NCBI GenBank assembly: GCA_001443395.1
Contig: LDXK01000001.1
Coordinates: 47,426 to 111,425 of the forward strand
Direction of reading: 5' to 3'
Source of the DNA: a candidate division WWE3 bacterium CSP1-7
GTDB lineage: Bacteria > Patescibacteriota > WWE3 > 9FT-COMBO-53-11
Length of the DNA stretch: 64,000 nucleotides
The notes under the pieces are model-generated. The model did no database searches and had not been told where the DNA came from. It saw only the letters and a program-made list of their open reading frames with translations. Shown here one piece after another: positions 1-64,000 of this stretch (positions are counted from its first letter, which is position 1; every line of letters begins with the position of its first letter). A program made the translations under genes and the position numbers.

Positions 1-23
1 AAAAAATCCGCTCGAGAGCGGAT
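1..23 (-). terminator. Probable rho-independent terminator downstream of tRNA-Glu (hairpin ATCCGCTC-GAG-AGCGGAT followed by a T6 run on the minus strand)
   Basis: Perfect 7-8 bp GC-rich inverted repeat at 7-23, followed on the minus strand by TTTTTT at 1-6. The window edge may cut the U-tract short. Confidence 0.5.
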
Positions 24-115
24 GATAGATTCCCTATGGTGGGCGTGAAGCGATTTTCGTCTTGCTTCATCAGTTGGATAGTACAACAAATTCTCTTAAG
101 TTATCAAAGTGTTGC

Positions 116-190
116 TGGTGGCCCCAAGGGGAGTCGAACCCCTCTTTTAGCGTTGAGAACGCCATGTCCTAACCACTAGACGATGGGGCC
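116..190 (-). tRNA. tRNA-Glu (anticodon CTC), 3' CCA encoded
   Basis: Reverse complement folds as a cloverleaf: acceptor GGCCCCA/TGGGGCC, T-loop GGTTCGACTCC, anticodon loop TTCTCAA with anticodon CTC, and a terminal ACCA. Confidence 0.85.
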
Positions 191-271
191 GGAACAGTCC
201 AATTATAAGCAGAGCTTGTAATTGCTAGCGATTCCGATCGCTTCTCAATTATAACCTACGGGAAAGATAAA

Positions 272-565
272 TCAGGCCTTTTCTTCCTTGAGAAACTCAC
301 CGGCGACGAGCGTGACCAGAGCGAGAAAGGTCGAAACCCCAACAAAGGACAAGAAAACCGTAAAAATCTTTGACAGATCAGAGGAGGGCAGTAGTTCGGC
401 GTGACCGATCGTAATCAGAGTCGTCGAGGAAAAATAAAAGGAATCCACCAGGCTCCAACCCTCCGCCAAATAGTAGAAAAGAGTCGCCGCCAAAAGAAGG
501 AAGACAAAGAAAAGGGAAATGATCAAAAAGTCCGCTTTGAACGTCCGACGGTGCTTAATCAGCAT
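272..565 (-). CDS. Small two-TM membrane protein, possibly a divergent ion-channel pore domain (Ion_trans_2-like)
   Basis: Two hydrophobic helices flank 'SFYFSSTTLITIGHAEL', which resembles a pore helix plus TxGxG-type filter (non-canonical TIGHAE). Co-directional with sufU, 20 nt downstream. Confidence 0.4.
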   Translation of the reverse strand: MLIKHRRTFKADFLIISLFFVFLLLAATLFYYLAEGWSLVDSFYFSSTTLITIGHAELLPSSDLSKIFTVFLSFVGVSTFLALVTLVAGEFLKEEKA

Positions 566-585
566 AAAAGTATGCTAGCAAAATT

Positions 586-951
586 TCAACCTCCCAGTGC
601 GTCTCGAAGCGCCTTTAGAGGCAGGAGAGCGCACTCGGTCCGCGAGGTTGTCAGCGAACCGCCAAACCAAGAGATCACATCTTTCTCACTCACTCTGGCC
701 AACTCTTCCGTAGTCATCCCCTTGATTTTTTCCGTGAGCATGGAGGCGGCCGCCACCGAAACCGTGCAAGCATTCGCTTGGAAGGCAACCTCGGAAACCC
801 GCGCCGGTTTGCCTCCCATCTTGATCTGCAGATCCAGCGTATCGCCGCAGAGAGGATTGGCGGCGTGAAATTCAAAGGTGGGACTAGCCACTTTTCCCTG
901 GTTGCGGGGATGGCGGGCGTGATCCAGGATTTCTTCGCGGTAGATGTCCAT
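586..951 (-). CDS. sufU: Fe-S cluster assembly scaffold SufU/IscU (NifU N-terminal domain)
   Basis: Conserved 'NPLCGD' motif and a cysteine pattern typical of the IscU/SufU scaffold. Lies immediately downstream of sufS. Confidence 0.8.
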   Translation of the reverse strand: MDIYREEILDHARHPRNQGKVASPTFEFHAANPLCGDTLDLQIKMGGKPARVSEVAFQANACTVSVAAASMLTEKIKGMTTEELARVSEKDVISWFGGSLTTSRTECALLPLKALRDALGG

Positions 952-953
952 CG

Positions 954-2192
954 TTAAACTTTCAGGATCTTTTTGGCTTTTCCGATTGCCTCCACCAGCA
1001 CATCAATTTCAGAAGTGGTGTTGTAAAAAGCAAAGCTGGCCCGGGCGCTGGCGTTGATCTTCAGATGGGTGTGGAGGGGCATGGCGCAGTGGTTTCCGGA
1101 ACGCACCGCCACTCCTTCCTGGTCCAGAACGGTCGCTAGGTCGTGGGGGTGGATCCCGGCCACGTTGAAAGCGATCACTCCTCCCCGATCCTCGGAATTT
1201 TGAGGACCGTAGATCGTCAGACCAGGAACCGCCGCCAGCTTTTCGAAAGCGTACTCCAAAAATTCCTCTTCGTAGTGCCGAATGTTCTCCATTCCCACGG
1301 ATGATAGATAATCGACCGCCGCTCCCAACCCGATCACCGGCGCAATGCTGGGAGTACCGGCCTCAAACGTGTAGGGAGCGTCTTTGAAGGAGGACTCGCG
1401 GAGGGAGACCTCCTTAATCATCTCCCCTCCTCCCAGGAACGGAGGCATCCGCTCCAGAATTTCCGCCCTCCCCCACAGCCCGCCCGTACCGGTCGGCCCC
1501 ATCATTTTGTGGCTCGAAAAGGCGTAGAAATCGCAGCCCAAACTTGCCACGTCCACCGGCAGATGAGCCACCGCCTGCGCTCCATCAACTAAGACGGTCG
1601 CCCCCGCTTCATGAGCAACTTTGGCGAGATTCTTAACCGGGTTGACGGTGCCCAAAACATTGGAAACGTGCACGAAAGAAACCAGCTTGGGCCGCAGCCG
1701 GCGGATCGCTCCCTCGGGGTCTTCCAGGTACCCCGCGGCGGTGACTGGAACAAACTCCAGATTGAGCTTCTTGCGCTGGGCCAGAAACTGCCAGGGGACC
1801 AGATTGCTGTGGTGCTCCATCAGCGTGAGAAGGATCGTGTCTCCCTCCTTGAGAAACTTCTCTCCCCAGGAGTAAGCCACCAAATTGATCGCCTCGGTTG
1901 TTCCGCGGGTGAAGATGATCTCGGCCGGATTTCGGGCCCCAATGAACTTGGCCAACTTGCCCCGAGAACCTTCGTAAGCCGCCGTTGCTTCTTCCGCCAA
2001 CAGATGAATTCCTCGATGGACATTCGCGTTGTACCTCTCGTAGTAATCACTAATAGCGTTAATCACCGATCGGGGTTTTTGGGTGGTGGCGGCGTTATCG
2101 AAGTAGACCAGAGGCTTGCCGTGCACCTTTCGGTGCAGGATCGGAAAATCGGCGCGGATTTTCTTGAGGTCGAGCGAATTAGATTTCGACAA
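954..2192 (-). CDS. sufS: Cysteine desulfurase SufS (class V aminotransferase)
   Basis: PLP-lysine region 'SSHKMMGPTGTGGLWGR' and the catalytic-cysteine loop 'RSGNHCAMPL'. Confidence 0.9.
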   Translation of the reverse strand: MSKSNSLDLKKIRADFPILHRKVHGKPLVYFDNAATTQKPRSVINAISDYYERYNANVHRGIHLLAEEATAAYEGSRGKLAKFIGARNPAEIIFTRGTTEAINLVAYSWGEKFLKEGDTILLTLMEHHSNLVPWQFLAQRKKLNLEFVPVTAAGYLEDPEGAIRRLRPKLVSFVHVSNVLGTVNPVKNLAKVAHEAGATVLVDGAQAVAHLPVDVASLGCDFYAFSSHKMMGPTGTGGLWGRAEILERMPPFLGGGEMIKEVSLRESSFKDAPYTFEAGTPSIAPVIGLGAAVDYLSSVGMENIRHYEEEFLEYAFEKLAAVPGLTIYGPQNSEDRGGVIAFNVAGIHPHDLATVLDQEGVAVRSGNHCAMPLHTHLKINASARASFAFYNTTSEIDVLVEAIGKAKKILKV

Positions 2193-2484
2193 GGATGTCT
2201 TCTCCTTCCACCTTCACCGGATAGGTCGTAATCGGAACTGTCGCCGGCAGAAAACGAACCGCCCCGCTCTTAACGTCGAAGCGGGAACCATGGCAGGGAC
2301 ACTCCACCTCTTGCCCAACCAAAGAACCTTCTCCTAAGGAACATTGGGCATGGGTACAGGTGTCATCAATCGCAAAAATTTCCGAGCCGATGTGCACCAG
2401 CGCCAATTTTTTACCGCCGGCGGAGAGAGTATGGATCTCTCCCTCGGGAATATCGGCGATTTTGGCAATTTTAATCCAAGGCAT
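2179..2484 (-). CDS. Rieske [2Fe-2S] domain protein embedded in the suf operon
   Basis: Rieske boxes 'CTHAQCSL' and 'CPCHGSRFD'. Confidence 0.85.
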   Translation of the reverse strand: MPWIKIAKIADIPEGEIHTLSAGGKKLALVHIGSEIFAIDDTCTHAQCSLGEGSLVGQEVECPCHGSRFDVKSGAVRFLPATVPITTYPVKVEGEDILVEI

Positions 2485-3001
2485 AGCTGATAACTTTCTC
2501 TAGCTTCGATCCTAGCTTTTTGTCTTCCTCATCTGCAACGGCTTTCCCGAGAAATCCGGCTATCAAAAGCCGTTCGGCCTCCGCTTGGTCCAATCCCCGG
2601 CTTTTCAAGTAGAAGAGCTGTTCCTCGTCCACCCCCGAGGAGGTAGCCGCGTGAGAAGCCCGCACCTCGTCGGCTTCTATCTCGAGGTAAGGGAGAGCCT
2701 CGATCCGCGCCTCCTTCCCCAGAAGAAGCGTGCGTTCCTCCAGAAAATCGTCCGACCCCTGCGCCTTCTTTTTGATTTTGATTAGTCCGCTGACCCGGGC
2801 GGTGGCGCGGTCCCGAAGCACTCCCCTCACCGTGACCCGGCCTCTAGTTTTGGGAGCGGTGTGGATCGCGGAAACGTCCAGATCGATCCGGTCATCGCCT
2901 TTGCCGGCGAAAACGATGACCAATTCTTCTTCTTTCCCAACCCGGTTGAGACGCAGGACAATTTTTCGGCTTGTGTTACCAAAAATAGGAACAAGAATCA
3001 T
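2471..3001 (-). CDS. sufD: SufD-like Fe-S assembly protein, short form (C-terminal beta-helix portion only)
   Basis: C-terminal 'EEQLFYLKSRGL' SufB/SufD signature. The ATG at 3001 overlaps the sufB stop (ATGA). The upstream part of the longer ORF lies out of frame inside sufB and is low-complexity. Confidence 0.65.
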   Translation of the reverse strand: MILVPIFGNTSRKIVLRLNRVGKEEELVIVFAGKGDDRIDLDVSAIHTAPKTRGRVTVRGVLRDRATARVSGLIKIKKKAQGSDDFLEERTLLLGKEARIEALPYLEIEADEVRASHAATSSGVDEEQLFYLKSRGLDQAEAERLLIAGFLGKAVADEEDKKLGSKLEKVISYALD

Positions 3002-4392
3002 CCCACACTTCCTTCCATCTCCAACTCTATTAGTCGATTCAATTCCACCGCGTATTCCAGAGGCAGGACCTTGATGATTGGTTCGATGAAGCCGTTCACC
3101 ACCATCCCCACCGCTTCTTCGGCAGAGAGCCCCCGGCTCTGCAGATAGAAGAGCTGTTCCTCGCCCACCTTCGTCACCGTGGCTTCGTGCGCCACCGAAG
3201 ACTGCTTCTCGTTGATCTTCATCGTCGGGTAGGTATCGGAACGGGACTGGGGATCTAAAATTAAGGCATCGCACCGGACATTGGCGCGGGAACCAACCGC
3301 ACCGGGATTAATCTCCAGCAATCCCCGGTAACTGGTACGTCCCCCACCCCGGCTGATGGACTTAGAGGTGATGACGGAGGAGGTGTAAGGCGCGGCGTGG
3401 ATGGCCTTCGCGCCGGCGTCCTGGTGCTGACCGGAATCGGCATAGGCCAGGGACAGGACCTCTCCCCGCGCTCCCTTTCCCATCAGGTAGACCGAGGGAT
3501 ACTTCATCGTGACCTTGCTCCCCAGGTTACCGTCGATCCACTCCATCACTCCGTCCTCCCCCACCCAGGCCCGTTTGGTGACGAGGTTGTAGACGTTGCG
3601 GCTCCAGTTCTGGATGGTGGTGTAGCGGACCCTCGCTCCCCTCTTGACGATGATCTCCACCACCGCTGAGTGCAGGGAATCGGTCGAATAGACCGGAGCG
3701 GTGCACCCCTCGACGTAGTGGACGAAACTGCCTTCCTCCGCGATGATCAGCGTTCTCTCAAACTGTCCCATGCTGCGGGCGTTGATGCGGAAGTAGGCCT
3801 GGAGAGGGAGGGGAACTGAGACTCCCCGAGGCACGTAGACGAACGATCCCCCGCTCCAAACGGCGGAGTTAAGCGCTGCGAACTTGTTGTCCAGCGGAGG
3901 GATGAGTGTGCCAAAATACTCTCGGACCAGGTCGGGATGCTTCGAGAGCGCTTCGTCCATTCCCAGGAAAATGACCCCTAGCTTCTCCAAATCCTCCCGC
4001 AGGGTACCGTAGATAACCTCGCTGTCATACTGCGCTTTCAATCCCGCCAGGTACTTCCGCTCCGCCTGCGGGACACCGATCCGCTCATAGGTTTTGCGGA
4101 TCGAATCCGGAACCTGCTTCCAACTCTTTGCTTGTTTACCGGTGGGACGAAGATAATAGTAGAGGTCGTCGAATTTTATCCGAGAGAGGTTCGCACCCCA
4201 GCCGGGGAGGGATTTCTTCTCGAAAATGCCGAGAGAGCGGAGCCGAAAATCTCGCATCCAGGCTGGTTCTCCCTTAATCGCCGACATCTCCTCCACCACT
4301 CGGGAGGAGAGTCCCTTCTGGGCCTTAAAAGAGTGCTCCTCAGGATAGGAGAAACCGAAGCGATAGGGTCGGGTGGGTAAACTCTTGGTCAT
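2998..4392 (-). CDS. sufB: Fe-S cluster assembly protein SufB
   Basis: 464 aa with the 'EEQLFYLQSRGL' C-terminal signature and SufB-like central region. Lies between sufC and sufD. Confidence 0.9.
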   Translation of the reverse strand: MTKSLPTRPYRFGFSYPEEHSFKAQKGLSSRVVEEMSAIKGEPAWMRDFRLRSLGIFEKKSLPGWGANLSRIKFDDLYYYLRPTGKQAKSWKQVPDSIRKTYERIGVPQAERKYLAGLKAQYDSEVIYGTLREDLEKLGVIFLGMDEALSKHPDLVREYFGTLIPPLDNKFAALNSAVWSGGSFVYVPRGVSVPLPLQAYFRINARSMGQFERTLIIAEEGSFVHYVEGCTAPVYSTDSLHSAVVEIIVKRGARVRYTTIQNWSRNVYNLVTKRAWVGEDGVMEWIDGNLGSKVTMKYPSVYLMGKGARGEVLSLAYADSGQHQDAGAKAIHAAPYTSSVITSKSISRGGGRTSYRGLLEINPGAVGSRANVRCDALILDPQSRSDTYPTMKINEKQSSVAHEATVTKVGEEQLFYLQSRGLSAEEAVGMVVNGFIEPIIKVLPLEYAVELNRLIELEMEGSVG

Positions 4393-5099
4393 TTGAAAGA
4401 TTTGTAACCGTCTTTTTCCAACTTCTCCGCCAGTTCTTCTCCGCCGGTGGCGGCGATCCGGCCATCAATCAAAACGTGGACATAATTGGGGTTAAGGTAC
4501 CTGAGAATTCGCTGATAGTGCGTGATAATTAGAACCCCCGTCCCCGCCTCCGCCAAAAACCGAATGCTCGCCGCGATCATTTTCAGCGCGTCCACGTCCA
4601 AGCCGGAATCGATTTCGTCAAAGATAGCGAATTTCGGCCGCAGCGCCAACGCCTGCAGGACCTCACTGCGCTTCTTCTCGCCTCCGGAGAGATCGAGATT
4701 GACGGTTCGCCTCAGAAAACTCTCTTCTAATCCCACTCGAGGCATCGCCTCGTTCAAGCCCGCCAGAACATCCATCGCCGCCGTTCCCTTCTTCGCCGTT
4801 TTGATGAGGTTGAAGAGGGAAACTCCCTCAATTCCCACGGGGTATTGAAAGGCCAGAAAGAGACCGGCCCGGAAGCGTTTTTCGGGAGAAAGAGAGGAGA
4901 GATTCCGTTGACCCAAGAGGATCCGTCCCGATACCGAATAACCGGGATGCCCGGCCAGCGCCAGCGCCAGGGTTGATTTGCCGGAACCGTTTGGACCCAT
5001 CAGAGCGTGGATCTCGCCGGGGCGGATTACCAGATCCACTCCCTGCAGAACCCTTTTGCTGCCCACGGAAACTTTTAGGTTACGGACTTCTAATTTCAT
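4389..5099 (-). CDS. sufC: Fe-S assembly ATPase SufC (ABC-type ATPase)
   Basis: Walker A 'GPNGSGKSTL', ABC signature 'LSGGEKKR' and Walker B 'AIFDEIDSGLD'. Confidence 0.9.
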   Translation of the reverse strand: MKLEVRNLKVSVGSKRVLQGVDLVIRPGEIHALMGPNGSGKSTLALALAGHPGYSVSGRILLGQRNLSSLSPEKRFRAGLFLAFQYPVGIEGVSLFNLIKTAKKGTAAMDVLAGLNEAMPRVGLEESFLRRTVNLDLSGGEKKRSEVLQALALRPKFAIFDEIDSGLDVDALKMIAASIRFLAEAGTGVLIITHYQRILRYLNPNYVHVLIDGRIAATGGEELAEKLEKDGYKSFK

Positions 5100-5389
5100 A
5101 TAAAACCGAGCTGGGCCCGAGCCTCCCTCGACATCATCTGCATATTCCAGGGCGGAACCCAGACCACCGAGACCAAAGCCTTAGCCACGCCGGGAACGCC
5201 CCGCGCCGCTTTTTCAATGTCCTTAATCATTTTCGGAAGGTAGGGGCAGAAGGGGGTGGTCGGCGACATGGTAATCCGGGCCTCTCCTCCATTAACGGTT
5301 ACTCTATAGATCAGGCCCAGGTCCACGACATTTATCCCCAGCTCGGCATCATCCACTTTTTTTAAGGCCTGCAAGATCTTATTTTTCAT
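5096..5389 (-). CDS. sufT: SufT-like DUF59 (MIP18 family) Fe-S assembly factor
   Basis: 97 aa with a conserved 'TMSPTTPFCPY' DUF59 cysteine motif. Translationally coupled to sufC. Confidence 0.7.
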   Translation of the reverse strand: MKNKILQALKKVDDAELGINVVDLGLIYRVTVNGGEARITMSPTTPFCPYLPKMIKDIEKAARGVPGVAKALVSVVWVPPWNMQMMSREARAQLGFI

Positions 5390-5393
5390 GGAA

Positions 5394-5816
5394 CTATACC
5401 GGAATCAGCTTGTGCGGATTACCGGAAATCAGATCGGCCAGGGTCACTCGCTGGAGCGTCTTGTGCAGGTGGCGCTGAAGAACCTCCCAAAACCCCCGGG
5501 TAGCGCAATCGGAAAGAGAGCACTGGGAATCCTGGCAGGGAACGGTCTGCAGAGGCCCCTCCAGAACTTCCAAAATCTCCACCAAACTTATCATTTCCGG
5601 GCGCCGCGTCAGCAGGTAGCCGCCGTGACGACCGCGCTGGGCGGTCAACAGCTGTGATTTTTTCAAGTCAAAGGCGATCTGTTCCAAGAAGGTTAGCGGG
5701 AGACGGCAGGAAGCAGCAATTTCCGAAAGAGAATGGGGTTTTTTGTCCAGATCTTTGGCGAGAGATGCCATTAAGAGAATCCCATAGTCTCCGCGAGAAG
5801 TGAGCAATCTTGGCAT
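5394..5816 (-). CDS. Rrf2-family transcriptional regulator (IscR/SufR-like), first gene of the suf operon
   Basis: N-terminal wHTH 'RGDYGILLMASLAKD...SLSEIA', three clustered Cys and an 'RGRHGGY' motif. The start is assigned to the MPRLL ATG at 5816, because the promoter and operator lie upstream of it. Confidence 0.75.
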   Translation of the reverse strand: MPRLLTSRGDYGILLMASLAKDLDKKPHSLSEIAASCRLPLTFLEQIAFDLKKSQLLTAQRGRHGGYLLTRRPEMISLVEILEVLEGPLQTVPCQDSQCSLSDCATRGFWEVLQRHLHKTLQRVTLADLISGNPHKLIPV

Positions 5817-5826
5817 TTCAAATAAA

Positions 5827-5856
5827 TTATTACTAAAACAGTAATGATTAGTCAAT
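5827..5856 (-). promoter_or_regulatory. suf operon promoter (-35 TTGACT, 17 nt spacer, -10 TAATAA) with a 17-bp palindromic operator ATTACTgttttAGTAAT in the spacer (likely Rrf2 autoregulation site)
   Basis: Both hexamers with a 17-nt spacer are readable on the minus strand, just upstream of the Rrf2 ATG. A perfect inverted repeat at 5829-5845 overlaps the spacer and the -10. Confidence 0.55.
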
Positions 5857-5973
5857 TAACCAATAACTAGAGGAGGTAGTTGACTGGTGGAATTTCCGAT
5901 AATTGGTGCTGTCTTCGCTCCGCTCGGTTGCAATTTTTCTTTGCAAAAGTAGTGATAAAATTAGTGCGTCCAT

Positions 5974-6047
5974 TGCGGGATGGTGCAACGGTAGCACGGT
6001 GGACTCTGAATCCATTAATCTTGGTTCGAATCCAAGTCCCGCAGCCA
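5974..6047 (+). tRNA. tRNA-Gln (anticodon CTG), CCA encoded
   Basis: Acceptor TGCGGGA/TCCCGCA, D-stem GTGC/GCAC, anticodon stem GTGGA/TCCAT with loop CTCTGAA, and T-arm CTTGG-TTCGAAT-CCAAG. Ends GCCA. Confidence 0.85.
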
Positions 6048-6080
6048 TTCGACTCTGGTTCGACAAGCTCACCATCACTC

Positions 6081-6341
6081 ATGGCCTATTTTGTCTACAT
6101 TCTTCGCACTTCCTCAAATACCCTCTATACGGGTCAAACTGACAATCTGGAACGCAGACTCAAAGACCATAGGGAGAAATCTTCTAGATCTGCAAAGTAT
6201 ATACGGTATTTCCCTTCTTTTGATCTGGTCTACACAGAAACATTTCCTTCAAGAATTGAAGCGATGCGAAGAGAACTTCAACTCAAACGATGGTCAAAAG
6301 CTGAAAAGGAAGCCCTGATCTATAATCGGAGGAGTATTTGA
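6081..6341 (+). CDS. Small GIY-YIG nuclease-domain protein (UPF0213-like)
   Basis: 'YFVYILRTSSNTLYTGQTDNLERRLKDH' matches a GIY-YIG motif. Low-GC coding sequence. The ORF upstream of the ATG at 6081 overlaps the tRNA. Confidence 0.7.
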   Translation: MAYFVYILRTSSNTLYTGQTDNLERRLKDHREKSSRSAKYIRYFPSFDLVYTETFPSRIEAMRRELQLKRWSKAEKEALIYNRRSI

Positions 6342-6342
6342 T

Positions 6343-7305
6343 ATGTTAATTGATGAGGTAACGATTAAAGTAAATGCCGGTAATGGTGGAAGGGGGGCAG
6401 TTGCGTTCAATAAGACTTTAATGAGCCTAGGGCCGACAGGCGGAAGCGGCGGCAGGGGCGGCAGCGTTTATTTTGAAGGTGTTTCTGACTTAAACTCACT
6501 AAGTAGATTTAGATATAAGAAAAATATAAATGCTGATAATGGCGCGGTTGGAGGGGGACAATTTCGTGACGGTCCAGACGGAGAGGATCTGACGATAAAA
6601 ATTCCTGTCGGAACTGTAATCTCTAAAATAGAGACAAACGAAACTGAAGAAATATTAAAAGTTGGCGATAAGATATTAATTACAAAAGGCGGTATTGGTG
6701 GAAAAGGGAATTTTCTCTTCCGGTCTTCTACAAATACTTCTCCAAAGCAGTTTCAGGAAGGCCTGCCCGGCGAACACACCACCGTAAAACTGGAACTTAA
6801 ACTTATCGCCGATGTAGGTTTTATCGGTTTACCGAACGCCGGGAAATCCAGTTTGTTGAATGAACTCACCAAAGCACAAAGTAAGGTCGCGAATTACCCT
6901 TTCACAACCTTAGAACCAAATTTAGGAGCATATTATGAAATTATACTTGCGGATATTCCGGGACTTATCGAAGGCGCGTCTTCCGGCAAAGGATTGGGAA
7001 TAAAATTTCTTCGCCACATTGAGCGCACAAAGATACTTTTCCATTTAATTTCCGCGGAATCGGAAAGTCCAGTCAAAGATTACAAAACAATCAAGAATGA
7101 GCTCGAAACTTACAGTAAGGAACTCATAAAGAAAACCGAGTACGTATTTCTAAGTAAGAGCGATATGGTAGAACCGGAAGATCTGAAGAAGAAAATTACT
7201 AAGATAAAGAAAATTAATAAAAATGTTTTCCCAGTTTCGATTCATGACTGGGAAAGCTTAAATAAAGTAAAAAAGATTTTAAACGAGATTAAGGCGAAAA
7301 AATAA
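6343..7305 (+). CDS. obg: Obg/CgtA-family GTPase
   Basis: N-terminal glycine-rich Obg fold (GGRGG repeats), then a G domain with 'GLPNAGKSSL', 'DIPGLIEGAS' and 'LSKSD'. Clearly lower GC than its surroundings. Confidence 0.85.
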   Translation: MLIDEVTIKVNAGNGGRGAVAFNKTLMSLGPTGGSGGRGGSVYFEGVSDLNSLSRFRYKKNINADNGAVGGGQFRDGPDGEDLTIKIPVGTVISKIETNETEEILKVGDKILITKGGIGGKGNFLFRSSTNTSPKQFQEGLPGEHTTVKLELKLIADVGFIGLPNAGKSSLLNELTKAQSKVANYPFTTLEPNLGAYYEIILADIPGLIEGASSGKGLGIKFLRHIERTKILFHLISAESESPVKDYKTIKNELETYSKELIKKTEYVFLSKSDMVEPEDLKKKITKIKKINKNVFPVSIHDWESLNKVKKILNEIKAKK

Positions 7306-7460
7306 GAAGGTCCTAGACCGACACGCACAGTCCACTCGACATACTACAGGATATGTGGTACAGTTTAATCTCCTCTTGTGATAGATGAATACCGAGCTCT
7401 TCTAACGTATCTCGATGGTTCATCCGCACTGAGATATTAGAAAAAGCTATTAAGGTATTC

Positions 7461-8669
7461 ATGCGTCATTACTCCCGTAGACCGAGAAAACAAAATATCG
7501 GCGGCCCGAAGGCGTTTTATAACGGCCGACCCATTCGCTTCCCAAGGGATCAAGGCGCTTATATCAATCCCGAAAGATTCATTAATAAAGCCCTAGTTCA
7601 GGCGGACCAAGCTGATTTCGTGCCGCAACACCAATTTAAGGACTTCCCTTTGGAAGAGAGATTGCAACTCAATATCAAAGCCCGAGGTTACACGGATCCG
7701 ACTCCGATTCAAGATGCGGCTATTCAACCGATCTTAGAGGGCAAGGACCTGATTGGGTTGGCTAACACCGGCAGCGGCAAGACCGCCGCCTTTCTATTAC
7801 CAATACTGCACCATTTAAGACAGTTCCCTTATCAAGAAGCGGCGGTTTTGGTTTTGGTCCCAACCAGAGAACTGGCAGCTCAGATCGACGAAGAATTTAA
7901 AGTTTTCGCCTGGGGTCTTAAACTCTATTCTGCGCTATGTGTTGGGGGAGCAAGTATAAATCGGCAGATCGCAGCTCTTAATCGCCGCCCCCAAGTCATC
8001 ATCGGTACTCCAGGACGTCTTACGGACCTGTTCGACCGAGGAGTGCTGCGGTTGGACGGGATTCGGATTCTAGTTTTGGACGAGGTCGACCGAATGCTCG
8101 ATATGGGATTTATTAGAGAAATTAGATTCTTGATAGCTCAACTACCAAGGGAGCGCCAGTCGCTCTGTTTTAGCGCCACAATGCCAACAGAGATCGAACA
8201 GTTAATGAGGGAAATGATGGTTAATCCCGTTACGGTATCAGTCAAAACGGGATTGACCAGCGAATTTATCGAGCAAGACGTCATCCAAGCTTCATCTAAA
8301 GAGCAGAAGATCGAAATCCTAAATGGGCTTCTGCACCAGCCCGATTTTGAAAAAGTCCTCGTTTTCGGAAGAACAAAATGGGGAGTCCAGGAGCTAGCCG
8401 ATAGCTTATCGGCGCTGGGCCACTCGACCGAATCAATTCACGGCAATAAGTCGCAACCACAGCGTCAGCGCGCCCTAAGATCCTTTAAAGAAAACCGCGT
8501 CAAAGTGCTTATCGCGACCGATGTCGCCGCCCGCGGGCTGGATATCCCCGACGTCAGCCACGTCATTAACTTTGATCAGCCCAATACTTACAACGATTAT
8601 ATCCACCGGATTGGTCGAACTGCCCGAGCCGGTAAGCAGGGTAAAGCCCTGACTTTTGTTTCTAGCTAA
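7461..8669 (+). CDS. DEAD-box ATP-dependent RNA helicase
   Basis: Q-motif, 'GSGKTAAF' (motif I), 'LVLDEVDRML' (motif II, DEVD variant), 'SAT' and 'HRIGRTARAG' (motif VI). Confidence 0.85.
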   Translation: MRHYSRRPRKQNIGGPKAFYNGRPIRFPRDQGAYINPERFINKALVQADQADFVPQHQFKDFPLEERLQLNIKARGYTDPTPIQDAAIQPILEGKDLIGLANTGSGKTAAFLLPILHHLRQFPYQEAAVLVLVPTRELAAQIDEEFKVFAWGLKLYSALCVGGASINRQIAALNRRPQVIIGTPGRLTDLFDRGVLRLDGIRILVLDEVDRMLDMGFIREIRFLIAQLPRERQSLCFSATMPTEIEQLMREMMVNPVTVSVKTGLTSEFIEQDVIQASSKEQKIEILNGLLHQPDFEKVLVFGRTKWGVQELADSLSALGHSTESIHGNKSQPQRQRALRSFKENRVKVLIATDVAARGLDIPDVSHVINFDQPNTYNDYIHRIGRTARAGKQGKALTFVSS

Positions 8670-8745
8670 TGCATAGAGATATAATTGGTCCCGACCAACA
8701 CGCTGAGTCATTCGACTCTGGTTCGGTGGTATAATTATTATAGGT

Positions 8746-9384
8746 ATGATTAAGAAAATTTTGATCTGGGCAGTTTTAATTTTAGGTCTAGCCGGGGCAA
8801 CCTGGGGAATGGCGAAACTCGCCAGTGCCCCTAGTGGCAAAGCCGCCACTCTGGCAAACGCCGTTTCCGATTCCGACTGGATCAGGGGGAAAAGGGGCGC
8901 CAAGGTTGTGCTAGTGGAGTACAGCGACTTTCAATGCCCGGCCTGCGCCTTTTATGCGCCGATCGTGAACAGTATCATGGAAGAGTTCGGGGACAAAATC
9001 GCTTTTGTATATCGCCACTTCCCGCTCCCCCAACACAAGCAAGCTGAGTTGGCGGCCCGGGCGGCGGAAGCGGCCGGAAAACAAGGCAAGTTCTGGGAAA
9101 TGGCCGATCTGATTTTTGTGAATCAAAAAGACTGGGCCGAAAAAAGCAATGCGCGGGAAACTCTCGTTTCCTACGCTCAACTCCTAAATCTGGATATGAA
9201 TCGATTTGGAACGGAACTGGATTCCGCCGCGGTTAAAAAGGAGATCGAGAGCGATTACCTGAGCGGGGCCGCTATCATCGACTACACTCCCACCTTCTTC
9301 CTGAACGGAGAGAGAATTCAAAATCCCCAGAGCTACGACGCTTTCCGCGAACTCATTATCCAGAAACTCAACCAAAATCCTTAA
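8746..9384 (+). CDS. DsbA-family thiol:disulfide oxidoreductase (thioredoxin fold), membrane-anchored or secreted
   Basis: N-terminal hydrophobic segment and a 'CPAC' active site within a thioredoxin-like region. Confidence 0.75.
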   Translation: MIKKILIWAVLILGLAGATWGMAKLASAPSGKAATLANAVSDSDWIRGKRGAKVVLVEYSDFQCPACAFYAPIVNSIMEEFGDKIAFVYRHFPLPQHKQAELAARAAEAAGKQGKFWEMADLIFVNQKDWAEKSNARETLVSYAQLLNLDMNRFGTELDSAAVKKEIESDYLSGAAIIDYTPTFFLNGERIQNPQSYDAFRELIIQKLNQNP

Positions 9385-9470
9385 GCTCGTCCGCTGAGCG
9401 ATATAGATTATCTCTCCCAATAAAAGGTAAAGTTATAGGAGATGTTACTCAAATCAAGAGGGGGTGATTT

Positions 9471-9950
9471 TTGATGACGAATTGGCAGAAGACAACGCTT
9501 CTCCTCCTGAGGTTAGCCCTGGGTTGGGTTTTCCTCTACGCCGGCCTCACCAAGGTTCTCAGTCCTGATTGGACCGCCGCGGGGTATCTCAAAGGGGCGA
9601 AAACCTTCACCGATCTCTACCAGTGGTTCGCCGCCGACGCCAACATTGGCTGGGTCAGCTTCCTTAACCAGTGGGGACAGGTGCTGATCGGGGCCGCGAT
9701 GATCCTGGGAATAGGAGTCCGAATTGCCTCCTGGGGCGGAGCCCTGATGATGCTTTTGTACTACTTCCCGGTCCTAGTTTTCCCCAAAATCGGGGCGAAC
9801 AGCTACCTGGTGGACGAGCACATCATCTATGCGCTGGTTTTCTTGGTCTTCGGAGCGCTAGGAGCACAGAGCACTTGGGGAGTTTCCGCTTGGCTGAAGA
9901 GCAAGGGTTTGCTCCAAAAACCGGCTTGGTTGGCTAGGATACTGGGTTAG
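9471..9950 (+). CDS. DoxX-family membrane protein
   Basis: Four predicted TM helices and a 'LRLALGWVFLYAGLTK' DoxX N-terminal signature. DoxX genes are often paired with DsbA-like genes. Confidence 0.7.
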   Translation: MMTNWQKTTLLLLRLALGWVFLYAGLTKVLSPDWTAAGYLKGAKTFTDLYQWFAADANIGWVSFLNQWGQVLIGAAMILGIGVRIASWGGALMMLLYYFPVLVFPKIGANSYLVDEHIIYALVFLVFGALGAQSTWGVSAWLKSKGLLQKPAWLARILG

Positions 9951-9956
9951 GAAAAA

Positions 9957-10001
9957 TGGACGGCCGCCTATGGCGACCTAGCATTTTGAAGAAACAAAAT
10001 G
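9957..10001 (+). repeat. Structured intergenic repeat, copy J (TGGACGG-hairpin-CCTAGCAT, then a second hairpin CATTTTG-AAGAAA-CAAAATG containing the ndh ATG)
   Basis: Hairpin 1 GGCCGCC-TAT-GGCGACC. Hairpin 2 pairs CAU with the start AUG. Confidence 0.7.
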
Positions 10002-11168
10002 AAAACAGAAAACATTGTTATCCTGGGCGGGGGCTTTGGTGGTTTTAGGACGGCCCTGAACCTAGAGAGGTCTCTCCGAAGAGATCGCCGGTATCGGATC
10101 ATCCTAATCGATCAGAATACGTTCCACCTGTACACCGCCAGCTTGTACGAGGTGGCGACCGGAGAGCTTTCTCCCCGGTGTGTCCTCCTTCCTTTTCATC
10201 GCTGTCTCGACCACAAAAAAATTGATTTCATTAATGCGACCGCTACCGAGCTCGATCCGGTTAAAAAGATCATCAAAACCAGTTCCGGCGATCAAATCCC
10301 CTACTGGAAGCTGGTTTTCGCTTTGGGAGGTGACACCGAAGATTTCGGCATTCCGGGCGTGACTCAATTCGGCTTGGGGATAAAATCGGTTACCGACGCG
10401 GAGCGGATCCGCCAAAACCTGGCCCGTTGCGCCGTCACCAAGGGACAAGCGGTTAAGGTCGTCGTGGGCGGGGGCGGATTCGCCGGAGTTGAAGTGGCCG
10501 GGGAACTCACCGGATACCGCGGTTGTCCGGTCGAGGTGACGGTGATTGAAGCCGCTCCTCGAATCCTGAGCGGGCTTCCGGAAATAATTTCCAAAACCGT
10601 GTCCCAGAGACTCAATCTTCTCGGAGTAAAAATCACCACCTCCTCGCCCATCAAAGAAGTCGGGTCGGATCGAATCCTTCTCGCCACCGGACGGGAAATC
10701 TCCTACGACGTCTTGATTTGGACGGCCGGGGTGCGGGGATCGCGTTTCCTAAACCCGAATGTTTTTCCGCTCGATAAAAAGAAGGCTCTGGTCGTGGATC
10801 GGTATCTCCGCGTCAAGGGGTTCGAGGATATCTTCGTGGTGGGTGACAACGCCGCCACGGGAGTAGCTTGGACCGCCACCAAAGCTGAGGCGGATGGCAG
10901 GATCGCGGCCCGCAACATCGTCGCCCAGGTTCGCAAAAAGCCCCTGAGGGCTTACCGAGTCTTCGAACCGCCGTTCATTATCCCGGTCGGGAGAAATTGG
11001 GCAATCGCCAAGGTCGGTTCGATGATCTTCTGGGGAAGACCCGCTTCAATCCTCAAAGATTTAGTGCTTTTCAACTACCTGATCAAAATTGTGCCAATTT
11101 GGAAGGCCTGGAAAATCTGGTGGCGGGGGGAATCCGAGGCACTGGAAATCAAGCGGCCCGTTTCCTAA
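9999..11168 (+). CDS. ndh: Type II NADH dehydrogenase / FAD-dependent pyridine nucleotide-disulfide oxidoreductase
   Basis: Two Rossmann dinucleotide-binding motifs ('ILGGGFGG', 'VVGGGGFAG') and an amphipathic C-terminal tail. Confidence 0.75.
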   Translation: MKTENIVILGGGFGGFRTALNLERSLRRDRRYRIILIDQNTFHLYTASLYEVATGELSPRCVLLPFHRCLDHKKIDFINATATELDPVKKIIKTSSGDQIPYWKLVFALGGDTEDFGIPGVTQFGLGIKSVTDAERIRQNLARCAVTKGQAVKVVVGGGGFAGVEVAGELTGYRGCPVEVTVIEAAPRILSGLPEIISKTVSQRLNLLGVKITTSSPIKEVGSDRILLATGREISYDVLIWTAGVRGSRFLNPNVFPLDKKKALVVDRYLRVKGFEDIFVVGDNAATGVAWTATKAEADGRIAARNIVAQVRKKPLRAYRVFEPPFIIPVGRNWAIAKVGSMIFWGRPASILKDLVLFNYLIKIVPIWKAWKIWWRGESEALEIKRPVS

Positions 11169-12625
11169 TCCAACTCGAGGATTTTTAACGCTCCCGCGAT
11201 CCGGCTGACCGTCTTTTCCTTACCCAAAACATCCATGCACTCGAAGAGAGGAGGAGAAACGGCCTGTCCCGTCACGGCAACTCTCAAGAGCATGAATAGT
11301 TCCGGGGCTTTCCACCCTTTTTCTTGGGACAGTCCTCGCGCCTCCTCTTCCAACCGCCCTGTCCTCCAGTCGTCCTCCTTCTCGAATCGGGCCAGAGCCT
11401 CCCTCAGTTTTTCCGCCGCCGATCCGGCCGATCCTCCCTGCTCGGCCAACTCTTCTTTGGTCCAAGCCACATCATTGAAGAAAAATCCCGCCAGGCCTTC
11501 AAACTCCCCCAACTTCTTGATTCTTTCCTTAACCAAAGGCGAAATCTTCTGCAGGATCTCGGGGTCGACGTCTAAACCGCGGTATGTTTTTAGGTATTCT
11601 CCTAACTTTTCCGCAAGCGTTTGATCCCCCAAAGCCCGGATGTATTCCCCATTCATCCAATCAAGTTTCTCTCGATCAAAAACCGGGGCGGTCGGGGAAA
11701 TGCGACGCAAGTCGAGCTTCTCCACCAATTCCTCAATCGAGAAGATCTCCTTCCCTTGCGGATGGGACCAACCCAAAAGCGCCAGGAAATTCAACAGGGC
11801 TTCAGGCAGATATCCTTCTTCCTTAAATTCGAGGATTCCCACCGATCCATGTCGTTTGGAAAGTTTGGCCCGACTCGCTTCCCTCAAGACCGGGAAGTGG
11901 GCAAATTTCGGCGGCTCCCATCCAAAGGCTTGATAAAGCAGAATGTGCTTGGGAGTGGAAGAGATCCATTCCTCGCCACGCAGCACATGAGTTATCCCCA
12001 TTAGATGGTCGTCCACCACCACCGCCAGGTGATAAGTCGGATAGCCGTCCGATTTGATGAGAACCTGATCGTCCAGAACACTGTTCTCAAAGCCGATTTC
12101 GCCACGAATCAAATCGGCAAAAGATGTCCTCCCCTCTTCCGGAACTTTGAGCCTGATGACGAACTTCTCTTTTTTGGCCCGGGCGGCCGCAGCTTTGGGA
12201 TCAATTTTCCGGCAGAATCGGTCATAGCGGGGCGAGAGACCTTTCTTCTGGGCCTGCTGGCGGACCTCCTCCAAACGGGCCTCGCTGCAGAAGCAGTAAT
12301 AGGCGTGGTCGTTTTTGACCAAATCCGCGGCGTGCTCCAGATAGATGGGCAAGCGCTCGGACTGGCGAAGAGGGCCTTCATCCCAACCAAAACCCAACCA
12401 AGTCAACGCCTCCAAGATCTGGCCCTCGGCCTGGGGCAGGAAGCGAGCCCGGTCCGTGTCTTCAATCCTCAAGATAAATTTCCCATGGTTTTGCTTTGCC
12501 CAAGCCCAATTAAAGAGCGCGACATAGGCGGTGCCGACGTGGGGGGCGCCGGTGGGCGAAGGGGCGAGGCGCGTTTTGATCGCCGAAGATTCTTTTTTCG
12601 CCTTCATCTGAAGAAATCTTAACAT
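11165..12625 (-). CDS. gltX: Glutamyl-tRNA synthetase
   Basis: Class I HIGH-type motif 'PSPTGAPHVGTA' and a KMSKS-type 'KLSKRHG'. The start could be the ATG 18 nt downstream (MKAKK). Confidence 0.85.
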   Translation of the reverse strand: MLRFLQMKAKKESSAIKTRLAPSPTGAPHVGTAYVALFNWAWAKQNHGKFILRIEDTDRARFLPQAEGQILEALTWLGFGWDEGPLRQSERLPIYLEHAADLVKNDHAYYCFCSEARLEEVRQQAQKKGLSPRYDRFCRKIDPKAAAARAKKEKFVIRLKVPEEGRTSFADLIRGEIGFENSVLDDQVLIKSDGYPTYHLAVVVDDHLMGITHVLRGEEWISSTPKHILLYQAFGWEPPKFAHFPVLREASRAKLSKRHGSVGILEFKEEGYLPEALLNFLALLGWSHPQGKEIFSIEELVEKLDLRRISPTAPVFDREKLDWMNGEYIRALGDQTLAEKLGEYLKTYRGLDVDPEILQKISPLVKERIKKLGEFEGLAGFFFNDVAWTKEELAEQGGSAGSAAEKLREALARFEKEDDWRTGRLEEEARGLSQEKGWKAPELFMLLRVAVTGQAVSPPLFECMDVLGKEKTVSRIAGALKILELD

Positions 12626-12667
12626 TTTCCCGGAAGAAGAGGGGGGAATTTTGATAGACTTGAGAGG

Positions 12668-13762
12668 ATGAATCTCTACGAATTTGCCGCTTTCGTCCGG
12701 CGGGCCATAATCTACCTCGCGCTGGGAATCGCCGCGGCAGTCATCCTGTACTTTCTCTATAAACTGGCGGTAAACATCTATCTCACCATCTATCCCCCAC
12801 CCGAAACTCCCCCCACGGTGGGGTTCGGAAAACTGCCAAAGCTAAGGCTCCCATCTCTGGAGATTAAAGGAAAACCGGCCTACATTTTGGAAACGGCCAC
12901 CGGCCAGCTGCCGCAGTTCGACGACCGGGCCAATGTGGTGGCGATGAAACCAAGCCAGCCGACGCTTCTAGGAGAACAGAAGGCCCGAGAACTGGCGCGG
13001 GCGCTGGATTTTGGCGGGGAAGGAGACCTGAGCTCCGATAAGAAATTTCTCACTTTCCGAGATGCCACCGACGCCCGCACTCTCACCGTAAATGTCACCA
13101 ACCAAAACTTCACTCTCACCACGACTTTCGCCCGGATCAGCACTCTTCCCAAAGGGTCGGCCCCTTCCGGGCCGGAAGCGATCCAGGAAGCGCGGGATAT
13201 CTTGTCCCGCCTCGGGCTGCAGAAGTTCGGTTTTGAAGCCGGTAACCAAACCACCTCCTTCCGAGTGGCCAACTCACAGGGAATTGCCGCGGCCGGATCG
13301 CTCTCGGAGGCGCATTTCACCGAAGTGGACTTCTTCCGCTCCTTAACTGAAGTCGGTGACCAAAATTACCCGATCGTGCCGACCGATCCCAAGAAAGGCC
13401 TCATCCAAGTTTGGGTGACCACCGGACTTAAGCCGGAAATCAACAACATCCTGGGGGTTACCTACAACGCCCAGGAAACCGAGATCGATAAAACCCAGGT
13501 GGAAACTTATCCCATCGGCGATGTGATGGCGAACTGGGAGGAAATCAAGTCCGGCCAGGGAACGGCTTACGTGGGGTCGGCGGAAGACTTAAGCACCGTC
13601 CAGATCAATTCGATCACCCTAGCGTACTTCGACGATGCCGTCCACCAGAACTATCTGCAGCCGATCTACGTTTTCTCCGGCGTTGCCAAAACCGTTAGCA
13701 ACAAGGAAGTGGAATTCGTGGCTTATTCGCAGGCGGTTTCCGGAGATTGGCTAGAAGAATAA
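12668..13762 (+). CDS. Hypothetical membrane-anchored protein (N-terminal TM helix, large extracytoplasmic domain)
   Basis: Single N-terminal hydrophobic helix followed by a Thr/Ser/Asn-rich domain. No motif was recognised. Confidence 0.4.
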   Translation: MNLYEFAAFVRRAIIYLALGIAAAVILYFLYKLAVNIYLTIYPPPETPPTVGFGKLPKLRLPSLEIKGKPAYILETATGQLPQFDDRANVVAMKPSQPTLLGEQKARELARALDFGGEGDLSSDKKFLTFRDATDARTLTVNVTNQNFTLTTTFARISTLPKGSAPSGPEAIQEARDILSRLGLQKFGFEAGNQTTSFRVANSQGIAAAGSLSEAHFTEVDFFRSLTEVGDQNYPIVPTDPKKGLIQVWVTTGLKPEINNILGVTYNAQETEIDKTQVETYPIGDVMANWEEIKSGQGTAYVGSAEDLSTVQINSITLAYFDDAVHQNYLQPIYVFSGVAKTVSNKEVEFVAYSQAVSGDWLEE

Positions 13763-13764
13763 CG

Positions 13765-15075
13765 TTAGAGGTGGTGATCCACTCGTTTCATATCGCGGGG
13801 GAAGAGGCTGGCTTCCCGAATATTTGCTAGTCCCAAAGTCTGCATCGTCACCCGCTCCGCGCCGATCGCAAATCCCCCGTGAGGTGGCATCCCGTATTTG
13901 AAAGCCTGCAAGTAGAGCTCAAAATCTTTCGGATCATTTCCCCACTTCTTGATATTGGAAACCAGTTTGTCGTACTCGTGAATCCGCTGTCCCCCCGTCA
14001 CCCACTCCAACCCCCGGCCCAGCAGGTCAAAGCTCAGAGTAAGTTCGGAATCATCCGGGTCGGGATGAACATAAAAAGGTCTTTTGGAGGTGGGAAAATG
14101 GGTGATAAAAACCATCTCCGAACCGTGTTTCTTTTTTGCCCATTCGCAAATGTCTTTTTCATCCTCGGGTGAGAGGTCCGGATCGCCACGGACGTCCCGG
14201 CCGGTCTCTTTGAAAATGACTTCCTGCGCCTCTTGCAATTTCAAACGAGGAAAGTGGGTCTTGTAAACCGGCAGCGTGGCCGAATAAAGAGCCATCTCTT
14301 CCTGACAGTTCTCCTTTATCCCCTTGAATATTCCCAAAGTCACTTTTTCGGCCAGGTCCAACAGGTCCGTCCAGTCCTCCAGGAATCCCATCTCGCAATC
14401 CAGGCTCACATACTCGGAGAGGTGGCGGGTTGTTTCGGAAGGTTCGGCCCGAAAGGCTTTGGTAACCGTGAAATCCCTCTCGAAAACTCCCACCATGATC
14501 TGCTTGTAGAGTTGGGGGCTCTGTCCCAAAAAGGCCTTTTTGTCATAGTACTCGACCGGGAAAACCTGCGCTCCCCCCTCGGTAACCGAAGGAACAATCG
14601 TCGGAGCCTGGAACTCGGTAAAATCCAAACCCTTCAGGATCTGGCGAAAGGAACTCACGATCACCTCTTGAACCTTGAAGATCGCTTTTACTTTGGGATG
14701 CCTAAGGGTGAGCGGACGGTAATCCAAGAGAGTCGGGAGTTCCACGTCGAGTTTCTCTTTGGTGATATCAAACGGAAGCTCTTGGGAGTGCGCCAAAACA
14801 TCAATCTTGGAAACTTTCACCTCAACTTTTCCGGTCGGAAGGTGGGGGTTGATATTCTTTTCTCCTCTTTCTTTGACCTCGCCGTTAACCCGAATCACAT
14901 CTTGAACGTTGAGAACGGCGGCATCCTCACCGCAAACGAGCTGGGTAATTCCCGTCCGGTCAATCAAATCGATAAAGATCAGCTTTCCGTGATCGCGGCG
15001 GTTGTAAACCCAACCGGATAGGCAAACTTTTTTTCCAATTTTCTCGGGAGTTTCCGCGGAGAGTGTTCTTTCCAC
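13765..15075 (-). CDS. aspS: Class IIb aminoacyl-tRNA synthetase, most likely archaeal/eukaryotic-type aspartyl-tRNA synthetase (AsnRS not excluded)
   Basis: N-terminal OB-fold anticodon-binding region, motif 2 'FRAEPSETTRHLSEYVSLDCEMGF' and motif 3 'GGFAIGAERVTM'. The ~436 aa length fits AspRS2 and AsnRS. Confidence 0.65.
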   Translation of the reverse strand: MERTLSAETPEKIGKKVCLSGWVYNRRDHGKLIFIDLIDRTGITQLVCGEDAAVLNVQDVIRVNGEVKERGEKNINPHLPTGKVEVKVSKIDVLAHSQELPFDITKEKLDVELPTLLDYRPLTLRHPKVKAIFKVQEVIVSSFRQILKGLDFTEFQAPTIVPSVTEGGAQVFPVEYYDKKAFLGQSPQLYKQIMVGVFERDFTVTKAFRAEPSETTRHLSEYVSLDCEMGFLEDWTDLLDLAEKVTLGIFKGIKENCQEEMALYSATLPVYKTHFPRLKLQEAQEVIFKETGRDVRGDPDLSPEDEKDICEWAKKKHGSEMVFITHFPTSKRPFYVHPDPDDSELTLSFDLLGRGLEWVTGGQRIHEYDKLVSNIKKWGNDPKDFELYLQAFKYGMPPHGGFAIGAERVTMQTLGLANIREASLFPRDMKRVDHHL

Positions 15076-15089
15076 GCTCTAATGATAAC

Positions 15090-16493
15090 TTATCCGCGCA
15101 CCATCTTCTCAATTTCCGAACGGGCCTGTTCGGTTTTGACAAACCGGAGCCAATCCGGCGAGGGTTTCCGGCCTTTGGCCGTAATAATCTCTATCATCTC
15201 ACCGGTTTTGAGCGGGTAATCAAGGGAGACCACCTTGCCGTTTGCCTTGGCGCCGGCGCACTGCCGGCCGATCTGGGTGTGCACCGCAAAGGCAAAATCA
15301 ACCGGGGTCGCGCCCTTCGGCAGAACCTTGACGTCTCCCTTGGGGGTGAATACAAAAACGCGGTCAGGAAAGAGATCCAGCTCTCGGCCCTTCCCCCAGA
15401 CCAAGAGAGACTTGATGATCCTGATCCTCTCCTCAGCGGTAACGTGCCGGTCTCCTTTTTCTTTGTAGATGGAATGCGTCGCCAGGCCATACTCGGCGAC
15501 CTCGTGCATCGGCCCCGTCCGGATCTGGATCTCCACCGGATGCTGATTCACTTCAAAGACCGCGTGGAGAGATTGATAGCCATTGACCTTCGGATTAGCG
15601 ATGTAGTCATCGAAGAGTTCGGGAACCTCCTTCCAAAGCCGGCGGACAATATCCAAAACTCGGTAGCAATTTTCGACTGTATCGGTAACAACCCGCAGTC
15701 CCAACACATCAAAAAGACGGCCGCCGGGATGGCTCTTGTAGCGGGTCATCTTCCGGTAAACTCCAAAGAGGTGCTTGGTGCGGCTGGTGATTTCAACCGG
15801 AATGCTTTGATGATGGAGCTCCGTGGAAATCTTATCGGAAACCAGATCGACAACCCGGGACATTTTTTCGCTCTCCGACCGAACGGCGCTCTTGATACTT
15901 TCAAACTCGCGAGGGTGAAGAATCTCGAATGCCTGGTCCTCCATTTCGGACTTGAATCGGTAGAGCCCCAATATCTCCGCTAGCGGCGCCCAAATGTCAA
16001 AAACTTTCTGGGCGGATATTCTCCGCTCCTCCTCCGTCAGGACCGAGGAAGTGCGCAGGTTGTGGATCTTATCCGCCAGGCGAATTATCATCACCCGCGG
16101 ATCATGAATCGAAGCCAGGATCAGGTGGCGGAGGTTTTCCCAGTCTTTCCCCTTGCCGATTTCCACCCGCCCGCTCGCCGCCCGGACCACTGTCAATCCG
16201 TCAACCAGCGCTGCGATCTCTTCATTGAACTCTTTTGCCAGCATCTGCCGGTCGATGTCGCTCTCTTCGAGAACATCGTGAAGGAGCGCCGCCGCCAACG
16301 TCACCGAATCGACCCGATAATCCGCCAGATAATCGGCGGTTTTGAGAAGATGGGCGATCTCATCCTCGCCGTTCCGGCGCTTCTGCCCCAGGTGAGCCGC
16401 TTCCGCAAAAGCGTAGGCGTGGCGGACCAGATCCAGATCCACACCCTGGTCATACTCTTGATGTTTTTTCAAAAGAGTGTCCAAGTTCACCAT
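15090..16493 (-). CDS. rel: Bifunctional (p)ppGpp synthetase/hydrolase Rel/SpoT homolog (HD + synthetase + TGS; no ACT domain)
   Basis: HD motif 'LLHDVLEES', a RelA_SpoT synthetase region ('GYQSLH', 'EIQIRT') and a TGS domain 'VFTPKGDVKVLPKGATPVDFAF'. Confidence 0.85.
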   Translation of the reverse strand: MVNLDTLLKKHQEYDQGVDLDLVRHAYAFAEAAHLGQKRRNGEDEIAHLLKTADYLADYRVDSVTLAAALLHDVLEESDIDRQMLAKEFNEEIAALVDGLTVVRAASGRVEIGKGKDWENLRHLILASIHDPRVMIIRLADKIHNLRTSSVLTEEERRISAQKVFDIWAPLAEILGLYRFKSEMEDQAFEILHPREFESIKSAVRSESEKMSRVVDLVSDKISTELHHQSIPVEITSRTKHLFGVYRKMTRYKSHPGGRLFDVLGLRVVTDTVENCYRVLDIVRRLWKEVPELFDDYIANPKVNGYQSLHAVFEVNQHPVEIQIRTGPMHEVAEYGLATHSIYKEKGDRHVTAEERIRIIKSLLVWGKGRELDLFPDRVFVFTPKGDVKVLPKGATPVDFAFAVHTQIGRQCAGAKANGKVVSLDYPLKTGEMIEIITAKGRKPSPDWLRFVKTEQARSEIEKMVRG

Positions 16494-16530
16494 TGCAGAA
16501 TAAGCTTAACTCAAAGGTTAACGATTTCAA

Positions 16531-16562
16531 TGGACGGCTCGGCTATGCCGAACCTAGCATTC
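16531..16562 (+). repeat. Structured intergenic repeat, copy F (between rel start and recJ stop)
   Basis: TGGACGG + GGCTCGGC-TAT-GCCGAACC + TAGCATTCC, followed by CATTCC-GGAG-GAATG and ATGTGA (start-stop). Confidence 0.65.
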
Positions 16563-18189
16563 CGGAGGAATGTGAAAGTTTTACATCCCGCGCTTTCAAG
16601 GTGATGCTTTCCTTACCTTGCCAGGATTCAATCTGAGGAGTGTAGGCAAAATCAATGGTCTGGCCGCGAGCCAACGGTTGGGTGGCGTTAAACCACAAAA
16701 CCTCAAATCCCGGGGCGACCCCCAGCTTGAGGTGGTTCTTCCCGCGCCCCACTTTTTTGACCTGTAAAACAGTTGCGCCCTCGGCCAGAAAAACCGGTTC
16801 GGGATTATCAACTCCGTGAGGAGAGAAATCCTGCAGTTCTTTAACCAACCCGGAATCAATCATCTCCAACGGAAGGGGGAAGTCAATCTTGAGAACGGGA
16901 CGCGGGTCTAGTTTTGACAATTCCGGGTCGGCGTTTTTACGGACGGTTTTTATAAACTCTTCCAGTTTCTCGGTTCTGATCGTAAAACCGGCGGCGGCGG
17001 CGTGACCGCCAACATCCTCCAATAATTTGCCCGCTCCGCGCAAAACATCCACAATATTTAAACCGTTAACCGAACGGGCGGAGCCTTTGGAGAAATCCTT
17101 GCCTTGGGAGATCACGATCGCCGGCCGACCGTACTCCTCGACAATTTTGCCGGCTACCAAACCGATGATTCCCTCATGCCAGGAATCGTGATGGATGACA
17201 ATCAGTCCTTCCTCGCCCTCTACCAATCCCTTGGCGTGGTCGAAGGTATGCACCGTCAGTTCCTGCCTCTCGGTGTTGACTCGATTGAGAACCTGAGCCA
17301 GCTGGTGAGCCCGGGTAGGATCGGTAGTGCACAGGAGGCGCAGCGCCTCAATCCCGTGTTTGAGCCGGCCGACCGCATTGATCCGCGGGCCAAACACCCA
17401 TCCCGCCGCGTAGCTTCCCAGTGTTCCCGGCTTAAGGCCGGCAATCTCCGCCAGAGCCAGCAGGCCGGGACGCTCCAACCGGTTAAGCACCTCAAATCCG
17501 GATCTCACCAGCGAGCGGTTCGCTCCCAGAAGCGGCTGCAGATCCGCCACCGTGGCGATCGCCACGAGATCAAGACTAGGGTCTAGGGAATAGGGTTTAG
17601 GGGGTAGCTGAGATGCCAGCAACCAGGCGATGCCGGTGCCGCAGAGGGCAGTGGTGTGGACAATGGCGTAGGCCTTCGGTAATTTTCGGGGTTTGAGGTG
17701 GTGGTCGGTGATGATCAGATCAGCTCCCAATTCTTTGATCAGGTCCGCCTCCGCCCCGGCCGTTATTCCGGAGTCGACTGTGATAATCAAACGGCAACCC
17801 TCCCCCACCAGTTTTTTGATTGCGGCGGCGCCCAGGCCGTACCCCTCCTCAAAACGGTCGGGAATGTGGGGAAGGGCTTTTGCCCCCAGTCCGTACAACG
17901 TTTGCCACAGAACCGCGGTGGCGCAGATACCATCCACATCGTAGTCCCCCCAGACAATAATCTTCTCCCCTTTTTGAATGGCGGTTTTGATTCGAGAAAC
18001 AGCGCGGTTGAGCTGGTCTTGATCAAGATCGGAAAAATACTTGGCGGATTGGGCAATCAGATCGCTTGGTTTGGGAGGGGTGAAGAATTCCTCCTGGTTC
18101 TTGATTCCCCTATTACCGAGAAGAGTTCTTTTGATTTCTTCCAGATTATCCGGCTTCCGGTCGCTAACCAATTCCCATCGTTTTTTCAT
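16543..18189 (-). CDS. recJ: Single-stranded-DNA-specific exonuclease RecJ
   Basis: DHH motifs 'VWGDYDVDG' and 'ITDHH', followed by a DHHA1-like region. Confidence 0.85.
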   Translation of the reverse strand: MKKRWELVSDRKPDNLEEIKRTLLGNRGIKNQEEFFTPPKPSDLIAQSAKYFSDLDQDQLNRAVSRIKTAIQKGEKIIVWGDYDVDGICATAVLWQTLYGLGAKALPHIPDRFEEGYGLGAAAIKKLVGEGCRLIITVDSGITAGAEADLIKELGADLIITDHHLKPRKLPKAYAIVHTTALCGTGIAWLLASQLPPKPYSLDPSLDLVAIATVADLQPLLGANRSLVRSGFEVLNRLERPGLLALAEIAGLKPGTLGSYAAGWVFGPRINAVGRLKHGIEALRLLCTTDPTRAHQLAQVLNRVNTERQELTVHTFDHAKGLVEGEEGLIVIHHDSWHEGIIGLVAGKIVEEYGRPAIVISQGKDFSKGSARSVNGLNIVDVLRGAGKLLEDVGGHAAAAGFTIRTEKLEEFIKTVRKNADPELSKLDPRPVLKIDFPLPLEMIDSGLVKELQDFSPHGVDNPEPVFLAEGATVLQVKKVGRGKNHLKLGVAPGFEVLWFNATQPLARGQTIDFAYTPQIESWQGKESITLKARDVKLSHSSGMLGSA

Positions 18190-19089
18190 TTAGGGAAGTC
18201 GGAGAACCCCCCGCCAACCATGCTTGACCGAAAGCTTGTGCCAAACCACCAGAAGCGGGGCGGCGGTGAAGGTAGAAGAATAGGTCCCCGAGACCGTTCC
18301 CACCAGGAGAGCAAAAACGAACCATTTCAGAGTCTCGCCGCCCAGAGCAAAGAGGGCCAGAAGCATAAAGATGATCGTCAAGGAATTATTGAGGGAGCGA
18401 ACCATCGTCTCTCCCACCGCCTGATCCACGGCTTCCTCGAGATCGAGGTTGGCATTGCGGCGAATTTCCCTGATCCTGTCAAAAACGACAATCGTGTCAT
18501 GGACCGAAAAAGAAAGAGTAGTGAGAACTGCGGTCACAAAAAGAGTTCCGATTTCGACTCCGGCGAAGCGGCCGAGCAGGGAAAATACTCCGAACAGGAC
18601 CAAAGTGTCGTGAAACATCGCCAGAATTGCAGTCGCCCCGTATGCCAAATTCTTGAAGCGATAGGCGACGTAGAGCAGGATGGCCAGGGTCGCCAGGACA
18701 ACGGCAAAAGCCGCCTTGCGAAGCAGTTCCGTCCCCAGGCGCGGGCCCAGAGTCTCAAAACGAATCTCCGTAAAATCGCCGATCCTCTCTTTCAAAGCTG
18801 CGGCAATGGTCTGCTTTTGAGAAGAATCCACCACAGCGGTTTTGATCAACAACCGATCCTCCGCCGCGGTCTGGATTTCCACCGGCAGCTTTTCGACTTC
18901 AAATACGCTCTGAACCACTTCAATTCCGGAAGAAACTCGATCGCTCGCGACCTGAATTTCCCAGAGAGTACCTCCGGTGAAATCGATGGAAGGTTTGAGA
19001 CCGAAAGAAATTAAGGAAACTAACCCCGGCAGGATCACCGCCAGGGAGACGAGGAAAAACAGCAATTTATAGCGCATAAACTTGAGCAT
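18190..19089 (-). CDS. secF: Protein translocase subunit SecF
   Basis: N-terminal 'IDFTGGTLWE' SecF signature and six TM helices. Adjacent to secD. Confidence 0.85.
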   Translation of the reverse strand: MLKFMRYKLLFFLVSLAVILPGLVSLISFGLKPSIDFTGGTLWEIQVASDRVSSGIEVVQSVFEVEKLPVEIQTAAEDRLLIKTAVVDSSQKQTIAAALKERIGDFTEIRFETLGPRLGTELLRKAAFAVVLATLAILLYVAYRFKNLAYGATAILAMFHDTLVLFGVFSLLGRFAGVEIGTLFVTAVLTTLSFSVHDTIVVFDRIREIRRNANLDLEEAVDQAVGETMVRSLNNSLTIIFMLLALFALGGETLKWFVFALLVGTVSGTYSSTFTAAPLLVVWHKLSVKHGWRGVLRLP

Positions 19090-19090
19090 T

Positions 19091-20398
19091 TTAGCGATAA
19101 AAAACCCGCACGAGCGTCCGCGTCACCAAAACACCGGTGAAAAGCGAAAGCAAAACTCCCAAACCCAGAGTCAGCGCAAATCCCCGCACCATCCCCGAAG
19201 TCACCAGGAAAGACCAATCAAAAGGGTTGAAAAGGATTGAGACCGTCGCCAGCGTCGCCAGGTTCGCATCGCGAATCGAATCCCAGGCCCGTCCAAATCC
19301 CAACTCCATTGCCGTCTTGAGATCCTTCCCCCACCGCCGTTCTTCCTTGATCCGCTCAAAAACCAGGATGTTCGCGTCGACCGCCATCCCGACGGAAAGA
19401 ATAAATCCGGCAATCCCCGAGAGAGTTAGCGTAACCGGAATCAACTTGTAGATCGCCAGTGTGAGAGTGCCGTAGATCGCCAACGCAATGGCGGCCAGCA
19501 AACCCAATCGGCCATAGTTTCCCACCATGAAAAGAAGAACCAACACCAACCCGGCCAATCCCGCTACCACACTTTTCTGAAGCTCCTGCTCCCCCAGCGT
19601 CGGGCCGATCTGGCGCCTCTCTAAAACCGAAATAGGGGTCGGCAGGGCTCCGGCATTCAGCTGGGCCACGAAGCGGCGGGCCTCCTCCAGGGTGAAAGTG
19701 CCGGTGATCACGGCGCTTCCGCCGGAAATCTTTCCCTGCACCGTCGGGGCAGAGAGAACCGCCCCGTCCAAAAAAATCGCCAGCGGCTGGCCGATGTTTC
19801 GGGCCGTGATCTCCTCAAACTTCTTCGCCCCCGCAGCGGTAAAGGTCAGACCGATCTGGGGATTGCCGTTCGTGCTGTCAAATTGGAGATCCGCTTTTGC
19901 CAAATCTTTGCCGGTCAATCCGGTAGTGACAAAATTATCCCCTTCCCGAAAGGGCTGCCCCTCGGTATCCTCGGGTTGCAATTTCGCTTCGCGAAAGTCG
20001 AGCTGGGCGGTCGACCCGATAAGCGCCAGGGCTTCTTCAGGGTTGGTGACGCCGGGAAGTTCCACAATTATTCGGAAAGATTCTCCCAGTCGAGAAGTCT
20101 GGACCGTCGGTTCCGCCACCCCCAGAAAATCAACTCTCCGCTCGATCACCGCCCGGGCACTCTCCAAGGCCGAGGGACGATCGGCCGAGGAAACACCGGA
20201 CATTTCCGCTTCCAAAACCAGCTGCAAACCACCCTGCAAGTCCAACCCGCGGCGGAGGGTAAAATCGTAGGGAAAACTCCGGTCAAAAAGGCGAATCTCA
20301 CCTTTCCCATTCCACAAAAATCCGCCGGCGGCCACGATCGCCGCCAAAATAGTCAATAAAATAATTACCAGAAAAATCCGAATCGGGGTTAACTTCAT
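19091..20398 (-). CDS. secD: Protein translocase subunit SecD
   Basis: 'GLDLQGG' SecD motif, a periplasmic domain and C-terminal TM helices. Confidence 0.85.
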   Translation of the reverse strand: MKLTPIRIFLVIILLTILAAIVAAGGFLWNGKGEIRLFDRSFPYDFTLRRGLDLQGGLQLVLEAEMSGVSSADRPSALESARAVIERRVDFLGVAEPTVQTSRLGESFRIIVELPGVTNPEEALALIGSTAQLDFREAKLQPEDTEGQPFREGDNFVTTGLTGKDLAKADLQFDSTNGNPQIGLTFTAAGAKKFEEITARNIGQPLAIFLDGAVLSAPTVQGKISGGSAVITGTFTLEEARRFVAQLNAGALPTPISVLERRQIGPTLGEQELQKSVVAGLAGLVLVLLFMVGNYGRLGLLAAIALAIYGTLTLAIYKLIPVTLTLSGIAGFILSVGMAVDANILVFERIKEERRWGKDLKTAMELGFGRAWDSIRDANLATLATVSILFNPFDWSFLVTSGMVRGFALTLGLGVLLSLFTGVLVTRTLVRVFYR

Positions 20399-20604
20399 CT
20401 TTGTTTTTTCTCAACTGCTAGAGGAAGCTGCCGGACCGACGGGAAACTAAAAGTGATTTCTCCTTTGACATAATTAATCGATACTTCCACCGGATCACCA
20501 ATTCTGAGGTTTAAAACTTTGATGAAATCCGCAGGCAAAGTCACCGCCGCGGAGTTTCCGGTTTGGATGATCTTTTTTGCCATCGCTCCAATGATAGCAG
20601 ACAA
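20395..20604 (-). CDS. AbrB/MazE-like (SpoVT_AbrB swapped-hairpin) small DNA-binding protein, translationally coupled to secD
   Basis: 69 aa. 'TGNSAAVTLPADFIKVLNLRIGDPVEV' resembles the AbrB/MazE N-terminal domain. Its stop overlaps the secD ATG (ATGA). Confidence 0.45.
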   Translation of the reverse strand: MSAIIGAMAKKIIQTGNSAAVTLPADFIKVLNLRIGDPVEVSINYVKGEITFSFPSVRQLPLAVEKKQR

Positions 20605-20608
20605 AACT

Positions 20609-21271
20609 CTAGATCGAGAGGTAATTATCCGGTCCCGTGGTCAAGACAACTTTGGGCTGGAGGAGAGCGTTGATAATCAACGGGTCGCGCCGCTTCTTCA
20701 GCTCATCAAACTCTTTTTCCGAAAGAACCGCGTAGTTGATCTCATTGCCCCGGTGCTTCTCTTCTTCTTTGACAACAACGGAGATCTTTGACACCGGAAT
20801 CCGGCCCACTATCAGGATATCGATGTCATTTGGTCCGGCTGTCCTTCCTAGAAGGAAGGGAATCGAAACAAAAGCGAACTTGATGTCGCGGCTGTTCCGG
20901 CCAAGCAGAGCCTTTCCCAGACCCTCCTCTTTCACCACCAACCCCAGGACCTCCCCCAAAAGAGGAAAATCATGGCGCAGCTGGTAATAAATTCGGTTCT
21001 TCTGGGGGTTGGGCTGCAGCATCCCCAGTCCGGTTAAGTTTTCCAGTTCCCGCCGCACCGCATTGATCTCGGTCCCCACCCGACGAGTGATCTCACGGAC
21101 GTGATACGAAACCGCCGGGCGCAGCAGAAAAAGCTTTAGAATATCCACCCGCACCTGCGAAACAAAAAGCTTCTTCAGAGCACCGGCGGCCGAAGCCAGA
21201 CTCCGCCCTCCTCCAGATCGCGTTCGGCGAGTCGTTCTTGTTGTTTTTCGGCCAGGTTTAATTAAAGCCAT
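20609..21271 (-). CDS. Winged-helix (ArsR/MarR-like) DNA-binding domain fused to a minimal nucleotidyltransferase (MNT-like) domain
   Basis: 'SYHVREITRRVGTEINAVRRELENL' HTH region. C-terminal 'GRTAGPNDIDILIV' matches the hG[GS]...DhDh nucleotidyltransferase signature. Strong SD GGGAGGGGGTGAAG. Confidence 0.5.
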   Translation of the reverse strand: MALIKPGRKTTRTTRRTRSGGGRSLASAAGALKKLFVSQVRVDILKLFLLRPAVSYHVREITRRVGTEINAVRRELENLTGLGMLQPNPQKNRIYYQLRHDFPLLGEVLGLVVKEEGLGKALLGRNSRDIKFAFVSIPFLLGRTAGPNDIDILIVGRIPVSKISVVVKEEEKHRGNEINYAVLSEKEFDELKKRRDPLIINALLQPKVVLTTGPDNYLSI

Positions 21272-21288
21272 TCATCTTCACCCCCTCC

Positions 21289-21332
21289 CAATTTTTCTTA
21301 AAAATTGCTAGCCCGCTTAGGCGGGCGTCCAA
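21289..21332 (-). repeat. Structured intergenic repeat, copy M (upstream of the wHTH-MNT gene)
   Basis: Minus strand TTGGACG + CCCGC-CTAA-GCGGG + CTAGCAAT, then CAATTTTT-AAG-AAAAATTG, then the SD and ATG. Confidence 0.65.
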
Positions 21333-22490
21333 TTATTTAGGAATAATCTCGATCCAAGTTAAGCCTCGGTTGAAATTAATTTCGGTGCTCTTCCCCCGCT
21401 TGTAGAACTTCATTCGGGCGGAAACAGACGACCGTTTCCAAGTCCCCAAAATTTTGACCCCGTCCAGGTAGATCTCGGCATTCCCCTGCCCCGTTGTGGT
21501 GTAGAGGAGATGGCCTGTTCCGTCCCCGGCCGAGCGCTGGGAGACGTGCGCCAGGACGATGTTTTTGGCGGAGAGTTGTTTCTTGGTGGCCTGGTCGAGG
21601 TGCTTGGCTCCCCCTTGAAAACGGAGGTAGGAATTCGTGGTCCGATCGTAGCGCCATTCTCCCTTGTAGGCCACCGGGTAGCCCCAGAAACTGAAGGAAA
21701 TTTTTTGGGCCTTTGGCCGCTGGGCGTAGGGCGATTCCGCCTTGAACTTCCATTGGGAGAAGTTGGGTAAAGTGTTTGTTCCCTGGTAGAGAGATTGGCC
21801 GGCGTTCCAGAGCTTCTGGGTGGAGGTGTAATTGATGTGAGATAGCACCATCCCCCCATTGAAAAGGACATTGCCGCCGAAGGTGAAGGTAGAGGAACCG
21901 AGCCGAAACTGATCGAGATCCAGAACCCCGTGACCGGCAATGTAGTCGTAGATGTTGGCCGGCGAACCATGGGTGGAAGCTCCGCCGACATGGGCATAGT
22001 AGGCCGGAAACTGGAGCGCCCATTGAATGAAATAGACCCGGGAGGAGCGGACGGGTCCGATCTTGGGCACACTCTGACCGTGAAAGACCGCCAGAAATCT
22101 CGTGATGCCGCCCTCGGCCACCGCCTCGTAGATCTGGTCGGCCTTCTGCAGCCCAAACTGATAACGCCGGGCTAGCGAGTGGTTATCGATCATCACCGCC
22201 AGGGGGCGCTTCTTCTGCCAGAACTCGGCCTCACTCTCCGAGTAAAAAGTCCCGCTGATCGGCTGGACAGTTTCTTTTATCGCGGGATCGGCGAGGGCCA
22301 CCGCGGGTTTGTTATCGGCGCCTCCCAAAGGATTAATGAACGGGAGGGAAAAATACTGGGCGAGGAGAAGGTATCCCCCGCCGGCCGTAAAAACAAAAAG
22401 GAACCATCCCGTCAGAAGAATTCCGCGGCGATGGTTTCTCAGGAATCCCACGAAATTAGACCAATATTTACTCAATCGTTCACGCATCAC
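21333..22490 (-). CDS. DUF3048-family protein (YerB-like), N-terminal TM anchor
   Basis: 'PLAVMIDNH...ADIVYEA..EGGITRFLAVF' resembles the DUF3048 N-terminal domain. Confidence 0.55.
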   Translation of the reverse strand: MMRERLSKYWSNFVGFLRNHRRGILLTGWFLFVFTAGGGYLLLAQYFSLPFINPLGGADNKPAVALADPAIKETVQPISGTFYSESEAEFWQKKRPLAVMIDNHSLARRYQFGLQKADQIYEAVAEGGITRFLAVFHGQSVPKIGPVRSSRVYFIQWALQFPAYYAHVGGASTHGSPANIYDYIAGHGVLDLDQFRLGSSTFTFGGNVLFNGGMVLSHINYTSTQKLWNAGQSLYQGTNTLPNFSQWKFKAESPYAQRPKAQKISFSFWGYPVAYKGEWRYDRTTNSYLRFQGGAKHLDQATKKQLSAKNIVLAHVSQRSAGDGTGHLLYTTTGQGNAEIYLDGVKILGTWKRSSVSARMKFYKRGKSTEINFNRGLTWIEIIPK

Positions 22491-22628
22491 GCTTTACTGG
22501 ACTAGTAACCTCAAATCGTACCCTTTCATTACTCAATGTAACAAGATTGGAATCGGGGTTGCAAGTGCTGTCCTCGCTTACGCTCGGTTGCACTAATTAC
22601 TCGCTAGCGCTGCGTCATTAGTTCCGAG

Positions 22629-22659
22629 AAGGACGGCTTGGCTACGCCAAACCTAGCCT
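22629..22659 (+). repeat. Structured intergenic repeat, copy G (degenerate)
   Basis: AAGGACGG + GCTTGGC-TAC-GCCAAAC + CTAGCC, then TTAGC-TTT-GCTAA, then a GTG start at 22681. Confidence 0.5.
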
Positions 22660-22680
22660 TAGCTTTGCTAAAGTTAAACC

Positions 22681-22974
22681 GTGGCTAAGAAAACCCGCCA
22701 AGAGAAGGATCTGGCCCGGCTCCGTCGGCAGATAGAAGTGCTAAGGGCCCAAAACAGCGAGCGTTCCCATGACTACTCCCCTCCCCCGCGGGAGGTGCAA
22801 GAAGAAAGCAAGCCGGGAAAATCTACGGAACCACCGATCAAGAATTTGGAAATCAGAAAAGTCGCCCCTAAATTTATTAAAGCCGATCTGCTCAAAACCA
22901 TCGTCCTCTCTTTGGCGGCGCTGGCAGTTATCGCCGCTTTATATCTGTTGCGCAATCAAATTCCTTTCCTCTAG
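22681..22974 (+). CDS. Hypothetical small tail-anchored membrane protein (GTG start)
   Basis: Charged N-terminal half and a single C-terminal TM helix. No homology was recognised. Confidence 0.3.
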   Translation: MAKKTRQEKDLARLRRQIEVLRAQNSERSHDYSPPPREVQEESKPGKSTEPPIKNLEIRKVAPKFIKADLLKTIVLSLAALAVIAALYLLRNQIPFL

Positions 22975-23018
22975 AGTTCTTCTCTCGGTCGGTATTGGAC
23001 AAGAAGTACAATCCCGGC

Positions 23019-24551
23019 CTAGAGTTCTTCCCTAGGCCGGTATTGGAGAGCCTCGGCGACGTGTTCGGGAAGAATATTGGAAACTCCGCCCAGGTCGGCA
23101 ATTGTTCGAGCAACTTTCAGAACTTTGTGGTAAGCCCGAGCTGACAACGCCATTTGAGAAACGGCCTGCCGGATCAATGTCTGCGCTTCTTCGGTTGCCT
23201 GGCAATAAACTTGGACCTCTTTGGATGAGAGCTCTCCATTGCTGTAAATCCTCTTACCCCGGTACCGCGCCAGTTGAATATCGCGGGATGCCTGAACCCT
23301 CTGCCGAATAATCCGGCTAGACTCTCCTTGCCGGCTTCTATCATCCTGCATCAATTTCTCCGTCTTCACTGCCGGAACTTCAACGTGAAGATCAATTCGA
23401 TCCAAAATTGGACCGGATATTTTCTTCTTGTACTGCGATATCTGGTGAGCGGTGCAAGTACAGTTCCGCCGCGGGTCGCCGAGATACCCGCAGGGGCAGG
23501 GATTCTCCGCCGTCACCAAAATAAACTTAGCCGGAAAAGCAATCGTCCCGGCCGCCCTCGAGACCGTCACGATCCCGTCTTCCAACGGCTGCCGCAACGC
23601 CTCCAAAACGTGGCGGGGAAACTCCGGAAATTCATCCAAAAATAGTATCCCCCGATGAGAAAGAGAGATTTCTCCGGGAGAGGGATGAGTCCCTCCCCCG
23701 ATCAGACCAATCCTAGAGGTGGTGTGATGGGGAGAACGAAAAGGCCGCCGCTTTATCAGTGCTTCTCCGACGGGGAGATTTCCCGAGATGGAATAGATCT
23801 TGGTAACTTCCAACGCCTCGTCCGGAGTGAGCTGCGGCAAGATCGAGGGCAACGATCGCGCCAGGAGAGTCTTTCCGGCTCCGGGAGGACCGGATAACCG
23901 AAGGTTATGACCGCCGGCGGCTGCAATTTCGAAAGCCCGTTTTGCCTGTTCCTGGCCAAGAATATCGGAAAAATCAAAATCCGCTTCTTCTTCCCCAATC
24001 AAATCAGCGATTTCGGCGGTCTCGGCGTGGCTAATCAATTTCAATCCTAGGAAGTGCTGGATCAAATCATAGAGAGTTGGAACCGGGTAAACCTGAACCC
24101 CATGCACCAGCGAAGCTTCCGCCGCATTGGCAGCCGGCAAAAATATCTTTCGGATCCCCTCTTCTTTGGCAAGAAGGGCCGCCGGCAGCACTCCCGGGGT
24201 GTGGCGAAGAGAACCATCCAGAGAGAGTTCCCCTAAGACCATAATTTCTTCCGATTTTAGATCAATCTGGCCGGAAGCAATCAGAATTCCCATCGCAATC
24301 GGCAGGTCATAATAGGAGCCTTCTTTCTTTAAATCGGCGGGAGCAAGATTAACGGTGATTCGGTAGTCGGGAAAATCGGCCTTGGTATTAACGATCGCCG
24401 AACGAACTCTTTCGCGGCTTTCTTCCACCGCTTTATCAGGCAGGCCGACAATCGTAAAAGCGGGGAAACCGCGTTTCTCAATATCCACCTCAACTTTTAC
24501 CGGAATGGCGTTCAGACCGACCGTGGCCGCGGAAATAACTTTCGCCAGCAT
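23019..24551 (-). CDS. YifB/ComM-family Mg-chelatase-like AAA+ ATPase
   Basis: N-terminal Lon-like domain ('MLAKVISAATVGL'), Walker A 'GPPGAGKT', a ChlI-like AAA+ core and a C-terminal domain. Confidence 0.85.
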   Translation of the reverse strand: MLAKVISAATVGLNAIPVKVEVDIEKRGFPAFTIVGLPDKAVEESRERVRSAIVNTKADFPDYRITVNLAPADLKKEGSYYDLPIAMGILIASGQIDLKSEEIMVLGELSLDGSLRHTPGVLPAALLAKEEGIRKIFLPAANAAEASLVHGVQVYPVPTLYDLIQHFLGLKLISHAETAEIADLIGEEEADFDFSDILGQEQAKRAFEIAAAGGHNLRLSGPPGAGKTLLARSLPSILPQLTPDEALEVTKIYSISGNLPVGEALIKRRPFRSPHHTTSRIGLIGGGTHPSPGEISLSHRGILFLDEFPEFPRHVLEALRQPLEDGIVTVSRAAGTIAFPAKFILVTAENPCPCGYLGDPRRNCTCTAHQISQYKKKISGPILDRIDLHVEVPAVKTEKLMQDDRSRQGESSRIIRQRVQASRDIQLARYRGKRIYSNGELSSKEVQVYCQATEEAQTLIRQAVSQMALSARAYHKVLKVARTIADLGGVSNILPEHVAEALQYRPREEL

Positions 24552-24608
24552 TTTGCCACCAGCATAACACCGATCTAGGGAATTTCAAGACCCCGTGATA
24601 AAATGTAG

Positions 24609-24970
24609 ATGCGTAGGAAATCGGACGATCGCTCGCCTTAAAAGCGAGAGGAAAGTCCTGACTCCTTAGAGCAAGGGTTGGGCCGCAAGGTCCGACGGGT
24701 GACTGCTGGTGGTCCGAATCGAAAGAATTCGGACACGGGTCTCGAATTAACGAGACCCGAGAGCAACAGAGACGAGCTTGGATCTAAACCGCAAGGCATG
24801 ATTCAAGAGTGAAACGGGCAATCCCACCTGGAGCAATCCACGAACGCACCTTAGGCTGCTCGCCGATGCTTTTGATGACAAATTTTGGCCAACAAAGGCA
24901 GGGTGCAAAGATGGAGCTTAGAGAGATGATCGTCTAAAACAGAATCAGGCTTACTGGTTTCCTGCGCAAG
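24609..24970 (+). ncRNA. rnpB: RNase P RNA (bacterial type A)
   Basis: 'GAGGAAAGTCC' 5' P4 strand and 'ACAGAAtCaGGCTTA' 3' P4 strand. 5'/3' P1 complementarity (GCGTAGGAAA / TTTCCTGCGC). Followed by a terminator. Confidence 0.85.
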
Positions 24971-24975
24971 AAAAC

Positions 24976-25005
24976 GTCCCGCTGAAAGCGGGGCTTTTTC
25001 GTTTT
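24976..25005. terminator. Bidirectional rho-independent terminator (CCCGCTGAAAGCGGGG + T-run) shared by rnpB and the convergent AI-2E transporter gene
   Basis: 6-bp GC stem with a GAAA loop, flanked by A-run/T-run on both sides. Confidence 0.7.
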
Positions 25006-25999
25006 ACCTTCGGGAGTGGTTCCAATCGAGGATGTCGCGAGCAATAATGCTCAAAAGAATGGCCGACGGAATGGAGAGCACCGCTCCGCCGATGCCGAAA
25101 AGCTGGGCGCCGGCAAAGATAATGACCAGGGTAATCAGCGGAGAAAATCCGATCGCCCGCCCCATCACGTTCGGCACGATCAGGGAATTTTCAAGCTGCT
25201 GCACGATCAGATAGAGACCGAGAATCCAAACTCCCAGCCAAAAAGAGGTCCCAAAACCGACCAGAAGGGCCGGGATCGAGGAAAGAACCGGTCCGATGGT
25301 CGGCACCACCTCCAAAAGCCCGGCGATCACCGCCAGCGGAAGAGCATATTCCACTCCCAGCGCGAGAAGGCCCAAGTAAACCATTACCCCCACCACGACC
25401 ATCAACAGCAACTGGCCCCTCAACCAACCTCCCAACTGCTTTTCCATCGATTCCACAATCCGCTGGAACCTAATCCGAGAGTGCGAATTGAGCATCGCGG
25501 CAAATCTTCCCTTTAGGTTCTCCCAATCCAAGAGAACATAAAACGTGAGGAAGAGAACGGTAATCACGAAGAGGGCGTTGGAAACGATTGCTCCGGCGAT
25601 CGACAGGATGTTAGCTGAGAGCAGGGTGGCCTGCGAAACCAGCTGCTGTTGAAGTTCGCTCGCAAACGGGATCGGCCCGATCTTCTCGAGAAAGGGCCCG
25701 AGGAAATTGGGAAGATTGACGATAAACCTTCCCGTCTGATTTATCAACGGAGTAAAGCCGTAGGCCGTTAATCCCAGCAATAGTGCCAGAAAAAAGAAAA
25801 ATACAAAAAAGACTCCGATCGGGCGAGGGAGGCGCAGTTTCTTCAATTTCACCACCAGAGGATCGAGAGCCAGACTCAGAGCAAGGGCGATAAAAACCGC
25901 CACCACCACCAGCTTGATCTGGATCAGTACCCAAGTTATCGCCAGCAGAGCGATACCGATGACAATTGTTCTCGGAGTGACTTCGTAGCGTTTGTCCAC
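25004..25999 (-). CDS. AI-2E family transporter (UPF0118/PerM-like membrane protein)
   Basis: About 8 TM helices with conserved 'GGWLRGQL' and 'LEVVPTIGP' regions typical of the family. Confidence 0.65.
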   Translation of the reverse strand: MDKRYEVTPRTIVIGIALLAITWVLIQIKLVVVAVFIALALSLALDPLVVKLKKLRLPRPIGVFFVFFFFLALLLGLTAYGFTPLINQTGRFIVNLPNFLGPFLEKIGPIPFASELQQQLVSQATLLSANILSIAGAIVSNALFVITVLFLTFYVLLDWENLKGRFAAMLNSHSRIRFQRIVESMEKQLGGWLRGQLLLMVVVGVMVYLGLLALGVEYALPLAVIAGLLEVVPTIGPVLSSIPALLVGFGTSFWLGVWILGLYLIVQQLENSLIVPNVMGRAIGFSPLITLVIIFAGAQLFGIGGAVLSIPSAILLSIIARDILDWNHSRR

Positions 26000-26029
26000 G
26001 TCAGATCAGTTTAGCAAAAGAAACCATAA

Positions 26030-26308
26030 TCACTTGCCCTCAATCGTCTTTTTCAGGCCAACCCCCGCGATGAAAGCCGGGGTGAGGTGTTCAGGAATCT
26101 GCACCCGTTGGCCGGTGCGGGGAACTTTTCCCAGCCGCGCCTTTCTCTTTCGAACCTCGAAAGTCCCAAAACCGGTGATCGTGACCCGCTCCCCATTCGC
26201 CAAACCTCGCCCAATCACTTCCAAGAAAGAATTCACAATCCGTTCGGTCCGAGCAAAGGGTAGGCCGATTTCCTTAGCGACATCGTAAACAACGGCGGTT
26301 TTGTTCAA
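26030..26308 (-). CDS. hup: DNA-binding protein HU (histone-like, HU/IHF family)
   Basis: 92 aa. 'GFGTFEVRKRKARLGKVPRTGQRVQIPE' is the DNA-binding arm signature. Confidence 0.85.
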   Translation of the reverse strand: MNKTAVVYDVAKEIGLPFARTERIVNSFLEVIGRGLANGERVTITGFGTFEVRKRKARLGKVPRTGQRVQIPEHLTPAFIAGVGLKKTIEGK

Positions 26309-26309
26309 A

Positions 26310-27125
26310 TTAGTTCACCTCCAAATCAACTCTCTCTATCCTTTTTAGCTCATTGTTGAGGGAAAATTCAAGAAGAACCGCCCGAAAAACCGCCGGACCT
26401 TTTTCCACCCATTCGAACGGTTCGGCCGTTCCATCCTTAAGGCGATCAATAATTACCCGAGGCTCAACTCCCAAAACGGAATCCCGGGCCCCGGTCATCC
26501 CAATATCGGAAACGTATCCCGTCCCCTCAGGCAGGATCGTCGGATCGGCGGTGGGGACGTGGGTGTGCGTTCCCAAAACGGCGGCCACCCGGCCGTCCAG
26601 AAAGAAACCCATGGCCCGCTTCTCACTGGTCAGTTCGGCGTGGAAATCAACGAAGACCATCTCTGCGGAAATTTTCTTCAACAACTCATCCACGGCATGG
26701 AAGGGATTCGCGACATCACCGGCGAGCCAGGTATTTCTTTTATCACTGGCGAGTTTTTCCCCCAGAAATTCCCAACCCAAGAGGCTCACAATGGCGACCT
26801 TTTTCCCGCCTATCTCAACAATCTTGGAACCCACACCGGGCGTTGCTTCCGGCAAATTTGCCGGCCGGATGACCGGGACGGCGGGATCAGAGAAGGGCTC
26901 ATTCGGATCAAGGTAAAAAATATGGTCGCCGGAAGTGAAGAGATCAACTCCTGCTTTCTGAAGTTCGCGGAGATGTTCGATTTTGGCCCCCCGGCCGTGG
27001 GTTACGTTCTCGGCGTTTGCCACCGCAAAATCGATCTTTTCTTTTTTCTTGAGATTAGGGAGAAGCTGCTCAACCGCGGCTCGGCCAATTTTTCCGACAA
27101 CATCGCCGATGAAAAGAATGCGCAT
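26310..27125 (-). CDS. ymdB: YmdB-like metallophosphoesterase (2',3'-cyclic-nucleotide phosphodiesterase family, TIGR00282)
   Basis: 'MRILFIGDVVGKIGR...DFAVANAENVTHGRG' N-terminus. Downstream of rny, as in the Bacillus rny-ymdB arrangement. Confidence 0.75.
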   Translation of the reverse strand: MRILFIGDVVGKIGRAAVEQLLPNLKKKEKIDFAVANAENVTHGRGAKIEHLRELQKAGVDLFTSGDHIFYLDPNEPFSDPAVPVIRPANLPEATPGVGSKIVEIGGKKVAIVSLLGWEFLGEKLASDKRNTWLAGDVANPFHAVDELLKKISAEMVFVDFHAELTSEKRAMGFFLDGRVAAVLGTHTHVPTADPTILPEGTGYVSDIGMTGARDSVLGVEPRVIIDRLKDGTAEPFEWVEKGPAVFRAVLLEFSLNNELKRIERVDLEVN

Positions 27126-28348
27126 TAGACTTGGGATTCAAACCGAGCTTCGCGGATCACGACCACCCTTACTCCTCCCGGTGTGACAACTTGATCCTTA
27201 ATCCGCTTGCCGATCTCCTGGACCAACTGCGCCGAACGTTCATCGGAAACCTCCCCGGCCTTCACGATCACTCGAAGTTCCCGGCCGGCGGTAATCGCAT
27301 AGGCATCATCAACTCCGGAAAAAGACTTGGCGATGTTTTCCAGGTCGGTCACTCGTTTGACGTACCCCTCAATATCCTCGTAACGAGCTCCGGGACGGGA
27401 GCCGGAAATGGCATCGGCGATGTAAACCAATTCGGCTTCGATCGATTTCTTTTCCTCCCGGCCGTGGTGGGAAGCCGCCGCGTTGACCAGTTTTTCCGGA
27501 AATCCAAAACGTTCCAGAATCTTTCTGGTCAAGATGTCATGGGGCTCACCGGATTCGGAGGTTGCCACCTTGCCGATGTCGTGAAAAAGAGCCGCGGCCT
27601 TAGCGAGCTCCACATCCGCCCCCACCTCCGCCGCCAGATAACTCACCAGCTTAACCATTTCCAGAGAGTGCTTCGCCAGATTTTGACCGTAGGAGGTCCG
27701 AAACTTGAACCGGCCTAAGAGCTCAACAATCCCGCCGGGCAGCCCTCCCAAGCCTGTTTCCAACGCCAGCTGTTCTCCTTCGCGGCGGATCTCGTGATCG
27801 ATGTCACCTTTAACCGAGGAAACGACGGTTTCGATGTTCTCGGGCTGGAAGCGATCCTCCTTGATGAGCCGTTCCAGGGAGAGACGAGCGATGTGCCGGC
27901 GGACCGGGTCAAACGAGGAAATCCGCACCGCTTTCGGAGATTCCTCCAAGTCCAACTCCACTCCCGTCGCCCGTTCGAAAGCCCGGACGTTGCGGCCCTC
28001 CTTGCCGATGATTTTGCCCTTCCAATCTTCGGATGGAAGCTCCACCACCGAAACGGTAAATTCCGCCACGTAGGAAGTGGCAGCGTGCTCCATCGCAGAA
28101 ACGAGAATGTCGCGGCTGCGATCCTCCGATTCCGCTTTGATCTGCTCCTCCACCTCAGCCATCCGCTGCGCTTTCTCATTCACCAACTCCTGGTCCAACT
28201 CCTTGAGAATCATCTTGCGCGCATCTTCCCGCGATAACGCGGCCGACTTCTCGAGCTCTTTCAGGTATTTTTCTTTCAGTTGTTCGACGGAGAGATTATC
28301 CGGAGACTCCGGACTTTCCGAAGGGTCTTTGATTTTTTTGTCTTTCAT
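27125..28348 (-). CDS. rny: Ribonuclease Y (KH + HD domains; no N-terminal TM helix)
   Basis: Coiled-coil N-terminus, KH 'KGKIIGKEGRNVRAFERATGVEL' and HD 'AALFHDIGKV'. Confidence 0.8.
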   Translation of the reverse strand: MKDKKIKDPSESPESPDNLSVEQLKEKYLKELEKSAALSREDARKMILKELDQELVNEKAQRMAEVEEQIKAESEDRSRDILVSAMEHAATSYVAEFTVSVVELPSEDWKGKIIGKEGRNVRAFERATGVELDLEESPKAVRISSFDPVRRHIARLSLERLIKEDRFQPENIETVVSSVKGDIDHEIRREGEQLALETGLGGLPGGIVELLGRFKFRTSYGQNLAKHSLEMVKLVSYLAAEVGADVELAKAAALFHDIGKVATSESGEPHDILTRKILERFGFPEKLVNAAASHHGREEKKSIEAELVYIADAISGSRPGARYEDIEGYVKRVTDLENIAKSFSGVDDAYAITAGRELRVIVKAGEVSDERSAQLVQEIGKRIKDQVVTPGGVRVVVIREARFESQV

Positions 28349-28389
28349 TTTGGTTTACCAAAATGCTAGGGCGTTTCTGCGCCCGTCCA
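28346..28389 (-). repeat. Structured intergenic repeat, copy A (rny leader)
   Basis: Minus strand TGGACGG + GCGCAG-AAA-CGCCC + TAGCAT, then CATTTTGG-TAAA-CCAAAATG (includes the rny ATG). Confidence 0.7.
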
Positions 28390-28413
28390 TTTTTTTGCAT
28401 CCTTCTTTGTAAA

Positions 28414-29472
28414 TTATACCTTTTCCCGGATCGCTTCCTCGACTTGAGAGCTCAGCTTGGAATCCTTCACGAACATTTCCCGAGTGGCGTCGCGGCCCTG
28501 CCCCAGTTTTTTACCCTTGAATTCGTACCAGGTCCCGGTTTTGGAAAGAACCTCCAACTTCTCGCCCCAATCAACGATTTCCCCCACCCGATCAATTCCC
28601 TCGTTGAAAATCAGATCAAATTCGGCCTGGCGGAAGGGAGGGGCAACCTTGTTCTTAACCACCTTCACTCGGACGCGCGAACCGACCGCTTCCTCCCCCT
28701 TCTTGAGGGTTGCGATCCGGCGGATATCCAACCTCACCGAAGAATAAAACTTCAGCGCCAATCCCCCCGGAGTCGTTTCCGGGTTGCCGAAGAGCACCCC
28801 GATTTTTTGCCGGATCTGGTTGGTGAAAACCATCGTGCAGTTTGTTTTGGAGAGAATGCCGGCCAGCTTTCGCAACGCTTGGGACATCAACCGAGCCTGT
28901 CGACCCAAGTGCAGATCCCCCATCTCTCCCTCAATCTCGGCTTGCGGAGTAAGGGCCGCCACGGAATCGATCGCGACCAGGTCCACCGCCCCGGAACGAA
29001 CCAAGGTTTCGGCAATCTGCAGAGCCTGTTCCCCGGTGTCGGGTTGGGAGAGCAGCAGGTCATCCACGTTAACCCCCAACTTCTTCGAATAATCCGGGTC
29101 CAGGGCGTGTTCGGCATCAATAAACGCAGCGGTTCCGCCCGCCTTTTGAACCTGGGCGATGATGTTCAAGACGAGGGTCGTCTTTCCGGATGCTTCAGGA
29201 CCAAAGATCTCTGTGACTCTCCCTTTGGGAACCCCCCCGATCCCTAGGGCAATATCCAAACCCAAGGAACCGGTGGAAATCGCCGCCACCCGGCCGGCAT
29301 GAGAGGCAATGGATTCACCCAACTTCATAATCGAACCGCGACCGAAAGATTTTTCGATCTGCTCGATCGCGCTTTCCAGCGCGCGGGTTTTTCCGGAGGA
29401 AGGAGATTCGGTGGTTTTTTCTGAAGCTTTCGGCATCCTCTTGATGGTAATGCCTTTAGGGATAGATTGCAA
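28414..29472 (-). CDS. recA: Recombinase RecA
   Basis: Walker A 'GPEASGKTT' and RecA loops L1/L2. Confidence 0.9.
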
Positions 29473-29500
29473 ATGAAAAAGGAGCTAGATTTGATGTCAT

Positions 29501-29932
29501 CTAGCCCCTCACAAACATCTCCACTGCCAGCTGCACCAGTTGAGACTTGATTTCGGCCGTCATTTGGCGTGAGAGCAGTCGATAGGCGGGATGTTTCATC
29601 GCCACCACCGGCACACTGATCGCCATCGACGCCACCGCTCTCTGCGCCACGCTCCCGCATGTCAGAACCACACTGGGCTGGATGCGGTGAATGACTCGCC
29701 TCAGGTGCACCAAATCGGCCGGAAAAACTCCATCGGGAGAATCGGCCAAGGTAGGATTGGCGTTGCAGACCTTCACTTCGAAGATATCGGTCGGCAGCGC
29801 TTCCTGGAGACGAATCCCGGTGCGCGACAGCCACAGTTCCCGGCGCCACACCCGAGGATTCCAACCGTTCGAGAGTCCTCCCTTGCGCCAAGGGCACTGG
29901 AGGACGACCAGGAGGACGGGCTTCGACTTCAT
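29501..29932 (-). CDS. Hypothetical protein (possibly DUF1643-like), translationally coupled to the upstream gene
   Basis: ATG at 29932 overlaps the stop of the upstream ORF (ATGA). 'NANPTLADSPD' is reminiscent of the DUF1643 NPSxAD motif. Weak assignment. Confidence 0.3.
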   Translation of the reverse strand: MKSKPVLLVVLQCPWRKGGLSNGWNPRVWRRELWLSRTGIRLQEALPTDIFEVKVCNANPTLADSPDGVFPADLVHLRRVIHRIQPSVVLTCGSVAQRAVASMAISVPVVAMKHPAYRLLSRQMTAEIKSQLVQLAVEMFVRG

Positions 29933-30279
29933 TCCGAGTACCCTTCGTAGACGAAGAAACGGAGCACCGTGACTCTGTCGTGCCACGTCAAATCCGGATA
30001 GCGATGCCGGAGAGACTCCGCCAGGAGATAGAGATCCGAGAACCCCAGCTCCTTGACGTCCTCTTCGGGAACCTCGGCGAGGGAACAGGAATTCCGATTC
30101 CTCAAAACCGAATGGAAACCGTCTTCATCCCGATCGACCAGCACCACCGAATCGAACAGTTTCAGATCAGACTCGCCGGCAACGAGCACCGTGACCTCAA
30201 TCCCAGGCTCCAGCCGCTCCTTCGAACGGATGACGGAACCATCCCCGAGACGGATCCTGGAAGTCTTGTCCGCAGGCAT
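29929..30279 (-). CDS. Hypothetical protein
   Basis: 116-aa ORF co-directional with recA. No motif was recognised. Confidence 0.3.
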   Translation of the reverse strand: MPADKTSRIRLGDGSVIRSKERLEPGIEVTVLVAGESDLKLFDSVVLVDRDEDGFHSVLRNRNSCSLAEVPEEDVKELGFSDLYLLAESLRHRYPDLTWHDRVTVLRFFVYEGYSE

Positions 30280-30423
30280 CGCCCCTCCCTTTCCCCTTGT
30301 TTTTAGGACTTAAGTATATCCGGGAAAGTGGAAAATTCAAGGGAGAGAGGATAGAATTGGAGAAGCTTCGGGGCGTAAGGCCTTGCTTCGCAAGGACCAT
30401 GCCCCCCGATTCGCCGTGCTCAT

Positions 30424-30498
30424 CGGGGCGTAGGTCATCGGTAGACCGCTCGCATGGGGTGCGAGAGGTAGTGGGTTCAATTCCCGCCGCCCCGACCA
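30424..30498 (+). tRNA. tRNA-Pro (anticodon GGG), CCA encoded
   Basis: Acceptor CGGGGCG/CGCCCCG, D-arm GGTC-ATCGGTA-GACC, anticodon stem CTCGC/GCGAG with loop ATGGGGT (GGG, G37), and T-arm GTGGG-TTCAATT-CCCGC. Ends ACCA. Confidence 0.85.
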
Positions 30499-30519
30499 GA
30501 TTAATCCCAGTTTGAAAGG

Positions 30520-31143
30520 TTAAGCCTTAAAGTTCTCTTCAACCTGATCCCAATTCACGACGTTCCACCAGGCCTCGATGTATTCCGGCCGGCGGTTTTG
30601 ATACTGGAGATAGTAGGCGTGCTCCCAGATGTCCAAACCCAAGAGGGGGGTTAGACCCTGGGAAAGAGGCGAATCCTGGTTGGGGGTTGGCACGACCGAA
30701 AGTTTTCCGTCCCCGCTTTTGACCAACCAAGCCCAACCGCTCCCAAAAATCGCCGCGGCAGCATCGCTGAATTTCTTTTTGAAATCTTCAAAACTGCCAA
30801 ATTCACTCTTGATGATACCCCCCAGATCACCGCTTGGCTCCCCTCCCCCACTTTTTTTCATCATCTTCCAGAAAAGCGAGTGGTTAAAGTGTCCCCCACC
30901 GTGATTGCGCACCGCGGTGCGAATATCTTCGGGAATCGAATTTAGGTCCTTGAGCAAGTCCTCTAGGGATTTGGGTTGCAGATCGGGGTATTTTTCCAGA
31001 GCCTTGTTCAGCTTCTCCACGTAAGTGGCGTGATGCTTGTCGTGGTGAATCTGCATCGTCTGGGCGTCAATGTACGGTTCCAACGCGTCGTAGCTGTAGG
31101 AAAGGGGTTGGAGTTCGAAGGCCATTGTTCTACTACTTAACAC
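30520..31143 (-). CDS. sodA: Fe/Mn superoxide dismutase
   Basis: '[10 protein letters not shown]' and C-terminal 'DIWEHAYYL' metal-ligand motifs. Confidence 0.9.
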
Positions 31144-31163
31144 ACTTTTGGCTTAAAATACAA

Positions 31164-31703
31164 ATGATGAAGCGAATTTTTCTCGCCGTACCGGTCACTC
31201 AAAAGATTATCAGAGAATTGGCAAAAGAAATTGAGAGGCTCAAGAAATCATTACCTGATTGGGAAATAAAATGGGTCACACCGGAAAATCTTCACATCAC
31301 TCTCGTTTTCTTTGGCTGGGTTAAAGAAGATCAGATAAAAAATCTCAAGACCGAGATCGAGGCATTGGTTCCAAAATCCACACCGTTCCAAATCACGACC
31401 GGCAAATTATTCCTAAAAGTAAGACCACTATGGCTCGAAATTGAACAAGGTCGAGAGGAACTTAATCGACTCGCTGAGGAAATAGGACATCAACTGACCA
31501 TTAAAGGTTCGCTCAAGGAAGAACGCGGATTCTACCCCCACCTCACTTTAGGGCGGGTTAAGAAGCGAGGCAAGATCAAACTACCGTTGGTTCATGAAGA
31601 ATTTTCTTGGAAAGCAAATCGATTAGTCCTCTACGAAAGCAGATTTGTCCGCAAACAGCGCGTTTATGAGGAGTTATTCCCATTCCCTTTGAAAGGGAAT
31701 TAA
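31164..31703 (+). CDS. thpR: RNA 2',3'-cyclic phosphodiesterase / 2'-5' RNA ligase (2H phosphoesterase, ThpR/LigT)
   Basis: Two H-x-T-x motifs: 'HITLVF' and 'HLTLGR'. Confidence 0.75.
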   Translation: MMKRIFLAVPVTQKIIRELAKEIERLKKSLPDWEIKWVTPENLHITLVFFGWVKEDQIKNLKTEIEALVPKSTPFQITTGKLFLKVRPLWLEIEQGREELNRLAEEIGHQLTIKGSLKEERGFYPHLTLGRVKKRGKIKLPLVHEEFSWKANRLVLYESRFVRKQRVYEELFPFPLKGN

Positions 31704-31795
31704 AACAGGCCTGTTTTATTATATATAGTATACTATTAGATAACGGGGCTTGACTAGAGCAGTTTTGGCAGTTCTATCCTTTAGCGCTTGGAATA

Positions 31796-31838
31796 TTGGA
31801 CGCGACCTTGTCGCTAGAAATTTTGCGAAGCAAAATTT
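31796..31838 (+). repeat. Structured intergenic repeat, copy L (in a convergent spacer)
   Basis: TTGGACG + CGAC-CTT-GTCG + CTAGAAA, then AAATTTTGC-GAA-GCAAAATTT. Confidence 0.55.
31818..31838. terminator. AT-rich perfect hairpin AAATTTTGC-GAA-GCAAAATTT in the thpR/rpsI convergent spacer (candidate bidirectional terminator)
   Basis: 9-bp perfect stem. Lies immediately 3' of a TGGAC-hairpin-CTAGA repeat copy. Confidence 0.4.
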
Positions 31839-31860
31839 AACGGCCGCGGACGCATCCTAG

Positions 31861-31890
31861 CAGTATTCTTCGCTAACGCTTCGAATACTG
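31861..31890. terminator. Hairpin CAGTATTC-(TTCGCTAACGCTTC)-GAATACTG at the 3' end of rpsI (candidate terminator; contains a GCGTTAGCG motif)
   Basis: 8-bp perfect stem in a convergent intergenic region. Confidence 0.35.
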
Positions 31891-32277
31891 TGGCCGCTTG
31901 CGGGCTTTCTTGAGGAAATATTTCTTTCTCTCTTTTTCGCGGGGGTTGCGAGTCATCAAGCCGGCATCGCGCAATGGCTTGCGCAGGTCTCCATTGAAAA
32001 GGACGAGAGCTCGGGAAATTCCCAAGACGATAGCGTCCAATTGACCAACCTTACCTCCCCCCTCCGCCCGGGCAACAAAGTAAAATTTATCTTCCGTTCC
32101 GGTCGCTCTGTAAGGCAAAACCAACTTGGCTTGGAAAGAATCAATCGGAAAATATTTAGAAACGGGGGTGCCGTTCACAGTTGATTCCCCTTTTCCGGCG
32201 AACAACCGGACCGTGGTGGTCGCTTCCTTCCTTCGGCCGATCGCTTGATAAAATTTTCCTTGCTTTTTTTCTGACAT
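31873..32277 (-). CDS. rpsI: 30S ribosomal protein S9
   Basis: C-terminal '...KKARKRPQYSKR'. Confidence 0.9.
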   Translation of the reverse strand: MSEKKQGKFYQAIGRRKEATTTVRLFAGKGESTVNGTPVSKYFPIDSFQAKLVLPYRATGTEDKFYFVARAEGGGKVGQLDAIVLGISRALVLFNGDLRKPLRDAGLMTRNPREKERKKYFLKKARKRPQYSKR

Positions 32278-32322
32278 TTTATTTCTTTAAAATGCTAGGT
32301 TCGGCGTTAGCCGAGCCGTCCA
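32275..32322 (-). repeat. Structured intergenic repeat, copy B (rpsI leader; overlaps the rplM 3' end)
   Basis: Minus strand TGGACGG + CTCGGC-TAAC-GCCGAA + CCTAGCAT, then CATTTTA-AAGAAA-TAAAATG (rpsI ATG). Confidence 0.7.
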
Positions 32323-32737
32323 TTTTTACCTTACCGATCATCTCCCCTTCTTCCCCGGGGTACACGAATAGCCGGGTGATCATTCTACTGCCAAGTTTGT
32401 TCTTGGGCAGCATTCCCAACACCGCATGGCGGATAATCTCCTGCGGCCGCCGCTTCCTTAACTCTCCTAGATTCTCCGATTTTAATCCGCTCGGGTACCC
32501 GGAGTAGCGGAAGTAGCGCTTTTGGGTTTCTTTCTTGCCGGTTACCTCAATTCTGGCCGCATTTTTAACGACAACGTAATCTCCCTGGTCGAGATAAGGA
32601 ACCCAATCCGTTTTCTCCTTTCCAATTAGGAGTCGGGCAATTTTGGTCGCCAGGCGACCCAGGACCTGATCTTTGGCATCGAAGAGGTACCAACTTCGTT
32701 CGACTTTATCTTCACTTCGCTTTTGCGGTTTTGGCAT
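32279..32737 (-). CDS. rplM: 50S ribosomal protein L13
   Basis: 'RSWYLFDAKDQVLGRLAT' N-terminus. Its last ~14 codons are encoded by a repeat-element copy. Confidence 0.9.
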   Translation of the reverse strand: MPKPQKRSEDKVERSWYLFDAKDQVLGRLATKIARLLIGKEKTDWVPYLDQGDYVVVKNAARIEVTGKKETQKRYFRYSGYPSGLKSENLGELRKRRPQEIIRHAVLGMLPKNKLGSRMITRLFVYPGEEGEMIGKVKMDGSANAEPSILKK

Positions 32738-33110
32738 TTTTTGTTCCTTTCTTGGTAGGCTTTTTCACGCTCCCAGTTTTAGCTACCACCTTCGGCTTTG
32801 CTTTCGCCGGTTTGATCTCTTCGACAAATTCCACCCGCGCCTGCGGTGCCCGGTCGCCGCGCCGATAGGAGAGTTTAACAACTCGGACGTAGCCCCCGAT
32901 CCGTTGGCTGAATTGGGGAACAATCTGGTCGATGAATTTCTGCGCCGCTCCCTTCTTGGTAAAAAGCGCCAGGGCCTTCCGCCTGGTAACAAGATTCAAA
33001 TTTTTGGAACGCGAAATTAGTCGGTCAATTTCCCGTTTGAGAGCTTTTGCCTTGGCTTCGGTTGTGACAACTTTTTCGGAAGAGACCAGAGAGGTGAGGA
33101 GTTGGCGCAT
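32712..33110 (-). CDS. rplQ: 50S ribosomal protein L17
   Basis: 'RQLLTSLVSSEKVVTTEAKAKALKREIDRLI' core. Start is probably MRQLL; the longer ORF extends to 33128. Confidence 0.8.
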   Translation of the reverse strand: MRQLLTSLVSSEKVVTTEAKAKALKREIDRLISRSKNLNLVTRRKALALFTKKGAAQKFIDQIVPQFSQRIGGYVRVVKLSYRRGDRAPQARVEFVEEIKPAKAKPKVVAKTGSVKKPTKKGTKNAKTAKAK

Positions 33111-33131
33111 CGGTGACGATCCTTTCATAAC

Positions 33132-33896
33132 CTATTTCTTCTTTGAGGAGGCGCGCTTTTTGGTTGCTTTCTTGGGCTTTCCCGCCACCGCTTTCGCTTT
33201 CGGTTGAGAAGGAGATTTTTCAGGGAAAGAAGTGGCAATTTTCTCGAAGTAGCTCCTGATAAATTCCGCGGCTTGGCCGAGAGCCCGCGCCGGTTTAATG
33301 GTCCCATCGGTGGTCACTTCCAGAATCAATCGTTCAAAATTTGTTTTTCTTCCAACCCGCGCTCCTTCTGTCGAAAAAGCAACTTTTAACACCGGGGTGA
33401 AAATGGAATCCAGTGGGATTACGCCAACTTTACCGCGCTCGCGCTCTTCGGCCGGCTTGTACCCTACCCCCTTCTCGATCAGCAGGGAGAGTGAAAGCTT
33501 GGAATCTTTATCGGTCAAAGTAGCAATCTTGAGATCGGGATTAACCACCACCAGTTCCGAACTGGCTTTGATATCACCAGCGGTGATTGTTTTCTTCCCC
33601 TTCACCTCAATGATTCCTTCGACCGGCCCGTCACCCCGGAGATTGAAGCGGATTTTTTTGAGATTCAAGATAAGTTCCACCACATCTTCCCTGATTCCCT
33701 TGATGGTGGTGAAGGGATGAGTCACTCCTTGAATGCGGACTTCGGCCACGGCTGCTCCCGGGAGAGAGGAGAGCAAAACTCTCCGCAAAGCGGTTCCCAT
33801 AGTAACTCCGTAACCCTCCGGAAGAGGTTCGATCACAAATCGACCCAGATCTCCGGTTTCCTTTTCAACTTTTATCCCAAATTCCAGTGGTTCCAT
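33132..33896 (-). CDS. rpoA: DNA-directed RNA polymerase alpha subunit, NTD only (no alpha-CTD; lysine-rich tail)
   Basis: 254 aa. Alpha-NTD signature 'GVTMGTALRRVLLSSLPG'. The C-terminus is a K/A/P-rich tail in place of the ~80-aa CTD. Confidence 0.85.
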   Translation of the reverse strand: MEPLEFGIKVEKETGDLGRFVIEPLPEGYGVTMGTALRRVLLSSLPGAAVAEVRIQGVTHPFTTIKGIREDVVELILNLKKIRFNLRGDGPVEGIIEVKGKKTITAGDIKASSELVVVNPDLKIATLTDKDSKLSLSLLIEKGVGYKPAEERERGKVGVIPLDSIFTPVLKVAFSTEGARVGRKTNFERLILEVTTDGTIKPARALGQAAEFIRSYFEKIATSFPEKSPSQPKAKAVAGKPKKATKKRASSKKK

Positions 33897-33938
33897 TATC
33901 TTGAATAGGACGCCCGCCTCAGGCGGACTAGCTATCCG

Positions 33939-34520
33939 CTAACGCGAATAGTATTCGATCACCATCTTCTCGTTGACCTCGGGACCAATTTCTTCCCGAG
34001 CCGGAAAGGCGGCGATCCTGGCAATCATTTCCTTCTTGTCCACTTTTATCCAGGAAGGACGGATCACTTCATCGTAAATGATTGCACCTTTTTTAGCAAA
34101 GGTAATTTTATCACCAACCGCAACCAAAAGCGACGGGATCGTCACTCGCCTTCCATTCACCTTCACCAAACCGTGGGCCGCCATCTGTCGAGCGTGCGGA
34201 CGAGTGCTGGCAAAACCGGCACGGTAGAGCACGTTGTCCAACCGCCGTTCCAAAAGCTGGAGCAAGACTTCCCCGGTTTTTTCTTTACTGCCAAGGGCAT
34301 TCTTGAAATAGCGTTGGAACTGTCCTTCCCGAACCCCATAGATCCGTTTGGCCTTCTGTTTTTCGCGAAGCTGAAGACCATACTCGGAAAGGCGACGACG
34401 GAAAGCACCGTGCTGACCGGGAGCGGACATCCTCGTTTTGACCGGACAATTGTCGCGGCCGCAGAGCGGAACGCCTTCGCGCCGGCAGAGTTTGTGGGTG
34501 GGACCGGTGTATCTACCCAT
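33939..34520 (-). CDS. rpsD: 30S ribosomal protein S4
   Basis: N-terminal zinc-ribbon-like 'CRREGVPLCGRDNCPV' and an S4 domain. Confidence 0.9.
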   Translation of the reverse strand: MGRYTGPTHKLCRREGVPLCGRDNCPVKTRMSAPGQHGAFRRRLSEYGLQLREKQKAKRIYGVREGQFQRYFKNALGSKEKTGEVLLQLLERRLDNVLYRAGFASTRPHARQMAAHGLVKVNGRRVTIPSLLVAVGDKITFAKKGAIIYDEVIRPSWIKVDKKEMIARIAAFPAREEIGPEVNEKMVIEYYSR

Positions 34521-34553
34521 TTAAACGCGTCTCCTGTTCTTGGGACGGGGGCC

Positions 34554-34585
34554 ATTGGACGGCTCGCCTGCGGCGAACCTAGCAA
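34554..34585 (+). repeat. Structured intergenic repeat, copy H (between rpsD start and rpsK stop)
   Basis: TTGGACGG + CTCGCC-TGC-GGCGAA + CCTAGCAAT. Confidence 0.65.
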
Positions 34586-34639
34586 TGTCCCGCTTACTGT
34601 CTCCGAACTGAAATTTTGTCATAGTATTTTCTTTATCCA

Positions 34640-35011
34640 TTACACTCTTCGGCGGTTCTTTGGCCGCGGGCCATTGTGGGGGATCGGGGTCACATCGGTG
34701 ATCGCTGTGACTTCCAGCCCACCAACTTTTAAGGCTTTGATCGCGGAATCGCGGCCGGGTCCCGGCCCCTTTACCAAAACAGAAACTTCTTTAACACCCA
34801 ATTGACGGGCGGATTTCGCGATGGCCTCGGCGGCTTGAGAAGCGGCAAAGGGAGTCGCCTTTTTGGTTCCTTTAAAACCGGCCGTCCCCGCCGAGCCCCG
34901 CACGATCACTCCCCCGACCTCCTCCCCGATTGTAATCAACGTGTTGTTGAAAGTGCAGGTGATGTGGGCTACTGCTCTTTCCGGTATTTTGCGTTCTTTC
35001 TTTTTTGACAT
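34640..35011 (-). CDS. rpsK: 30S ribosomal protein S11
   Basis: '[16 protein letters not shown]...[10 protein letters not shown]'. Start assigned to MSKKKERK, because the longer ORF runs through a repeat-element copy. Confidence 0.85.
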
Positions 35012-35056
35012 TTTTTGTTTATTCAAAATGCTAGGTCGTTTCTTCGGCCGTCCATT
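35009..35056 (-). repeat. Structured intergenic repeat, copy C (rpsK leader)
   Basis: Minus strand TGGACGG + CCGAAG-AAA-CGACC + TAGCAT, then CATTTTG-AATAAA-CAAAAAATG (rpsK ATG). Confidence 0.7.
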
Positions 35057-35459
35057 AGGTCTTTTCGGACTTCTTCGCCGCGATCGCGGACTTGCTCGTT
35101 CCGGCAATCGCCATCTTCCGACCTCTTCGGGTGCGGGCATTGGTCTTGGTTCTCTGCCCCCGCACCGGCAAACCCCGGGCGTGTCTCATTCCTCGATAGG
35201 ACCCGATCTCTTGGAGACGCTTAATATTATTAGCCGTTTCGGCTGCCAGTTCTCCCTCCACCCGGTAACCGCTCTTCTGAATTACCTCCCTAATCTTACC
35301 AACCTGTTCCTCCGAGAGATCTTTGACACGGATCTCGGGTGACACTCCGGCTTCCGCGATAATTTTTTTGGCCAAAGTGGTACCGATCCCCCGGACGTAG
35401 GTGAGGGCCACCTCCACTCGCTTTTCAACCGGTAAATCAACTCCTTCAATTCTTGACAT
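35055..35459 (-). CDS. rpsM: 30S ribosomal protein S13
   Basis: '[26 protein letters not shown]'. Confidence 0.9.
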
Positions 35460-35503
35460 TTTTATCTTTTAATCATCCTTGGACTGTCCTCGCTAAAGCT
35501 CGG

Positions 35504-35533
35504 TTGGACGGTCGCCTTAGGTGACCTAGCAAT
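35504..35533 (+). repeat. Structured intergenic repeat, copy I (between rpsM start and rpmJ stop)
   Basis: TTGGACGG + TCGCC-TTA-GGTGA + CCTAGCAAT. Confidence 0.65.
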
Positions 35534-35570
35534 CTCTCTACACTCGATTGTACAAACATAGTTCTTATAG

Positions 35571-35684
35571 TCATCCTTGTCTCTGTTTGTGCTTGGGATT
35601 CTTGCAAACGACGTAGAGACGCCCCTGGCGCTTAATAATCTTGCAATCTCTGCAAATTTTTTTAACTGATGCTCTAACTTTCAT
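35571..35684 (-). CDS. rpmJ: 50S ribosomal protein L36 (37 aa; not in ORF track)
   Basis: Manual translation gives [37 protein letters not shown]. It has the C-x2-C...C-x4-H zinc ribbon of L36. Confidence 0.85.
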
Positions 35685-35730
35685 TTTCTTTTGAAAGATA
35701 GCGATTTCTCATCGCGTCCTTTCATCGTTT

Positions 35731-35973
35731 CTATTTGCTTCGGTAAACAATTCTTCCCCGATTGGGATCGTAGGGGGATAACTCCACCCGAACCGAATCA
35801 CCAAGAAGAACTTTGATGCGGTGGATGCGCATCTTCCCGGAAATATGAGCGAGAACCTCCCGGCCCTCCTCCAGCTCAACCCGAAAAAGAGCATCAGGCA
35901 GGGTTTCTTTGACAATCCCGCTCAGTTCCGCTCTTTCTTTCTTTCCAGAAGAGAAACCCTTTGTTTTTACCAT
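35731..35973 (-). CDS. infA: Translation initiation factor IF-1
   Basis: S1-like OB fold '[31 protein letters not shown]'. Confidence 0.9.
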
Positions 35974-35983
35974 ATCAATCCTG

Positions 35984-36769
35984 TTAGGTCAACCCGCTCG
36001 ACTCACTTCGTTCGCTCAGGGTTAAGATTTCCGGTCCTTTTTCAGTTATTGCCACCGTGTGTTCAAAAAGACCGCTCAAGCTCTTATCGACGGTTTCCAC
36101 CGTCCAGCCGTCGGCGGCGATCTGGAGATCTCGACCCCCCTCAGTATAAATCACCTCGACCGCCAACGCCATTCCTGCGGAAATTTGGGGATTTGGTCCC
36201 GCCATCACCAAGCAAGGAATCTGGGGATCCTCGTGCAGGTCTTTCCCTACTCCGTGTCCCACCAGCGTGTCCACCGGGGTGTAACCGGCGCCCTCGATAC
36301 CTTTCTGAATGGCAGCGGAGATATCGAGAATGCGGTTGCCCTCCCGAGCTTCGGCAATTGCCTTCTTCAGCGCCTCTTCTCCGGCCCGAAGGAATTTGGT
36401 CTTGGCGCGCGGCGCTTTCTGTTCGTCGCCAATGTAGACCGTCCAGGAGGCGTCGGTGTTGAATCCTTGGTAGAAAGTCCCCAGGTCGACACTCAAAATA
36501 TCTCCTTCCTTGAGTTTTTGAGAGGTGGGAATCCCATGGACAATTCCCTCGTTGACGTTCAGGCAGGTCGCAAAATGGTAGCCCTTAACCCGCTCAAACG
36601 CCGGTGTCCCCCCGCCTTGAATGATCCCCTCCCGGGCAATCTTTTCCAAATCCAAAAGAGAGGTTCCCGGCCGGGCCTGCCGCAGCACATCCTGAAGAGC
36701 GGCGGCGGTGATGCGGCCACCCTCCCGCATAGCTTGGAAATCTTCCTTACTCTTTATCGTAATCATCAA
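35984..36769 (-). CDS. map: Methionine aminopeptidase type I
   Basis: Metal ligands in '[12 protein letters not shown]', 'HGVGKDLHE' and 'EHTVAITE'. Confidence 0.9.
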
Positions 36770-36801
36770 AAATTCAACGGGGTGGTTGGGTATCCAAGAG
36801 A

Positions 36802-37068
36802 TTAAAGACCGGGGACTTTCATGTTCATCAACATCCCAGATAGTTTCTTGGAAACTTCCTTTTGCGATTCCTTTATCGCTTTGTTGAAAGCCTTCTTGAG
36901 ATCATCACGCTTCTCTCCGTCGACGGTAATCTCTTGGATCTCCTGGTCGCCTCGAATCCTAATTTGGATATCCCCTTCAGAAACGTCGACCACAATCTGC
37001 TCCATCTCGGACTTCATTTTCTGGCCCTGCTTCCGAAGCTCATTCAATTGTTTCATCTGTTCAAACAT
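36802..37068 (-). CDS. YbaB/EbfC-family nucleoid-associated protein (occupies the usual adk slot between secY and map)
   Basis: 88 aa, Q/K/M-rich helical N-terminus and a C-terminal '...LPGL'-type tail similar to YbaB. Confidence 0.5.
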   Translation of the reverse strand: MFEQMKQLNELRKQGQKMKSEMEQIVVDVSEGDIQIRIRGDQEIQEITVDGEKRDDLKKAFNKAIKESQKEVSKKLSGMLMNMKVPGL

Positions 37069-37105
37069 GCTGTTTAACTATACCCTATCCCCTATACCCT
37101 GGTCT

Positions 37106-38368
37106 CTAGAGATACCCCTCATATTCCCGCACCGACAACTCCCCCTCCAGCTGGCGGAGAGTCTCCAGAACCACCGAAACCACAATTAGAATTCCGGTTC
37201 CCCCTAGCGCAAAAGCCGTTACCCCGGTGACCGCCGCCCCCACCGAAGGAAGAACGGCAACCAGTCCCAAAAAGATGGCGCCGAAGAAAGTCGTCCGGGA
37301 GATGATTCGATCAATAAAATCCTTCGTTGCCATTCCCGGCCGGATACCAGGAATAAAACCGCCCCTCTTTTGCAAGTTTTCGGCCAAATCTTTTGTATTA
37401 AAAACCACTGCGGTATAGAAGAAAGTGAAAAGAAAGACCGAAACAAAATAGACCAGGTTATAGAATAAACCGTTCGGCGAGAAAAGCTTGATAATTTCGG
37501 CAGAAATAAGCTGAATCTGGGGGTTGGCCACCCCGCTCAAGTAACGCGCGATGGTCGGAGGAATCAAAACCAAAGAAACCGCAAAAATGATCGGGATCAC
37601 TCCGGCTTGATTAATACGAAGCGGAAGAAAACTCTGGGCGCCGGCATTCGGTCCGCGGACCGCATACTGGATAGGAATCCGGCGAACGGCCTCATTGATC
37701 AGCACCACCGCGGCAAATAGACCCAGGAGGAGTGCCAGGAAGAGAAACAAGTTGGCTACCTGGCCCGCCGTCAACGCCGTCAGAGACTGCGCCAGGGAGA
37801 GAGGGTAGCCGGCGGCAATTCCGACAAAAATCAGGAGGGAAATCCCATTTCCGATCCCCCGCTCGGTCAGGAGCTCACCCAACCACATCATAAAGAGTGA
37901 TCCGGCGGAGAGCGCAAAAATCAGGGCCACAAGGGAGAGCGGTGATAGCGCCGTGACCACTCCCTGCTGGCGAAGCAGAAAAAAGAATCCGTAACCCTGC
38001 AGAATCGAAAGCGGCAGGGTAAGCAGCCGGGTGTATTGATTGATCTTCGCCTGACCCCATTCCCCCTCTTGAGAGAGCTCTTTAAGTTTGGGAAACCCAA
38101 AAGTCAGAAGCTGAAAAATAATGGAGGCGTTGATATAGGGAGCCAGTCCCAGAGAAACCACGGAAAAATTCTCCATTGTTCCTCCCGAAAATGCGGAAAG
38201 AAGTCCGAGAAGAGCATTTCCAGCGAAGAGCTGACGAAGCTGAACGCGATCAACTCCCGGAAGAGGAACGTGGGCCAGGAACCGAAAGACGACAATTGCC
38301 AGAACCGTAAAAATTATCCGGTTCCGTAGTTCCTTTTGGTACCAAATTCGCTTTAAAGCTTCAATCAT
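37106..38368 (-). CDS. secY: Preprotein translocase SecY
   Basis: 10 TM helices with a conserved N-terminal region and plug. Confidence 0.9.
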
Positions 38369-38571
38369 TTCCGCGAACGGACAGTTCCCCGCCGCGGCAA
38401 GCGGCGCGCCAACGGAATCTGACCCCCCTCGAAAGAGGAGCGAACCCGATTGCGAACCTTCTGGCCCTTTGCTCCTCGGCCGGTCGTATGTCCCCCCTTA
38501 CCGGACCCGTAACCGCGACCGACTCTTTTTTTCTTTCCTTTTACAATCCTCGTGAGTTCATGCAGTTCCAT
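38365..38571 (-). CDS. rplO: 50S ribosomal protein L15, truncated (N-terminal ~65 aa only)
   Basis: '[42 protein letters not shown]' matches the L15 N-terminus. The stop overlaps the secY ATG, and no C-terminal domain follows. Confidence 0.7.
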
Positions 38572-39043
38572 GATTTTTGCTTAAAATCTTCAAAGCCTCA
38601 ATCGTCGCTTGGGCGTTCGCCATCGGGTTGTTCGTTCCCAGAATCTTAGCCGAGACATCCACCACTCCCGCCAGACCCAGAATATTCCGAACTACACCCC
38701 CCGCGATCAAACCGGCCCCTCGCGGCGCCGGCATCAACAGAAGGCGGGCGGCCCCTTGTTTGAGCGTAATCCGGCGCGGCAGTGTTGATTCTCGCATTAC
38801 AATCTGGAAAACATTCTTCTTGGCTTTGGAATTGGCCTTGACAATCGCCGACCGCAGGTCCCCCGCCTTTCCGTAACCCAAACCAATCTTGCCATTTCTA
38901 TTTCCCACCGCCACCAGGGCGGTAAATCCGATTTTGTCGCCACCCTTAATCTTTTTCGCAACCCGGTTCACTACCAGAACTTTGTCGACAAACTCGCCCG
39001 GTTGAGTGATCTCGGATTGACTTCTAAATCTCGTTCTTTCCAT
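38558..39043 (-). CDS. rpsE: 30S ribosomal protein S5
   Basis: dsRBD-like N-domain and '[16 protein letters not shown]'. Start assigned to MERTRF. Confidence 0.9.
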
Positions 39044-39044
39044 T

Positions 39045-39395
39045 TTAAAAATCCAAACCTCCTGCGCGCGCACCCTCCGCTACCATCCTAACGCGACCGT
39101 GGTAGGCGTATCCCCGGCGATCAAAAACTACTTTCTTAATCTTAGCTTTCAGTGCCTTCTCGGCCAACTCTTTGCCCACAGCGGAAGCCCGTTCGCTCTT
39201 CTGGCCGCTTTGGAGCGTGAGATCGGCAGCCGAAACCAGTGTTGCCCCTTTTTCGTCGTCAATCAACTGGGCGTAGATGTGCTTACCGGACCGAAAAACA
39301 CTAAGACGAGGCCTCTGGGCCGTCCCAAAAATACGGCTTCTCCCCCGCCGAATTCTTTTTTCCCGTTGAGAATCGTTTTTGTTTATCATGATCAA
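39045..39395 (-). CDS. rplR: 50S ribosomal protein L18
   Basis: '[18 protein letters not shown]'. Confidence 0.9.
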
Positions 39396-39937
39396 GCTCC
39401 CCCTCCCGCGGCCGCCTTAACCACCTTCCCCTGCTTGCGGCGGACAACCTCTCCGGCGTAGCGAATCCCTTTGCCCTTGTATGGTTCGGGCGGGCGAAGC
39501 TTGTGAAGCTGGGCCGCCGTTTGGGTCACCACCGCCTTGTTTATCCCCGTCAACTTGATTTTGGTACTGTCGGTCACTTCTACCGCCACCCCTTCCGGTA
39601 TTTTAAATTCCACCGGATGCGAGAAACCCAGAGAGAGTTTTAGCCCCAGGGCGACCTTTTCGGCCCGATAACCCACTCCCACCAGCTCCAGCTCTTTGCT
39701 GAATCCCTGGCTAACTCCCTCAACGGCATTGCGAACCAGCGCAAAACCCAAGCCATAAACCCGCGCCGGAACGGCCGCCGCCGCCGAAAAACGCAGCTCT
39801 TGATCCATCACTACCGCCTGCACTCCCCTGGGAAGATCAACCGAGAGCTGACCCAACGGACCGGAGACCCCGACGATTTGACCTTCGACGAGGACACTTA
39901 CACCTTCCGGCAATTTAATCGGTTTCTTTCCAATCAT
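39392..39937 (-). CDS. rplF: 50S ribosomal protein L6
   Basis: Two-domain L6 with '[23 protein letters not shown]'. Confidence 0.9.
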
Positions 39938-39943
39938 AGCGTC

Positions 39944-40318
39944 TTACCAAATCTCCCCGACCAACTCCCCACCCAACTTCTTCTTCCGGGCTTGCTTGTG
40001 AGTCAGAATTCCCTCGGGAGTGGAGATGATAGCAATTCCCAACGGCGGTTTTTGAATTTCTCGCCAGGAAACATACCAGCGGGCTCCGGGCTTGGAGAGC
40101 CGGCGAACGTTTTCCAGTTTGGGGCTCTGCATGGACAGGAAAAAGTTTTTCCCTTTCTGTTCTTTGAATTTTCGCACCTCTCCCAGGTATCCCTCCGCCA
40201 CAAAAAGCTTGGCGATCTCTTCTTTGAGCCGCGAATACGGGACAACAATCTCACTGCGACCAGCGAGGACCGCGTTTCGGAGTCGGGTGAACATGTCGGC
40301 GATTGGATCGGTTACCAT
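39944..40318 (-). CDS. rpsH: 30S ribosomal protein S8
   Basis: '[16 protein letters not shown]'. Start is at MVTDP. Confidence 0.9.
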
Positions 40319-40497
40319 GATGCCTTCCTTACTCCCGGCAACTCGCCCCGGGAAGCCAACTCTCGAAAACAAATTCGGCACATCCCGAATTTACGGATAT
40401 AGGCACCCGACCGACCACAGATGCTGCACCGATTGTAGCCGCGGGTTTTGAACTTCGGCTCTCTTTTGTGTCTTTCAATCCAACTCTTTTTAGGCAT
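40312..40497 (-). CDS. rpsN: 30S ribosomal protein S14 type Z (zinc-binding)
   Basis: 61 aa with 'CSICGRS...CRICFRE' (C-x2-C...C-x2-C). Confidence 0.9.
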
Positions 40498-40499
40498 TT

Positions 40500-41033
40500 T
40501 TAGTCGCGAAACGGCATCCCCAACTCCTTGAGAACTCGGTGAGCTTCATCATCCTTATTGGCGCTGGTGGCAATGGTAACTTCCAAACCACGAATCTTGC
40601 CAACTCTGTGAGGGTCGATTTCCGGAAAAGCAGTGTGCTCCACAATCCCGATGGTCAGGTTGCCATGGCCGTCAAAGCTCTTTCGGGAGATCCCCTTAAA
40701 GTCCCTGGTCCGGGGCAGAACCACTCTGATTAGCTTCTCGAGGAAGTCCCACATCCGGCGTCCCCGCAAGGTAACCGCCAAACCCACAATATCGCCCCGG
40801 CGAATCGCAAAGGAAGCGATTGCTTTTTTGGCGGCCCGGAAAGAGGGTGTCTGGCCGGCAATCATAGCGACCTCCTCTTTGACCTTCGCCAAAACCTCCT
40901 TTTCCTCTCTCTCTTTACCAACGCCGACATTGACGACAATCTTGGTTACTCGGGGAACAGCGTACACATTCCCCTTGCCAAGCTCTCCCTTAAGCTTTGA
41001 AGCAACTTCTTTTTGATAGATTTCTTTCAGCAT
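40500..41033 (-). CDS. rplE: 50S ribosomal protein L5
   Basis: '[14 protein letters not shown]'. Start is at MLKEIY. Confidence 0.9.
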
Positions 41034-41034
41034 T

Positions 41035-41355
41035 TTATTTTTTGGCCTTCTTATCCACACTCGCTCCGCATTGCCGACAGTTTCTGGAACCGGTCAGACG
41101 AGAAACTTTTTTGCACTTTGGGCAGACCACCCCCACTTTGGACGCCCAGAAAGGAGCCTCCGCCGCCACAATCCCCCCGGCCGAATCCTTGGTCTTTTTT
41201 GTGAAGCGCTTGAGCATGTTTATGCCCGCCACCACGATCTTTCTCTCTCCGAGAATCACTCGGAGGACATCTCCCTCCCGGCCCCGATCCTTGCCCGAGA
41301 GAACCCTGACCGTATCGCCTTTCTTAATTTTCATGCCAATCTTCGTATTCTGCAT
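41035..41355 (-). CDS. rplX: 50S ribosomal protein L24 with a C-terminal zinc-ribbon extension
   Basis: KOW 'MKIKKGDTVRVLSGKDRGREG', then a tail 'CPKCKKVSRLTGSRNCRQCG' (C-x2-C...C-x2-C). Confidence 0.85.
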   Translation of the reverse strand: MQNTKIGMKIKKGDTVRVLSGKDRGREGDVLRVILGERKIVVAGINMLKRFTKKTKDSAGGIVAAEAPFWASKVGVVCPKCKKVSRLTGSRNCRQCGASVDKKAKK

Positions 41356-41362
41356 CTGGCTC

Positions 41363-41731
41363 TCAAAAAACCTCGGTCGCCAAAGAGGCGATCTTCTTAA
41401 ACCCCCGCTCCCGCACCTCTCGGGCAATCGGTCCGAAGACTCGGCTCCCTTTAGGATTGCCCTGATTGTCAATCACCACTCCGGCATTATCGTCAAAGCG
41501 AATGTAGGAACCGTCCGGCCGGCGGACCTCTTTTCTCGTCCGAACAACGACGGCCCTCTCAATCCCGTGGTCCTTGACGGCACCGTTGGGATCGGCTCCC
41601 CGAATCGCAACCGATACCGTATCACCCAGATAGGCGATGCGGCTCGAGCCCCGACGAGGAATTCCGATCACCCGCAACTTTTTTGCTCCGGAATTATCGG
41701 CGGCGACCAGCATTGTTTCGCGTTGAATCAT
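41363..41731 (-). CDS. rplN: 50S ribosomal protein L14
   Basis: 'MIQRETMLVAADNSGAKKLRVIG'. Confidence 0.9.
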   Translation of the reverse strand: MIQRETMLVAADNSGAKKLRVIGIPRRGSSRIAYLGDTVSVAIRGADPNGAVKDHGIERAVVVRTRKEVRRPDGSYIRFDDNAGVVIDNQGNPKGSRVFGPIAREVRERGFKKIASLATEVF

Positions 41732-42063
41732 TTCTTCGACCCCTTTCTCCGCCGACTTACGGTTTTCTTGGCACCTTCTGTCTTGATTTTCTCCTTGGCT
41801 ACTGGCTCCTGGCTCCTAGCGACTGATTTCCCATCCAATTCCACCACCACCCACCGCTTTGTTTTTGAGATGGGCCGGCTCTCCTCGATCGTCACCGATT
41901 TCCCAACCGGAGCGTCTCCGTCTGCCACGTGAACCAAGTAAACCTTAGAAGTCAGGATGCGCTTCCGGTAGCGGGGGTGATGAAAAACCCGCACCACCTC
42001 CACCGCCACGGTGTTCTTGCCACTGATTCTTTTGATTATCCCTTTAAGCTTTTTTCTTGCCAT
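41728..42063 (-). CDS. rpsQ: 30S ribosomal protein S17 (K-rich C-terminal extension)
   Basis: OB-fold 'KTVAVEVVRVFHHPRYRKRI'. Confidence 0.85.
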   Translation of the reverse strand: MARKKLKGIIKRISGKNTVAVEVVRVFHHPRYRKRILTSKVYLVHVADGDAPVGKSVTIEESRPISKTKRWVVVELDGKSVARSQEPVAKEKIKTEGAKKTVSRRRKGSKK

Positions 42064-42280
42064 TTTGTTTCTCTACCAAAACTTCCTTCAGAATTTCTTT
42101 CTCACCCATAGCCGTCATCACCCGCGCCGCCTCCCGCCGTTTTTTGCTAATCGTGGAGGTGTCGGCCAAGGAACCGATCGCCCGCTTGCCGCGGAGCTGG
42201 GAAATCTCCGCCTGCGTCTCCGCCAAAACCTTGCGGAGCTCCTTCTCCTCTTTTTCGCGAAACTCTTTCATTTTGCTCAT
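42044..42280 (-). CDS. rpmC: 50S ribosomal protein L29
   Basis: Helical 'ELRKVLAETQAEISQLRGKRAIGSL'. Confidence 0.85.
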   Translation of the reverse strand: MSKMKEFREKEEKELRKVLAETQAEISQLRGKRAIGSLADTSTISKKRREAARVMTAMGEKEILKEVLVEKQNGKKKA

Positions 42281-42316
42281 TTTTTCAAAATGCTAGGTCG
42301 TTTCTTCGGCCGTCCA
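42278..42316 (-). repeat. Structured intergenic repeat, copy D (rpmC leader; near-identical to copy C)
   Basis: Minus strand TGGACGG + CCGAAG-AAA-CGACC + TAGCAT, then CATTTT-GAA-AAAATG (rpmC ATG). Confidence 0.7.
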
Positions 42317-42322
42317 TACGGC

Positions 42323-42727
42323 TCATTTCTTGACAATCTTCGTGGCGAGAGGCAACTTGGCCGCCGCCAATTTTAGGGCCTTCTCGGAAAGCTCCGCGGG
42401 AACACCGGAAATCTCAAGCAGGATCCGTCCCGGTTTGATTTCGGCCGCGTAGTGGTCTACTGCCGATTTTCCTCCCCCCATCCGAATTTCCGCCGGCTTT
42501 TTGGAAACCGGTTTGTCGGGGAAGATCCTGATCCACAACTTTCCCCCTCTTTCCGTGTATCCCCGAATAACCTTTCGAGCCGCCTCAATGTGCCGGGAGG
42601 AAAGATTCCCTTTTGTCAGGGCTTGCAGACCGTATTCCCCAAAGGAGACCTCGCTGCCACGCCAGGCCTTGCCCTTGATCCGGCCGCGAAAACGTTTTCT
42701 GAATTTTGTCTTTTTTGGTAACAGCAT
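42323..42727 (-). CDS. rplP: 50S ribosomal protein L16
   Basis: '[24 protein letters not shown]'. Confidence 0.9.
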
Positions 42728-42730
42728 TTT

Positions 42731-43378
42731 TTAATCCTTGTTCAGCTCACCTCGGAAAACCCAAACCTTAACTCCAATTTTTCCGTAGCGCGTGGAGGCA
42801 AAACGGCCGGCAAAATCGATATCGGCTCTCAGAGTGGAGAGCGGGATCGATCCGCGCGAAATCTTTTCTCTTCGCGCAATCTCGGATCCCCCCAATCTCC
42901 CGGCCGCCTCGATCTTTACCCCCTTTGCTCCCCGACTCATCGACTCCTCGACGATCTCATTCAAAACTCTTCGATACTGACGCCCCCGCCGCTCCAGAAT
43001 ATTCACCACCCGGTCCGCCAGAAGAGCCGCGGAGGTGGCCGGCGATTTGGATTCGACGATATCCAGCTCCACCGGGACTTCCAGAATTCTTGTCAGTTCT
43101 ACCTTGAGGAGCTCGGCGCCGCCGCCGCCCCGGCCGATGACCAAACCGGGCTTGGCCACAATCACGACCACTTTAACCTTTGATCCGGAACGTTCGATCT
43201 CGATGTCCTCCAAACCCGCTTCTATAAGCCTCGCGGCGAGGAAACGGCGGATCCGCGAGTCCTCTCCGGCGTTCTTGGCGTAATCCCGATCGCTAAACCA
43301 GCGCGAGCGCCACGGCAGAAAAGTGCCCGTTCTCAGAGATTTGGGACTCAGCTTATGACCCACTGTTACTCCTTTCAT
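42731..43378 (-). CDS. rpsC: 30S ribosomal protein S3
   Basis: KH domain plus S3 C-terminal domain, with 'GQKVNPKSLR'-like N-terminus. Confidence 0.9.
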   Translation of the reverse strand: MKGVTVGHKLSPKSLRTGTFLPWRSRWFSDRDYAKNAGEDSRIRRFLAARLIEAGLEDIEIERSGSKVKVVVIVAKPGLVIGRGGGGAELLKVELTRILEVPVELDIVESKSPATSAALLADRVVNILERRGRQYRRVLNEIVEESMSRGAKGVKIEAAGRLGGSEIARREKISRGSIPLSTLRADIDFAGRFASTRYGKIGVKVWVFRGELNKD

Positions 43379-43784
43379 CTCTATCAGCGATCTTCTTTAG
43401 AACGACCATTAGATGGGTGGAGGGGCTGATAATCATTCCGCGCGATCCCCGGGATTTCGGGTCCACTCGCCGCCGAAAGGTAGGTCCCTTGTCCGCCCGA
43501 ACTTCCGCCACCAACCAGGTTTCTTTATCGAAACCGGCTCCGGCGTTGGCAGAAGCGGAGTGGAGAACATCGGCCACCGTTTCGCCGCCGCGGGTACCGC
43601 TGAACTTCAGGATAGTTTCGGCTACAACCACCCTCTTGCCGCGGATCAAGCGCGCGAAATCCCGGACTTTGGTCGGGGTAATCTTCAGGTAGCGACCAAT
43701 AGCCCGCGCTTCCGTCTTTGCGGGAGCGACCGGAACCGCCGGTACCGATTTTTCTTTTTTGTCTTTAATCTTTGTTTTTTCCAT
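43353..43784 (-). CDS. rplV: 50S ribosomal protein L22 (N-terminal K-rich extension)
   Basis: 'RYLKITPTKVRDFARLIRGKRV'. Confidence 0.85.
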   Translation of the reverse strand: MEKTKIKDKKEKSVPAVPVAPAKTEARAIGRYLKITPTKVRDFARLIRGKRVVVAETILKFSGTRGGETVADVLHSASANAGAGFDKETWLVAEVRADKGPTFRRRVDPKSRGSRGMIISPSTHLMVVLKKIADRDERSNSGS

Positions 43785-44077
43785 TAGACTCTTCCCTCCG
43801 AGAGGGTCGCCTTGACCCCTTTTGCCCCATGCTTCCGGAAGGTCCGCGTCGGGGAAAACTCTCCCAAATGATGTCCCACCATCGCCTCGACAATTTTTAC
43901 CGGGATGTGCTCTTTTCCGTTGTAAACCGCAATCGTTAACCCCACCATTTCCGGGGAAACTTGGGAAGAGCGCGACCAGGTTCGAATCGGCTCGTTGCTA
44001 CCGGCTTCTTTGGCCCGCAAAACCTTTTTCATCAATTTTGGCTCGATAAACGGCCCTTTTTTGTTACTTCGGCTCAT
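43784..44077 (-). CDS. rpsS: 30S ribosomal protein S19
   Basis: '[14 protein letters not shown]...[10 protein letters not shown]'. Confidence 0.9.
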
Positions 44078-44823
44078 CTTTTCTTTTTCCTCAATACAAT
44101 GTAACGATCGGTATGAAAGCGCTTCCGCGTCTTCTTGCCCAGAGTGGGTTTACCCCAAGGAGTTTTGGGACCGGGCATTCCGATTCCGGAACGGCCTTCT
44201 CCCCCTCCGTGCGGATGGGAGGACGGATTCTGCGCCACTCCCCGCACCGTGGGCCGAATCCCCATGTGCCGTTTGATCCCAGCCTTCCCGTATTTTCTCA
44301 GCTTGCGCTCCACTCCCGCCAAACGGCCGACCGTCGCCCAACAATCTTTAAATATGCGGCGAACTTCTCCGGAGGGCATCTTTAGGTGGACGAACTCATC
44401 CTCCCGCGCCACCACCACCGCGGCCGAACCGGCCGTCCGGACAAACTGCGCTCCCCTTCCGGGGATGAGCTCGACGTTGTGAACCTCGGTTCCCACCGGA
44501 ATCTTGCCGATCGGCAGGGCATTCCCGGTTCGGATCGGGGCGGAATCATCACTGACCACCTGGTCCCCGACCTGGAGCTTCTCCGGCTGGAGAATAAACC
44601 GCCGCTCTCCGTCTTTGTAGACCAGCCGAGCGAGATTGGCAGAGCGGTTGGGGTCGTACTCGAACAGCTCCACCCGCCCCGGCAGTCCGCGCTTATCGCG
44701 TTTAAAGTCTATCACCCGATAGAGCCGTTTGGCGCCTCCGCCGTGGTGGCGAGTCGTTACTTTTCCGAGGCTCCGCCCCACCGCCCGCTTTCGGCCAAAT
44801 TTTAGAGTCTTTGGTTTGGTCAC
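44074..44823 (-). CDS. rplB: 50S ribosomal protein L2
   Basis: '[11 protein letters not shown]' and '[12 protein letters not shown]' motifs. Confidence 0.9.
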
Positions 44824-45119
44824 TTTTCTTCAAAAAACTCAATCTTCCCCTCCGACAAAGTCACCAAGGCCTTTTTAACCGCACTCTGTTCCGCCCGCAC
44901 CGGTCGCTTTTTGGGTGTCCGCCAGCGAGTCTCTTTTCCGGGAGTGCGAATAATGGCGACCTTCGCCACTTTGGTTCCTTTGTGAAGAAGCTCGACCGCC
45001 GCGGCCACATCTTTCTTCGTGGCCTGAGGCGCAATCTCAAAAAGATATTTTCCCTGACGGGCCTGGGCGTAGCCCTTTTCCGAAACCACCGGCTTTTTTA
45101 AAACTTGATAGATGTTCAT
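44820..45119 (-). CDS. rplW: 50S ribosomal protein L23
   Basis: '[15 protein letters not shown]'. Confidence 0.85.
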   Translation of the reverse strand: MNIYQVLKKPVVSEKGYAQARQGKYLFEIAPQATKKDVAAAVELLHKGTKVAKVAIIRTPGKETRWRTPKKRPVRAEQSAVKKALVTLSEGKIEFFEEK

Positions 45120-45856
45120 CGCTTCTTGCTCTTTGTCTTTCGCTTAGGGCCAACCGTCTTTTTTACTACTTTCACTGGCTTTATCGCCTTTACCACTTTT
45201 ACCGTCTTTCTTTTCTCCGTCAATCTCTCCTTGAGCTTCCCAATGCTTTCCTGGAAAAAAACCAGATCGCCGGAGTTGAGAACCTCATAGGGATTCAGGT
45301 TCCCCACCAACTCCACCGTCGCGTCCGCCAGATTCCGGAAGGAACGGAAGACATTGGTATTCATTTCAGGAACGACCACCAAAGCTTTCCGAGTTTTGAG
45401 TTTCGCCAAAAGCTGTTGGGCAACGGCGGTTTTCGGCTCTTTGAAAACTGGGTCCACGACCACCCAAACCCTTTCCGCCGCCGCTTTGGCAGAGAGTGCC
45501 GACCGTAACGCCAAGTCCTTAACCTTTTTGGTCAGAAGCGCCTCAAAGGTGCGAGGCCGGGGACCAAAGGTTATCCCCCCGCCAACCCAAATCGGAGAAC
45601 GAACCGAACCGTGCCGCGCCCGCCCCGTGCCCTTCTGGGCCCAGGGTTTGCGTCCCCCACCGGAGACCTCACCCCGAGTCTTGGTGGCCACCGTTCCGGC
45701 CCGCTGGATGTTCCGATAGACGTGGATGTACTGACGCAGGACCGTGAGGTTTGGCTTCACTCCAAAGATATCCTCCGGCAGTTCAATCTTCTTTTCGGTT
45801 TTTACTCCCTTCGCGCTATAGATACTAACTTTCATGGTCTTTTCATGAAATTGCAA
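45116..45856 (-). CDS. rplD: 50S ribosomal protein L4 (K-rich C-terminal extension)
   Basis: '[19 protein letters not shown]'. Start possibly at MKVSIY (45835). Confidence 0.85.
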
Positions 45857-45880
45857 CCCCCTTTAGCGGGGACAGCACTC

Positions 45881-46411
45881 TCATTGTTTTTTCTCCTCTT
45901 CCTTAACTTCTTCCTTCGAACTCTCGGTTCCCGGCGCGGCTTTTTCCGCCGGCGGAATCTCGCTCTCCGTTACGGTCTCGCCGGGTTCGTAAAATATCGT
46001 TAGATTACTCAGCCGCGGGCCGGGAAGAGCTCCCGAGATCCTGGCGATTTTCTTCTCGGTATCCACCTCCACCACCGATAATCCCGGCACCGTCACCTGC
46101 TCCCCACCCATGCGGCCGGCCATCCGCTTGCCGCGATAGACTCGGCCGGGAGTGGTTGTGCCGCCGATCGAACCTGGAGCGCGCCCCTTGGTCGAGCGGC
46201 CGTGGGTTGCCGGCATTCCTGCAAAACCGTGGCGCTTCATCACTCCGGCAAAGCCCTTTCCCTTGGACGTTCCCACCACTCTAACGGGCGTCCCGGGGGT
46301 AAAATCGGCCGGAATCTCCGTCAGCGAAACCGCGGTCACAGGAACAACTCTCCCGTCGGGCGAGAAAACCTGACCCATATCCAATTTTCGAGCTTCGATT
46401 TTGTTAGTCAC
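45881..46411 (-). CDS. rplC: 50S ribosomal protein L3 (GTG start)
   Basis: '[21 protein letters not shown]'. GTG start abuts an upstream hairpin/U-tract. Confidence 0.85.
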
Positions 46412-46442
46412 AAAAAAAGCCGCTGCTCAAGCGGCCAAAAAG
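46412..46442 (-). terminator. Attenuator-like intrinsic terminator hairpin (GCCGC-TTGAGCA-GCGGC + U7) directly abutting the rplC GTG start, at the end of a ~120-nt leader
   Basis: On the minus strand, a 5-bp GC stem with a 7-nt loop, A-run upstream and TTTTTTT immediately 5' of GTG. Confidence 0.5.
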
Positions 46443-46538
46443 TCAGCGAGTTATTAGCACTAGCCAGCCGTATCCCGAGAACCCGCCTGCCGACTGCTGT
46501 CTGCTGTCTTTGTGAAACGCTTGGGCATTAACGAAGAG

Positions 46539-46567
46539 ATAATAACAGAAGAAATCAAGCTTAGCAA
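46539..46567 (-). promoter_or_regulatory. Sigma70-like promoter for the rplC-led operon (-35 TTGCTA, 17 nt spacer, -10 TATTAT) inside the 218-nt rpsJ-rplC spacer
   Basis: Hexamers read on the minus strand with an exact 17-nt spacer. Confidence 0.45.
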
Positions 46568-46629
46568 CAGTGAGGATCATTTTCGAGTAAAACGAGAAAA
46601 GAGGGTTGGTGAGCCCTTAGCGAACCGCC

Positions 46630-46938
46630 CTACATCTTCACCTCTACCCCGACGCCGGCGGGGAGATCGAGGTTGGAGAGTTCATCAATGGTTTTGGGGG
46701 TGGGTTCTTCGATATCGACCAGCCTTTTGTGCGTTAGGATTTCAAACGATTCGCGGGAACGCTTGTCGATGTGAGGGGAACGGATCACAGTAAAAATCTC
46801 CCGTTCTGTCGGGAGTGGGATGGGGCCTACGACCTTGGCGCCGGTGCGAATCGCCGCATCGACAATCTTCTCCGCGCTGCGGTCAATCACCCGGGCGTCG
46901 TAAGCTTTTAAACGAACTCTAATCCTTCCTTTTGGCAT
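46630..46938 (-). CDS. rpsJ: 30S ribosomal protein S10
   Basis: '[22 protein letters not shown]'. Confidence 0.9.
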
Positions 46939-46975
46939 GAAACGTGCTACTTACCCTAGTCGGCGGGAGATCAGG

Positions 46976-48166
46976 TTACTTGATAACCTTGGAAACGACT
47001 CCCGCTCCCACTGTGTGCCCTCCTTCGCGAATTGCGAAGCGCACACCCTCTTCGAGAGCAATCGGCTGAATCAGTTTTGCCGTAACTTTGACGTTGTCAC
47101 CCGGCATCACCATCTCCACCTCTTTGGGAAGAGTAACCTCGCCCGTTACATCGGTGGTCCGCAGGTAGAACTGCGGCCGATAGCCGGTGAAGAAAGGAGT
47201 GTGGCGCCCGCCTTCCTCTTTGGAGAGAACGTAGACCTCGGCCTCAAACTCGGTGTGGGGAGTAATCGAACCGGGAATCGCCACTACCTGACCGCGCTCG
47301 ATATCGTCCCGCTCAATTCCGCGGAGAAGAAGACCGACGTTGTCACCGGCCTGAGCTTCATCCAACGATTTGCGAAACATCTCTACTCCGGTCACGACCG
47401 TCTTTTTTGTATCCTTTAGACCGACCAACTCAACTTCATCGTTTACCTTGATCTTGCCACGATCGACGCGACCGGTCGCAACTGTTCCTCGGCCCTTGAT
47501 GGAGAAAACATCTTCCACCGGCATCAGGAAAGGTTTGTCCAGATCGCGTACCGGAGTGGGAATGTAGTCATCGACTGCTTTCATTAACTCTTCGATGCTC
47601 TTGAGAGCCTCGGCGTCACCGTCGAGGGCTTTCAAGGCGGAACCACGAATCACCGGAACTTTGTCACCCGGGTATTCGTACTTGCTCAGGAGCTCCCGAA
47701 CCTCAACCTCCACCAGGTCGATTAGCTCCTTGTCGTCAACCATGTCCACTTTGTTGATGAAAACGACAATCGCCGGCACGTTCACCTGGTGCGCCAAAAG
47801 AATGTGCTCCCGGGTTTGCGGCATCGGGCCGTCCGGAGCAGAAACAACCAAAATCGCCCCATCCATCTGAGCGGCGCCGGTGATCATATTCTTAATGTAG
47901 TCGGCGTGTCCCGGAGCGTCGATGTGAGCGTAGTGGCGCTTCTCGGTTTCGTATTCGACGTGAGAAATGTTAATGGTAATCCCACGTTCCTTTTCCTCGG
48001 GAGATTTGTCGATATCTTCAAACTTATAAAACTCCGACATCCCCTTGGTGGAAAGGTATTTGGTGATGGCCGCGGTAAGGGTGGTCTTCCCGTGGTCAAC
48101 GTGGCCGATTGTGCCCACGTTTACGTGGGGTTTGGTTCTTTCAAATTTCTTTGCTGCTTCTGCCAT
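46976..48166 (-). CDS. tuf: Elongation factor Tu
   Basis: '[10 protein letters not shown]', 'DAPGHADY' and 'NKVDMVDD'. Confidence 0.95.
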
Positions 48167-48177
48167 TGGACTAGTAG

Positions 48178-48206
48178 ATGTTAGAGCTTAATGCTAAGTA
48201 TGTCAA
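48178..48206 (-). promoter_or_regulatory. tuf promoter (-35 TTGACA, 17 nt spacer, -10 TAACAT)
   Basis: Perfect -35 consensus, read on the minus strand ~10 nt upstream of the tuf ATG. Confidence 0.5.
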
Positions 48207-48251
48207 GCCCCTTGTTTCCCCCCAGAGATGATTTTCTGCGCCACGTTCTCC

Positions 48252-48335
48252 GGAACCTTCTCGTAATAAGGCTTCTCGCTAACGCTCAGGAACCTTGTCC
48301 GCCTCTGGCGGATAAGGCTTCTCGCTAACGCTCGA
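48252..48335. repeat. Two imperfect tandem ~46-nt units in the fusA-tuf spacer, each ending in the 22-nt exact repeat ATAAGGCTTCTCGCTAACGCTC (48266-48287 and 48312-48333)
   Basis: Exact 22-mer duplicated 46 nt apart. Each unit begins GGAACCTT(C/G)TC. Confidence 0.8.
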
Positions 48336-48343
48336 AGACCATC

Positions 48344-50446
48344 TTACTCACGCTTCCCACCGGAAATGATTTTTGAGGCAACACTTTCCGGGACGCGTTC
48401 GTAATGAGATGGTTCAATGTTAAAAGTTCCTCTTCCCGATGTCAAGGAACGAATGGTAGTGGCGTAGCCAAAAATTTCGGCCAGCGGCACAATTGCTTTG
48501 ATGACCTGGGCATTGCCGCGCGAATCCGTTCCCTGGATCTGTGCCCGCCGGGAAGAGAGGTCCCCCATCGTTTCCCCCAGATATTGCTCGGGAATAATAA
48601 CTTCAATTTTCATAATCGGCTCGAGCAGGACCGGCTTCCCCCGCCGGCATCCCTCCCGGGTAGCTTCGGAGGCGGCAATCTGGAAGGCAATATCGGAGGA
48701 ATCCACCTCGTGAAAAGAACCATCGAACAGCGTCGCCCGCAGATCAATCATCGGATATCCGGCCAAAACTCCTTTGCCGAGAGCCTCTTTCACGCCTTTT
48801 TCGGAGGGCGGAATAAATTCGACCGGAATTGATCCACCCCGAATCGCATTCACAAATTCGAAACCGGATCCCGGGGGCAGCGGTTCGTACTTGAGGAAGA
48901 CATGCCCGTATTGCCCTCTCCCCCCCGACTGGCGAATGTACTTACCCTCCTGCTCAACCATGGCGGTGATCGTTTCCTTGTAGGCCACCTGGGGAGCGCC
49001 GACGTTTGCCTCGACCCCGAATTCCCGTTTCATTCGGTCAACCAGAATCTCCAGGTGAAACTCCCCCATTCCCGAGATGAGAGTTTCCCCGGTTTCGTGG
49101 TTGGACGAAATCTTGAAAGTCGGGTCTTCTTCCGCCAGTTTCTTCATCGCCTCTCCTAACTTCTCCTGGTCGGCCTTGGTCTTGGGTTCGATCATCACCG
49201 AAATCACCGGTTCGGGGAAGGAAATGTTTTCCAAAATTATCGGGGATTTTTCGTCCGAAAGACTGTCGCCGGTGGTGGTCTGCGCCAAACCAACCGCTGC
49301 GCCAATCTCTCCCGCCCCAATCTCGGGAATCTCTTCGCGAGAGTTGGCGTGCATCAGGAGAATGCGGCTGATTCTCTCCTTGACACCCTTGGTGGCATTA
49401 AGAACGTAGGAACCGGAAGAAATTTTGCCAGAATAAACTCGAAAGAAAGTTAATCGACCGACAAACGGATCGGTTTGAACTTTGAAGGCCAGCGCTGCGA
49501 ATGGTTCACTGGTGTCGGCTTTGTGGGTCGTTTTGTTTCCGGAAAAATCCAGCCCCTCCACCGCCGGCCGATCCAAAGGCGAGGGCAGGTAATCCACCAC
49601 CGCATCCAAAACTTTTTGCACTCCTTTGTTGTGCAGGGAGGATCCGCAGAGAACCGGAAAAACCTGACCGGTAAGGGTCGCCCGACGCAGGGCTTCTTTC
49701 AGCTCTTCATCCGAAATCTCCTGCCCCGCCAGATATTTTTCCAAGAGCTGCTCGTCCTCTTCGGCAATCGCTTCAATCGTTTTCGCCCGGTACTGGGCCA
49801 TCTTTTCTTTGAATTCCTCCGGCACCTCCTCCTCAATGACATCCTCCCCCAACTTCCCCTCGAAGCGGTAGGCTTTCTGCGCCAGGACGTCGATCATCCC
49901 GGAAAAATCACCTTCCCGGCCAATAGGAAAATTCAGGACAACCGTCTTGGCGTTTAGTTTCTCTTTGATGGAGGCAAGATCCTCATCAAAATCGGCCCCG
50001 ATCTTGTCCATCTTGTTGATAAAACAGATCCGCGGAATGTTGTACTTGTCGGCCTGCCGCCAAACTTTTTCGGATTGGGGCTCAACTCCTTCCTTTCCAT
50101 CAAAAACCACCACCGCCCCATCCAAGACTCGGAGGGAACGCTCCACCTCCGCCGTAAAATCGACATGGCCGGGAGTGTCGATAATGTTAATCCGGCAGTC
50201 CCGCCAAAAAGTGGTTGTGGCCGCGGCGGTAATCGTTACCCCCCGCTCCCGTTCCTGGACCATCCAGTCCATCACTGCCGCCCCCTCGTGGACCTCGCCG
50301 ATCTTATAGGTCCGACCGGTGTAATAGAGGAACCGCTCGGTTGTGGTCGTTTTACCCGCATCGATATGGGCGATGATCCCGATGTTTCGAACCTTATCGA
50401 GCGCCGCTTTGAATCCTATCTTATGTGAAAGTTTTTCTTCAACCAT
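48344..50446 (-). CDS. fusA: Elongation factor G
   Basis: '[14 protein letters not shown]' and the EF-G domains II-V. Start assigned to MVEEK at 50446, since the upstream in-frame ATG lies inside a repeat element. Confidence 0.9.
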
Positions 50447-50449
50447 GAT

Positions 50450-50480
50450 TTGGACGCGATTCTTTCGAATCGCTAACAAT
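50450..50480 (+). repeat. Structured intergenic repeat, copy K (in the divergent fusA / C39-like spacer, abutting the fusA ATG)
   Basis: TTGGACG + CGATTC-TTTC-GAATCG + CTAACAAT. Confidence 0.6.
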
Positions 50481-50579
50481 CTCATTCCATTCGATTGAAC
50501 GAATCATCTTACCAGAGCCAGGATAACGGAGCAACCGGCAAAATAGCAAACGACTAGACGCAGGATTTAAACTAAGAAG

Positions 50580-51488
50580 ATGATCTACACTCCCAAACGG
50601 CTCCAAAATCTCTATCTCTGGCAGGAGAAAAATCTGCGAATTGGTCGGGTCCTAAATCTTCCGAGCTATTCCGTTCGGAAAAAGAAATTTATTTCTTCAA
50701 AGGAGGGAAGAAAATTCTTAAGCTATCGCACCAAAAAAATCACCGACCTTAACGGCGTCGCCGTTTGGTTGGTAGACGGAATTGCGATCCGCAGCGGACT
50801 AAAAGCCGGTGATATTGATTTCACTATGGGCGGGCACGGCTATCGCTACCTTTACATCCCCGAAAAGGAAATCTGGATTGACAACGCCAACGCCCACCGC
50901 GGCGATCTTGAACCGGTCATCTGGCACGAGTACCTCGAACGCAAGCTAATGAAAGGGGGAATGGGTTATGACGGTGCCCACACCATCGCTTCGGACCTGG
51001 AAATTACTCTCCGCGAGGGAACTTATTTTGTTCTCCCGGTCGGCACCTTCCGCCAAACCGCCGGGTTCTGCGGCCCGGCCGCTCTAAAAATCGTCCTCAA
51101 TTACCACCAAATTCCTGCTACCGAAAAAAAGCTTTCCCAACTTTGCCGAACCACAAAAGCCGGCACCGATCCGCAAAATATTGTCGCCGCCGCCCAGAAA
51201 TTCGGACTCTCAGCTTATCAAAAAGAAAATATGACGGTCGAGGAAGTCAAGAAAATCATCAGAGGAGGAAATCCCGTCATCGCCAACTTTCAGCTCAAGC
51301 CGGAAAAGGGTGAAGGGCACTACGCCGTCATCGTGGGTTACAGTCGAAACACTTTTATCCTCTCCGATCCGCAGGAGGATCAGGGCTACCGCGAAGTTGG
51401 GATCAAAAATTTTATGAGTCTCTGGTACGAACTCGAAGACAAAACCGTTCGGCAAGGGATTGTGTTAAAACCACAAAAGGGATTGTAA
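50580..51488 (+). CDS. Fusion of a basic N-terminal region and an uncharacterised middle domain (GGHGY / WHEYxER motifs) to a C39-like papain-fold cysteine peptidase domain; paralog 1
   Basis: C-terminal half carries 'FCGPAAL' (Cys164), 'GHYAVIVGY' (His247) and 'ILSDPQEDQGY' (Asp263), matching the Peptidase_C39 / C39_2 catalytic motifs. No signal peptide. Confidence 0.6.
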   Translation: MIYTPKRLQNLYLWQEKNLRIGRVLNLPSYSVRKKKFISSKEGRKFLSYRTKKITDLNGVAVWLVDGIAIRSGLKAGDIDFTMGGHGYRYLYIPEKEIWIDNANAHRGDLEPVIWHEYLERKLMKGGMGYDGAHTIASDLEITLREGTYFVLPVGTFRQTAGFCGPAALKIVLNYHQIPATEKKLSQLCRTTKAGTDPQNIVAAAQKFGLSAYQKENMTVEEVKKIIRGGNPVIANFQLKPEKGEGHYAVIVGYSRNTFILSDPQEDQGYREVGIKNFMSLWYELEDKTVRQGIVLKPQKGL

Positions 51489-51539
51489 TTGGTGAAAAGT
51501 GAATTAAAATAAAGACAAAACCAAGATAAGGAGGGAGAG

Positions 51540-52562
51540 ATGGCGAAAAACGCTAGGGTCTTTCAGCCGCCGAGCCTTGCTGACCTTTATAGGAAGCATG
51601 AAAGCCTGCGAGTTTGGCGCGTCAAAAGCCTGAAGCGGCACCACGAGAAGAGCCGCCGCCTCCGTCAGCGCCGCAACTTCAAGCGCTATCGCATCCGGAT
51701 AATCGCCCGCCTACCGGGGGTAACCGTCTGGAGCATAGACGCGGATGCCCTTCGCGAAGGACTGGAAAAAGGCGATGTGGATTTCACGATGGGCGGGCAC
51801 GGATACACCCACCTCTATATCCCCCCAAATGAAATCTGGATCGCCAACGACCTACGGCGGCGTTCTGTCGTGCCGACAATCTGGCACGAATACTTTGAAC
51901 GGTTGCTGATGCGCGGGGGGATGCACTACAACACCGCCCACTCCCTCGCCTCTCGGCTGGAAATCACTCATCGGGAGGGAACCTACTTTGTTCTGCCGGT
52001 CGGAACTCATCACCAGAGAGAAGATGGCTTCTGCTTGCCGGCGACGCTCAAGATCTACCTAAGCTATCTGGGCCGGAACTTCTCCGAAGGACACCTTGCT
52101 CGGCTCTGCAAAACCACGGTCGAAAATGGCACCGATCCGATCAACGTCGTCACCGCGGTGCGCCGCCTTGGTTTCAGGGTCCAACATCGGGGCCGACCGC
52201 TGATGCTTCGGGAAATTCAGCGTTACTGCTCGGCCGCCGGAGCCAAGGGCAAGGAAAGGAAAGAGCTGACCAATCAAGTTCGCCGGCAAGCGGGCACCGT
52301 TCGGGTCCATCAAGCCTGGACCGCCGCGGAAGTCAAGAAGTCCCTCAAAAAGGGGCGGCCGGTCCTCGCCAACATCCAACTTAGCCGGGAGTACAAAAGC
52401 GGGCACTATCTAGTGGTCATCGGCTACACCAGCAACACCTTCGTCGTCAGTGACCCGAACGACGATAACGGTTACCGGGAAATCCCGATCCCCGAGTTCA
52501 TGAAGCTCTGGTATGAACTTGAGGACGGCACCGTTCGCGAAGGTTTTACAATCTCGTCTTAG
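51540..52562 (+). CDS. Paralog 2 of the middle-domain + C39-like peptidase fusion (Arg-rich N-terminus, internal insert)
   Basis: About 45% identical to paralog 1 by eye. Conserved 'DFTMGGHGY', 'IWHEYFER..LM.GGM', 'REGTYFVLPVGT', Cys in 'FCLPATL', 'GHYLVVIGY' and 'VVSDPNDDNGY'. Confidence 0.6.
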   Translation: MAKNARVFQPPSLADLYRKHESLRVWRVKSLKRHHEKSRRLRQRRNFKRYRIRIIARLPGVTVWSIDADALREGLEKGDVDFTMGGHGYTHLYIPPNEIWIANDLRRRSVVPTIWHEYFERLLMRGGMHYNTAHSLASRLEITHREGTYFVLPVGTHHQREDGFCLPATLKIYLSYLGRNFSEGHLARLCKTTVENGTDPINVVTAVRRLGFRVQHRGRPLMLREIQRYCSAAGAKGKERKELTNQVRRQAGTVRVHQAWTAAEVKKSLKKGRPVLANIQLSREYKSGHYLVVIGYTSNTFVVSDPNDDNGYREIPIPEFMKLWYELEDGTVREGFTISS

Positions 52563-52595
52563 CGAGATTGCTAGGTTCGCGAAGCGATCCGTCCG
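52549..52595 (-). repeat. Structured intergenic repeat, copy E (3' of C39-like paralog 2)
   Basis: Minus strand CGGACGG + ATCGC-TTC-GCGAA + CCTAGCAAT, then CAATCTCG-CTAAGA-CGAGATTG. Confidence 0.6.
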
Positions 52596-52608
52596 ATCTT
52601 CAACTGAA

Positions 52609-52644
52609 CCCCCAACTTGGGATGCCAAGCTGGGGGTTTTTATT
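52609..52644 (+). terminator. Rho-independent terminator after C39-like paralog 2 (12-bp stem CCCCCAACTTGG/CCAAGCTGGGGG, loop GATG, then TTTTTATT)
   Basis: Long GC-rich stem with one mismatch, followed by a T-run. Confidence 0.75.
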
Positions 52645-52685
52645 GACCAATTCTGCTACATTTATTCCAGGGAGGTGATTAATCA

Positions 52686-52886
52686 ATGATGTTTTTTGGC
52701 AGTCTACTAATTCTGTTGGGAGGTTTTTGGCTCTTGAGCAACCTGGGAATAATCTCGGCCGAGTTCTGGCAGGTCTTTTGGCCCACGATTGTCATTCTCT
52801 TGGGAGTCAAACTCTTGTTCGGGCCCTCCAAGTGGAAGAAGTTTTGGACCCAATTCGAAGACGGGAAAAAAATTAAGATCGAATAG
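52686..52886 (+). CDS. Small two-TM membrane protein (LiaF-N/DUF5668-like)
   Basis: Strong SD 'GGGAGGTGA' 6 nt upstream. Two hydrophobic helices with an 'LSNLGII' motif. Confidence 0.5.
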   Translation: MMFFGSLLILLGGFWLLSNLGIISAEFWQVFWPTIVILLGVKLLFGPSKWKKFWTQFEDGKKIKIE

Positions 52887-52892
52887 CCTCGC

Positions 52893-53387
52893 TCAAGCCG
52901 CCGGGACTTTAAAGATCAGCCCCACCACATAGCCAATTAGGGCGGCGGCTATGCCGATCAACGTAATCTTTAATCCCTCGAGTCCGAGATTCAAACCGAT
53001 TACCCGGGCTTTGTAAATTCCGAGAAGAAAAAGAAAGATGGCCGAAATGAGAACGGCAACTTTTATCCCTAGAGAAATCGGAAAAAAAGCAAAAGGGAGA
53101 ATGGGAATTATCGAGCCAAAGATCGCGGAAACACCCACAATCAGCGCGTCGGTTAGCGCGTGAGATCCTGTCATCGAAGAGGTGTAGGCCACCGCGGCCA
53201 TCGAAAAAGATTCCGCAAAGGTCGCGGCTAATCCCGCCGCCAAGACGATTCGAGTATCTCCCGAAGCCGCCGCCACACCCAGGGTCACCCCCAAAACATT
53301 CACCAGTCCGTCCTGACCGCCGAGAATGATGTCCCGAAGATCGAGCTGGCGGTGTTTGAGTTCTCCCAAGCGGGAAATTTTAGTCAT
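52893..53387 (-). CDS. VIT1/CCC1-family (DUF125) membrane transporter, membrane domain only (putative Fe/Mn efflux)
   Basis: 'ILGGQDGLVNVLGVTLGVAAA' matches the VIT family signature. Five TM helices. Confidence 0.6.
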   Translation of the reverse strand: MTKISRLGELKHRQLDLRDIILGGQDGLVNVLGVTLGVAAASGDTRIVLAAGLAATFAESFSMAAVAYTSSMTGSHALTDALIVGVSAIFGSIIPILPFAFFPISLGIKVAVLISAIFLFLLGIYKARVIGLNLGLEGLKITLIGIAAALIGYVVGLIFKVPAA

Positions 53388-53884
53388 TTCAAGTTCCTCT
53401 CCCCCGCGGCGATCGGCACCTTCAGCCAGTTCTCCACCGGAGGCAGAGGACAGGAGTAGCCCGAGCTGTAGGCGCAGTAGGGGTTGTAGGCATAATTGAA
53501 ATCGAGCTCAAACTTCCCATCTTTCTCCTCTACCTCCAGGTAACGACCGGCGCCGTAGGTTTCTTTGCCTGAGGTCGCGTCGCGAAAGGGCAGGAAAAAA
53601 GAACCACTGGCAGCTTGGTAGAGGGTGATTTGAACCGGCTGGCCCTCGACCGAAAAACCAAGTTTCCCAATCCGCTTGAAGATCTTTTTCTCCCCGGAGG
53701 AAGTTTCAAATTCGAGCTCCTCTTCCGGAACTCGGGCCAGCGGAACGAGAAAACGCAGTTTCGGATCATCCGGAAAATATTTCAAACCCGCAAAGGAAGT
53801 CCGTTCCTCGACCGGAATTGGCGATTCGGTCCCGGTTTTTAAAAATTCGTCTTTGCGTTTGCGAAATTCCAACAGACTTTCCAT
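53384..53884 (-). CDS. DUF1684-family protein
   Basis: 'FRDATSGKETYGAGRYLEV' and 'NPYCAY' motifs resemble DUF1684. Confidence 0.55.
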   Translation of the reverse strand: MESLLEFRKRKDEFLKTGTESPIPVEERTSFAGLKYFPDDPKLRFLVPLARVPEEELEFETSSGEKKIFKRIGKLGFSVEGQPVQITLYQAASGSFFLPFRDATSGKETYGAGRYLEVEEKDGKFELDFNYAYNPYCAYSSGYSCPLPPVENWLKVPIAAGERNLK

Positions 53885-53925
53885 ATCCTAACTCTAGCAA
53901 AGCCAAAGATAGGTTGGGTGATAGA

Positions 53926-54291
53926 ATGACCCTTGTGATTAGCTTTATTCGCCTCGCAAAATCCTTCCGCCACGCCTGGCGCGGACTCGTTCACACGCTA
54001 TTTTTCCATCAGAATCTGAGAATTCACTTGGTGGCGGCGGTTATCACCGCCGCACTCGGACTCTATTTTCAGATATCTTCCCGAGAGTGGTTTGGCATTC
54101 TGGTTGCCATCTTCTTGGTCCTGGTGGCGGAGATGATCAACACCTCTTTGGAGGAGATAATCAACCTAGTGAGAGAGGATCACCACGAAAAAGCCCGCAT
54201 TGCCAAGGACGTCTCGGCGGGAATGGTGCTTTTGGCGACGATCTTTGCCGTCCTAGTGGGATTGGCTGTCTTTCTACCCCGAGTATTCTAA
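53926..54291 (+). CDS. dgkA: Diacylglycerol kinase / undecaprenol kinase (DgkA family)
   Basis: Three TM helices and a 'VLVAEMINTSLEEIINLV...AKDVSAGMVL' DgkA signature. Start assigned to MTLVIS. Confidence 0.7.
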   Translation: MTLVISFIRLAKSFRHAWRGLVHTLFFHQNLRIHLVAAVITAALGLYFQISSREWFGILVAIFLVLVAEMINTSLEEIINLVREDHHEKARIAKDVSAGMVLLATIFAVLVGLAVFLPRVF

Positions 54292-54357
54292 AGAGTTACC
54301 AACGGAAATAAGACTATTCGCGAAAGCTCATAGATCATCTTTCCTCGATGACTAGCG

Positions 54358-54846
54358 TCACCAGCGGAAATGGGCAAAGGCGCGGTTGGCGTCGGCGATC
54401 CGGTGAACTTCCTCCTTCTTCTTGACGGCCGCTCCTTCGTTGTTGTAGGCCGCCGTTAACTCCTGAGCCAGCCGCTCCGCCAACGGGCTGCCCTTTTTGC
54501 TCCGGGCGGAGTTTACGAGCCAACGAATGGCGAGCGCCTGCGCCCGTTCCGTCCGAACCTGAGTGGGAACCTGGTAGGTTGCTCCCCCCACCCGGCGGGA
54601 ACGAACCTCCAACTGCGGAGTAACGTTGGTCACCGCCTGGGTCAGAACCAGAAGCGGCTCGGCCCCCAGAGCCTGCGCCGCCTTGTCCATCGCTTGGTAG
54701 ACCGCGGCCTGGGCCGTGGCCTTTCGGCCGCTCAACATAATTTGGTTGGTGAATTTTGCCACAACCGTGGAACCAAAGCGGTAATCCGATTCCAGCTGTC
54801 TTTTTCGGACCGGGCCTCCTCTAGGCATTTGCTTCTCCTTCCGCAC
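54358..54846 (-). CDS. rpsG: 30S ribosomal protein S7
   Basis: '[35 protein letters not shown]'. Start may be at MPRGG (54828). Confidence 0.9.
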
Positions 54847-55306
54847 TCGCTGCTACCGGCTCGGGTGCCGCAGTCGCCGGCTGCGGTCGACTTCCTTCTG
54901 CGACCCTCTTGGCCCCATAGATGGAGCGGCTGGTCCGACGGCCTTCCACCCCCGCCGTGTCAAAAACACCCCGGACAATCGTGTACTTGATTCCCGGCAA
55001 ATCCTTGACCTTCCCGCCCCGCACCATCACGATCGAGTGTTCCGCCAGATTGTGGCCCTCACCGGGGATATAGGACGTGACTTCCCGCCCATTCGAGAGG
55101 CGAACCCGCGCCACCTTGCGAAGCGCAGAATTAGGTTTCTTGGGAGTCATCGTCCTCACCTGCAAAACCACCGCTCTCTTAAAAGGAGAGTTCGCGACCT
55201 TCTTGCGCCGGCGGAGCGAGGAATAGATCTCCGCCAGAGCCGGGGCTTTGGTTTTGTGGGCAATCTTTTTTCTCCCCTTTTTGATGAGCTGTTGAACCGT
55301 TGGCAT
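54821..55306 (-). CDS. rpsL: 30S ribosomal protein S12 with a ~35-aa C-terminal extension
   Basis: '[34 protein letters not shown]' core, then an Ala/Pro/Glu-rich tail. Confidence 0.9.
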
Positions 55307-58300
55307 CTATTTTGCCTCCTTCTTCACCTTCTCCTCCTTCTTCTTCTCTTTGAGTTGCGATCTCTCTCCGGTTGGGATCAACCGACCCACAATGACGCTC
55401 TCCTTTAATCCTAAGAGATTATCAACCTTTCCCGCGGCCGCTGCTTCCGTCAGGATTCGCGTTGTCTCCATGAAAGAGGCCGCCGAAAGCCAGGAATCGG
55501 TCTTGAGAGAAGAACGGGTAATTCCCAACAGGACCGGTTCTCCGACCGCCCGCTTTGATCCCTTGGAAAGCTCATCATTCGCCTTCTCCAGTTGGATCTT
55601 GGTGATGATTTCTTCAGGAATAAATTCGGTATCTCCGGGGTCGGTGATCCGCAACTTGTTGAACATCTGCCGGACAATCACTTCCAAATGAATATCATCC
55701 AATGAAATCCCCTGGCCGGAGTAAACCTTGAGAATCTCATTCACCAAATATTTCTGGGTGGAGAGGATCCCACGGACGCCCAAAATTTTCTTCGGATCGA
55801 GGTACCCCTCGGTGAGCTGGACGCCGGCTTCCACCTTCTCACCATCCTTCACCAGAATGTTGCGGCCCACCGGAACGTCAAACTGCATTGCCCCCTCCTT
55901 GCCGGTAAGGAAGACCTTCCGGGAATCTCCTTCTTCCGAAACCGAGATCTTTCCGGCGTAGGGAGCCACGTTCGCTTCGAATTTTGGTGTCCGGGCCTCG
56001 AAAACCTCCTCGATCCTCGGCAAACCTTGGGTGATGTCTTTACTGGCGGCGATTCCACCCATGTGTTTTGTCCGCAGAGTTAACTGCGTTCCCGGCTCCC
56101 CAATTGACTGAGCGGCCACTATCCCGACGGGAGTCCCTATCGCTGCCGGCCGGTTACGCCCCAGATCCAAACCGTAACAGGACGCGCAAACTCCGTGAAG
56201 ACTTTCACAGGTAAGCGGGGAACGAATCTTGACTTCCGTAATTCCAGACTTTTCAATCGCCTCCGCCGCGAGGGCATCAATGAGTTCATTTTTCTTCACC
56301 AAAACCTTGCTGCGAATCTTGATATCTTCCGCCGCAACTCGCCCATTCAAGCGACGTGAGAAAGTAATCAAGAACGTTTCTTCCTCTTTGGCGAGGGAGA
56401 TGGAGTTCTTTGTTTTGCAATCAGCTTCTCGAATCAAAACGTCCTGGGCAACATCCACCAACCTCCGCGTGAGGTAACCGGCGTCGGCGGTCCGCAGCGC
56501 CGTGTCCACCAGTCCCTTGCGGGCCCCGCGAGCCCCCACGAAATATTCGAAGCTGGTTAAACCCTCCCGATAGTTGGAGCGGATCGGTAGTTCGACCACT
56601 TTTCCGGTCGGATCCACGACATGGCCCCGCATTCCCGAAATCTGCTTCACTTGGTCCCGAGTGGCCCGCGCCGCTCCCGAACCGATAATTAGTTTGATCG
56701 GGTTGTCTTCCCCAAGAGCATTCCAAGCCAAATCATCTAAAACATTGGTGGCCTCACTCCAAACCACCCGGGAAAGCTCTTTTCTCTCAGAATCGGTGAT
56801 CAATCCCCGCCGGAAGTTTTGGTCGATTTCGGATACCTTCTTTTCGGCATCGGCCAAAACCTTGGGCTTTTCAGATGGGATAATTCCGTCAAAAGCCGAG
56901 ATGGAAGCGCCCGAATAAGTAGCGTAATGGAAACCAAGATGCTTGATCGCATCCACCAGATCGGCGACCACCTGATCCTCCGATTTTACCAATGCCTGAG
57001 AGATAAAATCTTTGGCTTCCTTTGCGCCCACTTTGCCATTATAAAAACGAAGGAAATCCGGCAAAACCGAGTTGAGGATTACCCGCCCCACGGTAGTCAC
57101 TAGGATCTGCTCCCCCACCATAACCTTGATTTTCTCGCGGAGAACAATCTTTTCAAGATCGTAGGCAATGATTGCCTCCTGTTCACTGCTAAAGACCTTG
57201 AAATCCTCTTCCTTTCGCGTCTCCTCTTCGACCGGGATGCTGGTCAGATAGTAAGTGCCCAAAACCTGTTCCTTGTTGGGAAAAGCAATCGGTTCACCGG
57301 TCGCGGGACGGAGAAGATTGTTCGTCGAAATCATCAGCGCCTTTACTTCCGCAATCGCTCTCTTTGAAATCGGAAGGTGGACCGCCATCGCGTCACCATC
57401 AAAATCGGCGTTGAATCCGGCACAAACCGCCGGGTGCAGTTGGATCGCGGAGCCATCCACTAAAATCGGATAAAAACCAAGGATAGAGAGACGGTGCAGG
57501 GAAGGGGCTCGATTCAGCAAAACCGGATGATCCACCACCAGTTGTTCAAGGATTTCCCAAACTTCGTCGGAACGCTCTTCCAAATAGGCCTTGGCACTTC
57601 TGAGATTGGAAGCGGATCCCCGCAGGAGAATTTCCCGGAGCACATGGGGCTTCCAAAGCTCCAGAGCCATTTCCCGAGGAATTCCCACTTGATTGAGTTT
57701 CAAATAGGGACCGACAACAATCACGGAACGCCCGGAGTAGTCCACTCGCTTTCCGAGCAAATTTTGACGGAAGCGACCCTGTTTTCCGGATAGAAGATCG
57801 GCAAACGACCGCAGGGTCTTTTTGCCCCGCCGCACCTTGCCGCGGCGCGCCTTGGAAGAATCGATTAGGGCATCAACGGCCTCCTGTAGCATCCGTTTTT
57901 CGTTACGGACAATAATTTCGGGAGCGCCTAGCTCTAGCAACTGGCGCAAGCGGTTATTGCGATTGATCACGGTCCGATAAAGATCGTTTAGATCGGAGGT
58001 TGCGAACCTTCCTCCCTCCAACTGGACCATCGGTCGCAGATCCGGCGGGATCACCGGCAAGACCGTCAGGATGAACCAAGCCGGCTCCACTCCGGCATTC
58101 TTGAGTCCTTCCACAATTCGCAAACGCCGGCGGGCCCAGACCCCTCGCTCCCCCTTGCTCTCGTGGACAACCTTGCGCAGCTGGAGCGAAATCTTGCCCA
58201 GATCAACTAGGGCCAGGGCCCGGCGAATCGCTTCCGCCCCCATCATCACTTCGGAAAATTCCTTTAGATAAGGCAACGCCAGTTCGACCTCCCGCTCCGA

Positions 58301-58885
58301 GAGAACCGAAAAGAGCTTAACGCTTTTGAGAACTTCCAGTCCCTCCCGTTTGGTATCGGAAAGTTTTATCTTGTTGGCCGGATCCTGCTCTTGTTTGATC
58401 TGCTGATTGAGATCGTGTTCAAATTTTTCCAGGACCGGACCGCGCTTCTCGCGATCAAACTCGGTGATCAGGTAGCGGGAGAAGTAGATTACCCCTTCCA
58501 CATCACGCGAAGAAATCCCCAGAAGAATACTGACCATGGAAGGAACTCCGCGGAAGAACCAGATGTGCGCCACCGGAGAAGCCAGGGAAATGTGCCCCAT
58601 CCGCTCCCGCCGGACCCGCTTGCTAGTGACCTCCACTCCGCACTTATCGCAGATGATTCCTTTAAAGCGGGCCTTCTTGTATTTTCCGCAGTAGCACTCG
58701 TAATCTTTGGTCGGGCCAAAAATCCGCTCATCAAAGAGACCATCTTTTTCCGCCTTGAAAGTTCGATAGTTGATTGTCTCCGGCTTGGTGACTTCACCAT
58801 AGGACCAACCCTTGATAATCTCCGGAGAAGCAAATTTAATTCTCAGAGAATCAAATTCTCGAAAAGCTTCCAAACCACTAGGCAT
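55307..58885 (-). CDS. rpoC: DNA-directed RNA polymerase beta' subunit
   Basis: Zn-finger 'CYCGKYKKARFKGIICDKCGVEV', 'NADFDGD' active site and a trigger-loop region. Confidence 0.95.
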   Translation of the reverse strand: MPSGLEAFREFDSLRIKFASPEIIKGWSYGEVTKPETINYRTFKAEKDGLFDERIFGPTKDYECYCGKYKKARFKGIICDKCGVEVTSKRVRRERMGHISLASPVAHIWFFRGVPSMVSILLGISSRDVEGVIYFSRYLITEFDREKRGPVLEKFEHDLNQQIKQEQDPANKIKLSDTKREGLEVLKSVKLFSVLSEREVELALPYLKEFSEVMMGAEAIRRALALVDLGKISLQLRKVVHESKGERGVWARRRLRIVEGLKNAGVEPAWFILTVLPVIPPDLRPMVQLEGGRFATSDLNDLYRTVINRNNRLRQLLELGAPEIIVRNEKRMLQEAVDALIDSSKARRGKVRRGKKTLRSFADLLSGKQGRFRQNLLGKRVDYSGRSVIVVGPYLKLNQVGIPREMALELWKPHVLREILLRGSASNLRSAKAYLEERSDEVWEILEQLVVDHPVLLNRAPSLHRLSILGFYPILVDGSAIQLHPAVCAGFNADFDGDAMAVHLPISKRAIAEVKALMISTNNLLRPATGEPIAFPNKEQVLGTYYLTSIPVEEETRKEEDFKVFSSEQEAIIAYDLEKIVLREKIKVMVGEQILVTTVGRVILNSVLPDFLRFYNGKVGAKEAKDFISQALVKSEDQVVADLVDAIKHLGFHYATYSGASISAFDGIIPSEKPKVLADAEKKVSEIDQNFRRGLITDSERKELSRVVWSEATNVLDDLAWNALGEDNPIKLIIGSGAARATRDQVKQISGMRGHVVDPTGKVVELPIRSNYREGLTSFEYFVGARGARKGLVDTALRTADAGYLTRRLVDVAQDVLIREADCKTKNSISLAKEEETFLITFSRRLNGRVAAEDIKIRSKVLVKKNELIDALAAEAIEKSGITEVKIRSPLTCESLHGVCASCYGLDLGRNRPAAIGTPVGIVAAQSIGEPGTQLTLRTKHMGGIAASKDITQGLPRIEEVFEARTPKFEANVAPYAGKISVSEEGDSRKVFLTGKEGAMQFDVPVGRNILVKDGEKVEAGVQLTEGYLDPKKILGVRGILSTQKYLVNEILKVYSGQGISLDDIHLEVIVRQMFNKLRITDPGDTEFIPEEIITKIQLEKANDELSKGSKRAVGEPVLLGITRSSLKTDSWLSAASFMETTRILTEAAAAGKVDNLLGLKESVIVGRLIPTGERSQLKEKKKEEKVKKEAK

Positions 58886-61800
58886 TTTCTTCCTCCTTTT
58901 GTTCTGCTCTCTCGGCCGGTTGGCCCTCCGCTACTTCACCCATCGCCGCCTCCTCCGCCGGACCCTCCTCGCTGGGTTCGGGAGCGAAAACAGCCGCGGC
59001 CAGCTCGGCTTCCTCGGACACCGGGGGCTCGGGAAGAGACGGTACCTCGGCCACTCGGGCGGAAACAATCTTTTCGCCCTTTTTCAGCGGTTCAATATTC
59101 AGCCCCACTCCGTTGAGTTCTCGAATCAAGAGCTTGAATGATTCGGGAAGAGTAGGTTCGGGAATTTCCTCACCCTGGACGATCGCACGGTACGCCGCCG
59201 AACGCCCGACCAGATCGTCCGATTTGGTCGTCAACATCTCTTGCAAGGCATAGGCTGCACCGTAAGCCTCGATTGCCCAGACCTCCATTTCCCCAAAACG
59301 CTGGCCGCCAAATTGAGCTTTTCCTCCCAGGGGCTGCTGGGTAATTAGCGCGTAGGGTCCGGTCGAACGGGCGTGCATCTTGTCCTCCGCCAGGTGCTCC
59401 AGCTTGAGAATGTAGGCATTGCCGACGACCACTTCCTGCTCAAAAGGCTTGCCGGTCCGGCCGTCGAAGAGCTTTGCCTTGCCGGAAACCGGTAGATTGG
59501 CCGCCTGAAGTTCCGCCTCCAGCGTTGCTTCGCCAAACTTTTCGAAAACCGGCACCGCATAATGCTTTCCCGATTTGGCTCCCGCCCACCCCAGATGGGT
59601 TTCCAACAGCTGGCCCAGATTCATCCGGTTAATGACAGAGTGCGGCGCCAGAATGATATCGACCGGCGTCCCGTCCTCGAGGTAGGGAAGATCCGCTGCC
59701 GGCACAATTCGAGAAATAACTCCCTTGTTACCGTGCCGCCCCGCCAACTTGTCCCCCACTGTGATCTTGCGGATCTGCGCCACGCGGACATAGATCTCCT
59801 GCAGAACTCCCTCGGGAAGTTCCGATTCTCCCCGATTCAAAATCTTTACCTCGACCACGGTCCCCCACTCCCCGTGAGGAACTCGCAGGGAAACATCTCG
59901 CACCTCGCGAGCTTTCTCCCCAAAAATGGCGCGGAGAAGCCGTTCTTCCGCCGAGAGCTCGGTCTCGCCCTTGGGAGCGATTTTCCCAACCAAGATATCG
60001 CCGCCCTTTACCTCTGAACCGATGGCGGCGATACCGCTTTCGTCCAGATTGCGCAGGGCCTCTTCGGAAACATTGGGAATGTCCTGTGTTACCTCTTCCG
60101 GACCGAGTTTCGTTTCCAGGACCTGAATGCTGTGTTCTGAAATGTGAATCGAAGAGAGCAAGTCCTCCCGGCGCAGACGATCAGAAAGCACAATACCGTC
60201 TTCATAACCGAACCCGTCCCAGTACATGTAAGCGATGGTGAGATTACGGCCGATGGCCAGCTCACCGTTTTCGGTCGCCGGCCCATCGATCAGCACATCA
60301 CCCTTCTTAAAAACCTGGCTGGACTCCACTCGCACGTGCTGGTTGTAGCAGGTTTCATCGTTGCTTTTGACGAACTTCTGCAGATCATAGTGCTTCTTTT
60401 TGCCCCCCTGGTAAACCACTTCCAACCTCCCCGCATCCACATAAGAGACCTTTCCAGCATCCTCGGCGATAATCGTCAGACCGGAATTGATCGCCAAATC
60501 CCTCTCAATTCCCGTCCCCACAATCGGCGCTTCCGGGACAACCAGCGGCACGGCTTGGCCGACCATGTTGGATGCCATCAACGCTCGATTCACATCATCA
60601 TGCGCCAAAAAAGGAATAAGGGCCGCCGAGGCGGAGACAATTTGGCGAGGAGTCACGTCCACTAGCTCGGCCTGGTCGGCGGAGCCGAAGAAGAACTCGA
60701 TCTTGTGGCGGAGTGGAATCCGTTCATCCAGGATCCGCCCGCTCTTGTCCAGCCGGACGGAAGCATCCGCGACCACGTATTGATCCTCTTGAGAAGCGGT
60801 GAGATAGATAATCTCCTTTGTCACCATCGGTTTGCCATTGATTTTCTTAACTTTTCGGTAAGGGGTCTCCAAAAATCCAAGCGGGTTGATCCGCGCGTAG
60901 AGCGCTAGGTGGGTTGTTAGTCCAATTGAAGTTCCTTCCGGGGTTTTGACCGGGCAAATCCGCCCGTAGTGGGTGTAGTGGGCATCTCGCACCGAAAAAC
61001 TAGCCCGCTCCGCGGTTAATCCGCCCGGGCCCTTAACCGAAAGGCGCCGAAGGTGCTCCAGTCCCGCCAAAGGATTAACCTGCTCGTGATACTGCGAGAG
61101 TTGCGAAGAAGCAAAGAAAGAGTGCAGCCGCGCCTCTACCGGGCGGGTTGAGATGATTGCCAACGGTTTGGGAAGCTGATTCCGCGCCTGCAGGCTCATT
61201 CTCTCCTTGACGACCCTTTCCAATTGGATGAAGCCGATCCGGAGCTGACCCTGGATCAACTCCCCCACCGTCCGCACCCGCCGGTTCCCCAGATGGTCAA
61301 TATCACTTGGTTCACCGATGCCGTGGTTGAGTTCGATCAACCGCTTCAAGGCCGAGATCAAGTCGCCGCGGGTGAGCAGGCGGTTGTGCCGCTCATCCAA
61401 GGAAAGATCCAACCCCAGGATTTCATTGAGTTTGAAGCGCCCCGCTTTCCCAAGATCGTAGCGGCGGGGATCGAGGAAGATCCGCTCAAAAGTGAGCTTG
61501 GCGGTATCGAGCAGAGCCGGCTCCCCGGGCCGGACCTTAGTGAAAATTTCAACGACGGCCTCCTCGTAGGATTTGGTGGAATCTTTCTTGAGAGTTTCTT
61601 CGATGAAATTTCGATTGGGGTCGGTGTCAACATCGTTGAAAGCCGCGCGAATGTCGTCATCCCGGGTTAAGCCGAAAGCTCGCAAGAGAGTGGTGACCGG
61701 CATCTTGTGGTAGTTGCTGATTTTAACCGTGATGTAGTTGCGACGGGCGGTACTGAATTCCAGCCAGGCTCCGTTCTTGGGAAGAATCCTTGCCGAGGAC

Positions 61801-62243
61801 AACAGAACCCCGGTCGTGGGATCGGTTTCTTGAGAAAAATAGATTCCTTCAGAACGAAGGAGCTGATTAACGACGGCGCGTTCGATCCCGGCCACGATGA
61901 AGGTTCCTCCCTCCGTCATCTGGGGAATTTCCCCCATGTAAATCTCCTGGGAAACGGTCTTGCCGCTTTTTACTTCCTTCAGTTCGGCGGTGAGGTACCA
62001 AGAGAAAGAAAAGGTCAGACCTTTCTTGATGGCTTCTTCTTTGCTGACGCGGGGCTTGCCGTAGCGGGGCTTGTTGAAACTCAGTTCCCAACCACGGCCG
62101 GTGTAGTCTTGGATCGGATTGATTTCTTCCAGAACTTCCAAAATCCCCTCTTTGAGGAGCTGATCGAAAGATTCTTTCTGGACCGCTGAGAGATCCGAAA
62201 GGGGCAAGGCCTCTGCGGTTTTCCCTAGCCACACTCTAGTCAT
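58878..62243 (-). CDS. rpoB: DNA-directed RNA polymerase beta subunit
   Basis: Rif-cluster region and a 'GDKLAGRHGNKGV' motif. Start assigned to MTRVWLGK at 62243; the longer ORF to 62276 runs into the predicted promoter. Confidence 0.95.
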   Translation of the reverse strand: MTRVWLGKTAEALPLSDLSAVQKESFDQLLKEGILEVLEEINPIQDYTGRGWELSFNKPRYGKPRVSKEEAIKKGLTFSFSWYLTAELKEVKSGKTVSQEIYMGEIPQMTEGGTFIVAGIERAVVNQLLRSEGIYFSQETDPTTGVLLSSARILPKNGAWLEFSTARRNYITVKISNYHKMPVTTLLRAFGLTRDDDIRAAFNDVDTDPNRNFIEETLKKDSTKSYEEAVVEIFTKVRPGEPALLDTAKLTFERIFLDPRRYDLGKAGRFKLNEILGLDLSLDERHNRLLTRGDLISALKRLIELNHGIGEPSDIDHLGNRRVRTVGELIQGQLRIGFIQLERVVKERMSLQARNQLPKPLAIISTRPVEARLHSFFASSQLSQYHEQVNPLAGLEHLRRLSVKGPGGLTAERASFSVRDAHYTHYGRICPVKTPEGTSIGLTTHLALYARINPLGFLETPYRKVKKINGKPMVTKEIIYLTASQEDQYVVADASVRLDKSGRILDERIPLRHKIEFFFGSADQAELVDVTPRQIVSASAALIPFLAHDDVNRALMASNMVGQAVPLVVPEAPIVGTGIERDLAINSGLTIIAEDAGKVSYVDAGRLEVVYQGGKKKHYDLQKFVKSNDETCYNQHVRVESSQVFKKGDVLIDGPATENGELAIGRNLTIAYMYWDGFGYEDGIVLSDRLRREDLLSSIHISEHSIQVLETKLGPEEVTQDIPNVSEEALRNLDESGIAAIGSEVKGGDILVGKIAPKGETELSAEERLLRAIFGEKAREVRDVSLRVPHGEWGTVVEVKILNRGESELPEGVLQEIYVRVAQIRKITVGDKLAGRHGNKGVISRIVPAADLPYLEDGTPVDIILAPHSVINRMNLGQLLETHLGWAGAKSGKHYAVPVFEKFGEATLEAELQAANLPVSGKAKLFDGRTGKPFEQEVVVGNAYILKLEHLAEDKMHARSTGPYALITQQPLGGKAQFGGQRFGEMEVWAIEAYGAAYALQEMLTTKSDDLVGRSAAYRAIVQGEEIPEPTLPESFKLLIRELNGVGLNIEPLKKGEKIVSARVAEVPSLPEPPVSEEAELAAAVFAPEPSEEGPAEEAAMGEVAEGQPAERAEQKEEENA

Positions 62244-62323
62244 CAATCTAAAAAGAAAAGCAAAGCGCACAAACACAAAACGCCCACGCGCTTATCGGGA
62301 AAAAATATTCACTTAACGAGGCT

Positions 62324-62352
62324 AATTTAACAACAAAAGCGCTAAAAGTCAA
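62324..62352 (-). promoter_or_regulatory. Candidate rpoB promoter (-35 TTGACT, 17 nt spacer, -10 TAAATT)
   Basis: Hexamers on the minus strand, ~75 nt upstream of the rpoB ATG. Confidence 0.4.
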
Positions 62353-62365
62353 TACCCTGAGAACA

Positions 62366-63583
62366 CTATTTAGAAGAACGCCCCGAGGCCAGAAGGAACA
62401 GGTAATTACCCTTAACAGTTTCTAACTTTTCAAATTGGAGTTTCCATTCTGGGAAATTTCTCGAGGTAACATCTCTAAACTCGCTTTCTGTCATAAATAG
62501 CCCACCTCGATCACCTAAGAAATTCCTGTAGTACGCATTCCAAAACCTTGCTCTTTTCGTAGACCGAGATGGATCCTCTACATCAACAATCAAAACCCTC
62601 TTACCGACCTTTTTTAACGAGTCAAGCAAGACAACGAGTTCCTCGTAATTGTGCATATGATGAAGAGTGTTCTTACAAATAACTAAATCGAATTTTTTGG
62701 AAAACGGTAGATCGGTTGCATCGTGATTCGTAAAGATGATGTTGTCGGGAAGATTTCTTTCCCTCCTCAAGGCCGCTGTGACGGATCTGGAGACATCGTT
62801 TGCCACACAAAGCTCAACGCTCTTACAAACTTCAAAGATAAATTTATCGTCTCCGCAAGAAACATCCAACACCGTCTTAGCCGAACCGATGTAGTTTTTC
62901 ATAATTTTTTTAATCCTATCTGAACTGAATACCTTTGATAATGGGGCGACTGTTAACTCATGGATTAGATAATTCAATCTACGATTTCGATTTACGTCTA
63001 TTTCATCATGCGCAAGCAATATCTGTTTTTGAGAGAGTTTTTGTTGCGCCAATTCTAAAATTCTTTCGTTGGCGTACATTAAATTTTTGGACACAGATCT
63101 GAAGTTATCAACAAAGGCGAGAGAAATCTCGGAGTCCCTAATTTTTCCCCTAGCTCTGACTAACCAAGCCAAACCGCGGTGCACAACTTCCCGATGCCCG
63201 TCGACAAAGTGGTTTTCTATAACCGCAATTGGTTCAGTCTCATCTGTTTCCAAACCAGTTTCTCTCTCTACGATCCTAAAGAGAGCGTCCTCCAGATTTT
63301 CTCCCGGTGAGACAGATCCTCCCGGAAGTTCCCAGCCACCATGTTTGCCGGGATCACGCAGAACTAAAAACTGGTAATTCTCATTAAAAATAGCGGCGAC
63401 TATAAAGTTGCCGGCCTTAAGAGAGTAGTGATGCAATAAACTCGAGGGGACAGTTTGTTTGTCTTTGATAACATCAATACCGTAATAATCAACGTAAAAG
63501 TCCAGAATCCGGTCAAAATTACCACCACGCGAGTAAATCTTCCTGAAATTCAATTTTTGGTGGCTACCGTTTCCTTCGTTCAT
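62366..63583 (-). CDS. Nudix hydrolase domain fused to a class I SAM-dependent methyltransferase domain
   Basis: Nudix box 'GGWELPGGSVSPGENLEDALFRIVERETGL' in the N-terminal half. C-terminal half has MTase motif I 'VLDVSCGDDKF' and post-I 'DLVICKNTLHHM'. Low-GC coding sequence. Confidence 0.6.
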   Translation of the reverse strand: MNEGNGSHQKLNFRKIYSRGGNFDRILDFYVDYYGIDVIKDKQTVPSSLLHHYSLKAGNFIVAAIFNENYQFLVLRDPGKHGGWELPGGSVSPGENLEDALFRIVERETGLETDETEPIAVIENHFVDGHREVVHRGLAWLVRARGKIRDSEISLAFVDNFRSVSKNLMYANERILELAQQKLSQKQILLAHDEIDVNRNRRLNYLIHELTVAPLSKVFSSDRIKKIMKNYIGSAKTVLDVSCGDDKFIFEVCKSVELCVANDVSRSVTAALRRERNLPDNIIFTNHDATDLPFSKKFDLVICKNTLHHMHNYEELVVLLDSLKKVGKRVLIVDVEDPSRSTKRARFWNAYYRNFLGDRGGLFMTESEFRDVTSRNFPEWKLQFEKLETVKGNYLFLLASGRSSK

Positions 63584-63607
63584 GTTGTAAAAAGGGCTAA
63601 GCGTGGC

Positions 63608-64000
63608 TTATTTGCTCAGCCCCTCGATTATATTACGAATCTCCCCAACAACCTGAGGGACAGTTTTGAACGTATTATCCACTAGAACATATTCGCTATC
63701 GTATCGTCGGTAAGCTTCGAGTATCTTCTGCCGGATACGCTCATTATCTGTGACCTCATCGCCAACGGAACGGCCCCGGGAACCCAAGCGCCGCTGTCGT
63801 ACACCCTCATCGCTTATGGCAAGAAAAATTGTCAGGTCTGGACGACGAATGCCCTTGGTGTAATTAAGGCGCACTGGCAGACCTAAACCGCGGTGGTAAC
63901 AGACTGTATCAAGAAGGTATCGAACACAGTAAACGTTGCTGCTGTTCCTCAAAAGTTCGGAGATGATACTGGACGCATGGTAGATCGAAGCCAAATAGAA
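63608..64000 (-). CDS. tmk: Thymidylate kinase-like P-loop kinase, 5'-partial (N-terminus beyond window end)
   Basis: 'VRYLLDTVCYHRGLGL' (cf. Tmk DRYxxSxxAYQG), 'PDLTIFLAISDEGVRQRRLGSRGR' (LID) and a C-terminal helix. Confidence 0.5.
   Translation of the reverse strand, partial: FYLASIYHASSIISELLRNSSNVYCVRYLLDTVCYHRGLGLPVRLNYTKGIRRPDLTIFLAISDEGVRQRRLGSRGRSVGDEVTDNERIRQKILEAYRRYDSEYVLVDNTFKTVPQVVGEIRNIIEGLSK

Follow-up and report, generated by a model that had tools for sequence, protein, structure and literature searches.

The stretch of DNA analysed here (the window, 64,000 nucleotides in length) originates from a candidate-division WWE3 bacterium. It carries two adjoining plus-strand genes, each encoding a C39-type peptidase domain together with a domain of approximately 100 residues, referred to here as the HE-domain (Table 1). 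The initial annotation described the two genes as tandem paralogs. Both open reading frames were found as annotated, and their products share 44% identity over the full length (E = 9e-97). Paralog 1 is identical (100%) to cluster P0001 of the homologs, of which 72 further clusters were retrieved. The AF2 model of paralog 1 reached a pLDDT of 95.6 and a pTM of 0.91, and the HE-domain is therefore predicted to be packed rigidly on the C39 domain as one two-domain unit. The insert in paralog 2, initially estimated at about 30 residues, comprises in fact 42 residues (216-257) and also occurs in homologs of ~336-348 residues from other WWE3 genomes.

Table 1. Positions of the paralogous genes, their parts and the downstream neighbour in the window
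Feature	Positions	Strand	Characteristics	Basis
Paralog 1	50580..51488	+	302 aa; basic N-terminal extension, HE-domain, C39 domain	ORF
Paralog 1, basic N-terminal extension	50580..50726	+	residues 1-49; three short helices; pI 10.6	AF2 secondary structure, charge
Paralog 1, HE-domain	50727..51026	+	residues 50-149	
Paralog 1, HE-domain codons	50835-50837; 50925-50939; 50979-50981; 51000-51002		H86; H116-E120; H134; E141	
Paralog 1, C39 papain-fold domain	51027..51485	+	residues 150-302; Q159, C164, H247, D263	
Paralog 2	51540..52562	+	340 aa; three-part architecture as in paralog 1; AAGGAGG ribosome-binding site upstream	
Paralog 2, HE-domain	51690..51989	+	residues 51-150; H87, H116, E117, E120, H134, E141	
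Paralog 2, C39 domain	51990..52559	+	residues 151-340; Q159, C165, H289, D305	
Paralog 2, strongly basic insert	52185..52310	+	residues 216-257 (42 aa); pI 11.6; marks the 'long' paralog type	
LiaI/LiaF-TM two-helix membrane miniprotein, directly downstream	52686..52886	+	66 aa	PF18917, 2e-11

The proposed assignment of the C-terminal halves to the C39 type was borne out by Pfam. Both paralogs passed the gathering cut-offs of Peptidase_C39 (PF03412) and C39_2 (PF13529), 22 and 24 bits, with scores of 61.8 and 60.8 bits for paralog 1 and of 38.0 and 52.7 bits for paralog 2. Pfam recognised nothing in either protein beyond C39-type and related peptidases; a wall-binding domain was not among the matches. 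The motifs lie at the sites claimed for paralog 1 (FRQ159, FC164GPAAL, GH247YAVIVGY and LSD263P), and paralog 2 has kept the Cys and His as proposed (Q159, FC165LPATL, GH289Y and VSD305P). Across 60 homologs, the catalytic Cys and His never varied, and conservation of the oxyanion Gln and the orienting Asp was at least 90%. In a comparison with ComA, the Cys, His and Asp motifs correspond to its CGPAVL, HYYVV and GDP. The domain adopts a papain-like fold that is superposable on solved C39 domains. Judged from its sequence, the C-terminal half is a catalytically intact, double-glycine-peptidase-like C39 cysteine peptidase. In NCBIfam, C39 matches remained below threshold: the top match was to the PA2778-family cysteine peptidases (NF033920, E = 6.7e-13), and with 48.6 bits against a curated cut-off of 150 the window protein is not a member of that family.

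The top structural and sequence matches were the peptidase domains of LahT150, PCAT1 and ComA (PDB 6mpz, 8vp3/4ry2, 5xe8/3k8u), with only 22-27% identity. This relationship would suit a standalone, LahT150-like double-glycine leader peptidase that matures a ribosomal peptide or bacteriocin in the cytoplasm. In contrast to the C39 domain of PCATs, however, those of the window are not attached to an ABC transporter. They also differ from LahT150 and PCAT in a C-terminal W-Y-E-L-E-D...G motif of their own, in their constant partnership with an HE-domain and in the lack of a double-glycine precursor near the genes. The search for double-glycine leader peptides nearby, suggested by the initial annotation, came up empty for the window: a six-frame motif scan of all 64 kb yielded only chance matches inside other ORFs. 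The window likewise contains no ABC exporter and no modification enzyme; its ABC-type ORF at 4389-5099 is SufC-type ATPase-like according to the ORF list, and not a PCAT. Among 76 related loci, neither an ABC exporter nor any other third gene recurs near the HE-domain and C39 genes. In related WWE3 genomes, a small acidic protein adjoins the peptidase and carries a stretch, 'ISEAAIAELLKG', that loosely resembles LSxxELxxIxGG, the consensus of class II bacteriocin leaders. Yet this protein has no Gly-Gly pair, and a tblastn search of the window for it returned nothing below E = 0.8. We consider leader-peptide maturation very unlikely.

The middle domain had been described initially as conserved and unassignable, and both statements hold. 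H86, H116, E117, E120, H134 and E141 are conserved, and the HE-domain gave no Pfam match even at E < 10, none in NCBIfam, none when its profile was compared with PDB sequences, and none to the PADLOC models of anti-phage defence. It is by no means peculiar to this gene pair. Searches elsewhere placed it in an uncharacterised family of very large size, comprising at least 2366 representatives (counted at 50% identity) at E < 1e-3, 1642 of them at E < 1e-10, with members in huge phages, CPR bacteria and DPANN archaea; the plasmid collection gave no match to a two-copy HE-domain protein. According to the model, the domain consists of a beta-hairpin and two more strands followed by two helices. 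H86 is predicted to reside on a strand, and the helices would bear H116-E117-x-x-E120 and H134...E141, respectively.

Most of the top family members (132 of 146) contain two tandem copies of the HE-domain. In copy 2 and in the single-copy forms, H116 (96%), E117 (97-99%), E120 (100%), H134 (93-96%) and E141 (93-96%) are nearly invariant. Copy 1 is degenerate: E117 is never present (0%) and H134 rarely (9%), and R71, E97, W99, E120 and E141 are retained. Because exactly E117 and H134 were lost in the degenerate copy, we infer that the HE-domain hydrolyses its substrate with the aid of a metal and is probably a zincin-like peptidase of divergent type. E117 would act as the general base, and H116, H134 and possibly H86, E120 or E141 as metal ligands. 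E120 and E141 may instead be structural, since they are also kept in copy 1.

The zincin-like character that the initial annotation read from the HEYxER motif was followed up by several comparisons, and it stands as a suggestion. The active-site motif HExxH is absent; the corresponding motif is H116-E117-x-x-E120, and H134 and E141 on the following helix are candidates for the third ligand of zincins. No zincin structure scored above noise in the fold comparison, and none of the Pfam zincin models matched the HE-domain. Repeated weak matches were obtained to the phage 'metallo-protease' family phrog_87, for 13 of 146 full proteins (best E = 3.9e-5) and, below threshold, for 8 of 44 domain-only sequences (best E = 7e-5); BFVD returned weak matches to IrrE- and SprT-like proteins. 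The zincin core consists of a sheet, the HE helix and a helix with His or Glu, in this order (PMC5512222), and the secondary-structure order of the HE-domain matches it. Taken from sequence and predicted structure, a zincin-like ancestry is only suggested by the phrog_87 matches, this order of elements and the HExxE...H...E motif, which differs from the HExxH of the zincin-like MPTases and of phrog_87.

In the polyvalent proteins of huge phages, the HE-domain combines promiscuously with enzymatic domains. We found it fused to TopoIB, NUDIX, GNAT, ART-PolyVal, PI3/4-kinase-like, SET, KTSC, 2H and InPase domains and present on at least 144 IMG/VR contigs. Polyvalent relatives include P0102, P0159, L043 (2668 residues) and Rctr197k_173 (2039 residues, with InPase and 2H domains). 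Among cultured and GenBank phages, only four records matched, three of Manatee Spring podovirus and one of the jumbo phage Rctr197k. The window proteins themselves are not polyvalent, having two domains and a conserved chromosomal context. Zincin-like MPTases are known as a hub domain of polyvalent proteins, both in phages and in conjugative elements (Iyer et al., 2017, PMC5512222). The HE-domain has a comparable place, as a small domain dispersed among the various enzymatic domains of giant phage proteins; unlike the MPTases, it typically occurs in two tandem copies, of which one looks active and the other is degenerate.

Its hub-like placement beside TopoIB, NUDIX, kinase and GNAT domains would suit an adaptor or regulator. 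In that case, C39 alone would be catalytic, and the HE-domain would have a non-enzymatic part, be it recognition of the substrate as an adaptor, allosteric regulation, inhibition or that of a small structural metal-binding module, and would be reused beside many enzymes. That no enzyme gave a significant match in fold or sequence agrees with this, as does the retention in both copies of E120, E141, R71 and E97, which points to structural salt bridges. However, E117 and H134 were lost selectively from copy 1 and are nearly invariant elsewhere, the classic picture of an active/degenerate pair. Furthermore, domain-only sequences match the phage metalloprotease family repeatedly, and zincin peptidases already serve as such a hub (PMC5512222). 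A non-enzymatic HE-domain is in our judgement rather unlikely, though a serious alternative to the hydrolase proposed above.

The fusion of HE-domain and C39 is not an oddity of the window but one form of a recurrent pair that occurs more often as a two-gene operon. In 76 GTDB loci of CPR and DPANN organisms, 52 of 79 HE-domain ORFs were physically tied to a C39 domain, counts that derive from MAGs, in which binning may misassign phage contigs. Twenty-five of these ORFs were fused to C39, in four different orders, and the other 27 were followed on the same strand, at most ~125 nt downstream, by a gene for a C39 protein of ~150 residues. In the two-gene form, a gene with two HE-domain copies is followed closely by the C39 gene in one operon. 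At ten junctions inspected, the C39 start was mostly 2-18 nt past the stop codon of the HE-domain gene or overlapped its end. All five partners and fusions scanned from the GTDB loci passed the Pfam C39 threshold. The initial annotation regarded a soluble C39 pair as unusual. Indeed, no ABC exporter is attached; standalone soluble C39-like proteins are nevertheless unremarkable in themselves, because the ~150-residue partner proteins alone pass the Pfam thresholds. On a 424-kb IMG/VR contig, we detected the same HE-then-C39 fusion (31% identity over residues 57-300, E = 7e-34). A C39 match was seen in only 1 of 80 IMG/VR loci kept, so that coupling to C39 characterises cellular (MAG) genomes and is not universal.

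The occurrence of an HE-domain and C39 module in phages is also compatible with an endolysin- or autolysin-type enzyme that hydrolyses the cell wall or envelope. In such an enzyme, C39 would cut a peptide stem or cross-link in the manner of PeiR and PeiW, and the HE-domain would contribute a second amidase or peptidase activity. Matches to the PHROG 'endolysin' families 6007 and 10051 (E = 4.8e-7 and 1.4e-6), the membrane miniprotein gene directly downstream and one homolog located after a glycosyltransferase cluster point in this direction. However, fused and standalone forms lack a signal peptide, a TM helix and a recognisable wall-binding domain, and the genes occur in housekeeping contexts and not beside lysis genes. 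The pseudomurein endoisopeptidase PeiR/PeiW (C71; PDB 8z4h) also scored below the bacteriocin-type C39 domains. Pei enzymes carry pseudomurein-binding repeats, which were not seen in the window proteins, and the host is a bacterium, with murein and not pseudomurein. A wall-directed function thus appears improbable to us.

As stated initially, the N-termini are very basic, with pI values of 10.6 for residues 1-49 of paralog 1 and 11.9 for residues 1-50 of paralog 2; the net charges of the proteins are +13 and +25, respectively. Neither a TM helix nor a signal peptide was evident in either paralog by hydropathy (maximum 19-residue Kyte-Doolittle value ~1.0), which supports the earlier view that the proteins are probably cytoplasmic. 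Surfaces this basic hint at a target that is acidic or associated with nucleic acids. The N-terminal extension is specific to WWE3-type proteins. Its origin as a relic of a lost HE copy 1 was rejected, an HMM of the extension giving a best E of 0.16 against two-copy proteins. We also considered whether the region is related to the archaeal ribosomal protein L19e, which its profile matched weakly in the PDB (E = 0.02 and 0.43), probably through composition or chance. L19e is helical, and the matched stretch is predicted to form beta-strand in paralog 1; homology was therefore rejected.

The genes occupy an atypical site, divergent from fusA and between rpsL-rpsG and fusA-tuf. To this extent the initial annotation was right, but to speak of an insertion into the str operon overstates the case, because the arrangement is vertically conserved in WWE3 and common to four unrelated genes. 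These four other genes of the rpsG-fusA gap encode DAGK, DUF1684, VIT1 and the LiaF-TM miniprotein. The rpsG-fusA location is conserved only in WWE3 (four genome lineages), and homologs in other Patescibacteria are located elsewhere. The constancy of the site, the high net charges and the weak L19e match could speak for a ribosome- or translation-associated processing protease that is recruited to rRNA by its basic extension and insert, following the logic of Prp, a cysteine protease that processes L27 and whose gene lies within a ribosomal-protein operon. Against this stand the divergent orientation to fusA, the sharing of the gap with four unrelated genes, the unrelated contexts of the two-gene form and of homologs outside WWE3, and the strand predicted for the region matched to helical L19e. 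Such a role is in our view most improbable.

We propose instead that the product of each gene is a hydrolase of two parts, soluble, cytoplasmic and strongly basic. Its HE-domain and C39 domain would work together inside the cell as a bipartite protease, with a protein or a peptide as substrate; the chances of this explanation as a whole seem to us evenly balanced. In the WWE3 lineage, the pair would have been fused and would have gained the basic N-terminal extension, and the gene would have been duplicated, giving rise to the short and the long type, and become fixed next to fusA. The small acidic protein beside the peptidase in related WWE3 genomes is a candidate target. A further-reaching reading, which we offer tentatively, is that the HE-domain represents a hitherto unrecognised family of minimal peptidases or hydrolases that depend on a metal (H...HExxE...H...E) and serve as a hub or processing domain of the polyvalent proteins of huge phages, and that with a dedicated C39 protein of ~150 residues it forms an obligate two-protease module typical of CPR and DPANN organisms. 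If so, the module would be machinery common to ultra-small episymbionts and their viruses, which in WWE3 became fused, duplicated and anchored beside translation-factor genes.

CPR bacteria and DPANN archaea account for a large share of microbial diversity, yet the majority of genes specific to these lineages lack a functional assignment. The HE-domain and C39 module is compact, consists of two components, is largely limited to ultra-small organisms and huge phages, and bears what appear to be clear catalytic signatures in both halves. C164, H247, E117 and H134 form a shortlist of residues for mutation. For family curators, the HE-domain, new to Pfam, NCBIfam, PADLOC and the PDB, offers more than 2000 representatives. 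Should it prove to be a new minimal metalloprotease, a further peptidase family would be added to those of phage polyvalent proteins; should the pair be an ordinary housekeeping peptidase, several thousand 'hypothetical proteins' would still gain a useful annotation.

Two minor observations concern the surroundings of the family. A Pfam ATLF match among its members belongs to a separate N-terminal region of P0111, outside the HE-domain. The LiaF-TM miniprotein is encoded in the same position at the WWE3 loci L001 and L009 and is a conserved neighbour there by position.

We found the two adjacent genes between rpsG and fusA to be tandem paralogs, as initially annotated, with 44% identity end to end (E 9e-97), and their assignment as C39-like peptidases held. 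In an alignment, Gln159, Cys164, His247, and Asp263 of paralog 1 line up with the catalytic residues of ComA, and all four are preserved in paralog 2 (Q159, C165, H289, and D305). Across the family, Cys and His show no variation, with conservation of at least 90% for Gln and Asp. The C-terminal half is a genuine C39 peptidase and a new member of this known family. The insert in paralog 2, previously estimated at ~30 aa, comprises 42 residues and is very basic (pI 11.6). Several WWE3 genomes have both this "long" type and a "short" type, as judged from paired homolog clusters that agree in the length of their longest contig, indicating that the duplication is old and that both copies have been maintained. 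A spacer of 51 nt separates the two genes, with a strong AAGGAGG site ahead of paralog 2.

Both proteins are highly basic, with net charges of +13 and +25, and neither contains a hydrophobic segment fit for a signal peptide or TM helix, in agreement with the initial annotation. A function as wall hydrolase is assigned a lower probability than a bipartite intracellular protease. The same holds for a leader peptidase: the ORF list of the window contained no ABC exporter, and a six-frame motif scan of the window revealed no double-glycine precursor.

The central result concerns the middle domain of ~100 aa, hereafter HE-domain. A GTDB scan with one genome per species yielded at least 76 loci, almost all from Patescibacteria or DPANN archaea (Woesearchaeota, Nanoarchaeota, and Aenigmatarchaeota). 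Nearly all were titled as MAGs, whose bins can include phage contigs. The collection scans used short peptide patterns, and their counts are lower bounds biased toward the query subfamily. The 76 loci were searched with HMMs for the HE-domain and for the C39 half, and stop-to-stop ORFs served for the locus statistics. Among the 79 HE-domain ORFs, the fused arrangements were extension-HE-C39 (16), HE-C39 (5), HE-HE-C39 (3), and C39-HE-HE (1). A further 27 encoded the HE-domain only, with a C39 domain starting at most ~125 nt downstream on the same strand, and 27 lacked such a linked C39. The two domains are thus physically linked in 52 of 79 occurrences and in several arrangements, which strongly supports a joint function. 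At most of the ten junctions inspected, the C39 start codon lay 2-18 nt past the stop of the HE-domain gene or overlapped its end. The separate C39 genes at these junctions encode ~150-200 aa, open directly with the "..PFRQ.PG.CGPASLK" catalytic segment without a leader sequence, and retain Gln, Cys, His, and Asp. All five scanned C39 partners or fusions from the GTDB loci passed the Pfam C39 threshold. No third gene family recurred around the 76 loci.

The same HE-then-C39 fusion is present on a 424-kb IMG/VR contig (31% identity to residues 57-300 of paralog 1, E 7e-34), and a polyvalent protein, P0102, has the order GNAT-ART-C39-HE-HE. Together with the coupling in cells, this indicates that the WWE3 genes encode a general module in fused form, to which a WWE3-type basic N-terminal extension has been added. 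The initial interpretation, correct in its C39 and unassigned middle domain, missed the main point, as the fusion represents one version of this conserved module. An extension HMM compared with the two-copy proteins ruled out that the extension is a remnant of a first HE-domain copy. Separately, positions 43-104 of the family profile alignment (window 50580-50860) weakly matched L19e, an archaeal ribosomal protein (E 0.02 and 0.43; aligned W, ALR, and H-YR-LYI). As the predicted secondary structures disagree, this match is probably fortuitous or compositional.

A profile search for the HE-domain retrieved at least 2366 cluster representatives at E<1e-3, 1642 of them below 1e-10. Two tandem copies were present in 132 of the 146 best family members, usually as a ~210-aa protein. 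In the second copy and in single-copy forms, H116 (96%), E117 (97-99%), E120 (100%), H134, and E141 (both 93-96%) are highly conserved. The first copy retains H116 in 59%, E120 in 81%, and E141 in 82% of cases, H134 in only 9%, and E117 in none (L/M/A instead), while the scaffold residues R71, F81, P94, E97, and W99 are kept. The pairing of an intact domain with a degenerate duplicate, from which precisely two polar residues have been lost, typically marks an enzyme active site. This pattern suggests a functional role for E117 and H134, along with H116 and probably H86. In P0164 (677 aa), residues 71-483, inside the first copy, form an intein that includes a LAGLIDADG homing endonuclease; inteins are usually found at conserved positions of phage or replication proteins with important functions.

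As initially stated, the middle domain resisted assignment: no Pfam zincin model matched it, and neither the domain nor its pairing with C39 was described in the resources searched. Its secondary structure, a sheet, the "HE" helix, and a further helix with His/Glu, matches the order of the zincin core summarised in PMC5512222. PHROG family 87 ("metallo-protease") was the sole family matched repeatedly, by 13 of 146 full proteins (best E 3.9e-5) and 8 of 44 domain-only sequences (best E 7e-5). The 50 listed BFVD matches, almost all weak, included IrrE- and SprT-like proteins. However, zincins are defined by HExxH, whereas the HE-domain has HExxE, no zincin structure rose above noise in the fold comparison, and the retention of E120 and E141 in the degenerate copy counts against this reading. 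The HE-domain is most likely, but not established to be, a divergent zincin-like metallohydrolase; a non-catalytic partner domain has a lower probability. We consider a bipartite intracellular protease most likely, in which the cysteine peptidase would act with a probably metal-dependent partner domain. Huge phages as well as CPR bacteria and DPANN archaea share the conserved module of HE-domain and C39.

In phages, the middle domain is combined with many enzyme domains. It was found on at least 144 IMG/VR contigs, many of 150-424 kb, in ORFs of up to 2668 aa. Topoisomerase IB shared a polypeptide with it three times, the HE-domain lying directly upstream, and NUDIX four times. Other partners were PI3/4-kinase-like, GNAT, ART-PolyVal, SET, KTSC, 2H phosphoesterase, Sua5, AstE/AspA, anthrax-LF-like zincin, and InPase domains. 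Jumbo phage Rctr197k carries the HE-domain within a 2039-aa protein, and a 42-kb podovirus encodes a 122-aa single-domain form between portal and scaffold/capsid genes. The multidomain architectures fit the description of "polyvalent proteins" by Iyer et al. (PMC5512222), with the HE-domain as a hub like the zincin MPTases, which also favours the zincin reading. An AstE/AspA-type (M14-like) deacylase domain occurred three times in connection with HE-domain proteins: fused in P0087, adjacent upstream of P0071, and ~4.5 kb from P0029. On two phage-like contigs that carry HE-domain proteins (L007 and L008), many neighbouring genes have RNA- or NAD-related functions (Tpt1/KptA, zeta-toxin/AAA_33 kinase, Ro60/TROVE, PTH2, ADP-ribosyl glycohydrolase, and UDG). 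This setting resembles the counter-defence regions expected in jumbo phages.

Features of the window and of related loci
Feature	Sequence	Position	Strand	Remarks
rpoB-rpoC-rpsL-rpsG	window		-	
rpsL	window	54821-55306	-	S12, 161 aa; Ala/Pro-rich C-terminal tail of ~30 residues
DAGK-type kinase	window	53818-54291	+	rpsG-fusA gap; longest ORF, 157 aa
DUF1684	window	53384-53884	-	rpsG-fusA gap
VIT1	window		-	rpsG-fusA gap
LiaI/LiaF-TM two-helix miniprotein	window	52686-52886	+	rpsG-fusA gap; 66 aa; directly downstream of paralog 2
Paralog 2	window	51540-52562	+	rpsG-fusA gap; 340 aa
Paralog 1	window	50580-51488	+	rpsG-fusA gap; 302 aa
fusA-tuf-rpsJ-rplC...	window		-	beyond the rpsG-fusA gap
fusA	window	48344-50485	-	longest ORF, 713 aa
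rplC	window	45881-46411	-	short L3, 176 aa; acidic/Lys tail
rplD	window	45116-45856	-	L4, 246 aa in total; Lys-rich C-terminal extension
Acidic small protein	L001	10976-11257		
Acidic small protein	L006	7708-7968		
Acidic small protein	L009	7985-8209		
AstE/AspA-type deacylase	L005	6946-7965		
AstE/AspA-type deacylase	L011	10527-10939		

The window represents a typical segment of a Patescibacteria (CPR) chromosome, and its nearest public relatives are candidate-division WWE3 MAGs. The rpsG-fusA gap holds six genes, and this position is kept in four WWE3 lineages (the window, L001-L003, L006, and L009). Homologs in other Patescibacteria lie after glycosyltransferases, after an AstE/AspA-like gene, near defence-like genes, or among housekeeping genes, and the two-gene form has many differing contexts. 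The position regarded as atypical was located correctly, but the ribosomal neighbourhood is thus characteristic of the lineage and says little about function; a ribosome-associated protease is given a lower probability than the bipartite intracellular protease.

In three of these four lineages, the peptidase gene(s) directly adjoin a gene for a conserved acidic protein of 74-93 aa with the motifs ...FLKxQG(I/F)SxAAxxE(L/F)LKG... and VYKDGxxxxIxP, a protein absent from the window. It had no Pfam, NCBIfam, or PADLOC match and could be a substrate, partner, or inhibitor of the adjoining peptidase. The LiaI/LiaF-TM miniprotein has the same position in L001 and L009. The longest DAGK ORF overlaps the DUF1684 gene by 67 nt; its true start is probably an internal Met, because the relatives' DAGK genes encode only 79-119 aa. 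Likewise, the fusA ORF extends 12-17 codons beyond the relatives' called genes (696-701 aa), and with an internal start the divergent intergenic region to paralog 1 would span ~130-145 nt, not 94 nt. S12 proteins of 161-164 aa also occur in L006 and L009, and the L4 and L3 features of the window may be CPR-specific ribosomal protein variations.
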